In this document: in pieces, positions 1-64,000 of the stretch | How positions within the stretch are numbered: position 1 is the first letter of the stretch | How the letters are laid out: each line of letters opens with the position of its first letter | DNA from: Patellaria atrata CBS 101060 | Taxonomy: Eukaryota | Assembly: GCA_010093705.1 (NCBI GenBank) | Contig: MU006098.1 | Location: 634,666 to 698,665 of the forward strand | Direction: 5' to 3' | DNA: 64,000 nucleotides | Translations under genes and position numbers: made by a program | Notes under the pieces: model-generated | The model's database searches: none | Told to the model about the DNA's origin: nothing | What the model saw: only the letters and a program-made list of their open reading frames with translations

Positions 1-1392
1 CATATAAATTGAAGTTTATGAAGATACCAAAATTAGCAGCTGGATCCACCTTCTAGACGCCAACCCTGCAACTGGATCAATAATGTGGGGTACGGTTCAA
101 TTGGGTGCTCTCTTCGACCACCATTGACAAATTATTGCATCAATCGGCACCGGGATAAATGAAGGAGGATGAACATCATTCTCAGATGAGATGATCAAAT
201 GCATCGATGAGACGGAGGACTGGAAAGGAAAGAGAAATTCTTAGAACGTACTGAGTAGGACTATGGCCTCGAAATAACCGAAAGAGAGCTACAACCTACC
301 TAACGACGGGAAGGATATTAAATAATCGTACCTTGTAACATACTAGCAAGATCGTCACAACTCCAGTTTATTGCCCATTCTCAACATTATCTTTTCATAA
401 TGTTCTTTTGCACTGGAACAATCCGTCGGATCTAGTTGAATCGAAACGCATCGATCAGTATGTGAAGGCGATCGCCTATACCACAAATCGCCGCGAATCC
501 CTTTAGAAAGTAAGTATACTCGTATGACCAAGCCGGCGGATATCTATATATTTGTCTAGCTCGATTTTGCCTCAGTTGCAGCATGCAGAAACTCGTAGAA
601 CTGCTCAATTAAGCCGTACAGAAAAGTTAAGATATCGAAGGCGCCAGTGTGACCTGGTTGACGCGAGCGGTAGTTCAATTCGGATTATTTAAGTGAGCAC
701 TTATACGAGAAGGGAACTCCGTACTAGGTACACCTTTGAACTTCTTCCAGAAAAGGTACCGGGTACTGTAAGCATGCAATCTCTAACCCACGTCCGGACG
801 ATTGGAGGCAGCCACTGCGGGGAGAAATGCAAAGTTAGACTTTGTAAAGAGCTGTATGCTTTCTTCATACCTTATGGCATTGTAGCCAGTCAAAATAATG
901 ATGAAGAACAGGTTCGGGAGGGTGAGGGAAAGAATCTGAGAAGTAGGAACAGGAGAAGATCTCTCTTGATCCAGGAGTCGATCGGGCCGAGCAATTATAT
1001 CTTTTCAGTTTGGCATGCTGAATAAGCCTCGAATTCCGCTCCGGGTGCCAAGCCCGCTTTCGTTATTCCCGCCATGAATGAAATTGAACAACACTCCTTC
1101 AAGACACCAGTTCTCGATTCTCATTAAGATGCCTTTCTTCTCCAACTTCCAGATTACTCTCGTTCAAAGCTTCCTCATTTTCCTTTTCTGAGTTTCTAGA
1201 TATTCCCCAGATATGCATTGAAATATAAAATGGAGAAGGCTGGCCCCCAACGGTCTAGAACTTGATGGTACGTACAGTATGTACTTGTAAGGTTTGGACG
1301 CGGGGAGCCTCAGCTTCCATTAGGTTGATCCGTTTCTCTTCAACGAACCGAGATAGACCTTATTAAACACTCAAAATTGAACAACATATCCC

Positions 1393-3159
1393 ATGTCTTT
1401 TGGATTCGGTGTTGGGGACATTGTCACTTGCAGCCGGTTAGCTGTCAAGACATACGATGCTCTCAAATCTGCCCCAAGCGAGTTCGCTGACCTACGCTTG
1501 GAGATCGGAAGTCTCAATTCAACACTCAAGGCTCTTGCTGAGGAAGAGAAGTCACCAACTTCTTTGATACACCTATCTACTCCATCTCGACGTGCTGATC
1601 TTCGTATTATCATCGAGAACTGCAAAACTGGACTAGAAGCTCTTCAGAGTATAGCTTCCAAGTACCATAGCCTTGCACCCTCCGAAAAGACCAGTATAAG
1701 AGAACTATTGCGCTTTGCTGCCAAAGATAAACAGGGTCTAAGAGAAAAATTAGCAATACATACGTCCAGTTTTAACATCTTCTTGACCTCACTAACTCAC
1801 AGCTCACTGGGACGCCTGGAATTTCTGCTCAAGAACTCCCGCCAGTCTACCAATTTTGGAACTACTACACCTGGTCCATATCCTTCTTACCCTTTATTTC
1901 GTCAGATCAATACGAATGTAAGTGCAAACGCAGTTCCTCATGCAAGTCCGAATACAGGGATCTGGTCTTCCATTGGCAGCGAGCTCGCTGCAGAGGGTAT
2001 CACAGATGAACATGCAACAAGATTTCAGGAGGAGATCAAAAGCTATATGCGACATCTCGTACGAGGTGAGGTACCTTTTTGGACATCGCGACCGGCAAAG
2101 GGAAGCGCACCCTCATACCCCACAGGGTCTCTATTTGGCAACCAACCGCAGTCAAATCCGTCACAACCAACATCCCCTGGGCATGGATCTGGATCATTGC
2201 CTTCACCTTTTGGAGGACAACCTGTACAAGGACAAGGCCCACCGTCTTATCCTGGGAGGACATCCGATCCACCACCATCACATTATCCTCAAGAATATTC
2301 CCTGCCACCATCGAATTATCCCCAGGAATATAAGCCCCCACATCGAGGTTCTTCGCTGTACACACAAAGGGCTTACACTGCCACTGTAGAAGAGAAGCTT
2401 CTTCAACGACTTGCCGCTGAAGAAACCAAGAAGAAATCTATCACTCGACAGCTGAGCACGCCAGAGAAAGTGGCCGAAAAACATGAGGTAACGCGAGGAA
2501 AGAAGTCAAGTGCGGTCGACAAGATATCCAGTGTTCTGGACCAAATCTTTGAAATCGAGATCGAGTCACCGGCTGAAGCCGACGCGGAATCAGAGCTTTC
2601 AGCCGAGCCCGAGCCCGCACCGAAACCTCTGAACCCTCCTAGCTACCAGCCACCCCCTAATTACCAGCCATCTCCTATTTACCAGCGCCCCCCTAACTAC
2701 CAGCACCCTCCACTCCCCATCATAGTACCACCACCGCCTCCACCACCGTCACCACCCCAGCGCCCCACAGACCCAGCACAAACGCAGGCAGCGCGCAGAA
2801 TGCTACGGGCGCTAAGGGCCAAACGTCAACACACCCTTTCTTACGATCCTAAGTCTCCCTCAATCACATCCCTCGACGTCGAAGCATCCCAGATCATCCA
2901 ATGGCTCAAGACCGTGGGGGAAACGGTTCCAATGGTCTCCGTGTGGCTGTGGCCCTCGTGCGATGCCTGCGACCTGCCAATCGTCAATGTGTACTTCCAC
3001 TGTCGCACGTGTCAATTGGATGACTGGGACGTGTGCGAGACCTGCTACGAGCAGGGGAAGCGCTGTCTGGACGCGAGACATCGGCTTCAGGAGAGGGATG
3101 CGGCGTATATCGATATGAGTACGAGAGCGTCTAGGGCTAGTGCGTCAAACGCGATATGA
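1393..3159 (+). CDS. Protein with fungal HeLo-like N-terminal domain, Pro-rich linker and C-terminal ZZ-type zinc finger
   Basis: 588-aa intronless ORF. The N-terminus MSFGFGVGDIVTCSRLAVKTYDALKSAPSEFADLRLEI is typical of fungal Helo_like_N domains. The C-terminus CDAC-x9-HCRTC-x5-DVCETC-x6-C-x4-H matches the ZZ zinc-finger pattern. Confidence 0.75.
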   Translation: MSFGFGVGDIVTCSRLAVKTYDALKSAPSEFADLRLEIGSLNSTLKALAEEEKSPTSLIHLSTPSRRADLRIIIENCKTGLEALQSIASKYHSLAPSEKTSIRELLRFAAKDKQGLREKLAIHTSSFNIFLTSLTHSSLGRLEFLLKNSRQSTNFGTTTPGPYPSYPLFRQINTNVSANAVPHASPNTGIWSSIGSELAAEGITDEHATRFQEEIKSYMRHLVRGEVPFWTSRPAKGSAPSYPTGSLFGNQPQSNPSQPTSPGHGSGSLPSPFGGQPVQGQGPPSYPGRTSDPPPSHYPQEYSLPPSNYPQEYKPPHRGSSLYTQRAYTATVEEKLLQRLAAEETKKKSITRQLSTPEKVAEKHEVTRGKKSSAVDKISSVLDQIFEIEIESPAEADAESELSAEPEPAPKPLNPPSYQPPPNYQPSPIYQRPPNYQHPPLPIIVPPPPPPPSPPQRPTDPAQTQAARRMLRALRAKRQHTLSYDPKSPSITSLDVEASQIIQWLKTVGETVPMVSVWLWPSCDACDLPIVNVYFHCRTCQLDDWDVCETCYEQGKRCLDARHRLQERDAAYIDMSTRASRASASNAI

Positions 3160-3962
3160 GGAGTCGGTACGCAGTCGGTATGTTTATGACGGGGGAAGGG
3201 ATGATGCAAGTATTTCTTGATTTTCCTGGTTGACGCTTTTCGGTAGCTGTATGTTAGTTGTACTCTCTCGCACATGGGTTCGTGATTTACAAGGAAGCTC
3301 GTGTCTTAACACTTATACGATAAGTTAAGGGTGGCCTCGCAAAAACGAGGTCCGTCCCATTGGGGTGTAACGACTGCAAGGATGGTAATAAATTACTAGA
3401 AACGATAATTCCATCTTTTTACCTATCATATCAGTCAGTCCTTTGACCTACCTACTACCCATCCCCATCCCCCACCAAATTTCACATCTTACCAGGAGCC
3501 CACAATCCAGCAACCCCTTAAACACCACTCCCATAAGCCTCGCAAAAAAAAAGAAAGAAATGAAATGAAGAGCAAAAAAAGACAAAAGCAAAGAACAAAG
3601 AGCAAATAAACTACGCTAGATTCCGAACTAAGCGAGGTTACGTCACGCCGGCCCGAGCCTTCTTTCAAAATTTGGAGCTTTGGAAATGGAGCTGCCCCGA
3701 GACATTTTGCATCCGGTCACTGTGTGTATACTGTGAATATGTGAACCTGCGTATTTACAAGTACAAGAAGTCACCGACTGTTACCCTCCTCCCAGAACCA
3801 GAAACTAACAGGTCCGATACCTCATCCCTACCGGTGCAAGTCCGCCATCAATCCTCGCATAATCAATTTGGTAGAACATCACTCAACATACCCCCTCTCA
3901 TCCCCCTTTTCCCCCACAACCACAATAATCATATCTTACCCTATCCAACCCGACACGACTGA

Positions 3963-4056
3963 GCCCAGCGGCCCAGCGGCCCAGCGGCCCACAAACCACA
4001 AACCACAAACCACAAACCACAAACCACAAACCACAAACCACAAACCACAAACCACA
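3963..4056. repeat. Compound tandem repeat (GCCCAGCG)x3.5 followed by (ACAAACC)x9
   Basis: Read directly: 8-mer units at 3963-3990 and perfect 7-mer units at 3991-4056. Confidence 0.95.
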
Positions 4057-4636
4057 TCACCAAAGAACGCAAAACCCTCAAACCCTCAAAAGCAGCACCG
4101 AACACCGAATTCCAAGTCCCAAGCCTCAAGCTCCCCTTTCAACTATCTAAAACCGCAGGCTGAGGAATAGCGCGGTGTTTCGCACCCTATTCACCATCCA
4201 TCAGATGTTAAACCGGTAGAAAGTTATAAGGGGGTTTAATAGAGCAGCATCTCCAAGGTTCGCTATTATCGTAAACGAAAACGAGGAAAAAAAAAAATCC
4301 AGACTGATGTGTCCTCTCGTGATGTTCTCGTCCTCGTCGATTTCGACCTCTCCACGATGATGATTGCACGTTGCTTAGGGGTAACACTGCCTTGGGAACA
4401 ATACGACGCTTCCCCGGGAATGATACAGCACCGCAGCATCGAAGGTCAGGTCAGTCTCTCTATCAGACTTATCACAAGAGTAAGGGATGAATTAACTCAT
4501 ATTGTAGAGGGAAGACGAAGCGCAACACAGTCGAGGTAAAGATTTGATTCTCATAATAGCTACTTCAGTGCCCCTAAGCCGCATGGTTGAGCAGCGGCTC
4601 CTATGTTGAATACTTCATAACAAAAGAGAATCAGCA

Positions 4637-5503
4637 TTAAAATCCGCCCGATATCCCATCGCCTTGTTTCAGACCATTACCTTCGTCGTCCCAGGTCTGG
4701 ATAGGGATGAGTGAGCTGTTACTCCTGTTCAATGTCAGCAGGTGTTCGTGGAAAGAGGACCTGTCATGACCAACCTCGGCGTCCTTAACGTCCAAGGAGT
4801 TTATATTGGCCACAATCCACAGCACGAGTCGAGGTACCAGTACGCCAATGACGACTCTAACAACGAACGCTGGTACACCAAGAGTTCCCAACGCCGTCTT
4901 TACAACCTCGTAAATTGCATCGGCAATATTCTGTCCAGACTGAGCGTTGTAGTCAGCCGCCCAAGCTTTGATGTTCACTTGGGTGGCGCGAGGTAGCAGG
5001 TTCCAAACGGCGACGGCGATGTCGTGGAGGCTAGGAAGCTGCTTCCAGGTTGTGACATTGCCGTGGATGTCCAAGATGGGCCAGCCCACATCCTGGAAGA
5101 AGAAGGTTGCAGAACTTTGGTGAAATGGTTTGTACCCATTGTATGTGTGCATGTCAAAGTAGTCGGTCATCCATGCCAAGTTTTCTGTGTCGGTAGGCCA
5201 GGTCCAGTCTGTGTCGGTAGCATCATTGGCAGTGGAGGAGTAACTATCGGCGGCTGCTCTCCTCGAACCGGCCGATAAATGACTGTCTAAATTGGACCCT
5301 TGACCAGCTTTGAAGCTCGATGTCGCCTTATCGCCTGATAAAAATAGTTATGACAGGGTAAATTTGAACGAAAGCCAGTTCACTTACCGATGAATCCTGG
5401 GAAAATTTTTCCAATAATATGCAACTCTATGGTGAAAGCAATCAGTATGGTACCACGCCATGGAATTATTTAAGAGTAGTGGTTTACTTGCTGAGTCTGA
5501 CAT
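4637..5503 (-). CDS. Hypothetical protein, 3 exons, with a hydrophobic/amphipathic segment in the C-terminal half
   Basis: ATG at 5503. Introns at ~5427-5487 (GTAAAC..CTGAT..TAG) and 5335-5387 (GTAAGT..CAG) splice in frame to give MSDSAKLHIIGKIFPGFIGDKATSS..., continuous with ORF 4637..5179. Confidence 0.7.
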
Positions 5504-8500
5504 AGTTACAGTGAGACAAATGGTTCTTAACTACTGGAAAGTTCTCGAAGAGGTCGATTATATGGGGAACGAGTTGAGAGAGCCATCCTAAGAAGCGCGA
5601 AAACGATGGCGAAATATATAGACAAGTGCTGGAAATCTGCGCATCCATTACCACGCAAATCATCTGCTCCTAGGAGTAATTGCTTTATTAAATTACAGCA
5701 TTAAACTTTCTCGTCTAAGTGAAGCTGTAGGTGAATCCTTAGCATGAGTGCATGCGGTATGTGAAAGAGGCGTCCAAATGCAGAGTGAAAGTATAAAGTT
5801 CCGCGAGCAAGTGAGGAGGAGGGATTGAGTGGAAGGCATGATTGAAGAAAGGTAGAAAGGGGAGAGAAGCGAAACTTGCTCATACAGAGCTGCAGCAAAA
5901 TCGCTGGCTTCCGTGCTCTGATAAAGCCGGGTAAGGGAATTGAAAGGATAAAGAGTGGAGAAGATACTTAAACGGTGCAGATCGAGACTTCGAGCGGTTG
6001 AAGTATCCTGATTACATATTTATCGAGTGCTTGATGCATTGCCTACTTTTGTCCGATGCGTCGAACCTTCCACACTTCTTACGCCCGACTAACCCAGGAG
6101 GCCATCACGCCGTGTTACACTATACGCATAACTCCTTTATCAAGAGAGAAAGCTCAAGAATGCCCCAATCTTCGGTCCGCTGTCGAAAGGCTTGATGAGT
6201 CTCTTCAGAGATGAATACGTGTCAGCTGGGCAAGGACCAGAACCATTATTCTCAATCCAGTCAGAGTTGAGCCAAACGACCGGAAGCTTGTACCGAAGAT
6301 ATGTGAACCAATTCTTCTACTGTGAGAGCTTTGGTGCCATGGGCTCATAAAAATCATCAGTGAGGATTTATCGTACTGAGTTCATTATTAGATAACGTAC
6401 GCGGCTGGGAATGAGGACAGCTCCATAAAGACCGATGAGATACATTGATATCCTAGCGTATCCCAGGTCACAAAAAGAACTGGTCCCATTTGATTTGGGT
6501 CTGCTTCCATGCTTTCTTCCTCTGGGGATGCGCAGACTGTGCATTGGAAAAGACTTCTTTCATACACGAAAGAGGAAAGAAAGGTCAAAACAGATCGTAC
6601 CCACACATTTGCAGAACCTTTTGGGGCTGTGTGAAATGAAAAGAGATGCCGAGTGCTTATGAATCCTAGTGGAGGGAATGAATAATTGAATGAAAATGAG
6701 ACGCTTGTATAGACCTTGCCTATGCACTGCTGATGCTTGACTTTGCACTGCTCTGGAACACACGCAGACCCGTGCGGCATTTTTTGTTCAATCATGTCTT
6801 TTCTCAAACCCATACTTGCCGGCCAACCGGGCGAAAATCGTGCAGTTCTGATGGTTGTCGTTCGGGACAAGTAAAGTGGTGCTGTAGGGATTTGCCATTC
6901 GGCGGCCTATTCGCAGAGTCAAGGAGTTCAAAGTGTCCACCATGTCGATATTGCCAGCATGAAGTATAAGAGCCGGGAGCAAGATCGAAATGTCTTACAG
7001 GCCCGGTGAAGGACCTTTGAGTTGGGAGATGTGTGTGGTGATACAAAGCTTGGCCTCCTTCAGCTGTTATCAAGATTTCCTTGTCAGCGCAATTACTCTT
7101 AAAGAGTTGAATTGAGAGGGGTTAAGGTAGCCGCATCTTCGAAGTCCAAAATCAAAGTCAAAGTCAAAGTCTAGGAGGCTACAGATGAGGTGAACTCAGA
7201 TGAAAGTCATCGTCCCCCTCCGACGTCATCACGATGGTTGTGTGCGCCTTCCCAAAGGGTAACACTTCCATTACCTACACCTTCCCTCTCCGTCTCTAAG
7301 AAAACGTCAGTATTTCCCGTCATCTCACTTGCAAAATGACTTCCTATCATAACCACCTCACTAAGCAACCTCAACGTCTTTGGGTTGATGTTTTGGGAAC
7401 CCAAGGATTCCTTTGATAGTGCTACCCTTTTGAGAGGCGCCCCCTTTTGACTGGCTGACTCGAAGATTTTTCGGAATCTTGAAACAATTGTCACCACGAG
7501 TCAAGGCATCAGACGAACCATTCCCTGATTTCTCCCACTACTACTCTAAGACTGGTATGTGATGCAGAACGGTGACGAACTGAGAACGACATGGAGTTCG
7601 ACGATGTTGAAGTCGGCTCAAGGGGTTGCTGATCGGTGATGCTAGTGCGCTTTCCCCCTTGGCGAAGGGACCCCTCAGTCTCCTCGAACCTGTTTGCAAA
7701 TCTCTTCTATCAACCAACCAAGAGTCCCGTGAGGAAGGAGGAAAGTGGCAATCTTATCAATGACCCGACCGGCCGCTAATCCTAGGTACGGGCCGAGGAG
7801 AGTTAAGCAGAGGCGGTAGCCTGCGAGTCGTCGTTTCAGCAAAGAATTGACGAACAGGAGGAGGCTTGTGCCTCTTTTGGTGAGTGCTTGTCATGGTCTT
7901 GTGCATGTGCCCCAGTGCCCCCCAGTGCCCGATGCAGCATGAGACACGGAGCGATGAGTTGTCATTGCATACCCGTGGTGGATATGTAAGGTACCATCAA
8001 CACATCTAACAACTTTATAAGGACGGCGTCGACCTTCTGAGCATCTGTTCCTGTATCATCTCTTTTGTCAACTTCGCCTTCACGTATAAGTCATAATGAT
8101 ACATGGAAAAAGACGCTGAAAACGAGACGGCGGCGGGCCCTGCGATGACACCCACACCTCAGGAGCTGCAACACGGTGAAATGCCACCACTAGCGCCCCC
8201 TCGTCAGCGAACAGAAACCTGATCACATGGACTCTTTTTGGCCCGAATTCGGACGCCATGCCAGGCCCGACTGCGAGTTTCTGGTAGTCTAACAAGTAAC
8301 AAGAGTAAGAACAGGCTCTGACAGTCTATTTGCTGCCACCTTGACTTCCAATCCAACCCACCATGAATCCGAATCACGATTCCATTGGCCGCCAACATCC
8401 GAGAGCTCACTTTGGAAGGAGCGAGGTGCCCCTGTTCCGTCTCGAGCGCATGCCTTTCCTAGTGCTGCTTTTGTAAGGGAGTTCTAGCCAAGATCGGACT

Positions 8501-8532
8501 GACACAACCCCTCCAAAGCCTACCCACCCACT

Positions 8533-8533
<1 letters not shown>

Positions 8534-8563
<30 letters not shown>
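8534..8563. repeat. Poly-C homopolymer (~30 nt)
   Basis: Direct read, about 280 bp upstream of the 8844 ORF. Confidence 0.9.
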
Positions 8564-8566
<3 letters not shown>

Positions 8567-8843
8567 CTCCCCGTAAAGCCCGTCGCATCTCCTCATGTGC
8601 CTGACTCTCGCACAGCCGCAGGACGTCATGCTGGCCAGAGTTAAAACACGCGGGTCGCGCTCGGGATGCCGTCGTGTCACTTATCTGCTTCCTTATCGCC
8701 TGTCACATGCCTTCCTGCCATCACTTCCATCTGCTCTCTTCGCGACTATCCGTACGAGGGAGATGTACTAGCTACTACTAACTTCCTGTTATACCCCAAA
8801 TGCCCGGATTTCCCTCTTCCGCCTTGTACTCTTTACCGGCGCT

Positions 8844-9857
8844 ATGTGCTGGTTATGGCCCTCGTTCGGAAAATCCGAAGAGAAGAAAAAGAAGAAAGCC
8901 TCTACCGTACCCGGAAAGCAGAAGAAAGATGAACGGAAACAAGACAGCGAAAGGCGCACAAGTCGTGCTCATCGGTCTCGCGATCCCGATAGACCATCCC
9001 GGCGTAGATCGGTCTCTCGCGACAACAGCAATCGCAAATTCTACAACCTCGACACCAGAACTCCAGCCCACCAGCCAGCGCAACCAGAACCTCTTGCGCC
9101 GGAAACCCCGCGCAGCTCGAGACGCAAGAACAAGACGTCCCGCGAAACCGACTCCCCGTGCAGTCCCAAGTCAAAGCCATCCACCGAAAGAAGCCCACCT
9201 CGCAAACTAACCCAGAAACCCTCCCGTCCACCACCTTCGCGCGCCTCCCCCAAGAAAGATCCGTCCAAGCGCTACGCGCGCCACTACCAGAGCCCCTACC
9301 TCCACCCCTCCCACTCCTCCAGCTCCGGCGAAGCACTCCTAAACCCGCGCCCAGACCGTCCCCTCCGCCACCGCCGCCAGCACCTCCAAACCCGCCCCGT
9401 GGGTCCTCTCCGCGGCGCCGGCGCAAAGCGCGATCCCGGCAACTCACCCCCCGGCACGCGCAGACGTGAGCACAGACGCCGAGACAGTGGCGCCTACACG
9501 CGCCTCGAGAGTCCCGGCGCGCCTAGGAAAGCGTCGCGGCCGGAACGGGAGCGTGGTGACCGGGAGCGTACGGAAGATGATGGGGGCCGAAGACATCACC
9601 GGGATGACTCGGCCCGGAGTAAAGACCATCGGAGCCACCGACGCAATGCGCCTAACTCCTCCGCGCGCCGCATGCCCGAGACGAGCTTTGCCGTCCGCGC
9701 TGCGACGGTGCGCGCGCTGCAGGATTTGAGAGAGGAGGCGCTGCTTAGTCCGTCGCCGCCGCCGAGGAGGAGGAGGGTCGGGTTTAGGGAGCCTTTGGAG
9801 TCTGGGGCGCGGGAAAGGACGAGAGGGGGTGTAGGGGGGACGCCGTGGTATTGTTGA
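8844..9857 (+). CDS. Arg/Ser/Pro-rich low-complexity hypothetical protein
   Basis: 337-aa GC-rich ORF starting with ATG and followed by a T-rich 3' region. No recognisable domain. Confidence 0.55.
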   Translation: MCWLWPSFGKSEEKKKKKASTVPGKQKKDERKQDSERRTSRAHRSRDPDRPSRRRSVSRDNSNRKFYNLDTRTPAHQPAQPEPLAPETPRSSRRKNKTSRETDSPCSPKSKPSTERSPPRKLTQKPSRPPPSRASPKKDPSKRYARHYQSPYLHPSHSSSSGEALLNPRPDRPLRHRRQHLQTRPVGPLRGAGAKRDPGNSPPGTRRREHRRRDSGAYTRLESPGAPRKASRPERERGDRERTEDDGGRRHHRDDSARSKDHRSHRRNAPNSSARRMPETSFAVRAATVRALQDLREEALLSPSPPPRRRRVGFREPLESGARERTRGGVGGTPWYC

Positions 9858-11382
9858 CGGGGATGCATTTTTCGGTCGCATGGGGAGTTTTTTTTTTCTT
9901 TTTTTTTGGGTTGTTCTGGGGTTGGGGGGAGGGGGGGGAAAGGTGTCTGCATGGTAGATCGGGACGGTGTATATATGGATCTTTACTCCACTATACGGTA
10001 GTGGTACGCTTTCGGGTTCGGGATGGAATGGGCTTCTTTTTTTTTTGGTTTGGGTTCGGAGTCTTGGATGGTAATTAATGGGGACCATACAGTAAGGTAG
10101 TGATAGGTTGGATACCGGGAAATAATTCAACGGCCGACATGGTCGGATGTCACTTGTTGAACCGTCGTAGGACGTTGTTTAAATCGACCGATATCTGCCA
10201 TCTGATGGCTATATCGGGTTTAGAGCGGTTCTACGGCTGGCTGCAGAGCCGAGACAATGAGGAATAAGGTAGGTACGGCAAAAGGTTTAGACCGGCTGTG
10301 CAGCCAACCTGTGTATGATACCGTAGGAATTCTATATTAGAGTTTCCTGTCACCAAGTTCAGCATTTGGCCTTTCTTACACCCGCTAACGCCTACACCGG
10401 CGCACTGGTAGTTTCCATCCGGAACCGCCTGGATACTCTTTCGGTAGTCTGAGCATTTCGTGCGGCATGATCAGTGAATAACTCCGTATAGTCCCATCAA
10501 TTCGTGTAGTATGATCAGCTAGCACAGTCTTATCGCTTCGCACTGTACTGTACATATACATTCGGTACCTTATAATCTCACCATTTCATACCGTACAGTA
10601 CAGTTATATATTTCCATATACCCAGAGTATAGATAGTATCCATGCTACTGCCAGTCTTTGCGTGCAATAAGATCTTTCCATAACATACAGATACCGCTCA
10701 GAATACGGCGAGCCCATCCCGTCCCGTCCCATCCCATACAACTAGACTAATTAATCCTCCGCTTGTGCGGTAAGTGTACTGTATAGCGAGGACATTGGGT
10801 ACTCTGCTATTGGTATAGATGGGAAAGGTAATACTTATTCGAACTGTTGCTCGTAAACCGGTTGTAGGAGCATAGAGGACACTCTGATGTACTATGAGCG
10901 GTGAGGCTACTATATGGAGGGGAATAACGACGCTTTTTTTCGCTGTAGTATGCTCAAGACTGTCTCTAAGTGCTGGAGACTGGACCCCGAAGAATCCGTC
11001 TTGTCGGCTTGGCAGATCTGTTCTTTCCTTTCATGTTTCTGGTTTCTGACCTTGGATCCAAGATAAGAGGTTTAGCCTACTCCAGACTTTGTGGAGGATA
11101 TCAAAATAGACTCTTCCCTATCCAGTATCACTCTCGTAGTTCCGAAAGCCGGGTCAAGAGATCTTTCTAGAAGGTCGTAGAGAGCAGGAGACTGGAACGC
11201 TGCGGAGTTCTATGTTCACTGTTCCAGGGAGTGCATGTTTCGGGGTAGTTCAGCAGTTCAGTAGCGTCTTAATAACCTTGGGAGATTTTCTGCGCATTGG
11301 GAGCTCGCTCCCTGACATCCTATATTATTCCCCTGTTGACCTCTTGAGTCTGAAGGGTCCTTCAAAATCTATCGCCCTCTTT

Positions 11383-12573
11383 CTATTCCTTTCCACACTC
11401 CTCCGCCCTAAGCCGCGGATCTCTCCCGCGACGTATAGAATCCTGCCTCCACTCCTCCAACTGCTTCCGGAGCGGGTCGACGAGCCTCTCCAACTCTTCT
11501 TTCCTACCACCCAGCGGTTTCTCCAACTGAGTAATCTCCTCTCCACTCTCCCCCCTATATTTTGCCTCTAAAATGGTCTCTTCCATCTCATGAATAAAAT
11601 CCAACTCCTTCTCCCACTTCCTCAGACTATACCTCTGCTCGAACCACGCATTGAACCTCTCCTCGCCGCCAAAACACACCCCAAACCCATCGCAGTAACA
11701 GATATGCATTTTGGGGCAGTGGATACTCTGCCCCGAAAATGCGAACTGCCATATATACTCCCACACCCTGCCGGCGACATAGTCGCTCAGTGAGGTTTTG
11801 AGGAGCCAGGAACGGTACCACACCCACTGTTCCAATGGAACACTTCGTATTCTCTCCCCGCTCACAGCAAACTGCGCACAGCACGGTTGCGCCAGGGTAT
11901 GCGGCAATGGGGCCCTGGGGCCGAAAATCTCGCTCCACACAGTTTTCAGAATGTCTTGCTCGGGCTTATCTTCATCTGGGCCCGCATTCGGTTGGATCCA
12001 GGCTGGACACCCAGGATCCCAGTGGCACCGGAGGTTCATGTATCCCTCTCTTTGCACGCGGTGGGGGTTCAGGTTCTTTACCATCTCGATCGCGTCGTAG
12101 TCGAGGAGCTCGTCGTTGTGCCATGCTTGCCTATGCGCGTGCATGAACACTGTGACGTCGGGGAGGGAAGCGTAGTTGTCGATTATATACGTCAGGTAAA
12201 TCATTGCTTCGTGACCTTTGTTTTGCGGGGGGTGTAGCGGGGCGGAGGGGTCGTCGGCGGTGTAGATTGCGAGTTGCAGGTTGGGAAGGGTGGAGAGTTC
12301 CGATGTCCAGGAGACATCGTCTTCGAGGGTACGGCCAAGGACCAGAGTTATGGTGAAGTTGTGGGTGGCAGGAAGGGGGGTTCCAGGATGGAAGGTGGGT
12401 TGAAGAGCCGGGGAAGTGGGAGGGCCTTGGGAGAGCAGGAGGGTTGGTTGATGGCGGTTGAGGGACTCATCTTGGACGGATTGAGGAAGATCGGAATGGT
12501 TTGAATAGAGAATGAGAAGAAGTATGGATGTTGAGAGGATGAGGAGAAATATGAATCGATGACGCGCTGGCAT
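11383..12573 (-). CDS. DUF3431 family type II membrane protein
   Basis: N-terminal TM anchor. Motifs NKGHEAMIYLTYIIDNY, FMHAHRQAWHND, GYMNLRCHWDPGC, QPCCAQFAVS and GRVWEYIWQ are characteristic of fungal DUF3431. Confidence 0.9.
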   Translation of the reverse strand: MPARHRFIFLLILSTSILLLILYSNHSDLPQSVQDESLNRHQPTLLLSQGPPTSPALQPTFHPGTPLPATHNFTITLVLGRTLEDDVSWTSELSTLPNLQLAIYTADDPSAPLHPPQNKGHEAMIYLTYIIDNYASLPDVTVFMHAHRQAWHNDELLDYDAIEMVKNLNPHRVQREGYMNLRCHWDPGCPAWIQPNAGPDEDKPEQDILKTVWSEIFGPRAPLPHTLAQPCCAQFAVSGERIRSVPLEQWVWYRSWLLKTSLSDYVAGRVWEYIWQFAFSGQSIHCPKMHICYCDGFGVCFGGEERFNAWFEQRYSLRKWEKELDFIHEMEETILEAKYRGESGEEITQLEKPLGGRKEELERLVDPLRKQLEEWRQDSIRRGRDPRLRAEECGKE

Positions 12574-13361
12574 TGTTTGTTGATGTTGAGATCGCCGTCG
12601 CTATGCGGGATGCCGCGGATTTTAGTAGTTACATCTCCTTGCAGAGCGAATAACGTAGGCGAAATTGATAACTATGAGATTTTATAGGTATTACGGAAAG
12701 ATCATGATAGAACATAGCCGATTAAACATAAATTTGATGAAAATGGTAGTTGTACAATAGAAAGTCGCAATGCAGTTGTACAGTACAGTACCATACAGTA
12801 ACGTTACACTATATTCGGAGATGAGCTTGCATGCCTTCTACGTGTAGGGTACGTAAGCTTTGACTTTACGCGCATAACTGAAGGTAAACTGGAAATAGTG
12901 TATAGCTCATAATGCCCTAAGAAGAGGGAAGTCGTAAAAGGATGAAGACGGATATGCAACAAACAAGTGCTCTCGAAACAGCGGACATCCCAAATTCACC
13001 TCCACCTTCCCCTCCACTAGGGTTCTACCCACTGCTTTTGTCGTGATATAACCAATCAGGGCACATATTACATTAGAACTTTTCAATTCGACAGATACCC
13101 GCAGCTTAAATATACATTTCCGTATCCACCGAATGCAAAAGGACCAAGGAATCCCAAGATATCCCTGAAAGCACCTGGATCGATGTGATTGCGCCGGTGC
13201 TCCGGCAGCCGCCCACAGCATGAAGATCATACAATATCCACCAAGAAGTATCAGTCCTGGAAGAGATGAGAACGTGAATGAAGGGAAATGACGAAGAAAA
13301 GGATATACAGCCCCGGATCACTCCGTCACCATTACTCCCACCCCTTCATCTAGCACACGTA

Positions 13362-16300
13362 CTAATACATCCTCCTTCTTCTCTTCTTCTTACTTACCAC
13401 TGGTACTTTGACCTGCCCCTCCTCCTCTGGGGCATTTGGGACGTCTCCCATGTCCTCATCCACCAGTCCATCCAACTCGTCATCATCAAGCTCGCTCAGC
13501 TCCTCGCTCATACCTCTTAGTACCTCTCGTCCTGTCCATCTTTCATCGTGTATATGTGTACCAACCGGGTCGAAAGGTTCCAAATACCACGGGACTCCAC
13601 CATGCACTAATGGAGCTAAGAGATCCTTCTCGAAGCGTGGTGGTGTCAAAGGATCGGGATTTATGGCTGAGTGTAATGTGCTGGAGTTCGACAGCGCCGG
13701 TGCTGAATTCGGGCTGTTGTGGTTATGTTCATTCGAGTCTGCATCATGCATCTCGATGTCTGTGCTGCCGATCGGCAGTGCTGCTTCTCCAGGAATGAGT
13801 TGTAGTCTGATCGCCGCCTCATCGGTGATCTCATCCCGATTTTCGCTGTGATCCCGGGCCGCTACCATACCTTCAGCTGTATCACTATTGCGAAGCACGA
13901 TGTCAGACCCTATTTCAGTACCGCTGACACCGTTTTCCACTGGATGGCTAGCTTCGCGGCTTCGCGTAGTGGACGATATTGTGGGCGCATCTTTCTCGGC
14001 TACATCTTCGGTGGTAGAATAGCGATGAATATTACCATGTAAAATAGCCTCCAGGTCTTTTAGTTCCTTTTCGTAAGGTTTGCCACCTAGTTCAGCTTCT
14101 TTTCGAATAGCATCCTCGAGTGGGCCTTGAATTGCTTTGATGATGCGTTTCGCAAGCTTCTTGAGTTCTTTCTGTTCTGAAGTCAGTGTTTTCTGACCAT
14201 CTTTGACTCCACTCAATTGCTGATGAGCGTCATTGACGTCACTGAGGTTACTGAGACCAGTAACGTTGCTAAACACAGCACCCATGTCTCGTGAGAAAGT
14301 AGACACTGTCGTATAAGATCTTTCCGCAAGCTTCGCTTGTATTTCATCAAATTCTTTCCTAAAAATACCCTTCGGATCAAGACTAAGAACTGTTAGCTTT
14401 AAGTTGTTCAAAATAGTTCTCAGATAGTATCCTTACGTTTGAGCCCTCTCAAGTATCGGTCGCAGAAGCTTTGGAATGGGAAAATACACTACCTCAACGA
14501 TGCTTGAAAGGATGCCAACATCATTAAGTTTTAGTTTCTCCCTTTCTTTGAGCTTCTCGCAGAGTGATCGGACTTTCTCCATTTGTCCCTCCAACATCTC
14601 AGCGAATTCGATACGTCTCTGCAGCTTAGGACCTCCTGCAGCACCCATTGCTGCAAAGTCGCGGCGAGTTATTTCCATAGATGTGAATGTATCCATCTGG
14701 AGTTGTAAGCGCTTGAGAAGTGCTGCGCCCCGACGTGCTTCGCGCTTGAGAGTCCAGTATTTGCACGCTTCTGCAATGAAGTCCTTACGCTTACGGATGG
14801 AAAATCTTGCTAATGAGGTCTCAACATTGTGATAGACAGCGTGAGGCACAACAGGAGCACCTGAGGGTAATCTCCAGACCGCGCGTTGTGACTGTCCCCT
14901 TTTGCGCTTGTTGCTGCCAGACACAGCTGCAGCATCTTCGTGAGCGCCGTACTCATCCCCACCTTCGAGAGATGCTCCAATAGTAGCTGATCCCATTGTC
15001 AAAGCAGTCTGTTGGCTATCTGCCCATCGCCTACCTCTCATTGTATGTCGATAGTAGCTTTTAGCTTCTGCTGTGGCTGTTTCTACATCGTTTTCCCGCC
15101 GCCAGTCTGGAGGCACGTGCTTATCGCACAAGGCCTTTAACACACTAGCATCCATCGTGCCAGGCCCACCGTGAGATGATTTCATTTTGAGAAAGAGCCT
15201 AGCACGACGTGCACAAGTGACATGGAACGCTTGGAAGCAATTCTTGTTTCCACATTGGATACATGCACCCATCTTTTGGTTGCAAATATAGCAATTGAGC
15301 TTCCATCTTGATTTTGGTACTTTTTCGACGTCCATGACCGGCTCCATGAATGCAGTATTGCCAAGACTGACTTCAGGGATCCATATCGAGCATAGTAGAT
15401 GTGCCCACTTGAGCGTATTGGTCTGCTTAAACGCACCATCTACGTTTGGGCAGAAGATGCACGTTGGTGTACCACGGCCGATCAGCTGGCATTTTCGGCA
15501 CATCCACTGTCCCTCTGGAACATAGGGAACACCATAACATTCTTGGTGAACTGCCAAGTCACAGCCATCACAAAATACAATTGCGTTCGAATTATCGCAA
15601 TCACCGTCATCACAGATAGCACATTTCGAATCCTGTTCTTCACCTGCTCCAGCCGGTTCTCCGTTCACAGCAGCTGCAGAAGATGACCGTGGTCGATGGG
15701 TCTGAGGTGGCTTCGGATTAGGTTTAGGTATTCCTTAATATCACGTCAGTATGGTGCTAATGATAAGAATAAAGCAACTTACGTTTCTCTAATGCATGCC
15801 ATTCCTTTTCAATGACAGTCATCGTTATCTCAAAGAAAGCGGGTTTTATCGCTTCTACTTGTTCTTCTTTCCTATGCGCATTGTATGCCTCAAGCCACCT
15901 ATCATCTTGTTCGTCCATATCATATTCGACCCTGCCAATCGGAGCCGGCACTGAGTTTCCTCCGGTAGCGGTCTCTTTATCAGACGCTCCAGCTAACAGA
16001 TCTAGGTCTTCTTCAAGAGAACCTTCCGAATTTCGAACGAGTGATCTCCCTTTCGGAACAAATAAATCACTTTCTTGATACCCTACATTTGCCAGTGTTC
16101 TGTCGACATAGTTCACTTGCACTGACTCATCCTTCTCGTAAGCTTCGAACGGGTGGACCTCCTTCCAGTAAGGTTTCGGTAGAGTCAGCTTCTCTTTCGG
16201 ATTATGTGCGGGTATAGGTTGTATCCTTGGAGCTGGGGGTGAGCCGAGGCCGTTTAGCATATGGCTCGGATTTCGCGGAGGTCGCCCAGGCCTGCGTTTT

Positions 16301-16992
16301 ATAGGTGTGACAAATTTAGGGATGGGCTGGACATTGATTGTATCTTCGTCACGTAGGGTAATAGATTCGTCTTGGTTACCATTTGACGTTATTTGCTGCG
16401 CCAACAATGCCTGATCTATGGCAGACGCTGCACCACTTTCAGTAGCCAAATGGTTATTTTGATATAGAAAATTGCTGTTAAGAGGAGTAGATGGTTTCGT
16501 ATTGGCAGGGGTATATCCGTCCACTTCATCGGCGGAAAAGGTCATCAAAGGTAAGTCAAGGTCCAAGTCCGGGTGGAATTCTTCCCAACCACGCTCTTCG
16601 CGTGGTTTATAAACATCACTAGCTGCCGCAGCTGCAACCGCAGCAGAACTATATCTAGGTCTTGGAGGAGGTGGAGCCCTTTCCCGTCGGGGCCGGCTGT
16701 ACGTCGTAGGAGGGTTGGGTGTAGCCTTGGGGGATTGTGGCACAACCCCCTTCTCAAGATTCATACGGCCAACACGACCACGAGGGCCAGTGTAGTTGTA
16801 TCCACCAGGGCCACCGCCGCCGACCAGAGTTATGTTTCCATCATCATCAATATATCTTCCTCCACCGCCAGGCCCACCAGGTATATATCGCAGTTTCTTG
16901 TTCGAGGTTTGTTTTACCGAGGTATCGCCGTTGACCTTTCGGGAGGGAGTGCGCGAGGGACGTTTCTTTGGAATCGGGGATACCGGAGCCAT
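13362..16992 (-). CDS. NTO1: NuA3 histone acetyltransferase subunit Nto1 / BRPF-like PHD-finger protein
   Basis: Three exons (introns 15734-15782 and 14383-14436). EPL1-like motif VEYDMDEQDDRWL, PHD finger CAICDDGDCDNSNAIVFCDGCDLAVHQECYG, and PZP zinc knuckle/second PHD. Confidence 0.92.
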
Positions 16993-17134
16993 ATCACTAG
17001 AGTACGAGAGGAGCGCTTCGTTCAGTTTGTATTGATGTTAGTTGAGATCTGTGGAAGTGGCGCGCAAAGATGATCGACGAGGGGGTTAAATGAGGATACC
17101 GTTTGCGCGAGCGCGACGGCGTTTGAACCCACCG

Positions 17135-17141
17135 TGACTCA
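17135..17141. promoter_or_regulatory. Perfect Gcn4/CpcA (AP-1-type) site TGACTCA in the NTO1/cystinosin divergent intergenic region
   Basis: Exact heptamer match. Function is unproven and a single heptamer can occur by chance. Confidence 0.3.
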
Positions 17142-17730
17142 TGAGTGTGCGCCCATGAATAACGTGAGGTTATCGGAATCTCTGTAGAGGTAAACGAGAA
17201 CAGGAAGTGCCAAGTCCGTCAAATGTCGCGTTGAAGATACAGTTGACGATGGAGGTGGTGATTAAGCGTGATGTTGAACTTGAAGAAGAGTCTTGGCAAG
17301 GCTAATCTATATTTGGATAGCGTTTGATGATCGCTGCAGAAAGGCGAGAGCTGGTTCTTGTCCGATGCAAACAGATGCATTTCAGGGTCAGAAACAAGCA
17401 TTTCGAAGAAAGCTGTTCAGATTGATCGTTTTCTTCCAGGTACCCGGAGGACTTACCTTAGCATAACGCCTGCCTCCGCTATCTGCTGACCTGCCAACTT
17501 GTCTGTATAACAAAGCCCTTATGTCTCACCCTTTCCTGTTATATTCTATCATGCGCTGCTGACATCTCTCTACACCGTATTTCTCGTCTTCATTATCAGA
17601 ATTGTTCATCACTCTACTGTTGAACTCATGATAGCTACGTGCAACTCGTTACAGCATACGCATCAACTACCTTTTATCCCTTTATTGTACAAGTACTACA
17701 CCATTATTCTACTCTTAAGGGATTATCAAG

Positions 17731-18758
17731 ATGATGGATTCTGAGGGTGTTGTGTTCCTCAAAGCAGTTTCGACGTAGGCGCCAAACCAATCTTTGAAAT
17801 TTTGATTAAGATAACAGGCTAACAAACGTAGCCTTTGTGGTTGGTCTTAGTATGATAACTTCTTTATTAAGTTGCAGACAACATGTTATATTGATATTAT
17901 GCTAGTTTTCTCGCGTGGTCCCTCTCTTTCTATCCTCAACCTTTCAAGAATTATATGCGTGGTTCTACGTCCGGTTTGACGTTCGATTTCCCTTTCATCA
18001 ATACCCTTGGTTTCGCATCGTACACCATCACTCAAGGCTGCCTTCTTTTTTCGCCTACAATACGAGCACAATATGCCAGCCGGCACCCAGCTTCTCCAAA
18101 ACCGACTGTGCAAGTCAACGATTTCGTATTCGCTTTACATGGATTCATTCTGTGTGTTATCACATACACCCAATTCTATCCCTGTATATGGGGATTGAAA
18201 GTCAGTTCGAGGACAAGAGCGAGTCGCCCGACGACCATAATCTTTTGGGGGTGTATAGCAGCAGTGCTATTAGCATGTTTCGTTGTCGAAGTGCATGGGA
18301 AAAACGGAGGCTACGACCCGAAAGGACTTGCATGGATTGATGTTGTGAGTGTCTCCCGATCAGAGCCTTCTATCTAGTACTTATTTGTCATCAAGATAAT
18401 CGTGCTGGGCTATGTGAAGCTTGTCGCAACACTCGTGAAGTACATCCCGCAAGTTAACAGTAATTATAGGAGGAAATCAACCGTTGGCTGGAGTATCGGG
18501 CAGATCCTCCTCGATGTTTCGGGCAGTATTCTGTCACTCCTGCAGCTTGTGATTGATTCTTCCCTTCAGGCGGATTGGTCAGGGATTACAGGCAACACAC
18601 CAAAACTGTTCCTTGCCAATATCACTTTGGTGTTCGATGCCATTTTCTTAACCCAACATTTTATCCTTTATAAAGATGCCACTAGCTCTAACGAGACATA
18701 TGAGGAGAGCGATTCGGATGACGATGTTACACAAGCGCAACCGTTACTTTCGGGTTGA
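17731..18758 (+). CDS. ERS1: Cystinosin/ERS1-family PQ-loop vacuolar cystine transporter
   Basis: Spliced product [32 protein letters not shown]... uses an 18-nt exon at 17832-17849. Second PQ loop [20 protein letters not shown]. Acidic C-terminal tail ending in a dileucine (QPLL). Confidence 0.9.
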
Positions 18759-20536
18759 TATGTCTTGTAGAAACGACTTTTGTTTGTAACCTCGAGCCAG
18801 GGTAGATAATTTAGAGTACACTTGAGTGCTAGATACAACAGATGTAGTTATACTCTGACCTATCAGCCTCGATATTCCTCAGACTTTGTACGGTTTTTAA
18901 ATTTACTACTGGTAGGCCGTTGAGCGTGTAGTATCAAAAGAGCTCTACTGTCAGTACGGCCACGTCTGTATACGACTGAGAGTATTCCATATGCTCTCGA
19001 TTCCCCAAGAGCACACAAATCAACATCATAGGTTATTTGTGTACTACGCACTCCGCGTACGTCTTCGTCTTTCAGTGTGTTAAAATCAGAGATGAATAAC
19101 GAATTAGTGTATAGTACCATAGGTGAGAATATTCCTGGCAAGGGATAAGTACCATAGTGAAGGAGAAGATTACGTCGTGTCACGACAACACGATATTCAT
19201 CGCATTGTTCAGTTACATCAATCAAGCACTTTCACCTGAATCAGGCTGTTTCCTCCGATCCATATACTGTTATATTATAAGGGATCTTCATCTTTTCTGA
19301 GTATAGAGATTTCGATCCCGCGACTGTAGGACGATATTCCGTTAAGGGCCTCGGTTATAAACTTCGACGTCTTGACTCGGAAGAACTAACTAGTGCTCAA
19401 ACTTACCAAACACTAAAAGGACGTACCTGTGACGGAGGTTACGGTTCAACACAGTATTCGCCCAAAGCAGACATGATAAAGCGATCCAAAGCCGGGGTAA
19501 GGGGGTAGGTTATGATCTCCACATGGGTGCCACGGGGATTTGGTACCTGAAATCCGCACATCTTAAGGCCAACCATTCTTACCGCCACGGACGCGCTTCA
19601 AAGGGGTGGTAGCTTTTAGCAAATATGTGCTAACGTTCGCGCTCTCAATCCCTCACTCTCCCGATCTTGACCGCGGTCAACATCGTCAATAGAAACTCCG
19701 TGGATCGCGAGGATTTAAGCCTTCGAAGGTATGTCATTTTCTGATATTTTCTTCACGTTTAGATGATAATTGAGATGATCTGCATATATCCCCTGAATCA
19801 CAATTTTCTCGGCAGCGCATGTATGTGGCGTTTCATGATGCTTCGTTCATGTTTTCATGCATCGTCCCTTTCGCGGGGAAATGCCATTTTTCACTCTTGC
19901 TTTTGACGCGTTTGTTGGGGATTCTCAAGTTGTTTAAAGCACAAGCTATATTTGAGCCATGATATATGCAAACGAACTGAGGACTGACACAATAATTAGC
20001 GATAGATATTTACCTTTCACTTAAGGAGGCGACTTCAGCTTCGTCATTGAGCACAGCCTAGTTCATCGACTGATAGAACGTTAACGGCAAAGCAGAGAGT
20101 CCAAGAGTCCACAGACAGTTTTTCAATTATCCATCATAGCTCCGCATTAGATCGATCGGTAGTATTCGTAGTGTTGCTTCTACTGCAGTATGCATGAGTA
20201 GTTCACACTCGATGCAAAAGGCTTCCCGTTTTAATCTGAAGATCGAAACTATATCCACGTTGCCGGGTCCAAGGGGTCCATCTCAAGATTTCTTCAACTT
20301 AAGACCCTAGTCTCTCTGCCAAAAACGGTCGACAGATCTTGACGGCTAACTCGATGGGAGAGTCAGAGCTCAAGTCGACTAGGGACGAGACGCTGGTTGA
20401 GCATTCAACAGTGGTACGTGTATTACCCGAAACGTGTGTTCCCCAAGCTTAGTGTCATGTAACATCATGCGAGACCAAACCCATAAAGAGGGATGTTTGC
20501 CCCAAGAATCATTAAGAAAATTTCCCTTCACACACA

Positions 20537-22924
20537 ATGGCTCCATTCCGTGATATCAAGAAAAAGCGTTCTGCTTACAGCATTTTTCGACAGTATCCCG
20601 TAGCATCATCTAAACAATCCGGTGTATCAAAGGATGATTCGCGCCCAGTGACTGCGTTGAATGATTCTCCAATTCGAGCCGCCAGTCCCAAGGTACCACG
20701 ACCGAATTATGTTGCCAATTCAACAGTGAGAGACTTCCAGGAGACTCTCAATCCAGAACATCAACTGCAACCACCACGAACTCCAGTTCAAGACCAAACC
20801 ACACCTCACAACCTTCAGGTCGGTCTATCATCTGACGATGATGATGATGAGGTCACCACTCCTCCACAAGAGTTAACCCCTCGCGGAATACACATTCCAT
20901 CAAGAACGAGGTTAGAATTCAATCTAAAAGATTTTCGATAACGTTACTTACCTCTATTGGCGTAATAGTAGTGCGCAGAAGATTAAGAAGAGATTTCGCC
21001 CATCCAGTCGTAGCCAAAGCCGTCAGACCAGCTATTCTCTCCCCACGACCCCAGATTCCTATCCTAAAAGCTCGAGAGATTCTATTTTTTCGACCGAGAC
21101 TAGTATAACGGCTCCATCTGAACTTCCAGCATTACAGGCGAATACTTTGCCTGCTGAGGAAGCTTACAAGCTTGAACCGTTGGTTGAAGATGACCCTAAG
21201 TCCTACGATCTAATAGCTGCCGCGGATCTCGAAAACAGTAAGGAGTATTCCCTGGAAAGACGTTCAGAACAATTGTTTTCCCGCCAGCACCTCGAAGCTA
21301 TATTTGCCGACTCGGCCCAATTACAGAGGTTCACAGACTTTCTAGGGACAAAACGGTCTTCATCCATACCCGTGCTCATCTACTATCTCGATGCCCTGAA
21401 AGCGCTCAGGGCGATCAATTACGCCAATGCAGTTGCAGAAGCGCTGGAACCAATGGAAGGACACGAATTCTCAGAACATCCAGCAAGACCCACGGTAAAC
21501 TCTATTCTTGAAGAAAAGGCTGATAAAGCTTTCGAAGCTTTAGTCAAGGACGAGTTGCCCGCCTTTATAACCCACACTTTTACTGAGCTTGTGAGTGAGA
21601 GTATACACAGACGCATCACGGGGACATTACCTCCGCACCTGCGCGAAGCATCTGAAGGACTTGCGGAAGTATTTTGTCTCTCGGATCCCTCGCGACCAGA
21701 CAATCCTTTAGTGTTCGCTTCGGAAGGTAAGCTTACTGTTACTGTACTTTCGATCACTCATTAATCCTAGGCTAGAATTCCACCGCACGACACAGTATGG
21801 TGTTAGTTATGCTGTTGGGCGAAACTGTCGCTTTCTTCAGGGTCCGAAGACAAACCGGAACAGTGTTAGCAGGTTGAGAGACGCTATAAATGCTGGGAAG
21901 GAGGTCAGCGAGGTCTTCTTAAACTAGTAAGTCATTCACTTCACGCAAATACTGAATGATTCTGACGATAATCAGCCGTCGTGATGGGTCACCTTTCATG
22001 AATCTTTTAATGGTTGCACCTTTACTAGATTCCAAAGGAACTCTTCGTTATTTTATCGGTGCACAAGTCGATGTAAGCGGACTTGTCAAAGACTGCTCGG
22101 ATTTACCTGCTTTGAAGGCAATGCTGGAGAAGGACGACGCCAGCATCGTCGAGGATAAAGAAGAGACGGAAATAGACGAGTTCCAACGATTGTCAGAAAT
22201 GTTCAATCTTACGGAGCTGGATACCGTCCGACGTTACGGCGGACGCATGCACCGACAACAGATTGATGAAATCGATGACGCCGCCTCTATTATCCACCGT
22301 CCCCGTCTATTGCTGAAGCACTCTAGCCACGAGGAGTTCTCGAGACGAGCTAGTGTCGATAGCCGCAAGATGGGAAAGCTACAAGGCGTCTATCAGCACG
22401 TAAGTGACTCTAATACCCACTAAGTCCTCCCAATGACTGACGTATATCAGTACCTGCTTGTTCGCCCGTACCCTTCTCTAAGAATTCTCTTCACATCCCC
22501 ATCCCTCCGCGTTCCAGGTATCATGCAATCCCCTTTCCTGTCTCGTATTGGTAACCAAGGCCGCGTGCGGGAAGAGCTAGTCGCCGCTCTCGCAGAAGGC
22601 CGTGGCGTCACAGCTAAGGTCCGCTGGATGTCCTCAAGCGGGAATGAAGGCCGTAACCGTTGGATTCATTGCACCCCCTTACTTGGTAACAATGGCGGGG
22701 TAGGCGTATGGATGATCGTCATCGTGGATGATGAGAGTAGCTTAGCTGGTCGCAAGTTTCGTCAGGCGCCGCCGGTTGAGGCGCCGGTTGGTAGAAAGGT
22801 GAGGAGGGATAGAGATGAGTGGATGGGTGAGCATGCTCCGAGCCCGGTTGTTCATAAGGTGAGGTTGGAAGAAGGTTTCAGGCAGGGAAGTGTACATTCA
22901 ATGGACTCGTACGCTCTAGGGTGA
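20537..22924 (+). CDS. LOV-domain flavin photoreceptor of fungal RGS-LOV-DUF architecture
   Basis: Five exons. The short exon ~21776-21926, missed by the ORF track, encodes GRNCRFLQG (21817-21843). It is flanked by FCLSDPSRPDNPLVFAS and NYRRDGSPFMNLL..YFIGAQVDV. The upstream helical region is RGS-like and the C-terminal region is PAS-like. Confidence 0.88.
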
Positions 22925-23472
22925 GTGCTCTGGGGGGTAGTTTGGGATGAGGTTCTAAAAGGAATATTTGCACATGAATTGGATAGGGAATAACATGGAA
23001 GGGCTCTCAGGACATAGAGAGATCATGGAGGTAATATCTGGACGATACCCATTCTGCGATACATCTTCTAGGGAATCTTGTACTGTACATTGGTTCTACG
23101 AATTGGTATAGTACAGCATCTGGAAACTAGAAATCTGCTTGTACTGTACATATGTTACACGAAATACGAGAGTATGGGAACTGATCTGGAGTCTGTTCCC
23201 TTTTTATATGCGGTTACTGCTGTCTAATATATGCAAGCCCGGGGGCGTATCGTAAATTGGCGAGTCATGGCTTTCCATCTTCACTTTGCGCTCTTGCCCC
23301 ACTGACAGAGCTAAATAAATCATTCTCTCACACATTGATCCCCCTCACCATACCAGCATAAGAGTTTTTGTTCCTATCGTCGGGTATCCACCATAACGCA
23401 CAACCCAATTCCCTTTTTGTAACCGTTACACCCTCCGCAATCACACATCCTCCCCGCACAAAACCGGCAACG

Positions 23473-24241
23473 ATGTGCTCAACACGACCCATGAAATGCT
23501 CAGACCTGTTTAAGATCAACAAGTGCAACCTAGACCCTCTAGTCGAGACTTACAACATCGGCTTCTACCTGGAATATCTGACAAGGTGGCCGATGCTGTG
23601 TCAAGTTATCGAAAACATGCACGGACAGATCGAAGGTTACAGTGAGTCCCTACCTCCTCCCTGATCGAAAGAAAAGAAAAATCCTCAATCGAACTGCCTC
23701 AACCGGCGCGAAGACCAACTTCTATCCCTTCGATATGTGTATTGAAGCTAATGCTAACCCTTCCAGTCCTCGCAAAAACCGAAGCTTCCCCCTTCCCGCC
23801 AAACCCCTCGCCCTACGACCCGAAAACCTGCAGGAACCCGAATTATCTCCCTTGGCATGGGCACGTCACGGCGCTGACGGTAGCACCGGAGTTCCGACGA
23901 CAGGGCCACGCGAGGACGCTCACGGCGGCGTTGGAAAGGGCATGTGAGAGGGAGAATTGCTGGTTTGTGGATCTGTTCGTTAGGGTGGACAATCATACCG
24001 CCATTGCGATGTATCGGAAGATGGGGTGGGTGGATACCTCAAGGTGTTTGATTTAACTAGGAAGAAGGGAGGGTGCTAATGTCTTGTTCGCAGATACACC
24101 GTCTACCGCCGTGTAGTGGGCTACTACAATGACGATACGGATGCCTTCGATATGCGGAAACCGCTTTCCAGGGATAAGGACAAGTTGCACATTCGTAAGG
24201 ACGGAGAGGAGTTTCGCGTCGAACCGAGTGATGTCTGGTGA
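23473..24241 (+). CDS. NAT3: NatB N-terminal acetyltransferase catalytic subunit (Naa20)
   Basis: Motifs NLDPLVETYNIGFYLEYLTRWP, PWHGHVTALTVAPEFRRQG, FVDLFVRVDN, YRRVVGYY and DAFDMRKPLSRD. Two canonical introns. Confidence 0.93.
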
Positions 24242-25031
24242 AAAGCTACAAACGCTTCAAGGGTAAAAGTATGAATTGATGCATGAGAGAGAGAGAGCCA
24301 GTAGTTACCGGCTAATAACCAAGAGCAGAGGATCTTTGTCCTAGACTAGACGGAGGACTACTAGAATAACAGCACGATGGGCTATACAGAACCGAATTAT
24401 AGCCGTGCTGTCCTAATGGTACGTTGTTGCATCTTTCTCCTGATAAGCTGTTAAACCTTTCCTGGGCAGAATCGAGACTGATATCCCCAACAGATCAAAG
24501 TCTACATGGGCATAGCTGTATTTATTATACTATTTCATAACTAAAATCAGGCTTCAGAGCTTTAATTATCCACAGAGAAGTCTTAGAATCTCTAATGAAA
24601 ATTCATGCACTCATCGCTAGTTTCTCCACTAACGGATCCTCGTGTATAAACCTTCCCTCACTATGCCCTGAGAGAATACTGAGTAGAGCCTGTAATTCTA
24701 TACAATCCTCTTGACATGGCCCCTATCACGCTGGTCTCTCCAACATCCAGGCCCTTCAAGTGCGTAGTTTACACCAGTAGTAACCAGTTCCCCCATCACA
24801 TCCACAGTCTCCGTTGCATCCAACCATCTCCAAGAACGACATACATCCCGAGTCTACGCAGCAAGCTATACCTTAAACGACCAGAGTAACCACCCCATCA
24901 AACCATCTTTTCAATGCAAAAACCCCGCGAGGGGCCGTGAGTGCTCTAAATAGGGAAAGTAATAATATCACCGCGCGGAGGTATACCCATTTCTCCAAGT
25001 AAATAAAAAAAGATAAAAGGGTGCGAGAGAG

Positions 25032-25176
25032 AAAAAGAAAACCTCCGAAGAGGGAAAGTTAACCCGGCGAACGAATTTAACTTTATATTCTGGCGGAGGC
25101 GGGACTCGAACTAAGGACTTGACTGTAGGAAATTTGACTGAAAGGAAATAACCACTCGACCATTGCCGCCAGAATT
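25032..25176 (-). ncRNA. Putative Pol III-transcribed structured ncRNA of unknown family, copy 1
   Basis: Minus strand: A box TGGTCGAGTGG (25152-25162), B box GTTCGAGTCC (25102-25111), perfect 10-bp closing stem ATTCTGGCGG/CCGCCAGAAT, hairpin AAAGTTAA..TTCG..TTAACTTT, hairpin CCTC-TTCG-GAGG, then TTTTCTTTTT. Paralog at 58510. Confidence 0.7.
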
Positions 25177-27392
25177 GAAAATCCTCTCCGCTGAGGAAGA
25201 TTATGTAGAGCAGTAAGCCTCTCCCCCTTTGGCTACTTGGTTATGTGGCCAACATGAAAGCTATTTCCCCTATTGTATGATGGGTTTTTACTTAGCATAG
25301 CTCAGTCTGCATGGATCCTCTTTTGGGACCGCATCAGACATTAAGCAAGAATCAATTAATTATTTATATAGAGCAGTGTTGTTGTGACTGTTGAGTCCTC
25401 AGCACTGGGGGCTTTAAGTAAGAGTTGGGTGATGGTTTGGTCCAGTTGCGGGGATTTGGGTAAGGGAGTTTGTATCTGGTTTATGGGAATGCGGTTCTGT
25501 CACTGTAAGGTACTGTAAACGTCCGCCGCTTTAGGGTATTGAGGGCCTTGAACGGATCTGTGGGTCTCGGGTTCAGCTGGGTTTAGGGTTTGTGGGTGAG
25601 AGGGATTATGGGCATTTCAGGGGAAAAGCAGGTCATTTTCAGCACAGTCCGCTTATTCAGTACAGTTCACTCATCCAGTACAGTTCACTCAGTCAGTACG
25701 GTAGCAGTAGAAGAAACTTTCCAATGAATGGGGACGAATATCCAAGAGGAAGGCGATAGTCAACACATTATATGTTGCGCACATATTCTTTCCCTATCCG
25801 CGATGCAACATCCCCTAGGAAGCCAACTCGAGCATATCTGATTCGGGTTGTATGTACACACAGCGGGAGATGGAGATTTGAGTGACGTTATAACGAGGGA
25901 GATGGTCGGGTGAAGTACATAGTCTCCATACAGAACCCTTTGAACAGTAGAAAACTGGCCTTGACCGCGTAAGAAGCTTCAGGGACATGTTTGGAGAGAA
26001 ACAAGATCTGATAAATGATACCATGGAACTAGGGTAGATTTGAAATATGCATACAAGCACACTGAATGCATCCTAGGAGGGGGTGATAATGATGGAAAGT
26101 CCCGCCAGTCGACTTCGAAATGGTAATAAATACAGAACATATAAATGTCTAGTCAGCTCTCTGCCGTAGACTTAACTATGGAGCCACCATCCCGCTACAC
26201 CCCTAGAAGATTGACCTACCTGCCGAGACTCGTTGTAATTGCAACACTTCTTCGCTTAAACCCTCTATTGCGGTCAAGCCAAAAGCAAGCGTAAACTCTT
26301 TTGCTAATCCTAGTGCGGTTGTAGTGTGGTGGATCGCCATGAAGTGTCGTTCCACAACAGTATGTAGAATAGCATTTTCAGAGGGGTGCTATGTAGAGCC
26401 AACTCCCGAGATTGAAAGGACCGACATGGGCCTAATTCCAAATGGCGTTGCATGCGAACCAGCTCCAAAGCAGAATTCGAGGCTTCAGCGCACCTATACT
26501 TCTACACTAACAATAGCGTGATAGTTTCCTATTTTGGAAATTAACCGTGTATAATTGTTCGGGTTCGGTTCTTTTGCCGACATATAAGTGGAATATACTG
26601 CAGGATGCAGCGGGCTTGGTAGATATGCTTGCGTACCTGGATAGAGTATGTCTTTAACTACATGCCTTTTGCCGGATATTCCATATGATTTGCAAGCAGT
26701 TCAGAGAGAGTTTAGGGCAAAGGGATCGATTGCTGATAGTGTGTGGGTCGTTGAAGTATTTATGGTAGCACAACATTTAAAGGAAGGGAAGGCTACGGAC
26801 CGATTGATGATAAGATATAACTTAGCATATGCGAGACGTCGACGACATAGATGAAAGCCTACCATGTAGTCGGATAACCTTTGCGGGAATTCTAAGGTTG
26901 GTGGGAAAATCGCTCTTCCTATATCGTTGTACGAAATATCCATATCTCTGCTCAACATCGACACAGCGCGAATTATCACATTCCTAATTGAAGCCACACC
27001 TACCGCGAAGCTGGCACCAGATCCAGCGAGCGTCCCCAAATCGAGGCCTTCGCCCAGAAATCCGGAATATGCTCTTCGATTGAAATTGAAGTGATCGTAT
27101 AAACCTGCTGATCGTTCATATAGCCGCCATTTGTCATTTGCGGGGGAGACATGTACGAGACATGGGAGTTTAATCAACCAGAAAATAACCTTGCAGAACA
27201 CCAGTACGGATAACCCGGTCACTGTTCTCACCAGCCACGGTTCGAACATCATCTGGGAAATATAAATGTCGAAGGGTTGGAGAATGGAAATATTGAACTC
27301 TTACGCTTCCGCAGATTCGAAGTTCGGTGTTGAGGAGCATCTGCAAGATCCAGACACTGATAGCTGCTCTAGCGGCCTACACTCGAGGAAGG

Positions 27393-29413
27393 ATGCAATA
27401 TCCTCTGTGGTTCGTGGCAGGTTTATCATTGCTTCAACATGCTTATGGGTATAACTTTGCGTGGGAAGGAGTGCAATTGACGGAGAAAGATACAAAGAAC
27501 CATCCGGAGATAGCGTTTCCAAACGGCGTAAAAGTTTCAACTGCAAAATGTAAATCATATCCTGGAGACTCGGACTGGCCGACTGAAGAACAATGGAATG
27601 CTTTCAATAAGACTTTAGGAGGAAACCTTATCAAACCTGTACCACTTGCTTTACCATGCTATGCTGGAGAGAGCTACAATGCAACAACATGCGCTTCGCT
27701 TCAAAGAAATTGGGAGACTTCAACAACCCAGTAAGGAAGTCCAGAATATGTTTTAAGTAGAATATAGCTGATTAAGGTTGACAGCTTTGTTGACCCGGCT
27801 TCAATGATGAATCCATTTACTATAGGAAATGGGTGCCTTCCGACATCAGACAAGAACGCAAAGTGTGTGACAGACGGATACGCTGCATACGTTGTAGACG
27901 CAAGAACCGTGAAGCACATCCAACTAGCTGTCAACTTCGCAAGAAATCAGAATATACGACTTACTATCAAGTAAGTTCCGTGCTCCCATGATCTCAATTC
28001 CACGGCAATTGACATATGTACATAGGAACACAGGACACGATTTCCTTGGCCGTTCTGCAGGTGGTGGTTCTCTCAGTATCTGGACGCACAATGTCAAGGA
28101 CATGGCATATCATGAGTCAGTGACCATTGGAAATTATACTGGAAAGGCAGTAAGTTTAGCGGCGGGTGTTCAAGCGTTCGACGTGTACAGGTTCCAGAAT
28201 CCATACGATATCACGGTCATCGCTCCAGGTGGAATTTCAGTCGGGGCGATGGGTGGCTTCTTTCAATGGGGAGGCCATTCTACACTGACATCGTTCCTGG
28301 GATTGGCGGCCGATCAAATACTTTCTCTGCAAGTTGTTACTGCAGATGGAAGGTTCCTGACCGCGGACCCGACCCAGAATCAGGACCTCTTTTGGGCAAT
28401 TAGAGGAGGAGGTGGAGGTAGGTTCGATCATACCCTTTCAGGGTTAGACTCGAGGTCATCTTTTGCTAACTTTTTTTTTAACCTTTCAAGGCACCTTTGG
28501 TGTGGTTACCTCCGCGATCTGGAAAGCGCATCCAAAATTCCCGATATCCAGCTCTTCGATCGCATTCTCGACTCAAGGTACCGGAACGAGCGCTTTAAGT
28601 GTCGAGACTTTCTGGAAAGGTATCAGGGTGTATATGAATCATGTTGTACGTCTATGTGACAACGGAGGCGAAGGATACAACTTCATAAATCCTCTCAACT
28701 CAGCAAACGGTAAAGGTTACTCTTTCACCCATTCAATGACGCTGCCCAACTTTACTGCGGCGGCCCACCGGCGATGGTTGCAACCGATGATTGATGAATT
28801 GAATGATGTTGGTATCAATATCAGAATGCCAAATCCGTCCTTCAGCGAGTCCTTTTCGGCTGGTCCGAGCCGGTCTACCAATACCGGGAACACTGTGGGG
28901 AACACTCGCATGTCAACGCGACTGTTTCCCCGCGAGAACTTTGAGAGCGAAGAGTTGCTTGCCACGTCGCTCAAGGTAATCCGAGCATGGGTTGAAGAAG
29001 GTGGTTATGTCTTCCACGGCATCAATTACGCTCCGACAGAAGAGGTGTCTGGCTTCCCCGACAACGCTGTGAACCCGGCACTTCGCAGGACTGTGTTGCA
29101 TGCTGAAGGGTTTGACAGAACGCCGACGAACGTTCCTGTTGAGCAGCAAAAAGCACAGTGGGAACGTTTGAATCGTTTTATGCAGCCATGGCGGGATATC
29201 ACGCCCGGAAGTTACGCTAACGAAGCGGATGTGGATGAACCCAATTTCCAGCAATCCTTCTACGGCTCAAATTATCCACGACTTTCGCAGATTAAGAAAG
29301 AGAGGGATCCATGGGATTTATTCTATGCGACGACAGCTGTAGGGAGCGAAAGATGGCAGGTGATTACACCTGGCATGATGAAGACACAAAATGGTCGTCT
29401 TTGTAAGGTCTGA
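27393..29413 (+). CDS. Secreted FAD-linked oxidoreductase (FAD_binding_4 plus BBE domain)
   Basis: Signal peptide MQYPLWFVAGLSLLQHAYG. KNTGHDFLGRSAG flavin-attachment motif spans an intron. Also DLFWAIRGGG, GSYANEAD and FYGSNYPRLSQIKKERDP. Three introns. Confidence 0.92.
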
Positions 29414-30002
29414 TAACCCGAAAATAAGCTCAAGTCAGAATCAGGTGAGGGCTGAGCAACTGGGGTGACTTTAGGTTTCCAGTTACTATTTTAAAGCTTT
29501 CGATCTGGGACGGTTTTGCTTTTGTTTGACTCGTTTGACTTTTTGATATCTTTGAGACCGCACAGACGACGTAGGGCTCTGTGTGCAAAGAAGGGGAAGT
29601 CGGAAATGGCTTTCCACCCGTTAGTTTCTACATGAGCCCCTAGACACTTGCGACTCGGCATTTGTATCAGGTTGAATTACTACCCACGCTACACCGGTCT
29701 TGACAACTTTGCTCCAATTAATTGCGGGAGGCGGGCGGCAGATAGACATGCTCTAGGATAGGTTGCCTCAAGGACCCCCATGGATCCCCGTGGGTCCTTG
29801 GGTTGGACCGTTGAAAGAGAGGGTGGATGCACAGGGTCGTCCTGACTATTTTCTGATATTCCTCAAATTTCTCTAGCCATCATTGTTTATCTCACTTTTC
29901 CAGCATCTATAACTCCCTTGTCCGCTGCTTGTGATACTTACGATGAGCTGTTCTTTACCCTGTACTTGCACAAGAACTCCTCCACTCTCAACCTATATCA
30001 TC

Positions 30003-30602
30003 ATGAGTGACCATGGCGTCCATTCCTGCTCGACCAGCTTTAATTCCTCTACAAACAGCAGTTTGGATTCTCTCCCTATGAACCTAAATGTGTCAAATAA
30101 GGACCGAGTTTTCATCGGCGTCTTTACTCGACCAGGCATTTCACAAGCCTCAACAGAACGGCAACCGTATGGCCATGCATCTTTCCACTGGGCTATCATC
30201 GTCGAACCCAAAAGGGGAGGTGAAGGTCACCTCTTCGACGTGGATGATAGAGGTGCAAACGGCTGGGTCTACAGAAGAAGAGTTGGCTATTCTGCTAATA
30301 GCAGCAAGTACCTGCTCGCAATGATGATGATAGGAAAAGTACCCAGGGAGCAGCGTTCGGAAACATTACACCTAGATAAGGTGTGTAGCAGTATCCCACT
30401 TCCTCGACTATACTCCTATCCGGAAGAGAACTGCGTTCACTGGATGCAACGGGCTATTCTCGAGCTACAAAGGAACGGATATGCCGAACTCTTCGATATT
30501 GACACCTTCATGGATGACGCCGCATCTTTCGCCGCCAGTTGCCTTCGAAATGGACGTGCAAAGGTCAGAAAGAATTACGTGGACAACCGCAAGTTTCCAT
30601 AG
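30003..30602 (+). CDS. Hypothetical protein with permuted papain-like (HW...NC) motifs
   Basis: Intronless ORF, with an alternative ATG at 29943. FHWAIIVEP and ENCVHW resemble the His/Cys dyad arrangement of PPPDE-like fungal DUF proteins. Confidence 0.65.
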   Translation: MSDHGVHSCSTSFNSSTNSSLDSLPMNLNVSNKDRVFIGVFTRPGISQASTERQPYGHASFHWAIIVEPKRGGEGHLFDVDDRGANGWVYRRRVGYSANSSKYLLAMMMIGKVPREQRSETLHLDKVCSSIPLPRLYSYPEENCVHWMQRAILELQRNGYAELFDIDTFMDDAASFAASCLRNGRAKVRKNYVDNRKFP

Positions 30603-31706
30603 GTTCCGAAGATGACAATTCCAACAACAGCGTCATTGGGGCCAAATTTAGAAAGATGAGACATACGGATGACGATCGTGGAGGAAAGCATGCGAGTACT
30701 GCCAAACACCCTCGTGCCACCGGGCCTCGACATGAAAACGACTGTACGACAGCTCTCGTGGTGGTCATCAGATAATTGTGTCACCAATATCATTGGTGCG
30801 GAAAGATGGATCTGGATCTCAGCTTACGGACCTTTACGAACAAAGTCCAATGGTGACCCCTCATCCTAGCGTCGATCGCTTTTTAACCCTGCATTTAAAA
30901 CGGTCTTACGGTGTTACCGTAGTACTGCAGCGCAGGTCTTGATAACCTGATAGACGACAAACTTTCCTTGGAAATATCTGCTCCACAACCATCGGAGCCT
31001 TTTGTTGTTGATCCGCCTCTGGTTCGAAACAGACTTCATGACTCCTCTTCTCCATATACTATATCGGTATTGAATTTACCGACGCTGTGGGGATCTTAGT
31101 CGTGTTAACGCTACACTTTCTAGCTTGCCGTTAGAGAACGCCTTGCCTATTCTTGGGGCCGTCCCGCTTGCACTAGAACTGCAAACATGAATCACGACCT
31201 GTTCGATGCACCTTATGCGCTTTCTGTTTGTTCTTGAGCGTTGAGCTGAGAGAACATTTGGATCATTGAAAATGGATAAAGGAATTTGGAAATTTATTGG
31301 CTGAAGGCTCGACTGAGGTTAGATTTCCCGATGCGGTCTATAGAGGTACTGAGGTACTTATGTCTTATGAGATTTATGAGGATATGTGTCAAACAGAAAT
31401 TGGTCAAAAGCATTTTTCAATAAGAGAGGAAATGGAAAAAAGATAGAAGAAATGGACAGGACTGTCAACTCACGAATACTGGTAGCAAATGCATGAGCGG
31501 TCTACTATGGGAAATGAGGGAATGGGATTTATCGACAGGAAATAGAAGGAACTTATTCAAATTTATTGCAATGATTATGGAAAACATTAAGAAACGTACT
31601 CGTACAAACCAGCCATAGAAATTTATTCATTCCCTTTTAGACAGATCAATAATAACTGGCTGATCCAAAACTGAAGGTTGAAGCACATTGATAGCCCGCG
31701 AGATTT

Positions 31707-32397
31707 TCAAGCATCGAGAGCTTTCTTCTCCTGCATGTTTAATTTGTAGTAGGGTTCCCTTTCTAGAATATCTTAGCAAATATATCTAATCAGCGTAAAG
31801 CAGTTTCGTGTACCAGGAGGCTGGGAGGAGTTCAAATATCATGAAGCGGCTCCCAAAGCTCTTCTAGAATGAGGTCATCGTAGAGCTGTCCAAACCCTTC
31901 TTCTTTCGTATGGGATTTCTCGCCAGACTCTTCTAATTCCACAAAAATGTTCATATGAAGTGGCCGTGGTACCATTTGACTCTCTAGCCATAAGAGATTC
32001 ATAGATCATCTCCCTCAACTCTCTAAATCGTCTTCCTTGTTTCACCAACAATTCTCTCCAGTTTCTTTCTAGTTCCATTTGACGTAATGACTAGACGTGG
32101 TAGGAAGCGGGAATCCAGTGAGTATACTTATCACTAATATGTTGGAACGACTATTCTGCACGGAGTATAAACGTCAATGTATAAGAATGGGTGTATGCTT
32201 TGATAAGGTTTCTATGAGTAAGGATGGAGAAGAGAAGGTATAAATAATGAGATAGACACCTGCTTAGTTATGGTGGTGACTGCCTGTTCGAGAAACAGTC
32301 TGTAAGAAGGGTCCGACAGTACACCTCGGTGTAAAGCTGCATTATATGAAAGTGCACTCGATATATGGCGATAATTTTCAAGCGAAAGAAAAATCAT
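31707..32397 (-). pseudogene. Possible decayed gene with HMG-box-like segments
   Basis: Fragments ELERNWRELLVKQGRRFRELRE, GIRRVWREIPYERRRVWTALR and ILEELW..EREPYYKLNMQEK. A recognisable intron lies at ~31763-31813. Stops and frameshifts separate the fragments. Confidence 0.3.
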
Positions 32398-32956
32398 ATA
32401 TGGGTTAAGGAGAAAGACTTAAAGACTTAATGAGGGACAAGGAGTTTGTCGGGCTTTTTGAGAGATTTGGACTTTGAGTTATGAGATGAGATAGGGATAT
32501 ATGGAAGAGGTTGAAAGGGAGTAGCGGTGCAAAGGGAATTAAAGGAAGAGAAATTGTGGTGTTGTCGGAACCTCTATTTGGTATGACTTCATATTCAGTT
32601 ATATCTATATACCTTAGGTGCTGAATCCGATGTATAATAAGGTAAGCATCATACGGCATATGATTGCTTCCAATGCTGCGATACCGCACAAATATATAAC
32701 GATAAGGCCTGAGATACGAGTAATGGAAGTGACTGAGCATCTAAGATATGTCAGCCGACCTTCTACAATCGAATAAGGCACTTGAATCGTCTGGTTTCAT
32801 TACATTGATTTAAAACACTAGCATCCTAGGTTATCCCATGATAGACGAGATTTTGTTACATAACCATAAACCTCATCGTAAGTGCTCATCATTGCTGAGT
32901 CGACCGGTCCATGTGTCCAAATGTTCCTGTCATTCGCCTAGAAAGACAAAACCGCC

Positions 32957-34889
32957 CTACTTCCCCGTCTTCTGCTTCTTCTTTGGTCTCTCGACAATCT
33001 TCTCTTCCTTCGGAGGCTTCTCCTCATCTGCATCCGCCATCTCCTCATCACTGCCTCCACTACTGACGTGATCGGAATCATACTCCTCGGCAACATCGGA
33101 CTCGGATTCGGTGTGGAAATCCTCATCTACACTTTCGTCATCCTCGTCTGCGCTGCCGCGCGTCATGACAACGTGTTCCTCTTCGCTAGATGCGAGATCA
33201 GCGTCCTCCTTGAGCGCCGCCGCAAGAAGAGCGCTCGACTGAAGTCTATTAGCATGGGTACAAGATAGATGTGCAGGAATATACTTACATCATCAGCCAT
33301 CTCATTCTTAGTCTTGAGACCCTTTGCCTCGAAGAAGTCTTCTAATGGCTTCTGCTCTTCGCGGTTAATGTTGCTAAACTGGTGCTCGCCCTGGCCATTC
33401 TTCAGCGTGACGGTGACATCAAACGTGCGACTTGCGGAGATGGCACCGCCAATACGGGAAAGCGTGACGATCTGGATGTTGTCGAAGGAAATATACGTCG
33501 CCGGTTTGGGAACGAACATGAAACTCTTGTCCAAGCAGAACAAGAGACCTTCGTTAGCTTTGATAGAGCATTTGACCCCGGATTGTTGGTGGTGACTTAG
33601 GAAGTCCTTAGATGGAGTGACAATCTTCTTGCCGGCAAGGCCACGGAATATTTGAGCTACAACGGTAGAGATCGGGCTTTCGTAGTGGGATTGTAGCTTG
33701 CCTCCATATTTTTCTAGCACCTCATCCTTCATGTTCAGATCAAGAGTAACTTCTTCATCTCGCTTGAACTGCATAACAAGGAATGGATACCTAGTCTGAC
33801 CCTGTCGTAAGGGAGGATCGAGGCCAATCGTGATGAGGATGTGGATCTCGTCCGGTTTCGGGAGTAACATAAACTTTTTGATCGACTCGTACTGGATCTT
33901 ATAGTCGTACGTTTTTCCACGTAACCGGAAAGACTTTTCGTACATATCGATGTCGAAACGTCCTCTAAGAAAGCATTAGTCGCAATTTATAGGGAAAGTG
34001 AGGGCCTACAAGCCTTGGTGTGAGATGCAACACATCCAAAAAGGTAGCATATGTGTCGCCTGCGACCTCACCGATCTCCGCCTTTTCAATAAGGGTATCA
34101 TAAAACACCTGTGCGTTTGAGGCATACAGCCCATCGGCATTTTCCGCATCTGACCCAGCATCACCGTTCTCTCCGTTCTCCTCTTTAATGGCTGTAGAGC
34201 CTGGTATGTAGAACCGCATCTCAACCAGCTGATCTCTCGCCGCTCCCGTTTTTCTTCCCTTCGCTCGAGCACCACCCAAATGCCCATTTGTACCCGTCTC
34301 ATCGCCGTTTGCAGGGTTGGAAAAATCTACCGCCACCTCGTTCTTTCCCGCCAAATTTGTATTCGATACCTCCGAGTACGGGATCGAAAACGCTGGGCGA
34401 CTCTGGACGTTAAAATGCAGCTCGGCTTTACCGAAATCTGCCTTGCCCCAGTTCCAGCCTCGCAGCGCGTGCTCTTTGTGTTCTAAATTGATCCGGTACC
34501 AGTTTTTAAAGAGTTTGCTGATGCGCTCGAAATCCTACTACTCGTTAACGTCGAAATAAGGGTGTGGAATGTGAATGTCTAACGTACCTCTTGCTGAAAA
34601 CCATCGAGTTGAACTACCGCGTTGTTCCTTGAGTAGACCTTTATTTCGTAGCCTCTCGATGCCCTACTCCACTGGGCTTGTGTGAATTCGGCGGCATCCA
34701 GAGTGAACGGGTCCCCATTTCCTAGTTTCCAGCCAAGGCCTGTCTCGACGAATCTGCATTTTCCAGGTTGCTTTGAGAGATCGAGATATATCTCATCGAA
34801 CGTCTCCCTAACGAATGATTAGAACAAAGTTGGGCGTCGGGGCTAATGCCGCCACTCTTTCTCTTGGATGGTGAAGTTTGAGCATACAT
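32957..34889 (-). CDS. POB3: FACT complex subunit Pob3 (SSRP1)
   Basis: Motifs METFDEIYLDLSKQPGKCRF, LRGWNWGK, TPRGRFDIDMY, FRLRGKTYDYKI and LDPPLRQGQTRYP, plus an acidic tail and NLS. Introns at 34808-34887, 34535-34587, 33965-34013 (GC-AG) and 33239-33288. Confidence 0.96.
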
Positions 34890-35073
34890 GATTGATAGTG
34901 AAGAAGTTCCCCTTTAAGTGACAAAATGCGATTTGTTCTAAGTTATTGTCGCAAAAGTGTTGAGCTACGAATGTGCTACCTGATAGAACTTTTACGTGCG
35001 AGGGGTGTGGAGTATGGTAAGGGAAGAGAAATTTGAGCGGTAAAAGCGAATGTACTCCAGTTCTGAAAGTCAA

Positions 35074-35091
35074 ACGCGACATCACGCGAAA
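35074..35091. promoter_or_regulatory. Paired MCB/SCB-like elements (ACGCGA, ACGCGAAA) upstream of POB3
   Basis: Two ACGCGA cores 10 bp apart, about 190 bp upstream of the POB3 start. Consistent with MBF-type G1/S control of a chromatin/replication gene. Confidence 0.45.
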
Positions 35092-35861
35092 TAACTTCTT
35101 AGATAGCTGTTTAGTGTAATCCCGAAGATTTACCGGCAATTCATACGAATGTGAAGGGAGCTACACCAAAATTCATTAGGTTATAAGGTACTCCGTATTT
35201 GTAGTTCTTCAGGTCTTTGCCTATGAATATACTATATAAAGTAATTAAATGACCTAGCTCCATAACTGCATAGCCATTAGGACATATCCAATGCTCTCCT
35301 TACTACTCATCTCCCAATTATAATCCGAGGCACAACCCCCTCAGTACGACGGCTTTTTGGGCAGTCAATGGTGTCAAGACTTCTCGGAGCTTATCTCACT
35401 CAAATCTTCGGATACTGTTGCAGTTTTCGGTTTCCGGTTTCCTTACCCTTGGAGAGAAGTGGATCACCAGCTCCTCGAAGTCTAGTTTTAATGCTTTGAA
35501 TATTTCATTAAACTTTCCTTAGTAGTGATAGATCAATCGCCACACTGCTTCTTACGAAACTCGAATTTTGGGATCACCAACAACGCACACCCCGTATACG
35601 TCATTAGTAGTTTCTGGACCTTTTTTTTGAAGTTTTAAGGAGCCGCAGCTCAATAAAAGGTTCTGAGCCCAAACAGTGGAGGTTAATCCATAACGTCGCC
35701 TGTTTTCTCATACTGCATGTACCATAGATGATGGAAGCCATATCGCTTACTCCGGTGTGACCTGAACAAGTCGGATCCACAATGGAGTCCTAGAAAGATC
35801 CAACTATCCTGGGTGTCGTGATAATCCCGAGAATAACGCTTGGGTCCTCTTCTTTGGGACA

Positions 35862-36647
35862 TTATCTCTGGAGGTCCAATTCGATGTCTCTAATTTCTCT
35901 TCTTACTTCGTCTCTGACTTCCCCAAGCATACCCCCTGCGCGTTCCAAATCTTTTACAACAGCTTCCAGGCTAGACACAAAAGCATCGAGCTCCTTACGT
36001 TGTTCCTGAATCGTACCAAAAAGCTCTAAATTCGCATTCTGTGTGTTATTGAGCTCGGCCTTCAAACCAGTAGTTGTTGATGTGAGAAACGGCGCTAAAT
36101 GTGCGGAATATAGAGGTTCTGGTGGTAAAGTATGTGGCCTGCTCAGAAAATTCAATCAATCGGTATTCCACGAGGTCAATGGTGCTAAAACAAAACAAAA
36201 ACTTACGCAACCGGGGGTGTTGGAGGTCCTCCATTCGCAGTTAACTCGGCGCGTGTTTTTCTTCTCTTCGCGTCCTCGAGTAAAGCGTCGAGGATGTTCA
36301 ACGAGGGGATCACGTTGCGCTCAAGCATTATAGCTTCAAAATTGCTCTTGAGCATCCACACGGTCAGTTGAGAGTTCGAAAAGAAACTTATTTTGAACAC
36401 ACACCTTACAGGCCTCGCCCAACCGCCCTATGAAGTCCCGATGGAAGGCGTCCAATGTCTCCGGTACATACTCTGCTGGGGTAGGAAAACAAGCTGCGAA
36501 GTTCTTGTAGTTGCATTTCTTGAGTGTCGAGTTCAGAGCTTGGTTGAAGATATTTTGGAGAGCTTGCGCGCGGGGTCCCGGGGAGTCGGCAATGGGTGCT
36601 TGCGGAGTAGGAGAAGGCGAGCGACCGGTGGATGAAGCTGCCGGCAT
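35862..36647 (-). CDS. NNF1: Kinetochore MIND/Mis12 complex subunit Nnf1
   Basis: Motifs PGPRAQALQNIFNQALNSTLKKCNYKNFAACFPT, FEAIMLERNVIPSLNILDALLEDAKRR and PHTLPPEPLYSAHL, plus a C-terminal coiled coil. Two introns. Confidence 0.85.
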
Positions 36648-37390
36648 AACGTTTGTTCTGTGCAGAGAAATAGCTAGGAGGCGATAATCGTAAGTTTGAT
36701 TGCGTCGAGAGGGGGAACTGTGGTCGGGTGGGTAGTGAAGGTAACATAAAATTCTCCTCTGTTTACTTATGAAATCGGTTGAGCTTAAGGGATTACTTAA
36801 GCCCAATTACGGTAATCTCTATTGTCAGATGACGGGAGGTGCGGATGATCTTATCGCGGTTGCCCCAGCTGCAATCGTTAGGCGAGCAAGGTGTAAACAA
36901 AGCTGACGACTGGCCCCACCGACCTACAGCTGGCAACCCGAAGCTTCCAAGAAAATACCAAAACCAATCTACAACTTCCACCACATCACCACTGCCTACC
37001 GGCCTATTCAAACAATCATTACTCTACTTTTAGGACTCTATCTACAATCGCTTTCCTTCGACTGAACGAAATCACACGGGCCTGTCCGCTCGGTCGGACG
37101 TGCTCATTAGGACACCGTCAAGTCAGCCTCATTGTAATTCAGGACGAGAGCGCAACCACGTCACGAACTAAATGTATCAACGACGCAACGACCGTATTTC
37201 GCATCTGTAGATACCTTCGAACCTCGAGCCCGCGCATATTTGCTTTTTGTTTCGTCTTTTCATAGGGTCTTTAAGAAAAAACATCAATTTCCATAGTCTA
37301 AGGGAGACAACGCAAAAACAGGATATAAACCCGCTTTCAGCGATTCAATTCTGTTGCTTTAATAGAGGAATATTTGAAAGCCTTGTTACC

Positions 37391-39819
37391 ATGTCAGTCG
37401 AGAGAGGTGGGCTCGCCCCAGCAGGGAGCAGTACATATTCGTCAGATACTCTGTATGTTGGGGATGGCACTTGGAATTCGGAGAGGAACACATTCCTATT
37501 ACCAAATCTTATGGGTTTGAATTTTGAGACTATGCGATATAATGGTAAATATACTTTTAAGAAAAACTTCGTACCGACAACTGACATTCATTATAAGGGA
37601 TGGGCAATCGCTTTCGCAATTTGAACGGATATCATTCGATAGTTAAGGGGCACGGAATTGCTGCTGCGATAACATTTCTTTTCGTGATCCCAACAGCTAT
37701 TTTTATGGCTCGATTCTACCACCGTAATCCACGTATGGCGCTCCGGATGCATATCTGGCTACAAATCGTCACAGTTGGATTGGTGACGGCCACCTTCATT
37801 CTCGGCTTTGTAGCCGTTGGGCCATCAAGAGCGCTCACAAACCCGCATCATGGCATTGGCCTAGCAATCTACGTCTTAGTCCTAGTACAAGCTATCGGAG
37901 GTGGCCTGATACATCATGTAGAGAAGAAGAAGGAGAGATTTAAGATACCTCTCAAACTTATGGTGAGGACAGCTTCCTTGTATAGATAATACAAAAATAT
38001 ATCCTAACCGAGATAGCTACACCAATGGATGGGGCGCGCGATCGCTTTACTAGGTATTGTACAAATTCCGCTAGGATTAACTCTGTACGGCTCGCCCAAA
38101 GTTCTGTTTATTGTTTACGCGATCTGGACCGCTATGTTGCTTCTCGCGTGGTTTATTCTGAGCTATCGTAATCAGCCCATTATGGACGAGACCGGAAGTT
38201 ATATTTCTACCTCACGCACTGGGAGCAGAAGAAGTAGACACAAAAGTCACAAGGGACTTAAGGGACTTGCCGCAGTCGGCGCTGCTGGGGCGGGACTTGC
38301 TGCGCTGCGAAGAAGATCACGATCCCGTAACAGACGAGACGATGAGGTAATCAGCTCAAGACACAGCTCACATCGTCCATCGGATTCTTATATTGCCGAG
38401 GAAAAATACACGGAAGATGGTCATAAGCCGCATACCTGGAGAAATCGATTACTCGGCGCAGCTGCTGTCGGCGGAGCTCTTGCTGCTGCGCGTGGGCTTT
38501 TCGGTGGTAAAAAGAGGCGGGATTCTTACAGCGAGTCTAGCCCATATAACCACCATCCTCTTGGAGGCGCACATAGTTACGTAAGTCAAACGGATTTGAG
38601 CAGGATAGAAGAAGGAAGACCTCCGAGTTCACCTGAAAGTGGGAGGCATCATAGGCCCGGATTAGGGCACGCTGCCGCATTAGGTGCTGGTGCTGCTGGA
38701 GCTGCAGCCCTCACAGGCAGTCCATCCAGACCTCCACCAAGGCGGAGTGGAGCGTCCATTGATTCGTACGACAGTCGCTCCAGCTTTAGCGCCGAACCTC
38801 ATCCACGGCCATCGCATAATGCTCGAAACACCATTGCGGCACTGGGAATCGCGGGTTTCCTGCGCTCGAAACTTATGGGTCGGCGGGACAGGAAAGAGCA
38901 GCGTCGAATCGAAGAGATCCGAAAGCATGATATGACTCAAGAACGGATAGCTCGAGCTAACAGCCGACGACGAAGGTATACCGGGGATGGAAGTCCACGG
39001 CGGCATCACAGGCCACAATCCTACACGAACAGCGCAATCACTGGAAGCAATCCAGAGTTATCCCGCCATACGCTTCGACCTCCACCTGGTAATGGCGTTG
39101 GGGCTTCTACAACTACGGGAGATCCTCCCATCCTCCCGCCTCCACCGTTGGTAGATCCTGTGGGGATGGCACACGACTCCTCCGGCTCTGAAGCGTACAC
39201 ATCTGCTGGTGGCAGGAAACATCATCGTCATCGTGCTGGAAGAGACGCTGCTCTGGCTGGTACGGGAGCTGCAGTGACTGCGGGTCCATCAAATGGCCGG
39301 GATACAAGTCGCCAGCGGAGTAGTGACGGTAGTGTTGCATCGCCGCCTGTGTCAGTAAAAGTCAAAATGCACAACGATGGAAGACATGTCACGCTGCGAC
39401 GTTTGAATGAACAGGAAGCTGCAGCAGCACGAGAAGCGCGGAGACAAGAGAGGCAGCGCCGAGGACGGGCCGGGAGCTTGAGTTCGGATACTAACACAGC
39501 TGACGATAGATGGCGTAGGGCTGAAGGATGGAATCCCGCACAAGGTAGAGCCACTCCTTCAACCGACATTCCGGGACCTTCACTCGGCCCACCGCCGCCG
39601 CCAACACATAATGCCCAAGACGAGCTTCATCTACCTCCTCCGCCCCCCATTCCTGCATCTAACACGGTCATGAGCGGGAGTCCGGGACCAAGTACGGGGC
39701 CTTATGGAACGGAGACTGATATCAGTAATTACGACAGCAATAGAAGGAGACGTCGAGCAGAACGCGCGCAAGCGAAGGCGAGAGCAGCGGCGGGGGGGAG
39801 TCGAGTCGAATTCACGTGA
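37391..39819 (+). CDS. Cytochrome b561-domain membrane protein with long Arg/Ser/Pro-rich cytoplasmic tail
   Basis: TM helices with His ligands (KGHG, RMHIWLQ, NPHHGIG, LHQWMGR). Two introns (~37544-37597 and ~37963-38016). Confidence 0.82.
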
Positions 39820-41967
39820 TTGATATCGGCTGCGCGATAGCTTATAGTTAACCAGCTCGAGAACGAAGCACGTTATCTTCTCCAGAACTCTGTATTATAG
39901 CATCGATGCTTATTATGCCGGCAGGCTGGTGGGGACAAGGTTGATAATGTTTGTCATTTCTTGGCATGAGGCGTTGCGGTGGCGGGGACTTTTACGATAT
40001 TCCAGGTTGTTATGTTCCAGGTTCGGACTGCATCAGAGAAAATGGTGTTTTTGTCACAGTTAGGGCTTCGTATCTGCATTTCAATTGCGTTCAGCAGGAA
40101 GATACGATAATGAAGCAATTAGTTCGCACGACTGAGATCTGAAATTCGGATAACGTCGCCTTTTTACCCATTAATTCGGCCTCATCTAAATGTATTAGGC
40201 TCCTTAAAGGTGTCCGTGTAGTCTGTAGTCCTGTTGGACGCTCTTCGCACGTGGCATTTGCTGACAAGTGATATAGAGACAAGGTGGCCAAGTCCGTGGC
40301 TACCCGGATCTTCGTACTTTGATGCAGATTATCAAATATATCCTCTCTCTATCGGCGCATATACCTGATTACTACCTCTTGAAATGATGACTGGACGGTT
40401 ATGCCCCAAGATGAGAGAAAGTGGCAAGCAAAGTCCCTTTATACCTTACTACGTGCTTAACTGGGACTACACACCAGACAGCGAGAACGGCAGATGAGCA
40501 AAGTTTATTCCAAATGTGCGTCTCCTTCTTCGTGGAATGATGAAATCTCCGCTATTGCGACGATGAGGTCCAGTATCTTGATTTCCTAAATTATGGGACG
40601 TGTAGATGCCAAGGCGTGATGTTGGCTTTTTGGCAGGTTTGCTGGCTCTTGCTTTTTTTAGCGATGATGCTTTTAGGGTTGATCCTGCGATCTTCAGACG
40701 AGCACGAAGTGCATGACGTTTCCCAGCAGCACAAGGCTCAACTGCAAGACCTCCCAATAAAGTCGTTTCACCTTAACGATCAACTTTCGCCTTTACTTTA
40801 ACCCCCAACGTCCGTCCTCACTACCGTACGTGGTCTGCTCTTTATTGTCATCGTAATCCATATTGTGGCATCCCTAACTTCCTAGGTACACTTACAGCAC
40901 GCCGCGGAAAGTATACGTCGAACGGACGAAAGAGAGACCAGTGGATCGACCTGGGTCTACCATGGACCTACTCACGAGAGGCATCTGCCAACAGTTTACT
41001 CTCGGGCTCTCAATTCCTTCTCTACCTACCTGAAGATCGTCTAATATGGTCTGACCCATAGCATTTTGTTTATTTCTAGAAAACATCCAGTTCTGCTTAG
41101 GTCCCGAGACGACGGTAATAGAACGTACCGAGCACAAAACATGATATGATGATCTTTCAACACAGAGAGATGAAAGGAATCGCCATTCTCCTAGGCAGGT
41201 TCTGCCAATCCATAATCTAGATTGACCGCAGCTCACGGGCCTAGCCCGGATATCTGCCCGAGGAACAGTGGTGGATTGCTCTCATTCATGTGCCCAGGCC
41301 AACACCTTTTTTTTCGAAGAACCCTTTTATTTCTTTTTGCTCCTTGCCCACACTAAAAATTGGATGATAGCATTCGTCGAATTTCTCGATAATGCAAGTG
41401 GGAGGAGATTTCAGAAAGCCCCTGTGCGGACAGGACCGAAGTTACAGACCACTAGTAGCACAAAGGTTAAGGTAATGTATGCAGTTCGATATTAAGGTAC
41501 AAAGTTTCCAGTCATGAATAGCCGTTGCAGTATGACCTTCCTCCTTTGTTGGTAAGGCCCGTTCTCCTTCTAGTACTGGCTCAAGCTTTTCACTACTTGC
41601 ATGCACCTCCCCTGATCCTTCAGCCCCGTCGTGTTTCTGCCTGTCACAATAGAACGAACAGCACAGTTTATCATTGGATACTTCTCTCTTCCGCCTTTGA
41701 AGCATGCCATTGAAGCAAGTGGCTTGGCCCCCCATCGGACTCTGCTACCCACTCACCTTTTACGACTCCAGCTCCATGGCTCAATACCCATATAGTAGGC
41801 AGCCCATTAGGAGGTGGAGATGAATTTTAGCACAACCGTTTTTAAGACAACATACCCGCATGAAGAGCAACGTCCAGAGGTCACACACAAAAGCTGAATC
41901 AATGGGTGTGTAGATGTTCTAGGAGGTTTTATGACCTCCTTCTGTCACATGCTTTGTTCTTCTCATC

Positions 41968-44121
41968 ATGTCTTCTTCTACCCCTCCTCCAACAACTCCT
42001 CCTGCTTCTACTTCCGTAAAACGAGCCTGTGATAAGTAAGAATTCTATTCTCCCATATCTCTCTTTTCGTTTGCTCGTTATCAAGAAAGCACCTTCGAAT
42101 TGACAAGTTCCGCTACTTCCAGCTGTCACCGACGTAAAGTAAAATGTCTCGGCGAAGGCACAAAACCGTGCAAAAACTGCGTAACCGCCGGTCTAACGTG
42201 CACCTACAATGCAATTCCTCAGAAGAAAGGCCCTAAAGGATCCCGGGCAAGAGTACTTTCTGAACTTCGAGAAACGCAGCAGCGCCAGTCTCAGGCGGGT
42301 GGATCTAGCCAGGGTACCGAAGTCCCTTTCGATATACGCACTACTCGCCTCTCCGGTCTTCTCACGTCGAATCTAATCAATCTTTGCGTCGACTACTTCT
42401 TCAACAACCTCTACCCTTCACATCCATTTTTGCAACGCCAGAGAATTCAAGAGATCATCACTAGCATGGACCATTCTATAGAAGCATACTGTATGGTAAC
42501 AGCTCTTTGTGCTTGGATGATGATACAGCCCGATATGGTCATTCCCCCTAACGTTGCATTGCATGGCGAAGCTGGATCTATGAACGCGCAAAACCTCGGC
42601 CCCGTTCTACTAGAAGAAGTCGTGTTGGTCCGCAAAGGTTACAACTATGTGGAAAACCCGACCTTGTTATCCGTGCTAACGTCCTTTTTCTGCTTTGGAT
42701 GTTTCTTCTGTCTGGATAAACATAACAGTGCGTGGTTTCATCTCATGGAGGCTACGACATTAGCCCAGCTCCTTGGGATACATGATGAGGAAACATACAA
42801 ATCGGGGAGCAGTCTCGAAAATTCACGAAAAAGGAGATTATTTTGGATTTTGTTTGTTACAGAAAGGTAATATCCCAGTTTCTGGTTCTAAAGATAACTG
42901 CGTCTAAGTGGACCGTTTGCTCTGGTTGCCGCGTTAAAATATCTCCCCTTTCTACTCAAGAGACATTTCAACGTTTATATCTTCCTTGATGAGAGGAGCA
43001 GAAGGATAACTTACCATTAATACTTTTCTAGAGCATACGCCCTCCAAAAGCATCGTCCACTCTCGCTCTACCCCGCTATTGCCCTCCCCTCGCTCGATGT
43101 GGATCCAATCGACCGCAAGTCCCTAAGCGGATTCCTTCATCTGGTCAACCTCTATAAACCCTTCGACCACAGGTTTATTGGTCTCTGGAACAAAGTCCGT
43201 ACCGATTGTCTCCCCACATGGCTTATTTCGTTACAGACGCAACTGCGAGAGCTACTCCCCGAGTACCTTGATGTCACAGAGGTCCAGGTGGTTGATCTAC
43301 GAACGTCGCAGCAATGGTTGAGGACCATGGTATGGCAGCTTAGTATCAGTCACGGCTTCATCTCTAGCGTCGCTGCCGACAACGCCATGAATTTCAAGTA
43401 TCCAATTGAGATTTCAAGAGATCTATTAGCAATGTCTACACAGTTTAGTCAGCAGGCGATGGAAGTGCATGGAATCGGGCTTGTAAGAGATTAACTTCTC
43501 TTTTAGACCTCTCAGTGATCGTATGTGACCTAGTATTGCTCGCTACTAACCGATTCGTGAAATTAGGTAGAGAAGTTCTTCGACATCGCTTGCACCCTAG
43601 TCGACGTCATGGCCGTTGTCCCTTTCCAACAGCCCACATTCGAGTTGGGCCCTCGAGATTACCTCAACCGCTTTCTCTCTCTCATATCCAGCTTACGTGG
43701 TGGCCAGCAACGCTATCTGCCCCTCCTCTTGTCCAAAGTTCATGACGTCCTTCCAAACATGCAGCTACCGGCTTACCGCGGCGTTACTAGCCCCAGCAAT
43801 CTCACCTCAAATGCTCGCATGGAGGAGTTATATGAGGACCCTGCTTCGGGCCCTAGTTCGCACTCACCGACTCCTTACGAGAGCCCATCTCAACACGGTG
43901 CTATCCCAATGCGTCACGCGGCGCCGACCGCGTACGGGGACCTCCACTCTCAGACGCCACCAATGACCGCACAGTATGGGCACCCGACGTTTGGCAATCC
44001 CATGTTTCCGGAGCAGGTGCCGACGACGCAGACAACCCCGGGCCAAGGAATATACACGTCCCATCAGCCACAGATGCCGCAGTCGGGCCAGCAACATGGC
44101 CAGCAACAGCACCATCCTTAG
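41968..44121 (+). CDS. amyR: Zn(II)2Cys6 transcription factor, AmyR/COL-26-like
   Basis: Spliced N-terminus VKRACDNCHRRKVKC..PCKNC..LTCTYNAIPQKKGPKGSRARVLSELRETQ. Also RRLFWILFVTERAYALQ, DLRTSQQWLRTMVWQL and MEVHGIGL. Three introns. The symbol marks family similarity, not proven orthology. Confidence 0.82.
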
Positions 44122-47100
44122 AATTGTTTTTGAAGTGGCGTTATGCAAGAGTGGGGAGTGCTTACTTGTTCTCACGCAGAGTCAGGGGCAACGGGGATAC
44201 GAAGAAATCCGAACGAAAGAGAAATGGAAAAAGGGAGGGTACGTGCACAGGACCAAATGAGTAAATGAAAAGGATGCAATGAGCAAAGCAACATGGATTC
44301 ATTGCAGTCTTGCAATTTGCAATTCATAGCAATAAGCAACCATCACGAACAGAGAGGAACTATGGAATATTGGAATATCCCACAGCACGGTCCACATTTT
44401 GCACCGAGCACGTGAAGCAAAAACCCGGGTTGGCTGTTTCTTATCCTACGGTGGCAATTATAAGGGACCTGTTCCCCTTTCAAAGACACGTTGTCCTGGG
44501 GTAGTTCACACACGTGGAGAAACGATACTCCTAGAACAGCCCTTGATGATCTTCCCAAATAGAGTTCCACTAGATTTTCCCTTCCTTCTACCGAGGAATT
44601 CTATTATTCAAGACTTTTTGGTGGTATTGTGAGCGATTTTAATCACTTAAATAGAACTATCTTGTCCTCTGGTAGGGGGAAGCGAGCACTAAGATTCCAA
44701 GATACCTGTATATTAGGAAGCTACTATTACCTGTATATTAATTAGACTTGACTACTCGTAAATGTACAAAAAGCATACTGTTGAATGATTATCCTAAGCC
44801 GGTCGTCATCATTCTCCGATTCTAGGAGTCGGATAAAGATTATTTGATGTACAGGCAAGCTCACCGGATTACTATAGGCTATCACTCATGTAGTTCCAGT
44901 TGAAATCCACAAACGCCACACGTTTAGCACGTCCTTCTGAAACTTTTCTAATGTGTTCTAGAGGCACGTGGAGGAGTACTATTTGTCGATCACGGCTTTT
45001 CCGCCCCTCAGCCTTTTTGCAGATCCGGATGTAGGAAATGTCTCGGGCGGCACAGTGCCGATCGGGTGACGACACAAGCGATCTGGGTACTGCTGTTGGT
45101 GCAGTCCAACTTGACAGGAGGATGATTTTAATTTGCTGCTTAAAAAAGTATTAGATAGCTGACGGGTGAAGAAAGGGGACGATGATGCAAGGCCCTCTTC
45201 CACATACGGAAGGTGAGCTCCATCTTGAGGCCAGAACTTCCTCGCCTACCTCCGCAACCTCTTCCACAAACAACCTTTCGTCCCTTTTTCATCACCATTA
45301 TCCCGTCATTCGTCTTCTTGTTCGATCCCTTTCTTGACTATCCAACCCTAAGGCTACATGATTTCAACTTTTTTTTTAGGGATGTAGATGCGAAATGAGG
45401 AGGCGTCAACTAGTCCTTGCACCCACCCCTTTCCACTATTCAAATTTCCTGCTGTATCCTCCCTGAATTCTGTCTTTAACCTGAACATGACCAACAGGTT
45501 TATAGTTTTTGTTAGCTCGGTTAGCGCTATTTTCAGCGCAATAGGTACTGTATAGTTTTCTTCTACCTCCCCTGTTATCCGCGCGGCGAAGAAATCAATG
45601 GCTCCCCACGTTTGACTACAACATAGGTCAGGGCAGAAACGCCGTCGTCCCCCCCAAAGCCCTCAATGCTGGGTTTCAATAACGAATGAATAGGATTTGT
45701 ATCCACTCTCCACGCTGGCATCGGACGCATCTACAAATCCATCATGGCAGCGGAACTTATTATGCAACTCTGCGACGGCCCCTATCATATACCCCTGACA
45801 TCCTGCTCCATACTGGCATGAGGATCGAAGAGAATATGTTTTGCTTGTGCTGCAATGCAACGTCTAAACGATACGTGTTGCTCTGTTGCTGTTGTTTTTG
45901 GTCAAATATTCCTTGAGCTAGTCTCAATCACCATGTCCAATATAAGGGTGCATGATGAGCTTGCGCAGTTATCGGCCCGATCAGTCCACCAGTTCCTAAT
46001 GATTGGCTCTTCGAACCAATTATACAGTTAATCAACCTCGGGTTTTCGGTTCTGAGATACTATGTCATGTTCGTAACGACGTCTATGCCTTAGAGGCATT
46101 CGCAGCGCAACCATGCCGTGCTCTTACACTACTCCTAGCAGCAGAAAAGAAACCACAGAAAGGAACGGGACGATCCCGTGTCTACCCGGTGCTGATCTAG
46201 CCCTTCCATTAGTCATGCATGGATACCTGTCATATGCAAGCCACAACACTATTCCTCTCTCTCTCCCGGCAATTGAAAATCATTCCGGCTGCTCTATGTT
46301 ATATTATCGTAAAGTAGTGTACATTTCGGCACGGAAAATTGTCCGTATTCCCCTTTCCCGACTATCTACCGTTAGAAACAATTACTAGCACTGAAATTTG
46401 ACTCAGTTAAGTGCATAGCAGAAGTGATTGAATCTCGGTTTTGGCATGTCTGGAATGCGGTACTATTTCTGGAATCCACTTTATTACCGAAGAGATACTT
46501 GCAATATTCAATTACAGGGTCTTTCACCGGAATCATGACGCTTTGTTGATGATGCTCGTCACCGCAGAAGCTAGGAGTAAAGGGAAGCACTCGAGGAGTG
46601 GAGCGAGATAGCTGTGGTCAGCATCATTGGTAAGATAACGTGCAGCAACATGACGTGCAGACGATCATCCCGTTCCGCATCCACTCTAAATCAAGCGCGC
46701 ATCTCGTTCTGGTCTAACAGGGCTAAAGGTTATCATTGATCTAGGACTTCCCCAAGCGCGCATAAACAGGGATCGTTGATCAAGTATGGCATTGAAACTT
46801 ACCATTGCTTCAAGTTAAGCAATCATCTTACCAGAGGACGAGTTTACAACTATGGCAATTGGGCGGCAACAAACTCATGAGAATAATGATCCAAAGGAAA
46901 ATTGTCACCCTGGAATTACAACTGCTGTAGGATACGTCAGAGGTACTAAACAAGCAAAGACTATTCACTGCGAGTATGTCTGGCCATCCATGTTAGATCT
47001 AACTTCTCCGGTTGTTGAAGAACTGCGTGCATAGAGTCTGCTTGCACTGCCCAAAGGAAGTTACGATCTAAACTCTCCAGCTGAACGTTATTTTTTCTGG

Positions 47101-48963
47101 TTGTCTATTTGGTTCAGTCCAGTCATTTCCTCAATCTCATAATTTCGGAAAAGCATTGTAATTTTGCACTATCCAGTCATCTCGTACGGTTTAATTGTCC
47201 TCTACAGTCTAGTAATATTGTTAAATCAGACGAGAGAGCTTCAAAATCAGTATAGGAGGGTAGTGTCTAATACTACGAAGGAAAGAGAAGGTTTACTCCC
47301 CCATACCTTTAAGGGGGACATAACTAAGTAGCTTGTACACCGAGTCTAGGAGACTAAATTTTGACATTTCGACCGGAAAACCCCTCCAAGGCTGGTTTGA
47401 ATATGAAAAATAATGTTATATGTGGACTTACCGGACCCCTTATTTTATAAGAATGCGTAGTATGGACTATTGTACACCAGTGTCATCCCCTGATTTAATC
47501 TTCGTCTTTAGCATCTGCGCAATCTGAAAGCGAGACTTTAAAGAACCGATTAAATCAATCTTCTCGCTAACTCCTCAGAACCATAAATAAACCCTGGCGT
47601 GCAAAGATGAGTGGGAGGACACCACAACTACTCCAGATTCCTTATCATACCGTATCAAGTCTAGAACCTCTAAACCTAAACATCAACAGGAAGAATATTC
47701 AAAGATCAGGATCTAACCGCGCGAGGGAAAACTAGGCGCTCATATCTAGTGCATAATTCCCCACCAAGCTACACCGCTAAGCAACCTCACCATTCTGCTC
47801 CCCATTGACTACCTTGTGTCCTCGTTCCGCCTGACCAGATCACTCTTTGAGGAGGTAGACTAAACGTAATAGATAAGGGGGTGTATGATACCACGTTCGT
47901 GGTTACAACTGCGCGAATCGTTGCGGAGCTCGCCGAGAGACGGTCGGGGGGAGGGCTTCATCCTATTTGAGCATAGGCTAGGGGCTGGGTTGTATGGCGC
48001 TATTGTTGGAGGATATCTGGGGTTGAAGATATTGATCCAGTGGGTGGGTCTGGCTTGTAGAATGCTTTTGGAGTATCGCAAGTATCGGGATCTGGTCTAC
48101 TTCGGAAATGTTGGGAATGTTTCTTCAATATTCCTTAGGAAAGCGGTATGGTTTGAATTCGAGTCTACTGTTTTCAGCGTATTATATTTCCCGGTCCATT
48201 TCCTTGTCGAGTCTTCAGAACCTTTATTAACACTTCATAACGGTTGAGATTTTATGATAAGCAGGACCCGACGAAAGCACCAGAGTATAGGCATTATACG
48301 CACAGTAAGCCAAAAGGCCGACGAGAAGGAGTGCATGCGCGTGCTACAAAATCGATGATGCACAACGGTGAGGTTCATTTCTCTGCCTAGAGTGCAACCC
48401 TTGGCCGTTGTAAACACTCTCAGGATAATGTCTCCTGAACCGTGGTATTTCCGGACCGAAGAGCTGCGGGCCGATCTGGTACTGTACAGGCTGCAATGCT
48501 GCATACGGGAGCTGTATAAAGTGAGTAACGCGTATTGAGTTAGGAATACGGGTACAGCTATGGACATTCCGTGTACGGTTGACAATTCGTACACAAAGCA
48601 TTTGACTCTATGGTCAGTAGGTAGCAAGTGTAGTAGTTGAAAGATGCCGCCGGTTTACAATTATATTGATACTTGTAGATGACTAGTAGATTTGTAAATG
48701 CTATCCGCTATGGAAGGAAATGAGCGAATCGTAAAGGAACTGGCATAATAGTTATCTAAATATGACCATACATTGGCCAGGAAGTGCTTTTAAGTTTGAA
48801 TATCAGGATTAGGGATTTATGACAGACTTTATCTACCAGACTCGGGAATGAAAACTTTCCTCGTCACGGTCATATAGATACCAGAATCTGTCCGTGTAAT
48901 TTGCTGGCAATTCTTCGGACCCTTCTTCACGGTCTCCAGAAGAAAATTCCTCGTACATATTGA

Positions 48964-49936
48964 TTATCTTTTGGGGGGCTTTAGCGTTCTCGCCGTAAAG
49001 AAGTAATTCCTGTCCTCGGAGACCAATACCACCTCCTTCGCCAGTCTGGAAGCATCATAACCAGGAAGAGCAAGTACGGATTTCTCGAGTTGCAGGTCCC
49101 CAAAATACGTGTGTATCACAGGCAGGTATCGATTTGCTAAAAAAGAAAAAAAAAACCCTATGTATACAGTTCCACTTTTGGGTGCTGCGTGCAACAGCCC
49201 CCATACCCTTGAGCGCCCGCCGCTTCCCGCGTGGTAGCCGTCTGATCATTTTCACTATATTTGTGATAAAGTCCGACGGATCGTCCGGAAACTCCACAAC
49301 GAACCTCGTGGAGGTCTAGGCCAGATTGCTGGCCTCTACATAGAATTGACGGCATGTGAGTAAGGGAGCTAAGTCCAGGGACGCTTTTCGCTGCATGGTA
49401 TCCCCCCCAATATCGTGTGTGAGCGGAGGAAAAGCATACTCGTAGACCAAGTTCCGTATCTCGCCAGGCAGCTAGAAGAAAGGGCTGTCAGAATGTTTAG
49501 GGGATGTGTTAGCCATTTAGCGTTGGAGCATCAAGTCCTCTCCCTAAAAATTCGTAGTAGTGCGTTCCAGGTACTTATCCGCGGCGAGAAAGTCTGGAAC
49601 AAGAGACCAATCAACAGAATAGGGAGCTTCCAAAGGTTGCTCCTTCAGGACTCTCGCGGCCTCTCGAAGTAGGGAAAACGAGTCGTGTCTTTCCTCTAAT
49701 TCTTTAATTGCCAACCTGTACAATCGTTCGTACTCGGCTTGCTGAGCTTGCTCGGCCTCTTGCTTTTCTAACGCAGAGGATTTCCGCTTGAATGGGAACG
49801 TCCAGCTTTTGAAGAGGTTCGGGCGTCGTCGAGATAAAGAATCCCAAAGCGCCTGAAACCTTGAGGGGCCTCGCTTATTTTTCCGTTTCGAGATTCGGTG
49901 ACCATCTCGGTGCTGGATAGAATGTTTTATTATCAT
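48964..49936 (-). pseudogene. Pseudogene of a fungal F-box-like protein
   Basis: One reading frame ...SPFF*LPGEIRNLVYEYAF...LLTCRQFYVEASNLA*TSTRF is broken by stops at 49544, 49517, 49472 and 49316. A later frame switch occurs near the T-run at ~49140-49156. Confidence 0.75.
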
Positions 49937-50524
49937 TCTTGATAGAATTTTACGATGATTAAATTTCGAAAATGGGACGAGGAGTCGAATTTGTGCTCAT
50001 AAAACCAAGCAGAGGAATAATTATTTTATAGTTATTGGAGGTGGTGGATCACGATGTGTGACCTAATTCAAAATCTATGGTTTCTGATACTCATACCCTT
50101 GGTACAATTATACTGACCCAGTCTTCAGGACCTTCAACCAAAAGTGTGGTGGAGTATATGTGGTCTTTCTGGGTGTAACTCATACTCGATAAATTTCGCG
50201 ATAATAGAGTAGGTAAATCGGTTCTTTCCAATTTTCGAAACTTGATACCAGAGATCAAGGCAAGCTTATATCTTCTCCGAAAATTAACTGATATGCACAT
50301 ATGCAAGTTCACAATAGCATGAATGATCTAATAGAAGACGGGTATAATTTGCTGTACTATGTCTCCACTACTGCAGTCCAAATCGCTAAAAGTGCTGTAC
50401 CGTTTCACGAAGCCCAACCAGACCGCCTTACAAGCCAGGGGTATCTGTACTGTACTGTGCCATAAAACAAAAAAACTCATCCATTTCGCTGACACAAACC
50501 GCCAATTAACCCACAGCGATATGT

Positions 50525-51745
50525 TTACGTATCTTTCTTCATATACTCCAGCTTCCCGTCCTTGGTACTGAACTTCATCACAGTCGGACATCTGCGACAG
50601 TCCTCTCTAAGCCTTCCATGCTCACACCGACCCAATTCTTCACTCTCCACGCTCCTAGTTCCCCGGGCCTGTGCAGGTTCACCCTCTTTCTCCTTGACTA
50701 CGGAGGGAGTAGACGGTACAGCTGCTGCGACACGACCAGATGACACAGTTTCGTCGAGAGCCGACGTAGAGGCGGCGGCAGACTGAGCGCGCTGCGTCTT
50801 CGCTGTACGAGGAGCTGGAGGAGATTTGACCTGCACAGTCTTCGCACCCTTCCCTTTGGAACTCTTGCCTTTCTGCTGTGCGGGTGCAACGGTGGAAGCA
50901 CGGGGCTTTGCAACAGGATTTTTTATCTTCCATTGCCGTACCTCTCTTTCACATTCGCAGTCGCCATCGGTGTTGATGGCGGGCTCATCGCCCGGGAGGT
51001 CGCGAGACACGGTACCGGCTTCTGCAGACGCATACGCAGAGGTCGCGCCTGCAATTTCGCTCTGTGAAAAGCGATCCGTGTCGCCAATCTGGGGTTGCGA
51101 CCTCGCGACTTTCGTCACCCTACTGCTCTGCTCTGCGCCAGTGTCAAGTCCCCGTTTTCCGAGCGCACGGGGAGCTGGGGCGCGCTCTTCACCAGACTCT
51201 TCTTCACACTCAGATTCGGTGTCCGTTTTGTCACGATCTTCTTCGCCCTCTGTATCCCCATTCGGGTTCATGTCGCGCCATGTGAAAGTACCAGCAGAGG
51301 GACTGATAGTCGGAGATCGCTCGCGCAGGTAGCTGTTCCAGGCCCTCCATATCCGAAAAGGAGTCAACCCCATAGAACGGCCGTCACAAGCGAACTCCTC
51401 GTACGTCAATGGTTCTGGTGATGATGGTAATTCTAGAATACTGGGCGAGACTGCCGCTTCTGGCCCCGTACCGGAACCCGGGGACAAGTTGAGGGTGTGT
51501 CCCTGGTTGTCAAGGAAACTATCGATTCTGTGCTTGATAGAGCTTTGCGAACCTGGATACTGGGCTGTTGACCCTTGGTTCGATAGGGTCAACAGTGAGC
51601 CTACAGCCAGAGCCTGCTCAATAGCTGTTTCACTTTGCTGAGCACGCTTTTGTAATTCAACCGCCAAGCATAATGCCTCAAGGTTCGATTCGTCTTCGGA
51701 GGAACCTTGGGCGCTGGGGAAGGAATTCTGGAGTGTCATGTTCAT
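50525..51745 (-). CDS. Low-complexity hypothetical protein with a C-terminal CEHG-x5-CRRC motif
   Basis: Open frame of about 400 codons, first ATG at 51745 (the 5' end is uncertain). Ser/Ala/Glu-rich. Confidence 0.6.
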   Translation of the reverse strand: MNMTLQNSFPSAQGSSEDESNLEALCLAVELQKRAQQSETAIEQALAVGSLLTLSNQGSTAQYPGSQSSIKHRIDSFLDNQGHTLNLSPGSGTGPEAAVSPSILELPSSPEPLTYEEFACDGRSMGLTPFRIWRAWNSYLRERSPTISPSAGTFTWRDMNPNGDTEGEEDRDKTDTESECEEESGEERAPAPRALGKRGLDTGAEQSSRVTKVARSQPQIGDTDRFSQSEIAGATSAYASAEAGTVSRDLPGDEPAINTDGDCECEREVRQWKIKNPVAKPRASTVAPAQQKGKSSKGKGAKTVQVKSPPAPRTAKTQRAQSAAASTSALDETVSSGRVAAAVPSTPSVVKEKEGEPAQARGTRSVESEELGRCEHGRLREDCRRCPTVMKFSTKDGKLEYMKKDT

Positions 51746-52773
51746 ACTGTGTGTACAATTAGTTTTGTAATTTGCCAAAATGATCTAATGAGACCAGAAG
51801 CGAAAAGGTAGGAATCCCGAGTAATCGGTAGTTTACACATCTGTACGGAAACATGAAACAAGACCAACAGTGTAGTAACAAAATGTGTCAGGTCGTACGC
51901 TTTGTGGTCATTGTGTCATAAGGGATGTTGGATCAAGACAATCGGACAGTATAAATACAAGAAAGTACGCTACAAACAGTAGCGATTATCGTCACAGATA
52001 GAGCGATCCATGATACAACGGGTGTTGATACGCGCTGATTCTCATCTGCGTAGTATACAAGCGTATGGTATACACCTGGGAAGAGTTTGGGATGATATGG
52101 AACGGAATGGGCATGAGGGTAGGAAGAATCTAGCACTTCTTTCTGCTGAGACGTACTTTTGCAATGTGTAGTATATTTGCGCTGAAAAATCACCGTACTG
52201 TACAGACTCAAACACTTATATGTCCCGTATGTAGACAAAAGCTGTTGCGATGTAAAAGCGAAAAGAATTAATCTGTTGAAGTAATATAGAAGGGAAATCA
52301 GTTATGGAAAGAGCGTTCAGGATCGTAAGTTATTCAATGAATAGCTAAGGCAGGCGGTCCTGCAAAAATTGGAATTGATGGAAGAATAGATATCTGAACA
52401 AGTACAATGAAGATACAAGTAGAGTAGAATTGGAGGTAGGAATATACGAGAGCTTTAAATAATAGTTGATTGGATGCTGCAGATTGACTGGTCAGAATCG
52501 AAATCTGGCCTTGGGAAGCTTTTTGGATGGAAACTACCCCTAAGTCATGAGTATCCAAATTTAGGCGTTTACCAGCATTAGTCGATTGGATACTTCCTTG
52601 GTAGACATTGAAAGACCTGTCCCTTAAATAGATGGACGGAGGGGAGTGCCATTGATTTAATATTTGACTAGTTAAAATAATCAAGAGTGGTGTAGAAGAA
52701 CCGATGGCGCTTGAACATTTACAGACGTCAAAACCAGATCGCCCAAAGTTCTTACGATGACTCCACTTTGATA

Positions 52774-54270
52774 TTAGCTCACTGTGGTCTGAATTTTCTC
52801 TTCTGGTTCTGGTATTGCCGCAACCGGGCCGTCTATTGGGGCCTCCCTCATTTTCCTCCAAAGCGCCAGGAAGCCCCCTCCAACTATCCTCTCACCAACT
52901 TTGGGTCGACAGACCATGGACCAGTTTTCATCACGGTTGGTTTCTCCTGATGCGGGCTTGGGATTTAGGGAAGGTGCCTCTGAATCGCTGTGGTTCGCCG
53001 TATCATCTTCAACAGAGGTAAATGTTTTCTTTTCAGCTTCTTTATTCATTGCAGCCCTTGGTCTCACTGCTCGAACGTCCCACTGTCTCGCGTTAACACT
53101 AGATCCTAATTCGACCACCTGGTCCATCGCTAATGGGAGCTTTTTACGGCGGATGAGCTCAACACACTCGCTAATCTGTGAGATACTCGGTGCAAATACA
53201 GCCACAAAACCATCGATCCGGACCGCTTCCGACACGGACTTGAGATGGGACTCTGCTGAAGGTAGATCGAGGAATGCATGAGTAAGGAAGGGAGATAAAT
53301 CTTGGCGACGTAAAAATTGCTCTTCCACCCATTCGGATACATCTCCGACGTTGAATTCTACGTTTCTTCTATACATGCCACGTCGAAAACCTCCAACAAT
53401 CTTGCACGCATGTTGACTATATTTTTCTGATACGTCAAGTGTATGAATGACAGCTCTCCGATCTTGTTTCCAGGTTTCCAGAAGTTTCCCTTCCGCAATA
53501 TGTCGCTCGACATCATTTTTCGCATCGTCAACAAGCTTAATCTCAGGGGAATCCGAAGCGCTCATCGGTGAGTTGTACTCTAGAGTATCTCTAGATGCAG
53601 CAGGTGGGAGAGGTGGGTTAGCTGCGTGGACTGCCCGTGCTAGATGGAGAGTCAACGCTCCATGCCCTGTTCCCGCTTCCAGGATTTCCAGGCATGGTTC
53701 TCCCGTATTCAAGTCTGTTGGGGGATCAACATGGATGTCCAATAATGAGACTATCAAGTTGGCATCTCCCGGGTATATCTATTATGATATATTAGTTCCT
53801 GTAGCTGTACAACTGCATCACGTATTTAAAGGGTTAACGAACGGGAGTGACGAGACGCGGTGTCAGCCGAACATACTCTGCTAATGTAGGCTTGTGAATC
53901 CGATAAACAGCTCCCTTATTCGAGGTCACCACATCGCGAATGCGCTTGTTAATGATTGAGTCGTGACTGATGATACCACGATGGGTTTGGATGGTTTTTG
54001 ATGCTTTCAAAGGTTTTGTGAGAATCCCACCATCGGTCGCGTCTAGCTTATATTTCAGAAGGACGATATCACCCTCTGAGTTTCGTGCTCTATTAGTGAT
54101 ACGTCTCCCAATTGCTGTACGGTAGCGATCTTTTTGATGTCATTCGTACCTGAGAATGTACTCTCCGCCGAGAATCTCCTAAGACACTGGCCATAAACAA
54201 TGAGTCGCAGAGAGGATCCCTTTGAAGATCTAGCGAAATGCCCTACAAAGACAGATAGAACTTGCTGCAT
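52774..54270 (-). CDS. tRNA (adenine58-N1)-methyltransferase catalytic subunit, GCD14/TRM61 family, probably mitochondrial
   Basis: VTP|IYPGDANLIVSLLDI, SAM motif ILEAGTGHGALT, FLDLP and FAPSISQI. The Arg/Ser-rich N-terminus resembles a mitochondrial presequence. Two introns. Confidence 0.85.
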
Positions 54271-54620
54271 AGGGCAATTGTGTTTCTATTATGGATATCG
54301 GAGGTGGTTGGGGTCGATATTCAGGGATAGGCCGACGAATCCGGGGAAAGCTGCAAAAGACGGGAAGATCGGCATTTGCAGGGGGGCCTCTCTAGAACTA
54401 GAGGGCTTTATGGAAGGACACCGATCACGAAGTGAAATCGTATTCTCTATTCTTTACTCCTTTCACACCATGGGACTATAATCGACGTAGGTAATCCTAA
54501 AAGGCATCTACGGAACTCGGTCATGAAATGAACCGCTTTTCTCTTTGTTCCCACTACAGCCTAATATCACCCGTCCCTCTTCCACAGATTTACAGATGAA
54601 CAGGCAGAGATCAAGGCAAG

Positions 54621-56368
54621 ATGACAAGAAGGATTGTATGAGATATTTTCCCCTTGAGTAAGTAGTTATATACTGATATATCATTCAGGTACGGACGAGT
54701 ATTCAGCTCGGTAGCTTAATTTTCATCATCCTCCTCTTTGTCTTTCTCCTTGATAATCGATATCGTGTACTCCCCGCGACTATCCACAATCATCTTCCAG
54801 CGCATCATCCCGGCTTTGTTATCACAGATGTGACGGTCAAAAAATGCTCCTCGCTCAATCCTATATCAAGCTGCCGACTTGATCCCGACAAGTGGCACCG
54901 CGTTGAAAAGGATCTCTATTTAGGTTCAGGATGGGTATCTAAGGCGTACGTCCACATCAAAAGGAAGAAAGAGGAAGAGTTGGTAGAAGGAGACAAGGTT
55001 ATTATGGACGTCAGAGTAGGGAAACTGGATCCTGCAATGGGGGAGAAAGGTCAGGAGTCAGAAAAATGGGAATCGCGACCGGCTGGGATTTGGCTAAAAC
55101 GATCTGCCAAGCATCATGACCGCGATTCAAAAAGTGTCGTTACGGCTTTGGACGTCCTGTTTGGCCCAGATGCGGTCGAACCACGTTCAGGATGGAGGTT
55201 AATAGAGAACTCCCTACTACTGGACACCAGCGCAGAAGCCCAGGAGGTACGCATAAGCATTAGGCAAGGCCAACCGCATAAAATTGAGAAGCATGTACCT
55301 AAAGTAAGAGATGATGGACGTTTTAAGATCATGCAAGCAGCAGATTTGCATCTAAGTACTGGACTAGGTACATGTCGGGATCCGGAACCCAAAGGTCACA
55401 ATGGTGGTCGTTGCGATGCGGATGTGCGAACTCTTGACTTTGTTGGTAAGCTTCTTGATGAAGAAAAGCCAGACCTTGTCATCCTTTCTGGAGACCAAGT
55501 AAATGGTGAAACAGCGCCCGATGCGCAAAGCGTACGTCTCACTCTTTAGCCCCGATACTCATACTGACTTTTCTAGGCCGTTTTTAAATTTGCCGAACTC
55601 TTCATCAAGCGTTCAATACCCTACGCTGTCATCTTCGGCAATCACGACGACGAAGGGTCATTGACCCGCTCTAGTATGATGTCTCTAATCGCATCGCTCC
55701 CGTATTCACTGTCCGAAGCTGGAACAAATACCATTGACGGTATTGGAAACTATTACATCGAGGTACTCGCACGTGGCAAATCGCAGCATTCTGCTCTGAC
55801 CCTCTACCTTCTTGATACTCACGGCTACTCGCCTGACGAGCGGCAATTCAAAGGTTATGACTGGATCAAACCCAACCAAATCAAGTGGTTTGAAGATACT
55901 GCCAAAAGTCTCAAAACGGCGCACAAACACTACACCCACATCCACCTTGATATGGCTTTCATCCACATTCCTCTACCCGAATATTCTAATCGCAATCTGA
56001 AATTTGTTGGGAACTGGAAAGAAGGTGTGACAGCTCCAGGGTTCAACACACATTTTCACGATGCGCTAGTCGCTGCAAACATTCCCGTTGTTTCTTGTGG
56101 ACACGATCACGTGAATGAATATTGCATGCTATCTACTGAAGATGGGACTAAGGAAGGTCATCCTAAGCTATGGATGTGCTATGGTGGCGCCGCAGGTTTT
56201 GGCGGCTATGGGGGCTACGGGGGGTACCATCGTCGGATGCGGTTTTTCGAAATAGATACCAATGAAGCACGAATCACGACCTGGAAGAGGCTTGAATGGG
56301 GAGAGACCAACAAGAGGATTGATGAACAGATCATCGTGGATGGGGGAAATGTTGTCGATAGGACATAA
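54621..56368 (+). CDS. DCR2: DCR2-like calcineurin-type metallophosphoesterase
   Basis: N-terminal TM. Motifs FKIMQAADLH, LSGDQ, FGNHDDE, AFIHIPLPEY, CGHDHVN and GFGGYGGYGGY. Two introns. Confidence 0.88.
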
Positions 56369-56823
56369 ACAGGGCGATGTGAAGAGACTATTTGATCAAT
56401 CATGGATTAACGAGTATACCAAAAGCTTTATACCATCTTGATGATATTAAAGCAAGTGCGTTGAATGGTACAGCAGTGGAAGATATCTGCTTCGGTCCGT
56501 CAATAGGCAACAGGCGTTGGGTGTCGACATCTTCCAATTTGGAAGGTACATGTAAATAGGTACACTTATAACCTTTTTTTGGCGTACAGTCTGATACGAT
56601 ACCACACTTGTAGGAACATCTAGTCCTAACGGAGTCTTTTCCTACCTTTTTCACTTTAAGACCATTACTCGCCTACTGTAAGGGACTTTCGGGTCATAAA
56701 GTTCATACAACAAACCGTATGTGAGGCTTATCTGTACTGATGGAAAGTTTTTTGATACTTCGGGATCAACAGCCTGCCAGTAGTAGTTCAAGAAGCGTAC
56801 TTCATCCTGAGCAAATAGCTCAG

Positions 56824-58122
56824 TCATTTCTTTTCATCGCCTTCTCCGCCATCCACTCGAGCATCTTTACCATCACTTTCCCCTCTCCGCCTCTTCCTGA
56901 GGCCCTTCACCACTGCATCCGTCACATCCTCAACCGTCCTACCCATCTTCCTCTCTCCTGTCTTCTCAGCCCCTAATACGGTATCCTTCGTCACCGTCTC
57001 GTAAACCTTCGCCATATTCTCAAACACCCTTTCCTCCTCCCATCCCGCGCCCTCAAACGTCCTCCCGATCTCGCTCATTTCATCTACCCAGCGATAGGCC
57101 TTCGGCGGCATTCCTACCAGCGATCTCTCCACAGACTCTAGAAGCTTAGGCGTGTAGGCGTGAAGCTCCGATTGCAGAGCGGGGAGAACCTGCAAGGAGT
57201 GCGCAGTGCTAAAGGATTGGATGGCCAAGGCGGTGAGACCCTTGGTGAGAGATGCAAAGCACGACTTTAGACCGCTAGCCGTGCCAATGGAGGGGCATAG
57301 GTGGTACGTGTTGAGAACTACGGCAAGCTCAGAGCCATTCATAGGGGCGGAGGATAGGGGATAAGGGCCGGAAAGGGGTACAGAGGGGCGGGTCCATGCT
57401 TCCGTATTGCTTGAAGAAGCACTGTCAGGCCTCAAACTCGGTGGTGCACCGATGATGCCACCGTCGATTAAGCGGATGGGAAGGTCAGAGAAGCGGTCTG
57501 CGATCGAGTTGATGGTGCGAGGGGAAGTGGCGTTGAGATCGAGGTAGTACAGGGGCTCGTTCGATGTGCGAGGTGTGCGGAGGTTACTGTAAGCGGCCAC
57601 TATTCGTTCAGCTGTTGCAATCGCATCGCGCGGTGGCACGATGGAAAGGATGTAGTCGGAGCGGGTGACCAGTTCGGCATCGGTGGGAACGAGGGTGATC
57701 GATGCGGAAGCGGCGCGGTCTGCGGTGTATCGACTGCAGGTTGTGTTAGAAGGATATTTTCATCGTATGCGAGATATCTTCCCCTTCCCGTTATTCCTCT
57801 CTCACTGCTCACCCTCACGCGAGTCTCCAGCTGTCGTGTACGATGGATCTAAAACGTATGGATGACTTGAAACTGCGCATATAACATGGTCGTACACACA
57901 TCGATGATCGGTTGTGCAGACTGAGGAACTCCAACTTTAATCAAGGGGTGATATGTACGGTACTTCGGAAATTTGAAGAAAAGATGGATGGCTGTACTGT
58001 ACCTACCTTCTACCAGTGACATTTGTCAAGACATTATAATCATGAGCTCTAAGTAGCTTTGCTATCCCAAGACCCATCTCACCAACGGAGAGGATTGATA
58101 TAGTTGCTTTCGATACAGCCAT
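56824..58122 (-). CDS. 6-phosphogluconate dehydrogenase-like NAD(P)-binding protein (DUF1932-type C-terminus)
   Basis: Rossmann start ILSVGEMGLGIA. Motifs YYLDLNATSP, IDGGIIGAPP, ASGLKSCFASLTKG and MPPKAYRWVDEM. One 273-nt intron at 57734-58006. Confidence 0.88.
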
Positions 58123-58509
58123 AGTATGTGTACAAACTTAGAAGATGGTGATTCTGGTGGGGCTGGTTGTCTCAGGCCACGTGTGTGACGATGTCACAGA
58201 TTATCATTTCCTACTTTCCCTTATTAGTAGTAGTCGCGCCGAGGTTCTACCGCTACGTGCTTGATACTAGTAGATCGCGCGACTATAACTTCTTCTTTCC
58301 TTAACTTAATCTCTTTACACTGTAGTTAGGTTATACTAGTTGCAATCCAATTCGATTCTCTACAACCGCTACGCCGTCACAACGTGCATGCTAGCTAGTG
58401 CTTTCAAAATACATAGTTCTACCCATCTATACGTAAAGTTAGATATCCCAAGGGAGAAACTGCCACAACAATACTGGCGTACATAATGGATTTCAGCAGG
58501 TGAACTTTC

Positions 58510-58675
58510 AATTCTGGGGGCAATGGCTGACTGGTGACATTTTCTTTGCCATATTTCTTTCAGTCAATTTCTTACCAGTTAAATTTCCAAGTCTTCAGTT
58601 CGAGCCTCGCGTCCGCCAGAATATAAAGTTAAATGCGTTCGCCGGTTTAACTTTTCTCTTCGGAGGCTTTCTTTT
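58510..58675 (+). ncRNA. Putative Pol III-transcribed structured ncRNA of unknown family, copy 2
   Basis: A box TGGCTGACTGG (58524-58534), B box GTTCGAGCC (58598-58606), closing stem ATTCTGGGGG/CCGCCAGAAT, hairpin AAAGTTAAAT..TTCG..GTTTAACTTT, hairpin TCTC-TTCG-GAGG, then T-tracts. Colinear with the reverse complement of 25032-25176. Confidence 0.68.
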
Positions 58676-59542
58676 GCATTTCTCCCCCCCCGGCCCTTTA
58701 CCTTCTTTTATTTATTATCATCTCAATCCATGCGTGTTGATCAACTTATCTTGTTTCCTAGTGCTGTACTGTACAACCGCTACTCTCTCAGCTTACACCA
58801 ACAAGCAAATTCGAACCTAAGAACAAGATCAAAAATGTTGCCTGGAGTCTGGAGAAACTCAGTAAAACAGACCGTGCGGTATCGGCATACCGTCGTTCTA
58901 GTTCCAAGCCGGCACTGCCGGAATCCGGCTCGCTAGAACTAGGTCTAAAGTTGAACTATACCCTAGTTCTTAGGTCACCTTGCATGTTTTTCAACAAAAT
59001 TATCAACAAACCGGTACTCGGGACTTTAGACTATATAGTTCTGCTAGGTAGTTCCATACTTTCCATCCGTTCCTCTGCGGTAAAAGGGAAAATCATAGTT
59101 CGAATTACCAGTGCGTTCCCCATATCACCAATTTTCTTCTATTCTCCCATTTCTACCTTTATACCTCCAACATAGCGAAAAATTCCCATTTGAGGGCTCA
59201 TTAGATTCAAAGTGAGTTTCATTCTTTCCTAATAATTGTGATTAGTGACCTTAAGACCTCCCCGATGGAGCATTCTGCATTTTATTGAGGTTCCGCGCTC
59301 AGTCTCAAAGGAATCTCCAACTTTTCTGTACAGGAGAGATTAATACGTTCAAAGATTTTCCAACTGCGCAGTGGACTCACCGTATGGATCTGCTAACTGT
59401 ACGGTCGCCTTGAGCGGGTCTCCAACATTCCTGGATCAAAACAACGACAATATACGAGGGACGCACAAGCGTAACTCAACAGAGTTATTCGAATAGCGTA
59501 TAGAGGCAAAGGAACGCGAATATTCCAGTACAGAATATAGCT

Positions 59543-61136
59543 ATGCTTTCTATTTATGCTCTTAGTATCCCCGAAATTCTCTCTTGCATTTTCGAGCAAG
59601 TACTGCAGATCACATCTCCAGATCAATCCTAGCCTAGTACTGCGATTACATTCAGGTCACAGTCTCATCCTATCTTAAACTGTGCACTGGTCAATAAATT
59701 ATGGTCTCAAGAAGCGCTCAGAGTTCTTTCGAGCCTGAATACATCTCTACCAGGAAGTAAATTGATACCCTTGGACAATATCGAAAGCTACCAGAAATTA
59801 GCGAGGAGAATTCGACGATTGAATATTTTAGACCCGGAAGATTTCTCTACGAAACTCACTTTCGATGTGAGAAGCCTTGACCTTCCTCTATTGACCTGCC
59901 TCGGGTTCCATCTGAAACTAGTCAAAGATGATGCCAACATGCGAGCGTTCATATCGTGGCTATCACGAGTTGGTACCAACATCACCGAGTTAAAATTTTG
60001 GAACGACCTTCTACCTATAAGTCTCAACCGTCCTCCTACACTAAAACATGTTCTTAATCACATTCCTGGGAGCTGTCCACGGCTAGAGACCTTGCGAGTC
60101 CCGAATGAAGCTGAAGTAAACATCGAACAATTTCGGGATTTCTTTTCTGAGGCTCATTATCTCAAATGCATTTCAATCGGAGACTATCCCATTGCGGAGC
60201 CAATTCTTACAGCTTTAACCCTCCAGAGGCGAACTGAACCCAACTATCTATCATGTCCACTATGTCTAGCCTTCCCCTATTCGACCTCGGCTTCAATCCC
60301 TCCCTGGACATACTCTTCAATAATATTGTTAACCTTTTAATCACCTGCAATAATTACACATTTACCCTAATGTCTTCGTATCTATCTAATCTTCAGTATC
60401 TTACTTTTCACCTCCTTCAGGCCCGATATAACTCCCTTGGCCGTCTGTTCTCCCATTTGACCCACTTACGTCGTTTACAAACCCTCACCTTATCCTGTGC
60501 ACGCGCGTACTGACCCAGAGGTCATTCTTAGTGATTCCAATCTTTTCAGCTTAACGAAGCTCAACAATTTGCGTGTCCTCTCCATTAAATCTGCTTATAT
60601 TGTCCGTATAGCCTTTATCTCAGTCGACATGTGCGACGCGCACCTTAATTCCCTAGCATCGGAGCTTCCTAATCTCAATGCGTTGGAACTTCCCCCCGAG
60701 GTAACAATTCCTAAGTTAAGTAATGACACACTTTTAAGCTTAAGCAGGGGTTGAGAGACTGCGAATCAAAAGCAACTTTGATCTTCTTTTCTTGCCTCTC
60801 GATCAGCCATGTCTTTTCCCCAAGCTGATACAAATTTGCATTCAACCCTTCGTCAGCAACTACCGGGAAAATCCCGTCCGAAATGTTATAGATGTACTAA
60901 ACCACCACTTCGCGCGGGTTAGAGTGTTAGAACTCTGGGAACCGGATCGCAGGACTAAATGTTCGGTTCCAGGGAGGGCATTCGAACCCCCTTGGACGAG
61001 GACACTCGTTGAGGAACTATTTGTGCCATTTTCAGGTCGAAAAAATGAAACGAAGAATATATCAGCGATGCGTAACTCACCATCGTATGGCGTCTTCAGG
61101 TATGCTCCGCGCGTAGCAGATGTGAGCAGAGCTTGA
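59543..61136 (+). pseudogene. F-box plus leucine-rich-repeat (RNI-like) pseudogene
   Basis: F-box IPEILSCIFEQV..LNCALVNKLWSQEALRVL has an in-frame TAG at 59630. LRR-like segments (CPRLETLRV, LRRLQTLTL, LNNLRVLSI, LPNLNALEL) are spread over three frame switches with no plausible introns. Confidence 0.75.
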
Positions 61137-62499
61137 AAGGAGAATATAACGAGGGAAGGTGTTGACAGAGCGATATCTCCTCCTATGTCATTGTTAGCAT
61201 TCTTCGGCCTTCGTCAAGGTTACAGTTTATGTTCTGGTCCGCTGTCAGTTTCAAAGTATTCATAAGCACTCAATTACCGGGGCGGTTAGAGCCACTTATG
61301 TGGGTTTCACTATCTCGATTGAGTAAAGTCGATGATTCTCGGGACATCGGGCATATAGCATCTGAAGAATGTCAGATTAGGGAGTAGATATATAACAGAT
61401 TCTGCCAGTCACGAGTATTCAAGTCCGCATGAGAGGAGGAACGAGTTAGATAAATTGCAAGAAGTTCAATATACGTTAAAGCGGCCAAACTTTTGTATCA
61501 CCTATCACCTGTTGATGTTAACCGACATACTTCCGTATTAGAGAAATACAACTTCTTTCGGCTACTTGAGTCATACTATCTCATTATAATGGCTTTTAAG
61601 AATTGTCCGAAGAGGTTTTTCTTGCGCAAGTTTCCAATGACTATTCCGAGCAGTTGGTTTCGTCAAAAGTAGTTCCTCATAAGACCCTAACGTACCTAAT
61701 AAGGGCTAGATTGAGTTTCGAATGGAATTTCAATTACACTACAGCGTTTGACTAGTAACTTTACAACCCATATGGAGCTGGAGGCTGCACTCCAGAAGAG
61801 GATAGTTGCGTAGATTTACCGATGACCTTACGGAATCGGCCTCACCGTGTCAACAATATTGCACCGCTAAAGCAGCCACGTAAGGAACTGATTCGACAAC
61901 CTTCCATATCCCTGTGTGGTGATTGAGAGATGCCCGATTCTGGAATTGATATCAAAAGCAGGATACGTCATATAGGCTTTTGTTCGTAAATCTGTTATCC
62001 CTACGCATCCAACTTCCTTTTTGCAATATTCTTGATTATAAATCTAAATGCGAAATGCCGACTGTAGTATTCTTTGTGGTCCTTGACACTAGAGTATTGA
62101 TTCTTGGGACACACCCTAATTAATGTTTCAAGTTAGAAGTTCGGGTTACTGCTCCCTTGTCCATCTCTAATGAAAATTTCCTTTCCTTCCACCGGACACC
62201 GGGAATAATGCGTGAGAACGAACGAGTTTCCCTACCGTCGTTTTACAAACGAAAAGGGCGTAAGTAAATAGGCCTAAATAGCTAATACCCGGTGAATAAA
62301 AGAGCTTTAAGGGACTGTTATTTTAATACCTCCTCCTTACTACATTAACACCCCTCTCTAAAAAGGGGAGGAGACTAACCTAAAGGGGTAGTCAAATAAA
62401 GTATACCTTATATACCTACCCTCTGGTAGGAGGACGCCTTCCATTTTAATATAGATCTTAACGCTTCATCTTCATCTATAGCGGTAGCTTAAATTCATG

Positions 62500-62640
62500 C
62501 TCAGATTCGTACTCAGATTCGTACTCAGATTCGTACTCAGATTTGTGCTTTGATTCGTGGTTAGATACGGCTTTAGATTCGTAAGGTGCTTAGACACATC
62601 TCCAGATACGGCATCAGATACGGCATGGATTCGTGCTTAT
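62500..62640. repeat. Degenerate 12-bp tandem repeat (CTCAGATTCGTA)
   Basis: Three perfect units and one near-perfect unit at 62500-62547, with decayed units to ~62640. Confidence 0.8.
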
Positions 62641-63166
62641 ATAGAAGAATTTAACGGACTTTATTAGTTAAGTTTCAGAGTAGATAATACTTCATAAACG
62701 ACAGCCAATTATAACCTTAATCGTGCAGTCATATTATGAATTCTACACTGGGCTATGTATAGATCTTAGATACCTGCATTACTAAGGTACAACTTGTTCA
62801 GTAATCGAAACTCCCATGCTTTGAAGATACCCCTGATCATCGTGCGGTAAAAGTCTTCCAGATTGGGATTCAATGACTAAGGATGTCAAAGGGCGTACCT
62901 AAAGTTATCAGAAACTTAACAGAACCTCATGATGATTGTCAAAGACAGTCAAAGCGCATAGGTGTATTATTTGTAATAACTCGGTCGAAAGAGAACTCGA
63001 AAGAGCGAGAAATGGAGCGGATAAAAGATAAACTGAGGAGGCCATCCCACTACCAATATTCTCAACAGATAACTTAAACTCTAAGACGACAACAACAACA
63101 CGTTGATTCAGATTCTCAAACACTCTCAACTAACACTCGAACATCACATAATTCTCGAATTCCAAA

Positions 63167-64000
63167 ATGGCAGAAACCGTCCTCCTTACCGGCGCTTCTG
63201 GCAACATCGGTAACGTCACCCTCATCCACCTCCTCGCCGCTGGCTATAAGGTCCGCGCTGTACTACGCTCCCTCCAAAAGACCCGCGCGGCCTTGGAAGC
63301 GCAATTTCCCGTCGCAATGTCTTCCGGTGCGCTCACCTTTGTCGAGATCCCCGACATGACAATCCCGGGGTCCTTCGACGCAGCCACAGAAGGCGTGGGT
63401 TATGCCATCCATGTCGCAACGCCGTTGGCCGGGTCGGACTATGTGGAGACAATGGCGAAACCGGCGGTTAAAGTTAACGAAAATGTATTAGAAGCAGCGA
63501 GGAAGGCGGGGACCGTGAAAAGGATAGTCATCACTGGGTCCATCGTCTCGATCGTTCCATTCAAAGATGTTCGGGAAGGGTATACCTTCTCTGAGAAAGA
63601 CTGGACGGATATCGGACCTGAGCAGGCGGCCCAAAGCATTCAAGGTGGGTACGTGTACTCGAAGGTGCTGTCGGAGAGGAAGGCGTGGGAGTGGATTAAG
63701 GAGAAGAAGCCTGGTTTCGATTTGGTGGTGCTGAATGTGCCGAGTGTGATAGGCCGTAGCCCGGAACCGTTTTATACTCCGCGACCTGCAGTGATTGGGG
63801 GTAATGGAAGCTTGGTGAGGGAGCTATTCGATGTGGAGAAAGTGGGATCCTTGGTTCCATTTTCCTCGTAAGTTCCTTCACTCATCCACCCAGTACTAGA
63901 AACGCAAAAGACCTTCGCAATATCTCCTATCATTTATCTTTTGCTAACATTCTCAGGGACGTTGACGACGTAGCTCGTCTCCATGTCCTGTCCCTCAACG
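63167..64000 (+). CDS. NAD-dependent epimerase/dehydratase (extended SDR, aldehyde reductase/Gre2-like), 3'-partial
   Basis: VLLTGASGNIG Rossmann motif, IHVATP, RIVITGS and catalytic YVYSK. Intron at ~63868-63956, then DVDDVARLHV, running off the end of the window. Confidence 0.9.

Follow-up and report, generated by a model that had tools for sequence, protein, structure and literature searches.

The question raised by the minus strand at positions 25032-25176 is whether a tRNA-like promoter followed by small hairpins and a run of thymines represents a gene for a small RNA, a mobile element, or the decaying remnant of a tRNA gene. It was addressed within the whole stretch of 64 kb that was analysed, referred to here as the window, and in the contigs of two runs from the same organism. 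The letters of the window bear out the sequence that an earlier note had quoted for 25032-25176, and the diverged, colinear copy that it had reported 33 kb away in the opposite orientation was found at 58472-58714 on the plus strand. On the basis of BLAST and local alignment, the repeated unit extends beyond the quoted sequence: copy 1 spans 25000-25215 on the minus strand (216 nt) and copy 2 spans 243 nt. Both copies lie in intergenic DNA. When copy 1 was searched against the window with BLAST, copy 2 aligned over 246 columns with an identity of 72.8% and an E-value of 9e-33. Relative to copy 1, copy 2 contains insertions of 16 nt and 8 nt between its promoter boxes, as judged from the local alignment. 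The features of the two copies are given below, with +1 set at the A at 25175 in copy 1 and at 58511 in copy 2, both of which are putative starts.

25000..25215, minus strand: whole unit, copy 1, delimited by BLAST and local alignment against copy 2
25200..25207, minus strand: TATA-like octamer TACATAAT, copy 1, at -32/-25; 8/8 identical to copy 2
25166..25175, minus strand: 5' strand of the closing stem, copy 1, +1 to +10, with the putative Pol III start in a TTTCAATTC context
25152..25162, minus strand: A box TGGTCGAGTGG, copy 1, +14 to +24
25102..25112, minus strand: B box AGTTCGAGTCC, copy 1, 39 nt past the A box
25090..25171, minus strand: degenerate tRNA-like domain, copy 1, 82 nt, reported by ARAGORN at 80% thresholds only
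25087..25096, minus strand: 3' strand of the closing stem, copy 1, +80 to +89; 10/10 identical to copy 2
25055..25084, minus strand: hairpin 1, copy 1, 8-bp stem and 14-nt loop; 28/30 identical to copy 2
25042..25053, minus strand: hairpin 2 CCTCTTCGGAGG, copy 1, CCTC-UUCG-GAGG; 11/12 identical to copy 2
25032..25041, minus strand: T-run T4-C-T5, copy 1, putative Pol III terminator
25000..25031, minus strand: pyrimidine-rich downstream segment with a T7 run, copy 1, similar to copy 2
58472..58714, plus strand: whole unit, copy 2, 243 nt
58480-58487, plus strand: TATA-like box, copy 2, at -31/-24
58511-58520 with 58613-58622, plus strand: closing stem, copy 2
58524-58534, plus strand: A box, copy 2, from +14
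58597-58607, plus strand: B box, copy 2, 62 nt past the A box
58625-58654, plus strand: hairpin 1, copy 2
58655-58666, plus strand: hairpin 2, copy 2
58667-58676, plus strand: T-run T3-C-T4, copy 2

A self-BLAST of the whole window revealed these two copies as the sole repeat pair within the 64 kb, and a loose A-box...B-box expression, applied to both strands, matched them only. No third copy was found in the window with BLAST at a word size of 7, with nhmmer and a profile built from the two copies, or with the box expression. Exact-pattern scans of metagenome contigs and a scan of prokaryote genome contigs gave 0 matches to relatives of the unit. The 90-aa stop-to-stop frame that crosses copy 1, when used as a protein query, yielded two word-sharing candidates, neither of which scored at E<=10. 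A published description of such a family in filamentous fungi was not found in the literature covered, a body of text that is incomplete and has most subscription journals outside it.

The 82 nt at 25090-25171 are clearly of tRNA origin, with acceptor-like ends, a D-loop-like A box, and a T-loop-like B box. From the resemblance of the D-loop, the source is presumed to have been a class II, probably Ser-like, tRNA. As a tRNA, the domain is dead. ARAGORN at default thresholds reports 0 tRNA genes in the 64-kb window, and when the thresholds are lowered to 80% it reports a "tRNA-???" in copy 1 alone. The Rfam tRNA model RF00005 has no match at E<=10 in either copy. The assertion in the earlier note that the T-stem and the anticodon stem cannot form stands; ARAGORN finds no cloverleaf, and the D, anticodon, and T stems are all absent, such that the acceptor is the one tRNA stem left unbroken. 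A selenocysteine tRNA or an intron-containing tRNA was considered and rejected, given that ARAGORN with introns allowed reports nothing at default thresholds and that the unit is multi-copy. Note that with 0 ARAGORN tRNA genes and two copies of the unit, the family is denser in the window than are real tRNA genes. The comparison with Rfam proposed in the earlier note gave 0 matches anywhere in the window at the gathering thresholds and, accordingly, no known family. Matches obtained in E-value mode, apart from one to the vault RNA model that is considered below, are to thermometer, miRNA, and snoRNA models, all with E>1, and represent sub-threshold noise.

As had been proposed, both copies contain the A box, the B box, and the T-run of a type-2 Pol III layout. 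For such a layout the A box was expected about 11-20 nt from the start and the B box 30-60 nt beyond it, and the unit agrees with this arrangement: the A box lies at +14 in both copies, and the B box follows 39 nt farther on in copy 1 and 62 nt farther on in copy 2. The A box of copy 1 fits TRGYnnARBGG, the consensus given in PMC10137851, at all specified positions, and that of copy 2 is one position off. As oligo-T tracts, copy 1 has T4-C-T5 and copy 2 a weak T3-C-T4, and a third copy elsewhere in the genome has T5-GC-T11. The earlier note made no mention of the TATA-like box that is conserved upstream of both copies. Its eight positions are identical between the copies, whereas none of the 3 nt that precede it or of the 5 nt that follow it is shared. 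The dispersed 5S genes of Neurospora depend upon an upstream TATA box. Rodent 4.5S genes, according to PMC10137851, combine a type-2 promoter and a TATA-like box at -31/-24, and tRNA genes of plants and fission yeast have a TATA-like box at -30/-24; the signal positions in both copies of the unit match the layout of type-2 genes with a TATA-like box that is given there.

The body of the predicted transcript is bracketed by a 5-nt direct repeat, 25177-25181 with 25037-25041 in copy 1 and 58506-58510 with 58667-58671 in copy 2. The first base of this repeat differs in step between the copies (TTTTC...TTTTC in copy 1, CTTTC...CTTTC in copy 2). Its score is not significant, having been reached by 499/500 shuffles, and it could represent either a very short target duplication or the context of the start and the stop. 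Between the boxes (25113-25151 and 58535-58596), a motif of about 12 nt resembling CAGTCAAATTTC recurs in tandem-like fashion, and the length of this region varies between the copies.

With respect to structure, the perfect 10-bp stem that joins the ends of the tRNA-like domain was confirmed in copy 1; in copy 2, 9/10 pairs form and there is one G.G clash. The two hairpins that follow had both been described as UUCG-capped. This holds for hairpin 2, which is a true C(UUCG)G hairpin, but not for hairpin 1, the 14-nt loop of which merely contains UUCG. The two copies are conserved unevenly. The 5' strand of the stem is identical at 9/10 positions and the B box at 9/11, whereas the region between the boxes is identical at 25/62 positions and has 23 gapped columns. 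From the 3' strand of the stem through hairpin 2, 51/55 positions are identical, as opposed to 49/92 in the tRNA-like interior. Paired positions are identical at 42/44 and unpaired ones at 75/123, a difference (Fisher p 5e-6) that is confounded by region. When the three-helix structure is laid over the two copies, 20/22 pairs are invariant, one C-G pair in hairpin 2 becomes U.G, and one pair is broken in copy 2; compensatory changes were seen in 0/22 pairs of this structure in the two full sequences compared.

RNAalifold recovers the three helices together with two extra inner pairs in hairpin 1, and in that structure the only two substitutions within hairpin 1 form a swap from U.G to G.U. The two 3' hairpins are also recovered when single sequences are folded. 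The folding energies are unremarkable both for the whole RNAs (z of -1.61 for copy 1 and -1.82 for copy 2) and for the 3' module (z of -1.44 and -1.41), and the minimum free energy fold of copy 2, which differs from that of copy 1, retains neither the full closing stem nor hairpin 2. A pre-miRNA (milRNA) was rejected as an explanation for the unit in that its stems, of 8 (+2) and 4 bp, are too short. The uneven conservation could be due to purifying selection at each locus, or to selection upon the master copies of a short interspersed element (SINE) followed by decay, two possibilities that cannot be separated with two sequences.

The similarity between the copies extends over some 45 nt before the putative start, with an anchored score reached by 4/2000 shuffles, and over about 40 nt past the T-run, where the score anchored over the 70 nt after hairpin 2 was reached by 1/2000 shuffles. 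Beyond the ends of the unit there is no similarity, the flanking scores being matched by 231/1000 shuffles upstream and 813/1000 downstream, and thus the upstream stretch is a part of the unit rather than of a larger duplication. The similarity past the T-run might be due to T-runs that serve as back-up, or else to a mobile unit of greater length. No target-site duplication was found at either copy: the longest word shared by the flanks is 5 nt, which was reached by 999/1000 and 1000/1000 shuffles, and with mismatches allowed the best score of 5 was reached by 499/500 shuffles in each copy. A solo LTR was rejected because the ends of the unit have no TG...CA termini. A MITE was likewise rejected; the unit begins with TACTG... 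and ends with ...TTATTTA, has no terminal inverted repeat, and none is seen in the self-BLAST.

The copy number in the genome was estimated from contig depth in the two runs, X1 and X2, which represent one sample. Both are taken to be DNA since they cover the stretch evenly, and their contigs may be the very source of the window. The depth of single-copy words is ~323 in X1 and ~443 in X2. In the bin at 25010-25343, it rises to 4941 and 6228, respectively, or approximately 14-15 times the single-copy value, which indicates that the unit belongs to a dispersed multi-copy family and is not a two-copy gene. The description "present twice" thus holds for the window but not for the genome. On the 10-kb stretch that was examined, X1 provides 43 contigs, 33 of which are 95-99% identical to it, and X2 provides 75, of which 34 fall in that range. 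Among the 16 of 118 pieces listed, the short ones all fall on the unit, with the exception of two 60-nt pieces at 21219-21278. One listed piece, a 44-nt contig at 25049-25092 that takes in hairpin 1 and the last part of the closing stem, has a depth of 3707 versus 323, equivalent to 11.5 copies; it is thus identical across at least 11 genomic copies and is one letter off copy 1. A listed contig over the B-box region has a depth of 734, as compared to 3707 over hairpin 1. The other genomic copies therefore display the same uneven conservation as the pair in the window. There are at least 11 copies in the genome, and about 20 by arithmetic, that are piecewise at least 95% alike; the figure of ~20-22 further copies of the 216-nt unit assumes that the bin depth is a position-weighted mean. 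The earlier note had considered that hundreds of copies with target-site duplications would identify a SINE. About a dozen to twenty close copies were indeed found, but not hundreds, and no duplications.

Single-copy contigs run unbroken over 20000-25062 and 25074-26851, and hardly any exact 31-mer of copy 1 recurs in the other copies. From these contigs, copy 1 would be a somewhat diverged member of the family, and it may be a decaying one. Contigs that depart from the window at a loose end provide glimpses of further copies. At 25032, another copy reads GC and T11 after the T-run and then continues into a stretch like that of copy 2; at 25120, a genomic copy has the longer version of the inter-box region, as does copy 2. 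Both runs also contain a contig of ~301 nt that matches only 25283-25315 (33 nt) at 95% identity or more, which points to a second repeated segment 110-170 nt upstream of copy 1. By eye, the loose ends of this contig resemble diverged sequence of the window, with flanks to about 25253-25345. The segment at 25283-25315 belongs either to a nearer paralogue whose shared flanks are longer or to a distinct repeat, and copy 2 has no significant similarity to the segment 110-170 nt upstream of copy 1.

The Pfam domains encoded in the window are DUF3431, PigL_N, BBE/FAD-oxidase, EPL1, and PHD. The named relatives of the DUF3431 protein at 11383-12600 (minus strand) are 42-54% identical to it, with the best match overall at 55%, and they are spread over Dothideomycetes, lichen-forming classes, and Xylona. 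The window comes from a filamentous ascomycete and, given these low identities, from a lineage that is poorly sampled.

As an account of the observed anatomy, copy number, pattern of conservation, and absence of target-site duplications, we lean, with somewhat less than even confidence, toward a family of Pol III small-RNA genes driven by a dead-tRNA leader in the manner of the Yarrowia tRNA-RUF70 or rodent 4.5SI genes. The transcription, ends, processing, and function of the RNA are in this case all predictions from the DNA. TFIIIC would bind to the A and B boxes that survive within a tRNA domain unable to form a cloverleaf, and TFIIIB/TBP would occupy the conserved TATA-like box at about -30. 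Pol III would then start in the TCAA context and stop in the T-run, giving an RNA of ~140 nt from copy 1 and ~160-165 nt from copy 2. In that RNA, the 10-bp stem would close the dead tRNA domain, and the two small hairpins and a U-tail would follow. The dead tRNA would serve mainly as a leader that carries the promoter, and the near-invariant 3' module of ~50 nt would be the part under selection, either within the whole RNA or after its release. The copies would be genes, each spreading and maintained along with its promoter, rather than retroposed copies of a SINE. In support of such a gene family, all four Pol III signals, the T-run being a putative terminator, are found at working distances in both copies. 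Moreover, a retroposed Pol III transcript would lack the stretch that reaches back to -45, and the upstream similarity therefore supports the gene reading. Several points weigh against it. Its prior is low, in that we know of no functional tRNA-derived Pol III non-coding RNA family in filamentous fungi. A plain gene model explains the ~40 nt of downstream similarity only via back-up T-runs. In addition, some 20 close copies along with diverged ones, in both orientations and in intergenic DNA, are typical of a SINE as well, the T-run of copy 2 is weak and its A box off-consensus at one position, copy 1 may itself be in decay, the folding energies are unremarkable, and the two full sequences display no real covariation.

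The closest likeness among fungi is to Yarrowia lipolytica, for which PMC2566860 describes 13 dicistronic Pol III genes, tRNA-Trp-RUF70, with a structured RNA of ~70 nt behind the tRNA; the function of RUF70 is given there as unknown. Both systems are fungal and multi-copy; in each, an A/B-box domain of the tRNA type is followed, after a few nucleotides, by a short structured RNA that lacks its own promoter, and then by a T-track. In the unit, the segment between the tRNA-type domain and the T-track is indeed conserved, structured, promoterless, and present in many copies. The leader of RUF70 is a functioning tRNA, essential and set free by normal tRNA processing, whereas in the unit a 10-bp stem closes a leader tRNA that is dead; a functional, released leader tRNA is not to be had from the unit because the D, anticodon, and T stems cannot form. 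The 3' parts differ in length (~70 nt for RUF70 versus ~50 nt for the unit), and the expression of RUF70 has been demonstrated, whereas that of the unit is a prediction. No relation in sequence is claimed.

In promoter layout and in the link to SINEs, the rodent 4.5SI genes come closest. According to PMC10137851, these genes (BC1 is of the same kind) are, like the unit, tRNA-derived type-2 genes with a TATA-like box, in their case at -31/-24, and they lie 4-40 kb apart, as compared to 33 kb for the two copies in the window. They are also closely tied to a SINE family, B2, such that the gene and SINE readings coexist. The 4.5SI RNA differs in being mammalian and ~98 nt in length, with three genes and without a 3' two-hairpin module, whereas the unit has approximately twenty copies; the two are not homologous. 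The layout of the unit further calls to mind the TMERs. In murine gammaherpesvirus 68, each of these has one or two hairpins and a T-run behind a tRNA-like Pol III domain that is not functional. A dead tRNA-like domain, hairpins, and a T-run are found in the same order in the unit, but TMER hairpins are of pre-miRNA size, whereas the stems of the unit, at 8 (+2) and 4 bp, are too short for Dicer.

The readings that compete with a gene family differ in how the copies arose. A tRNA-derived SINE, the most serious of these and in our estimate a possible though somewhat doubtful explanation, would be a Pol III transcript from the tRNA-like head that is copied back by the reverse transcriptase of a LINE; that enzyme would recognize the 3' hairpin module and the T-rich tail, and the two copies in the window would belong to different, older subfamilies. 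PMC5063351 describes AfuSINE2 of Aspergillus fumigatus as 140-493 bp in length with degenerate boxes, no cloverleaf, and target-site duplications of 4-14 bp, and the unit, with its A/B-box head devoid of a cloverleaf, its length of 216-243 bp, and its T-rich end, matches that description. Going by PMC5063351 and PMC2104539, AfuSINE2 and Mg-SINE of Magnaporthe share with the unit a tRNA-related head, degenerate boxes, and a 3' part unrelated to tRNA, as well as a low to moderate copy number and gene-rich locations. The multi-copy state (depth ~14-15 times that of single-copy DNA, with 33 and 34 variant contigs at 95-99% identity), the placement in both orientations in intergenic DNA, and the variation between copies in the length of the T-run and of the pyrimidine tract behind it are all as expected of a SINE. 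So is a conserved 3' module, provided that master copies were selected for recognition by a LINE; PMC2104539 says that Mg-SINE mimics the 3' end of the MGL LINE. On the other hand, the ~45 nt of upstream similarity with its invariant TATA-like box, as seen in the two copies compared, lie before any start that the A box would set, and such promoter-like upstream sequence sets the unit apart from AfuSINE2 and Mg-SINE. PMC5063351 and PMC2104539 ascribe 4-14-bp target-site duplications to these elements, and to some of them 3' ends shared with LINEs, whereas neither copy of the unit has a duplication, even with mismatches allowed. Furthermore, the putative T4-C-T5 stop for Pol III falls ~40 nt short of the end of the unit, and no remnant of a LINE or reverse transcriptase and no other repeat is present in the window, which is a weak argument given that it covers 64 kb only. 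We regard it as unlikely that the copies are instead decaying relics of an old tRNA gene that was duplicated as DNA along with its flanks and is now untranscribed, or at most retained as TFIIIC (ETC-like) sites. Such decay would account for the loss of every tRNA stem except the acceptor, for the G.G clash in the closing stem, the weaker A box, and the weak T-run of copy 2, for the location of that copy in a divergent intergenic region bounded by a minus-strand ORF that ends at 57759 and, near 58835, by what may be a start codon, and for the unremarkable thermodynamic z-scores. Neutral decay should be even, however, and identities of 51/55 and 49/92 within one unit are not; what has survived the ~27% overall divergence is precisely the three helices, the start context, and the TATA-like, A, and B boxes, and some 20 close copies require an active process of spreading or maintenance.

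Two further explanations appear far less probable. A Pol II feature, either a promoter with a structured 5' leader for the neighboring genes or a short peptide gene, is judged very unlikely. The TATA-like box ~30 nt before a TCAA start context would suit it, and copy 1 does contain a 26-codon ORF (25083-25164, inside the ORF 25083..25232) that begins at the ATG in CAATGG, but the ORF of copy 2 stops after 4 codons, and the peptide is thus not conserved. Downstream, the two copies are followed by genes that bear no relation to each other, of which that of copy 1 is convergent, and the tRNA-derived A/B-box domain would be left without a role. More improbable still is a divergent vault RNA or another end-paired Pol III RNA of the vault or Y kind. 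The best Rfam match of copy 1 is to the full vault model, RF00006, at 18.1 bits (E of 0.34 in 601 nt and 0.053 in 92 nt), and the vault RNA and the unit share internal A and B boxes and an AU-rich interior that is variable, along with a U-tail and a stem that joins the ends. The match arises from the terminal stem, the A box, the AU-rich interior, and the B box, and the likeness is a resemblance of layout and not membership: the score is far under the gathering score of 34, copy 2 has no vault match at E<=10, eight stem positions in the alignment are non-canonical, and nothing in the model corresponds to the conserved 3' hairpin module, vault RNA being without these extra 3' hairpins. Vault particles are not known from filamentous fungi.

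In its more specific form, the preferred reading of a Pol III small-RNA gene family would be a multigene family of a poorly sampled group of filamentous ascomycetes, not previously described, in which a dead tRNA is kept as the stem-closed leader of a ~50-nt two-hairpin RNA, a proposal we put forward as possible but with reserve. Each copy would travel with its own TATA-like box, and the family would be the counterpart in filamentous fungi of RUF70 or of 4.5SI/BC1. The family may also stand at the master-gene stage that precedes the birth of a SINE family.

The unit is far less out of the ordinary than a lone orphan Pol III gene would be, yet it is no textbook SINE. If it is a SINE, it would be an ordinary entry on the short list of those from fungi, although one would then still have to account for the conserved upstream box and the lack of duplications. 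Under either reading, the unit should be masked or annotated lest it be mistaken for a unique gene. We know of very few fungal Pol III products beyond the tRNAs, 5S, U6, SRP, and RNase P RNAs, and RUF70 is a rare multi-copy example. If the unit is transcribed, its ~20 natural variants would provide material for probing the role of the hairpin module, and filamentous fungi, too, would be seen to reuse dead tRNA genes as portable Pol III promoters for small RNAs.

Follow-up and report, generated by a model that had tools for sequence, protein, structure and literature searches.

A second, diverged copy of a multi-copy element with a Pol III-type layout in Patellaria atrata

Two related segments in the genome of Patellaria atrata CBS 101060 have the appearance of Pol III transcription units. 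Both lie in a 64,000-nucleotide stretch of contig MU006098.1 (assembly GCA_010093705.1, positions 634,666 to 698,665), which we analyzed as a whole and refer to as the window. The second of them, copy 2, raises the question of whether it is a small-RNA gene whose promoter and fold are held in place by purifying selection, as an earlier reading of the letters had proposed, or a member of a repeat family that is on its way to decay.

Layout of the two copies

Copy 2 (58472-58714, plus strand) is homologous to copy 1 (25215-25000, minus strand), with a blastn identity of 72.8% over 246 aligned positions (E 1e-30), and the pair is the sole repeat found inside the window. Global alignment of the two yielded 250 columns, made up of 182 identical columns, 27 substitutions, and 41 gap columns. 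Identity varied along the element, amounting to 27/40 columns in the upstream flank, 24/28 in the 5' stem and A box, 34/64 in the middle, 11/14 in the B box, and 34/47 in the tail; the 3' domain is given in Table 1. The identical block reported by the sequence-only reading proved to be 23 nt long and exact, occurring twice in the window at 58612-58634 (+) and 25075-25097 (-), with none expected in 100 shuffles. That reading had taken copy 2 for a diverged second copy with the layout of a Pol III-type unit, and this is borne out by the homology together with the arrangement of parts in both copies.

Table 1 Features of the element in the window, with alignment identity where a single feature was scored.
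Feature	Position	Strand	Description	Columns identical to copy 1
Copy 1	25000..25215	(-)	upstream box, A box, B box, 3' domain, T-rich tail	
Upstream TATA-like box TACTGnnnTACATAAT	58472..58487	(+)	~25-35 nt 5' of the predicted start	
Conserved 5' block	58506..58522	(+)	predicted start region and 5' strand of the closing stem (58511-58520)	
A-box-like motif TGGCTGACTGG	58524..58534	(+)	1 mismatch to TRGYNNARTGG	
Variable central part	58536..58596	(+)	pyrimidine-rich, degenerate ~15-nt units; 24 nt longer than in copy 1	
B-box-like motif AGTTCGAGCCT	58597..58607	(+)	2 mismatches to GGTTCGANNCC	
Conserved 3' domain	58612..58667	(+)	3' strand of the closing stem, linker, hairpin 1, hairpin 2	52/57
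Hairpin 1	58625-58654	(+)	in the conserved 3' domain	
UUCG hairpin 2	58655-58666	(+)	in the conserved 3' domain	
T-rich tail	58668..58714	(+)	T3CT4 (58668-58675) and T4 (58706-58709); homology with copy 1 stops here	

The 16-nt upstream box of both copies stands 20-35 nt 5' of the conserved 5' block, and TACTGnnnTACATAAT is common to copy 1 (25215-25200), where it has the same offset from that block. Its local score has a P of 0.059, a value that does not yet allow for the matching position, and we suggest that TACTGnnnTACATAAT would work as a TATA box. The conserved 5' block has 20 of 21 bases the same as in copy 1, and its 10-bp closing stem pairs 58511-58520 with 58613-58622, interrupted by the one G-G mismatch (58518/58615) that had already been read from the sequence.

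The A-box and the 11-nt B-box (GGTTCGANNCC) consensus motifs are general knowledge. Copy 1 has no mismatch to the former (TRGYNNARTGG, 25162-25152) and one to the latter (25112-25102), while the B box of copy 2 departs from its consensus at two of nine fixed positions. The earlier statement that the boxes of the two copies differ at degenerate positions only is partly right. It fails at A-box position 15, a purine (R) in the consensus but C in copy 2, and at 58607, the base just past the B-box motif as that reading delimited it, where the consensus is C and copy 2 has T.

Between the boxes the loop is indeed longer in copy 2, its central part having been extended by insertions of 16 and 8 nt. 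TRF resolved the middle of copy 1 into a 15-nt tandem unit present twice (25119-25149 (-)); in copy 2 the same program called no tandem repeat, and that reading was rejected, though by eye three to four degenerate units can be made out. The ~15-nt pyrimidine-rich units of both middles (25119-25149 (-) and 58536-58596 (+)) end in CAGTCAA-like words, and the length difference between the copies looks like a gain or loss of such units.

In the 3' domain the stem AAAGTTAA/TTAACTTT (58625-58632 / 58647-58654) and its loop are retained, and the opening pair of the last hairpin, at 58655, is a U-G wobble in copy 2 in place of C-G, both as previously described. The tail is homologous between the copies (P 0.005). 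The first of its T-runs reads T3CT4 in copy 2 and T4CT5 in copy 1, in keeping with the weaker terminator noted before, and copy 2 has no run of at least five T in its tail whereas copy 1 has T5 and T7. We take the tail T-runs as putative terminators. A TATA-like box, an A box, a B box, and a T-run are thus all recognizable as candidate signals in copy 1, and in copy 2 with a weaker B box and T4 runs only.

Box-like words are a poor guide by themselves: 91 A-box-like words were found in the window against 79 expected and 12 B-box-like words against 13.4, and ~0.5 A-plus-B pairs are expected per window by chance. Because such words are this common by chance, what argues for a Pol III unit is the full set of parts recurring in two homologous copies. 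Both have the TATA-like box, the 10-bp closing stem just outside the boxes, a tRNA-type spacing from T-loop to stem, and T-runs downstream. The relation of the head to a tRNA is read from this layout only.

The differences between the copies carry a strand bias. Read on the sense strand, each of the 16 transitions is C/T, with no A/G among them (P ~8e-4 given 64% pyrimidine sites), a small sample from a pyrimidine-rich region. At tRNA loci, transcription-associated mutation is described as leaving the non-template strand with an excess of C-to-T changes (PMC6130373). The C/T-only transitions would fit non-template-strand mutation of a transcribed unit and, together with the TATA-like box at a fixed offset, hint at transcription of the sense strand, possibly in the past.

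Several identities were considered and rejected. ARAGORN called no tRNA gene in the window with or without introns, and none of its six calls at a relaxed threshold fell on either copy. Those six long-intron calls (971-1151, 3326-3462, 4083-4152, 10266-10379, 34593-34731, and 50995-51114) are absent at default settings and are probably false positives. The Rfam tRNA model gave no match at its gathering score, nor up to E 10 on either copy, and no Rfam family reached its gathering score. Up to E 10, copy 1 had only a weak, sub-threshold match to Vault RNA (RF00006), which scored 18.1 bits where the gathering score is 34 (E 0.23); copy 2 had no Vault RNA match at E up to 10 and nothing relevant in Rfam. 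Both copies lie in stop-free frames. A coding reading was nonetheless discarded, as protein likeness extends over 27 residues, away from the best-conserved DNA, and the indels are not multiples of three. A helix joining the A-box and B-box regions was not counted, the best fold of each copy placing it in a different register.

Copy number and surroundings

Contigs from two sequencing runs revealed more copies than the window holds. These runs (X1 and X2) come from one sample, probably the source DNA of the assembly, and are not independent; their contigs were placed on 56800-60400 at 80% likeness. Single-copy contig depth was 321 in X1 and 443 in X2. Summed contig depth, which by the warning of the tool itself is not the same as copy number, reached 2580 and 3432, respectively, in the bin 58494-58614 and 7540 and 6184 in the bin 58615-58735. 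Over the element it thus ranges from ~8 to 24 times single copy, with the top values (24 and 13 times) in the bin of the 3' domain, and by the same measure the 3' part is present in more copies than the 5' part.

The contigs differ from copy 2 and from one another. At 58607 seven contigs of each run carry C in place of the T of copy 2, with a summed depth ~13 times single copy, and at least seven other contig variants span the B box. At 58594 and 58596 the letters of copy 1 occur in two to three contigs. Other copies have the long middle too, since short contigs that are 89% alike cover 58559-58637 without a gap; one contig links 58522 to 58612 without giving the middle. Several other copies diverge after 58654, with hairpin 2 shorter or broken. 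Given several distinct contig variants, and notwithstanding the caveats on depth, the element belongs to a family with some dozen copies or more, best conserved in its 3' domain. The sequence-only reading, with two copies in view, missed this family.

Copy 2 has a second repeat for a neighbor. A ~180-bp sequence of very high copy number (58200-58379) ends 93 nt upstream of it, with a summed contig depth of 22,000-92,000 (single copy 321/443), contig breaks at 58212 and 58379, and an internal inverted repeat (58226-58239 / 58277-58290). It lies in the sole strongly RIP-like kilobase nearby (composite index +0.22) and may be a MITE or part of a larger element. Elsewhere, RIP-like patches of a single kilobase occur at 10001-11000, 47001-48000, and 62001-63000 (composite index +0.17 to +0.32), and the window is otherwise ordinary at 43-50% GC. 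It is nuclear DNA of a filamentous fungus of ascomycete-like type, and Pfam domains in its open frames are Zn(2)-Cys(6), fungal transcription-factor, EPL1, SSRP1, DUF3431, and BBE.

Searches beyond the window returned no relatives in collections that were not built for fungi, so that their blanks are uninformative on this point. A 20-mer from the conserved block had no hits in metagenomes, and there were none in prokaryote genome contigs or in viral contigs. A gapped pattern of the 5' block and B box matched 114 metagenome loci, none of them alike past the 14-24 nt anchor, and these were set aside as chance hits; they gave 84 blastn rows with a best score of 33.7 bits, and 7 of these loci overlap tRNA-His genes. 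The literature yielded no account of a fungal element of this kind, which is not proof of its absence. To our knowledge, few Pol III transcripts of filamentous fungi are known besides tRNA, 5S, U6, 7SL, and RNase P/MRP RNAs, and the fungal SINEs that we know of are few and poorly defined.

Divergence and selection on copy 2

Copy 2 had been interpreted as being under purifying selection on promoter and fold, as opposed to neutral or RIP decay. The second half of that interpretation stands with respect to RIP, which we rejected as the source of the differences: of the 16 C/T differences just one falls within a CpA, and G/A differences are absent. The first half, selection on the promoter and fold of this copy, is poorly supported. 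Shuffling of alignment columns gave P 0.03 for the longest identical run of 23 and P 0.006 for the best 57-column window with 52 identical columns. This excess identity of the 3' domain is a weak sign of selection because it comes mostly from indel columns elsewhere, and substitutions are 4/56 in the 3' domain against 23/153 in the remainder (one-sided P 0.10).

Folding points in the same direction. A structural comparison of the two copies with RNAalifold, of the kind the sequence-only reading had called for, recovered 34 pairs, one of which changed on both sides (58635/58646, U-G to G-U). At that pair, however, the best fold of each copy taken singly adopts another inner register. Fold energies were not clearly better than those of shuffled sequences (z -0.7 to -1.8). 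Four changes in copy 2 go in the direction of decay, namely the closing-stem mismatch, the C at A-box position 15, the T at 58607 against the family majority, and the lack of a T5 run. From these comparisons the evidence for selection acting on copy 2 appears thin, and structure-preserving evolution of this copy is not established.

Origin and spread of the family

We consider it about an even chance that copy 2 is a diverged, somewhat weakened member of a dispersed, tRNA-derived family of Pol III-type repeats that spread in the manner of a SINE, a family that we assume to be restricted to the lineage. Homology, layout, and the multi-copy state are observed; Pol III transcription and the mode of spread we infer from them. 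TFIIIC would bind the A and B boxes and set TFIIIB on the TATA-like box, Pol III would initiate near 58508-58512 and terminate at the T-runs, and the product would be an RNA roughly 160-200 nt long. If, as seems most likely to us, the family spread like a SINE, the strong conservation of the 3' domain would be a family-wide property, due to common descent or to the needs of the spreading machinery, and not the result of selection on copy 2.

A SINE-like history is favored by the dispersed copies, by the combination of a boxed head with an unrelated tail, by the decayed members, by the 3' part being commoner than the 5' part, and by the neighboring ~180-bp repeat of very high copy number with its RIP-like surroundings. 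Against a classical SINE, the sense strand ends in a T-rich tail that is neither A-rich nor a simple repeat, and ~38 nt 5' of the predicted start, including the TATA-like box, are common to both copies. This shared upstream sequence counts against a SINE because a retroposed Pol III transcript should not carry it. Target-site duplications can be lost from old copies. In the flanks examined at copy 1 there was no direct repeat of at least 6 nt, and at copy 2 there was only one 8-mer pair, CTAGTGCT (58395/58758), with ~0.2 expected by chance. A 22-nt direct repeat, 82% alike, also flanks copy 2 (58358-58379 / 58769-58790); it and the CTAGTGCT pair follow a different order on the two sides of the copy, and these pairs may be chance. 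Since three defining features of SINEs were tested and the element displayed none of them, we do not file it as a SINE.

The closest known systems each share part of the arrangement. tRNA-derived SINEs, including fungal low-copy ones such as AfuSINE2 of Aspergillus fumigatus (PMC5063351), are alike in short length, low copy number, a head with A and B boxes, a non-tRNA part after the head, and indels and decay among copies. The lengths given there for fungal SINEs are 140-493 bp and their target-site duplications are 4-14 bp (PMC5063351), of which none at the present element is convincing. Relative to SINEs of the AfuSINE2 type, the Patellaria element differs in its T-rich tail, its head without a tRNA score, and the upstream sequence common to its copies.

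Dispersed families of Pol III genes with an upstream TATA are known from fission yeast and, as 5S rRNA genes, from Neurospora. The fission-yeast Pol III genes and Neurospora 5S rRNA genes resemble the element in a TATA ~30 nt upstream, internal boxes, and T-run terminators, and also in having many dispersed copies of which some are decayed. In contrast to these, the predicted RNA of the element matches no known family and copy 2 has no T5. Vault RNA (RF00006) has similarly paired 5' and 3' ends, internal A and B boxes, and a variable middle, and copy 1 aligns to it end to end; the element adds a 3' domain of two hairpins, and we know of no vaults in fungi. The ETC sites and tRNA-gene relics of budding yeast are likewise degenerate tRNA-like loci that keep a B-box-like sequence. 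Unlike ETC sites, the element keeps a whole gene-like unit in many copies, and the B box of copy 2 is off at 2/9 positions.

The main competitor to a SINE-like repeat is a functional family of small-RNA genes, in which Pol III paralogues would encode a structured RNA of ~150-170 nt, with copy 2 expressed and promoter, stem, and hairpins under selection. We hold this to be possible, if only tentatively. It has in its favor that the repeated unit coincides with a whole gene unit (TATA-like box at a fixed offset, body, and T-rich tail), that the 23-nt block is exact and the 3' domain far better preserved than the middle (52/57 against 34/64), that target-site duplications were not found, and that the C/T-only transitions suit a transcribed strand. 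Moreover, the 3' domain has four substitutions, and two of them face one another where the loop of hairpin 1 begins, turning U-G into G-U. The comparison nevertheless consists of two sequences, too few for covariation, and a substitution density with P 0.10 is not significantly lower in the 3' domain. The fold z-scores of -0.7 to -1.8, the shortened or broken hairpin 2 of other copies, the lack of an Rfam match, and the state of copy 2 itself, with its worse B box, changed A-box consensus, mismatched stem, and missing T5, also speak against it. A more specific version, in which copies 1 and 2 are expressed paralogues of an undescribed functional Pol III small RNA of filamentous ascomycetes, with a tRNA-descended head, a conserved two-hairpin tail, and a BC1- or vault-like origin, and in which the C/T changes are a scar of heavy transcription, strikes us as rather doubtful.

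That the element is inert is a view encouraged by the box-like words being at chance level, with ~0.5 chance A-plus-B pair per window, by the unremarkable fold energies, and by the position of a multi-copy element next to another high-copy repeat. The copies would then be pieces of a mobile element that is larger or of DNA type, such as a MITE-like one to which the 10-bp inverted repeat belongs, with leftover or chance boxes and no Pol III transcription. The inverted repeat is not terminal, however, since homology runs on for ~38 nt before it and ~90 nt beyond it. Both copies combine the box order, the closing-stem spacing, the tRNA-type distance from T-loop to stem, the TATA-like box, and the T-runs, and the transition bias is strand-specific. 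We therefore regard an inert repeat as improbable. Still further down the scale, and in our estimation very improbable indeed, is a chromatin barrier, in which both loci would serve mainly to divide gene-rich from decayed DNA through bound TFIIIC, with or without an RNA product. B-box-bearing loci can act as barriers in yeasts, and to the right of copy 2 there are ~4.5 kb without a recognized gene, including the RIP-like patch at 62001-63000 and a frame without relatives. The latter (59633-60340 (+), 235 aa, stop-free) matched no Pfam family, had no relative in a search of proteins 129-412 residues long, and is probably not a conserved gene. However, genes resume at 63152 with one of epimerase type, so that the gene-poor flank is modest. 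GC is 0.43-0.46 around both copies, with no large AT-rich block and only small RIP-like patches. The two loci also have no common setting, copy 1 lying between convergent and copy 2 between divergent open frames, and copies numbering a dozen or more would not have to mark borders.

On present evidence, the element is most likely an ordinary low-copy repeat. As a family whose units run complete from promoter to terminator, with a 3' domain that is strongly conserved, it is a possible marker of Pol III promoter rules in these fungi, which would combine an upstream TATA with internal boxes, and if it is expressed, the family would be a candidate new small RNA.
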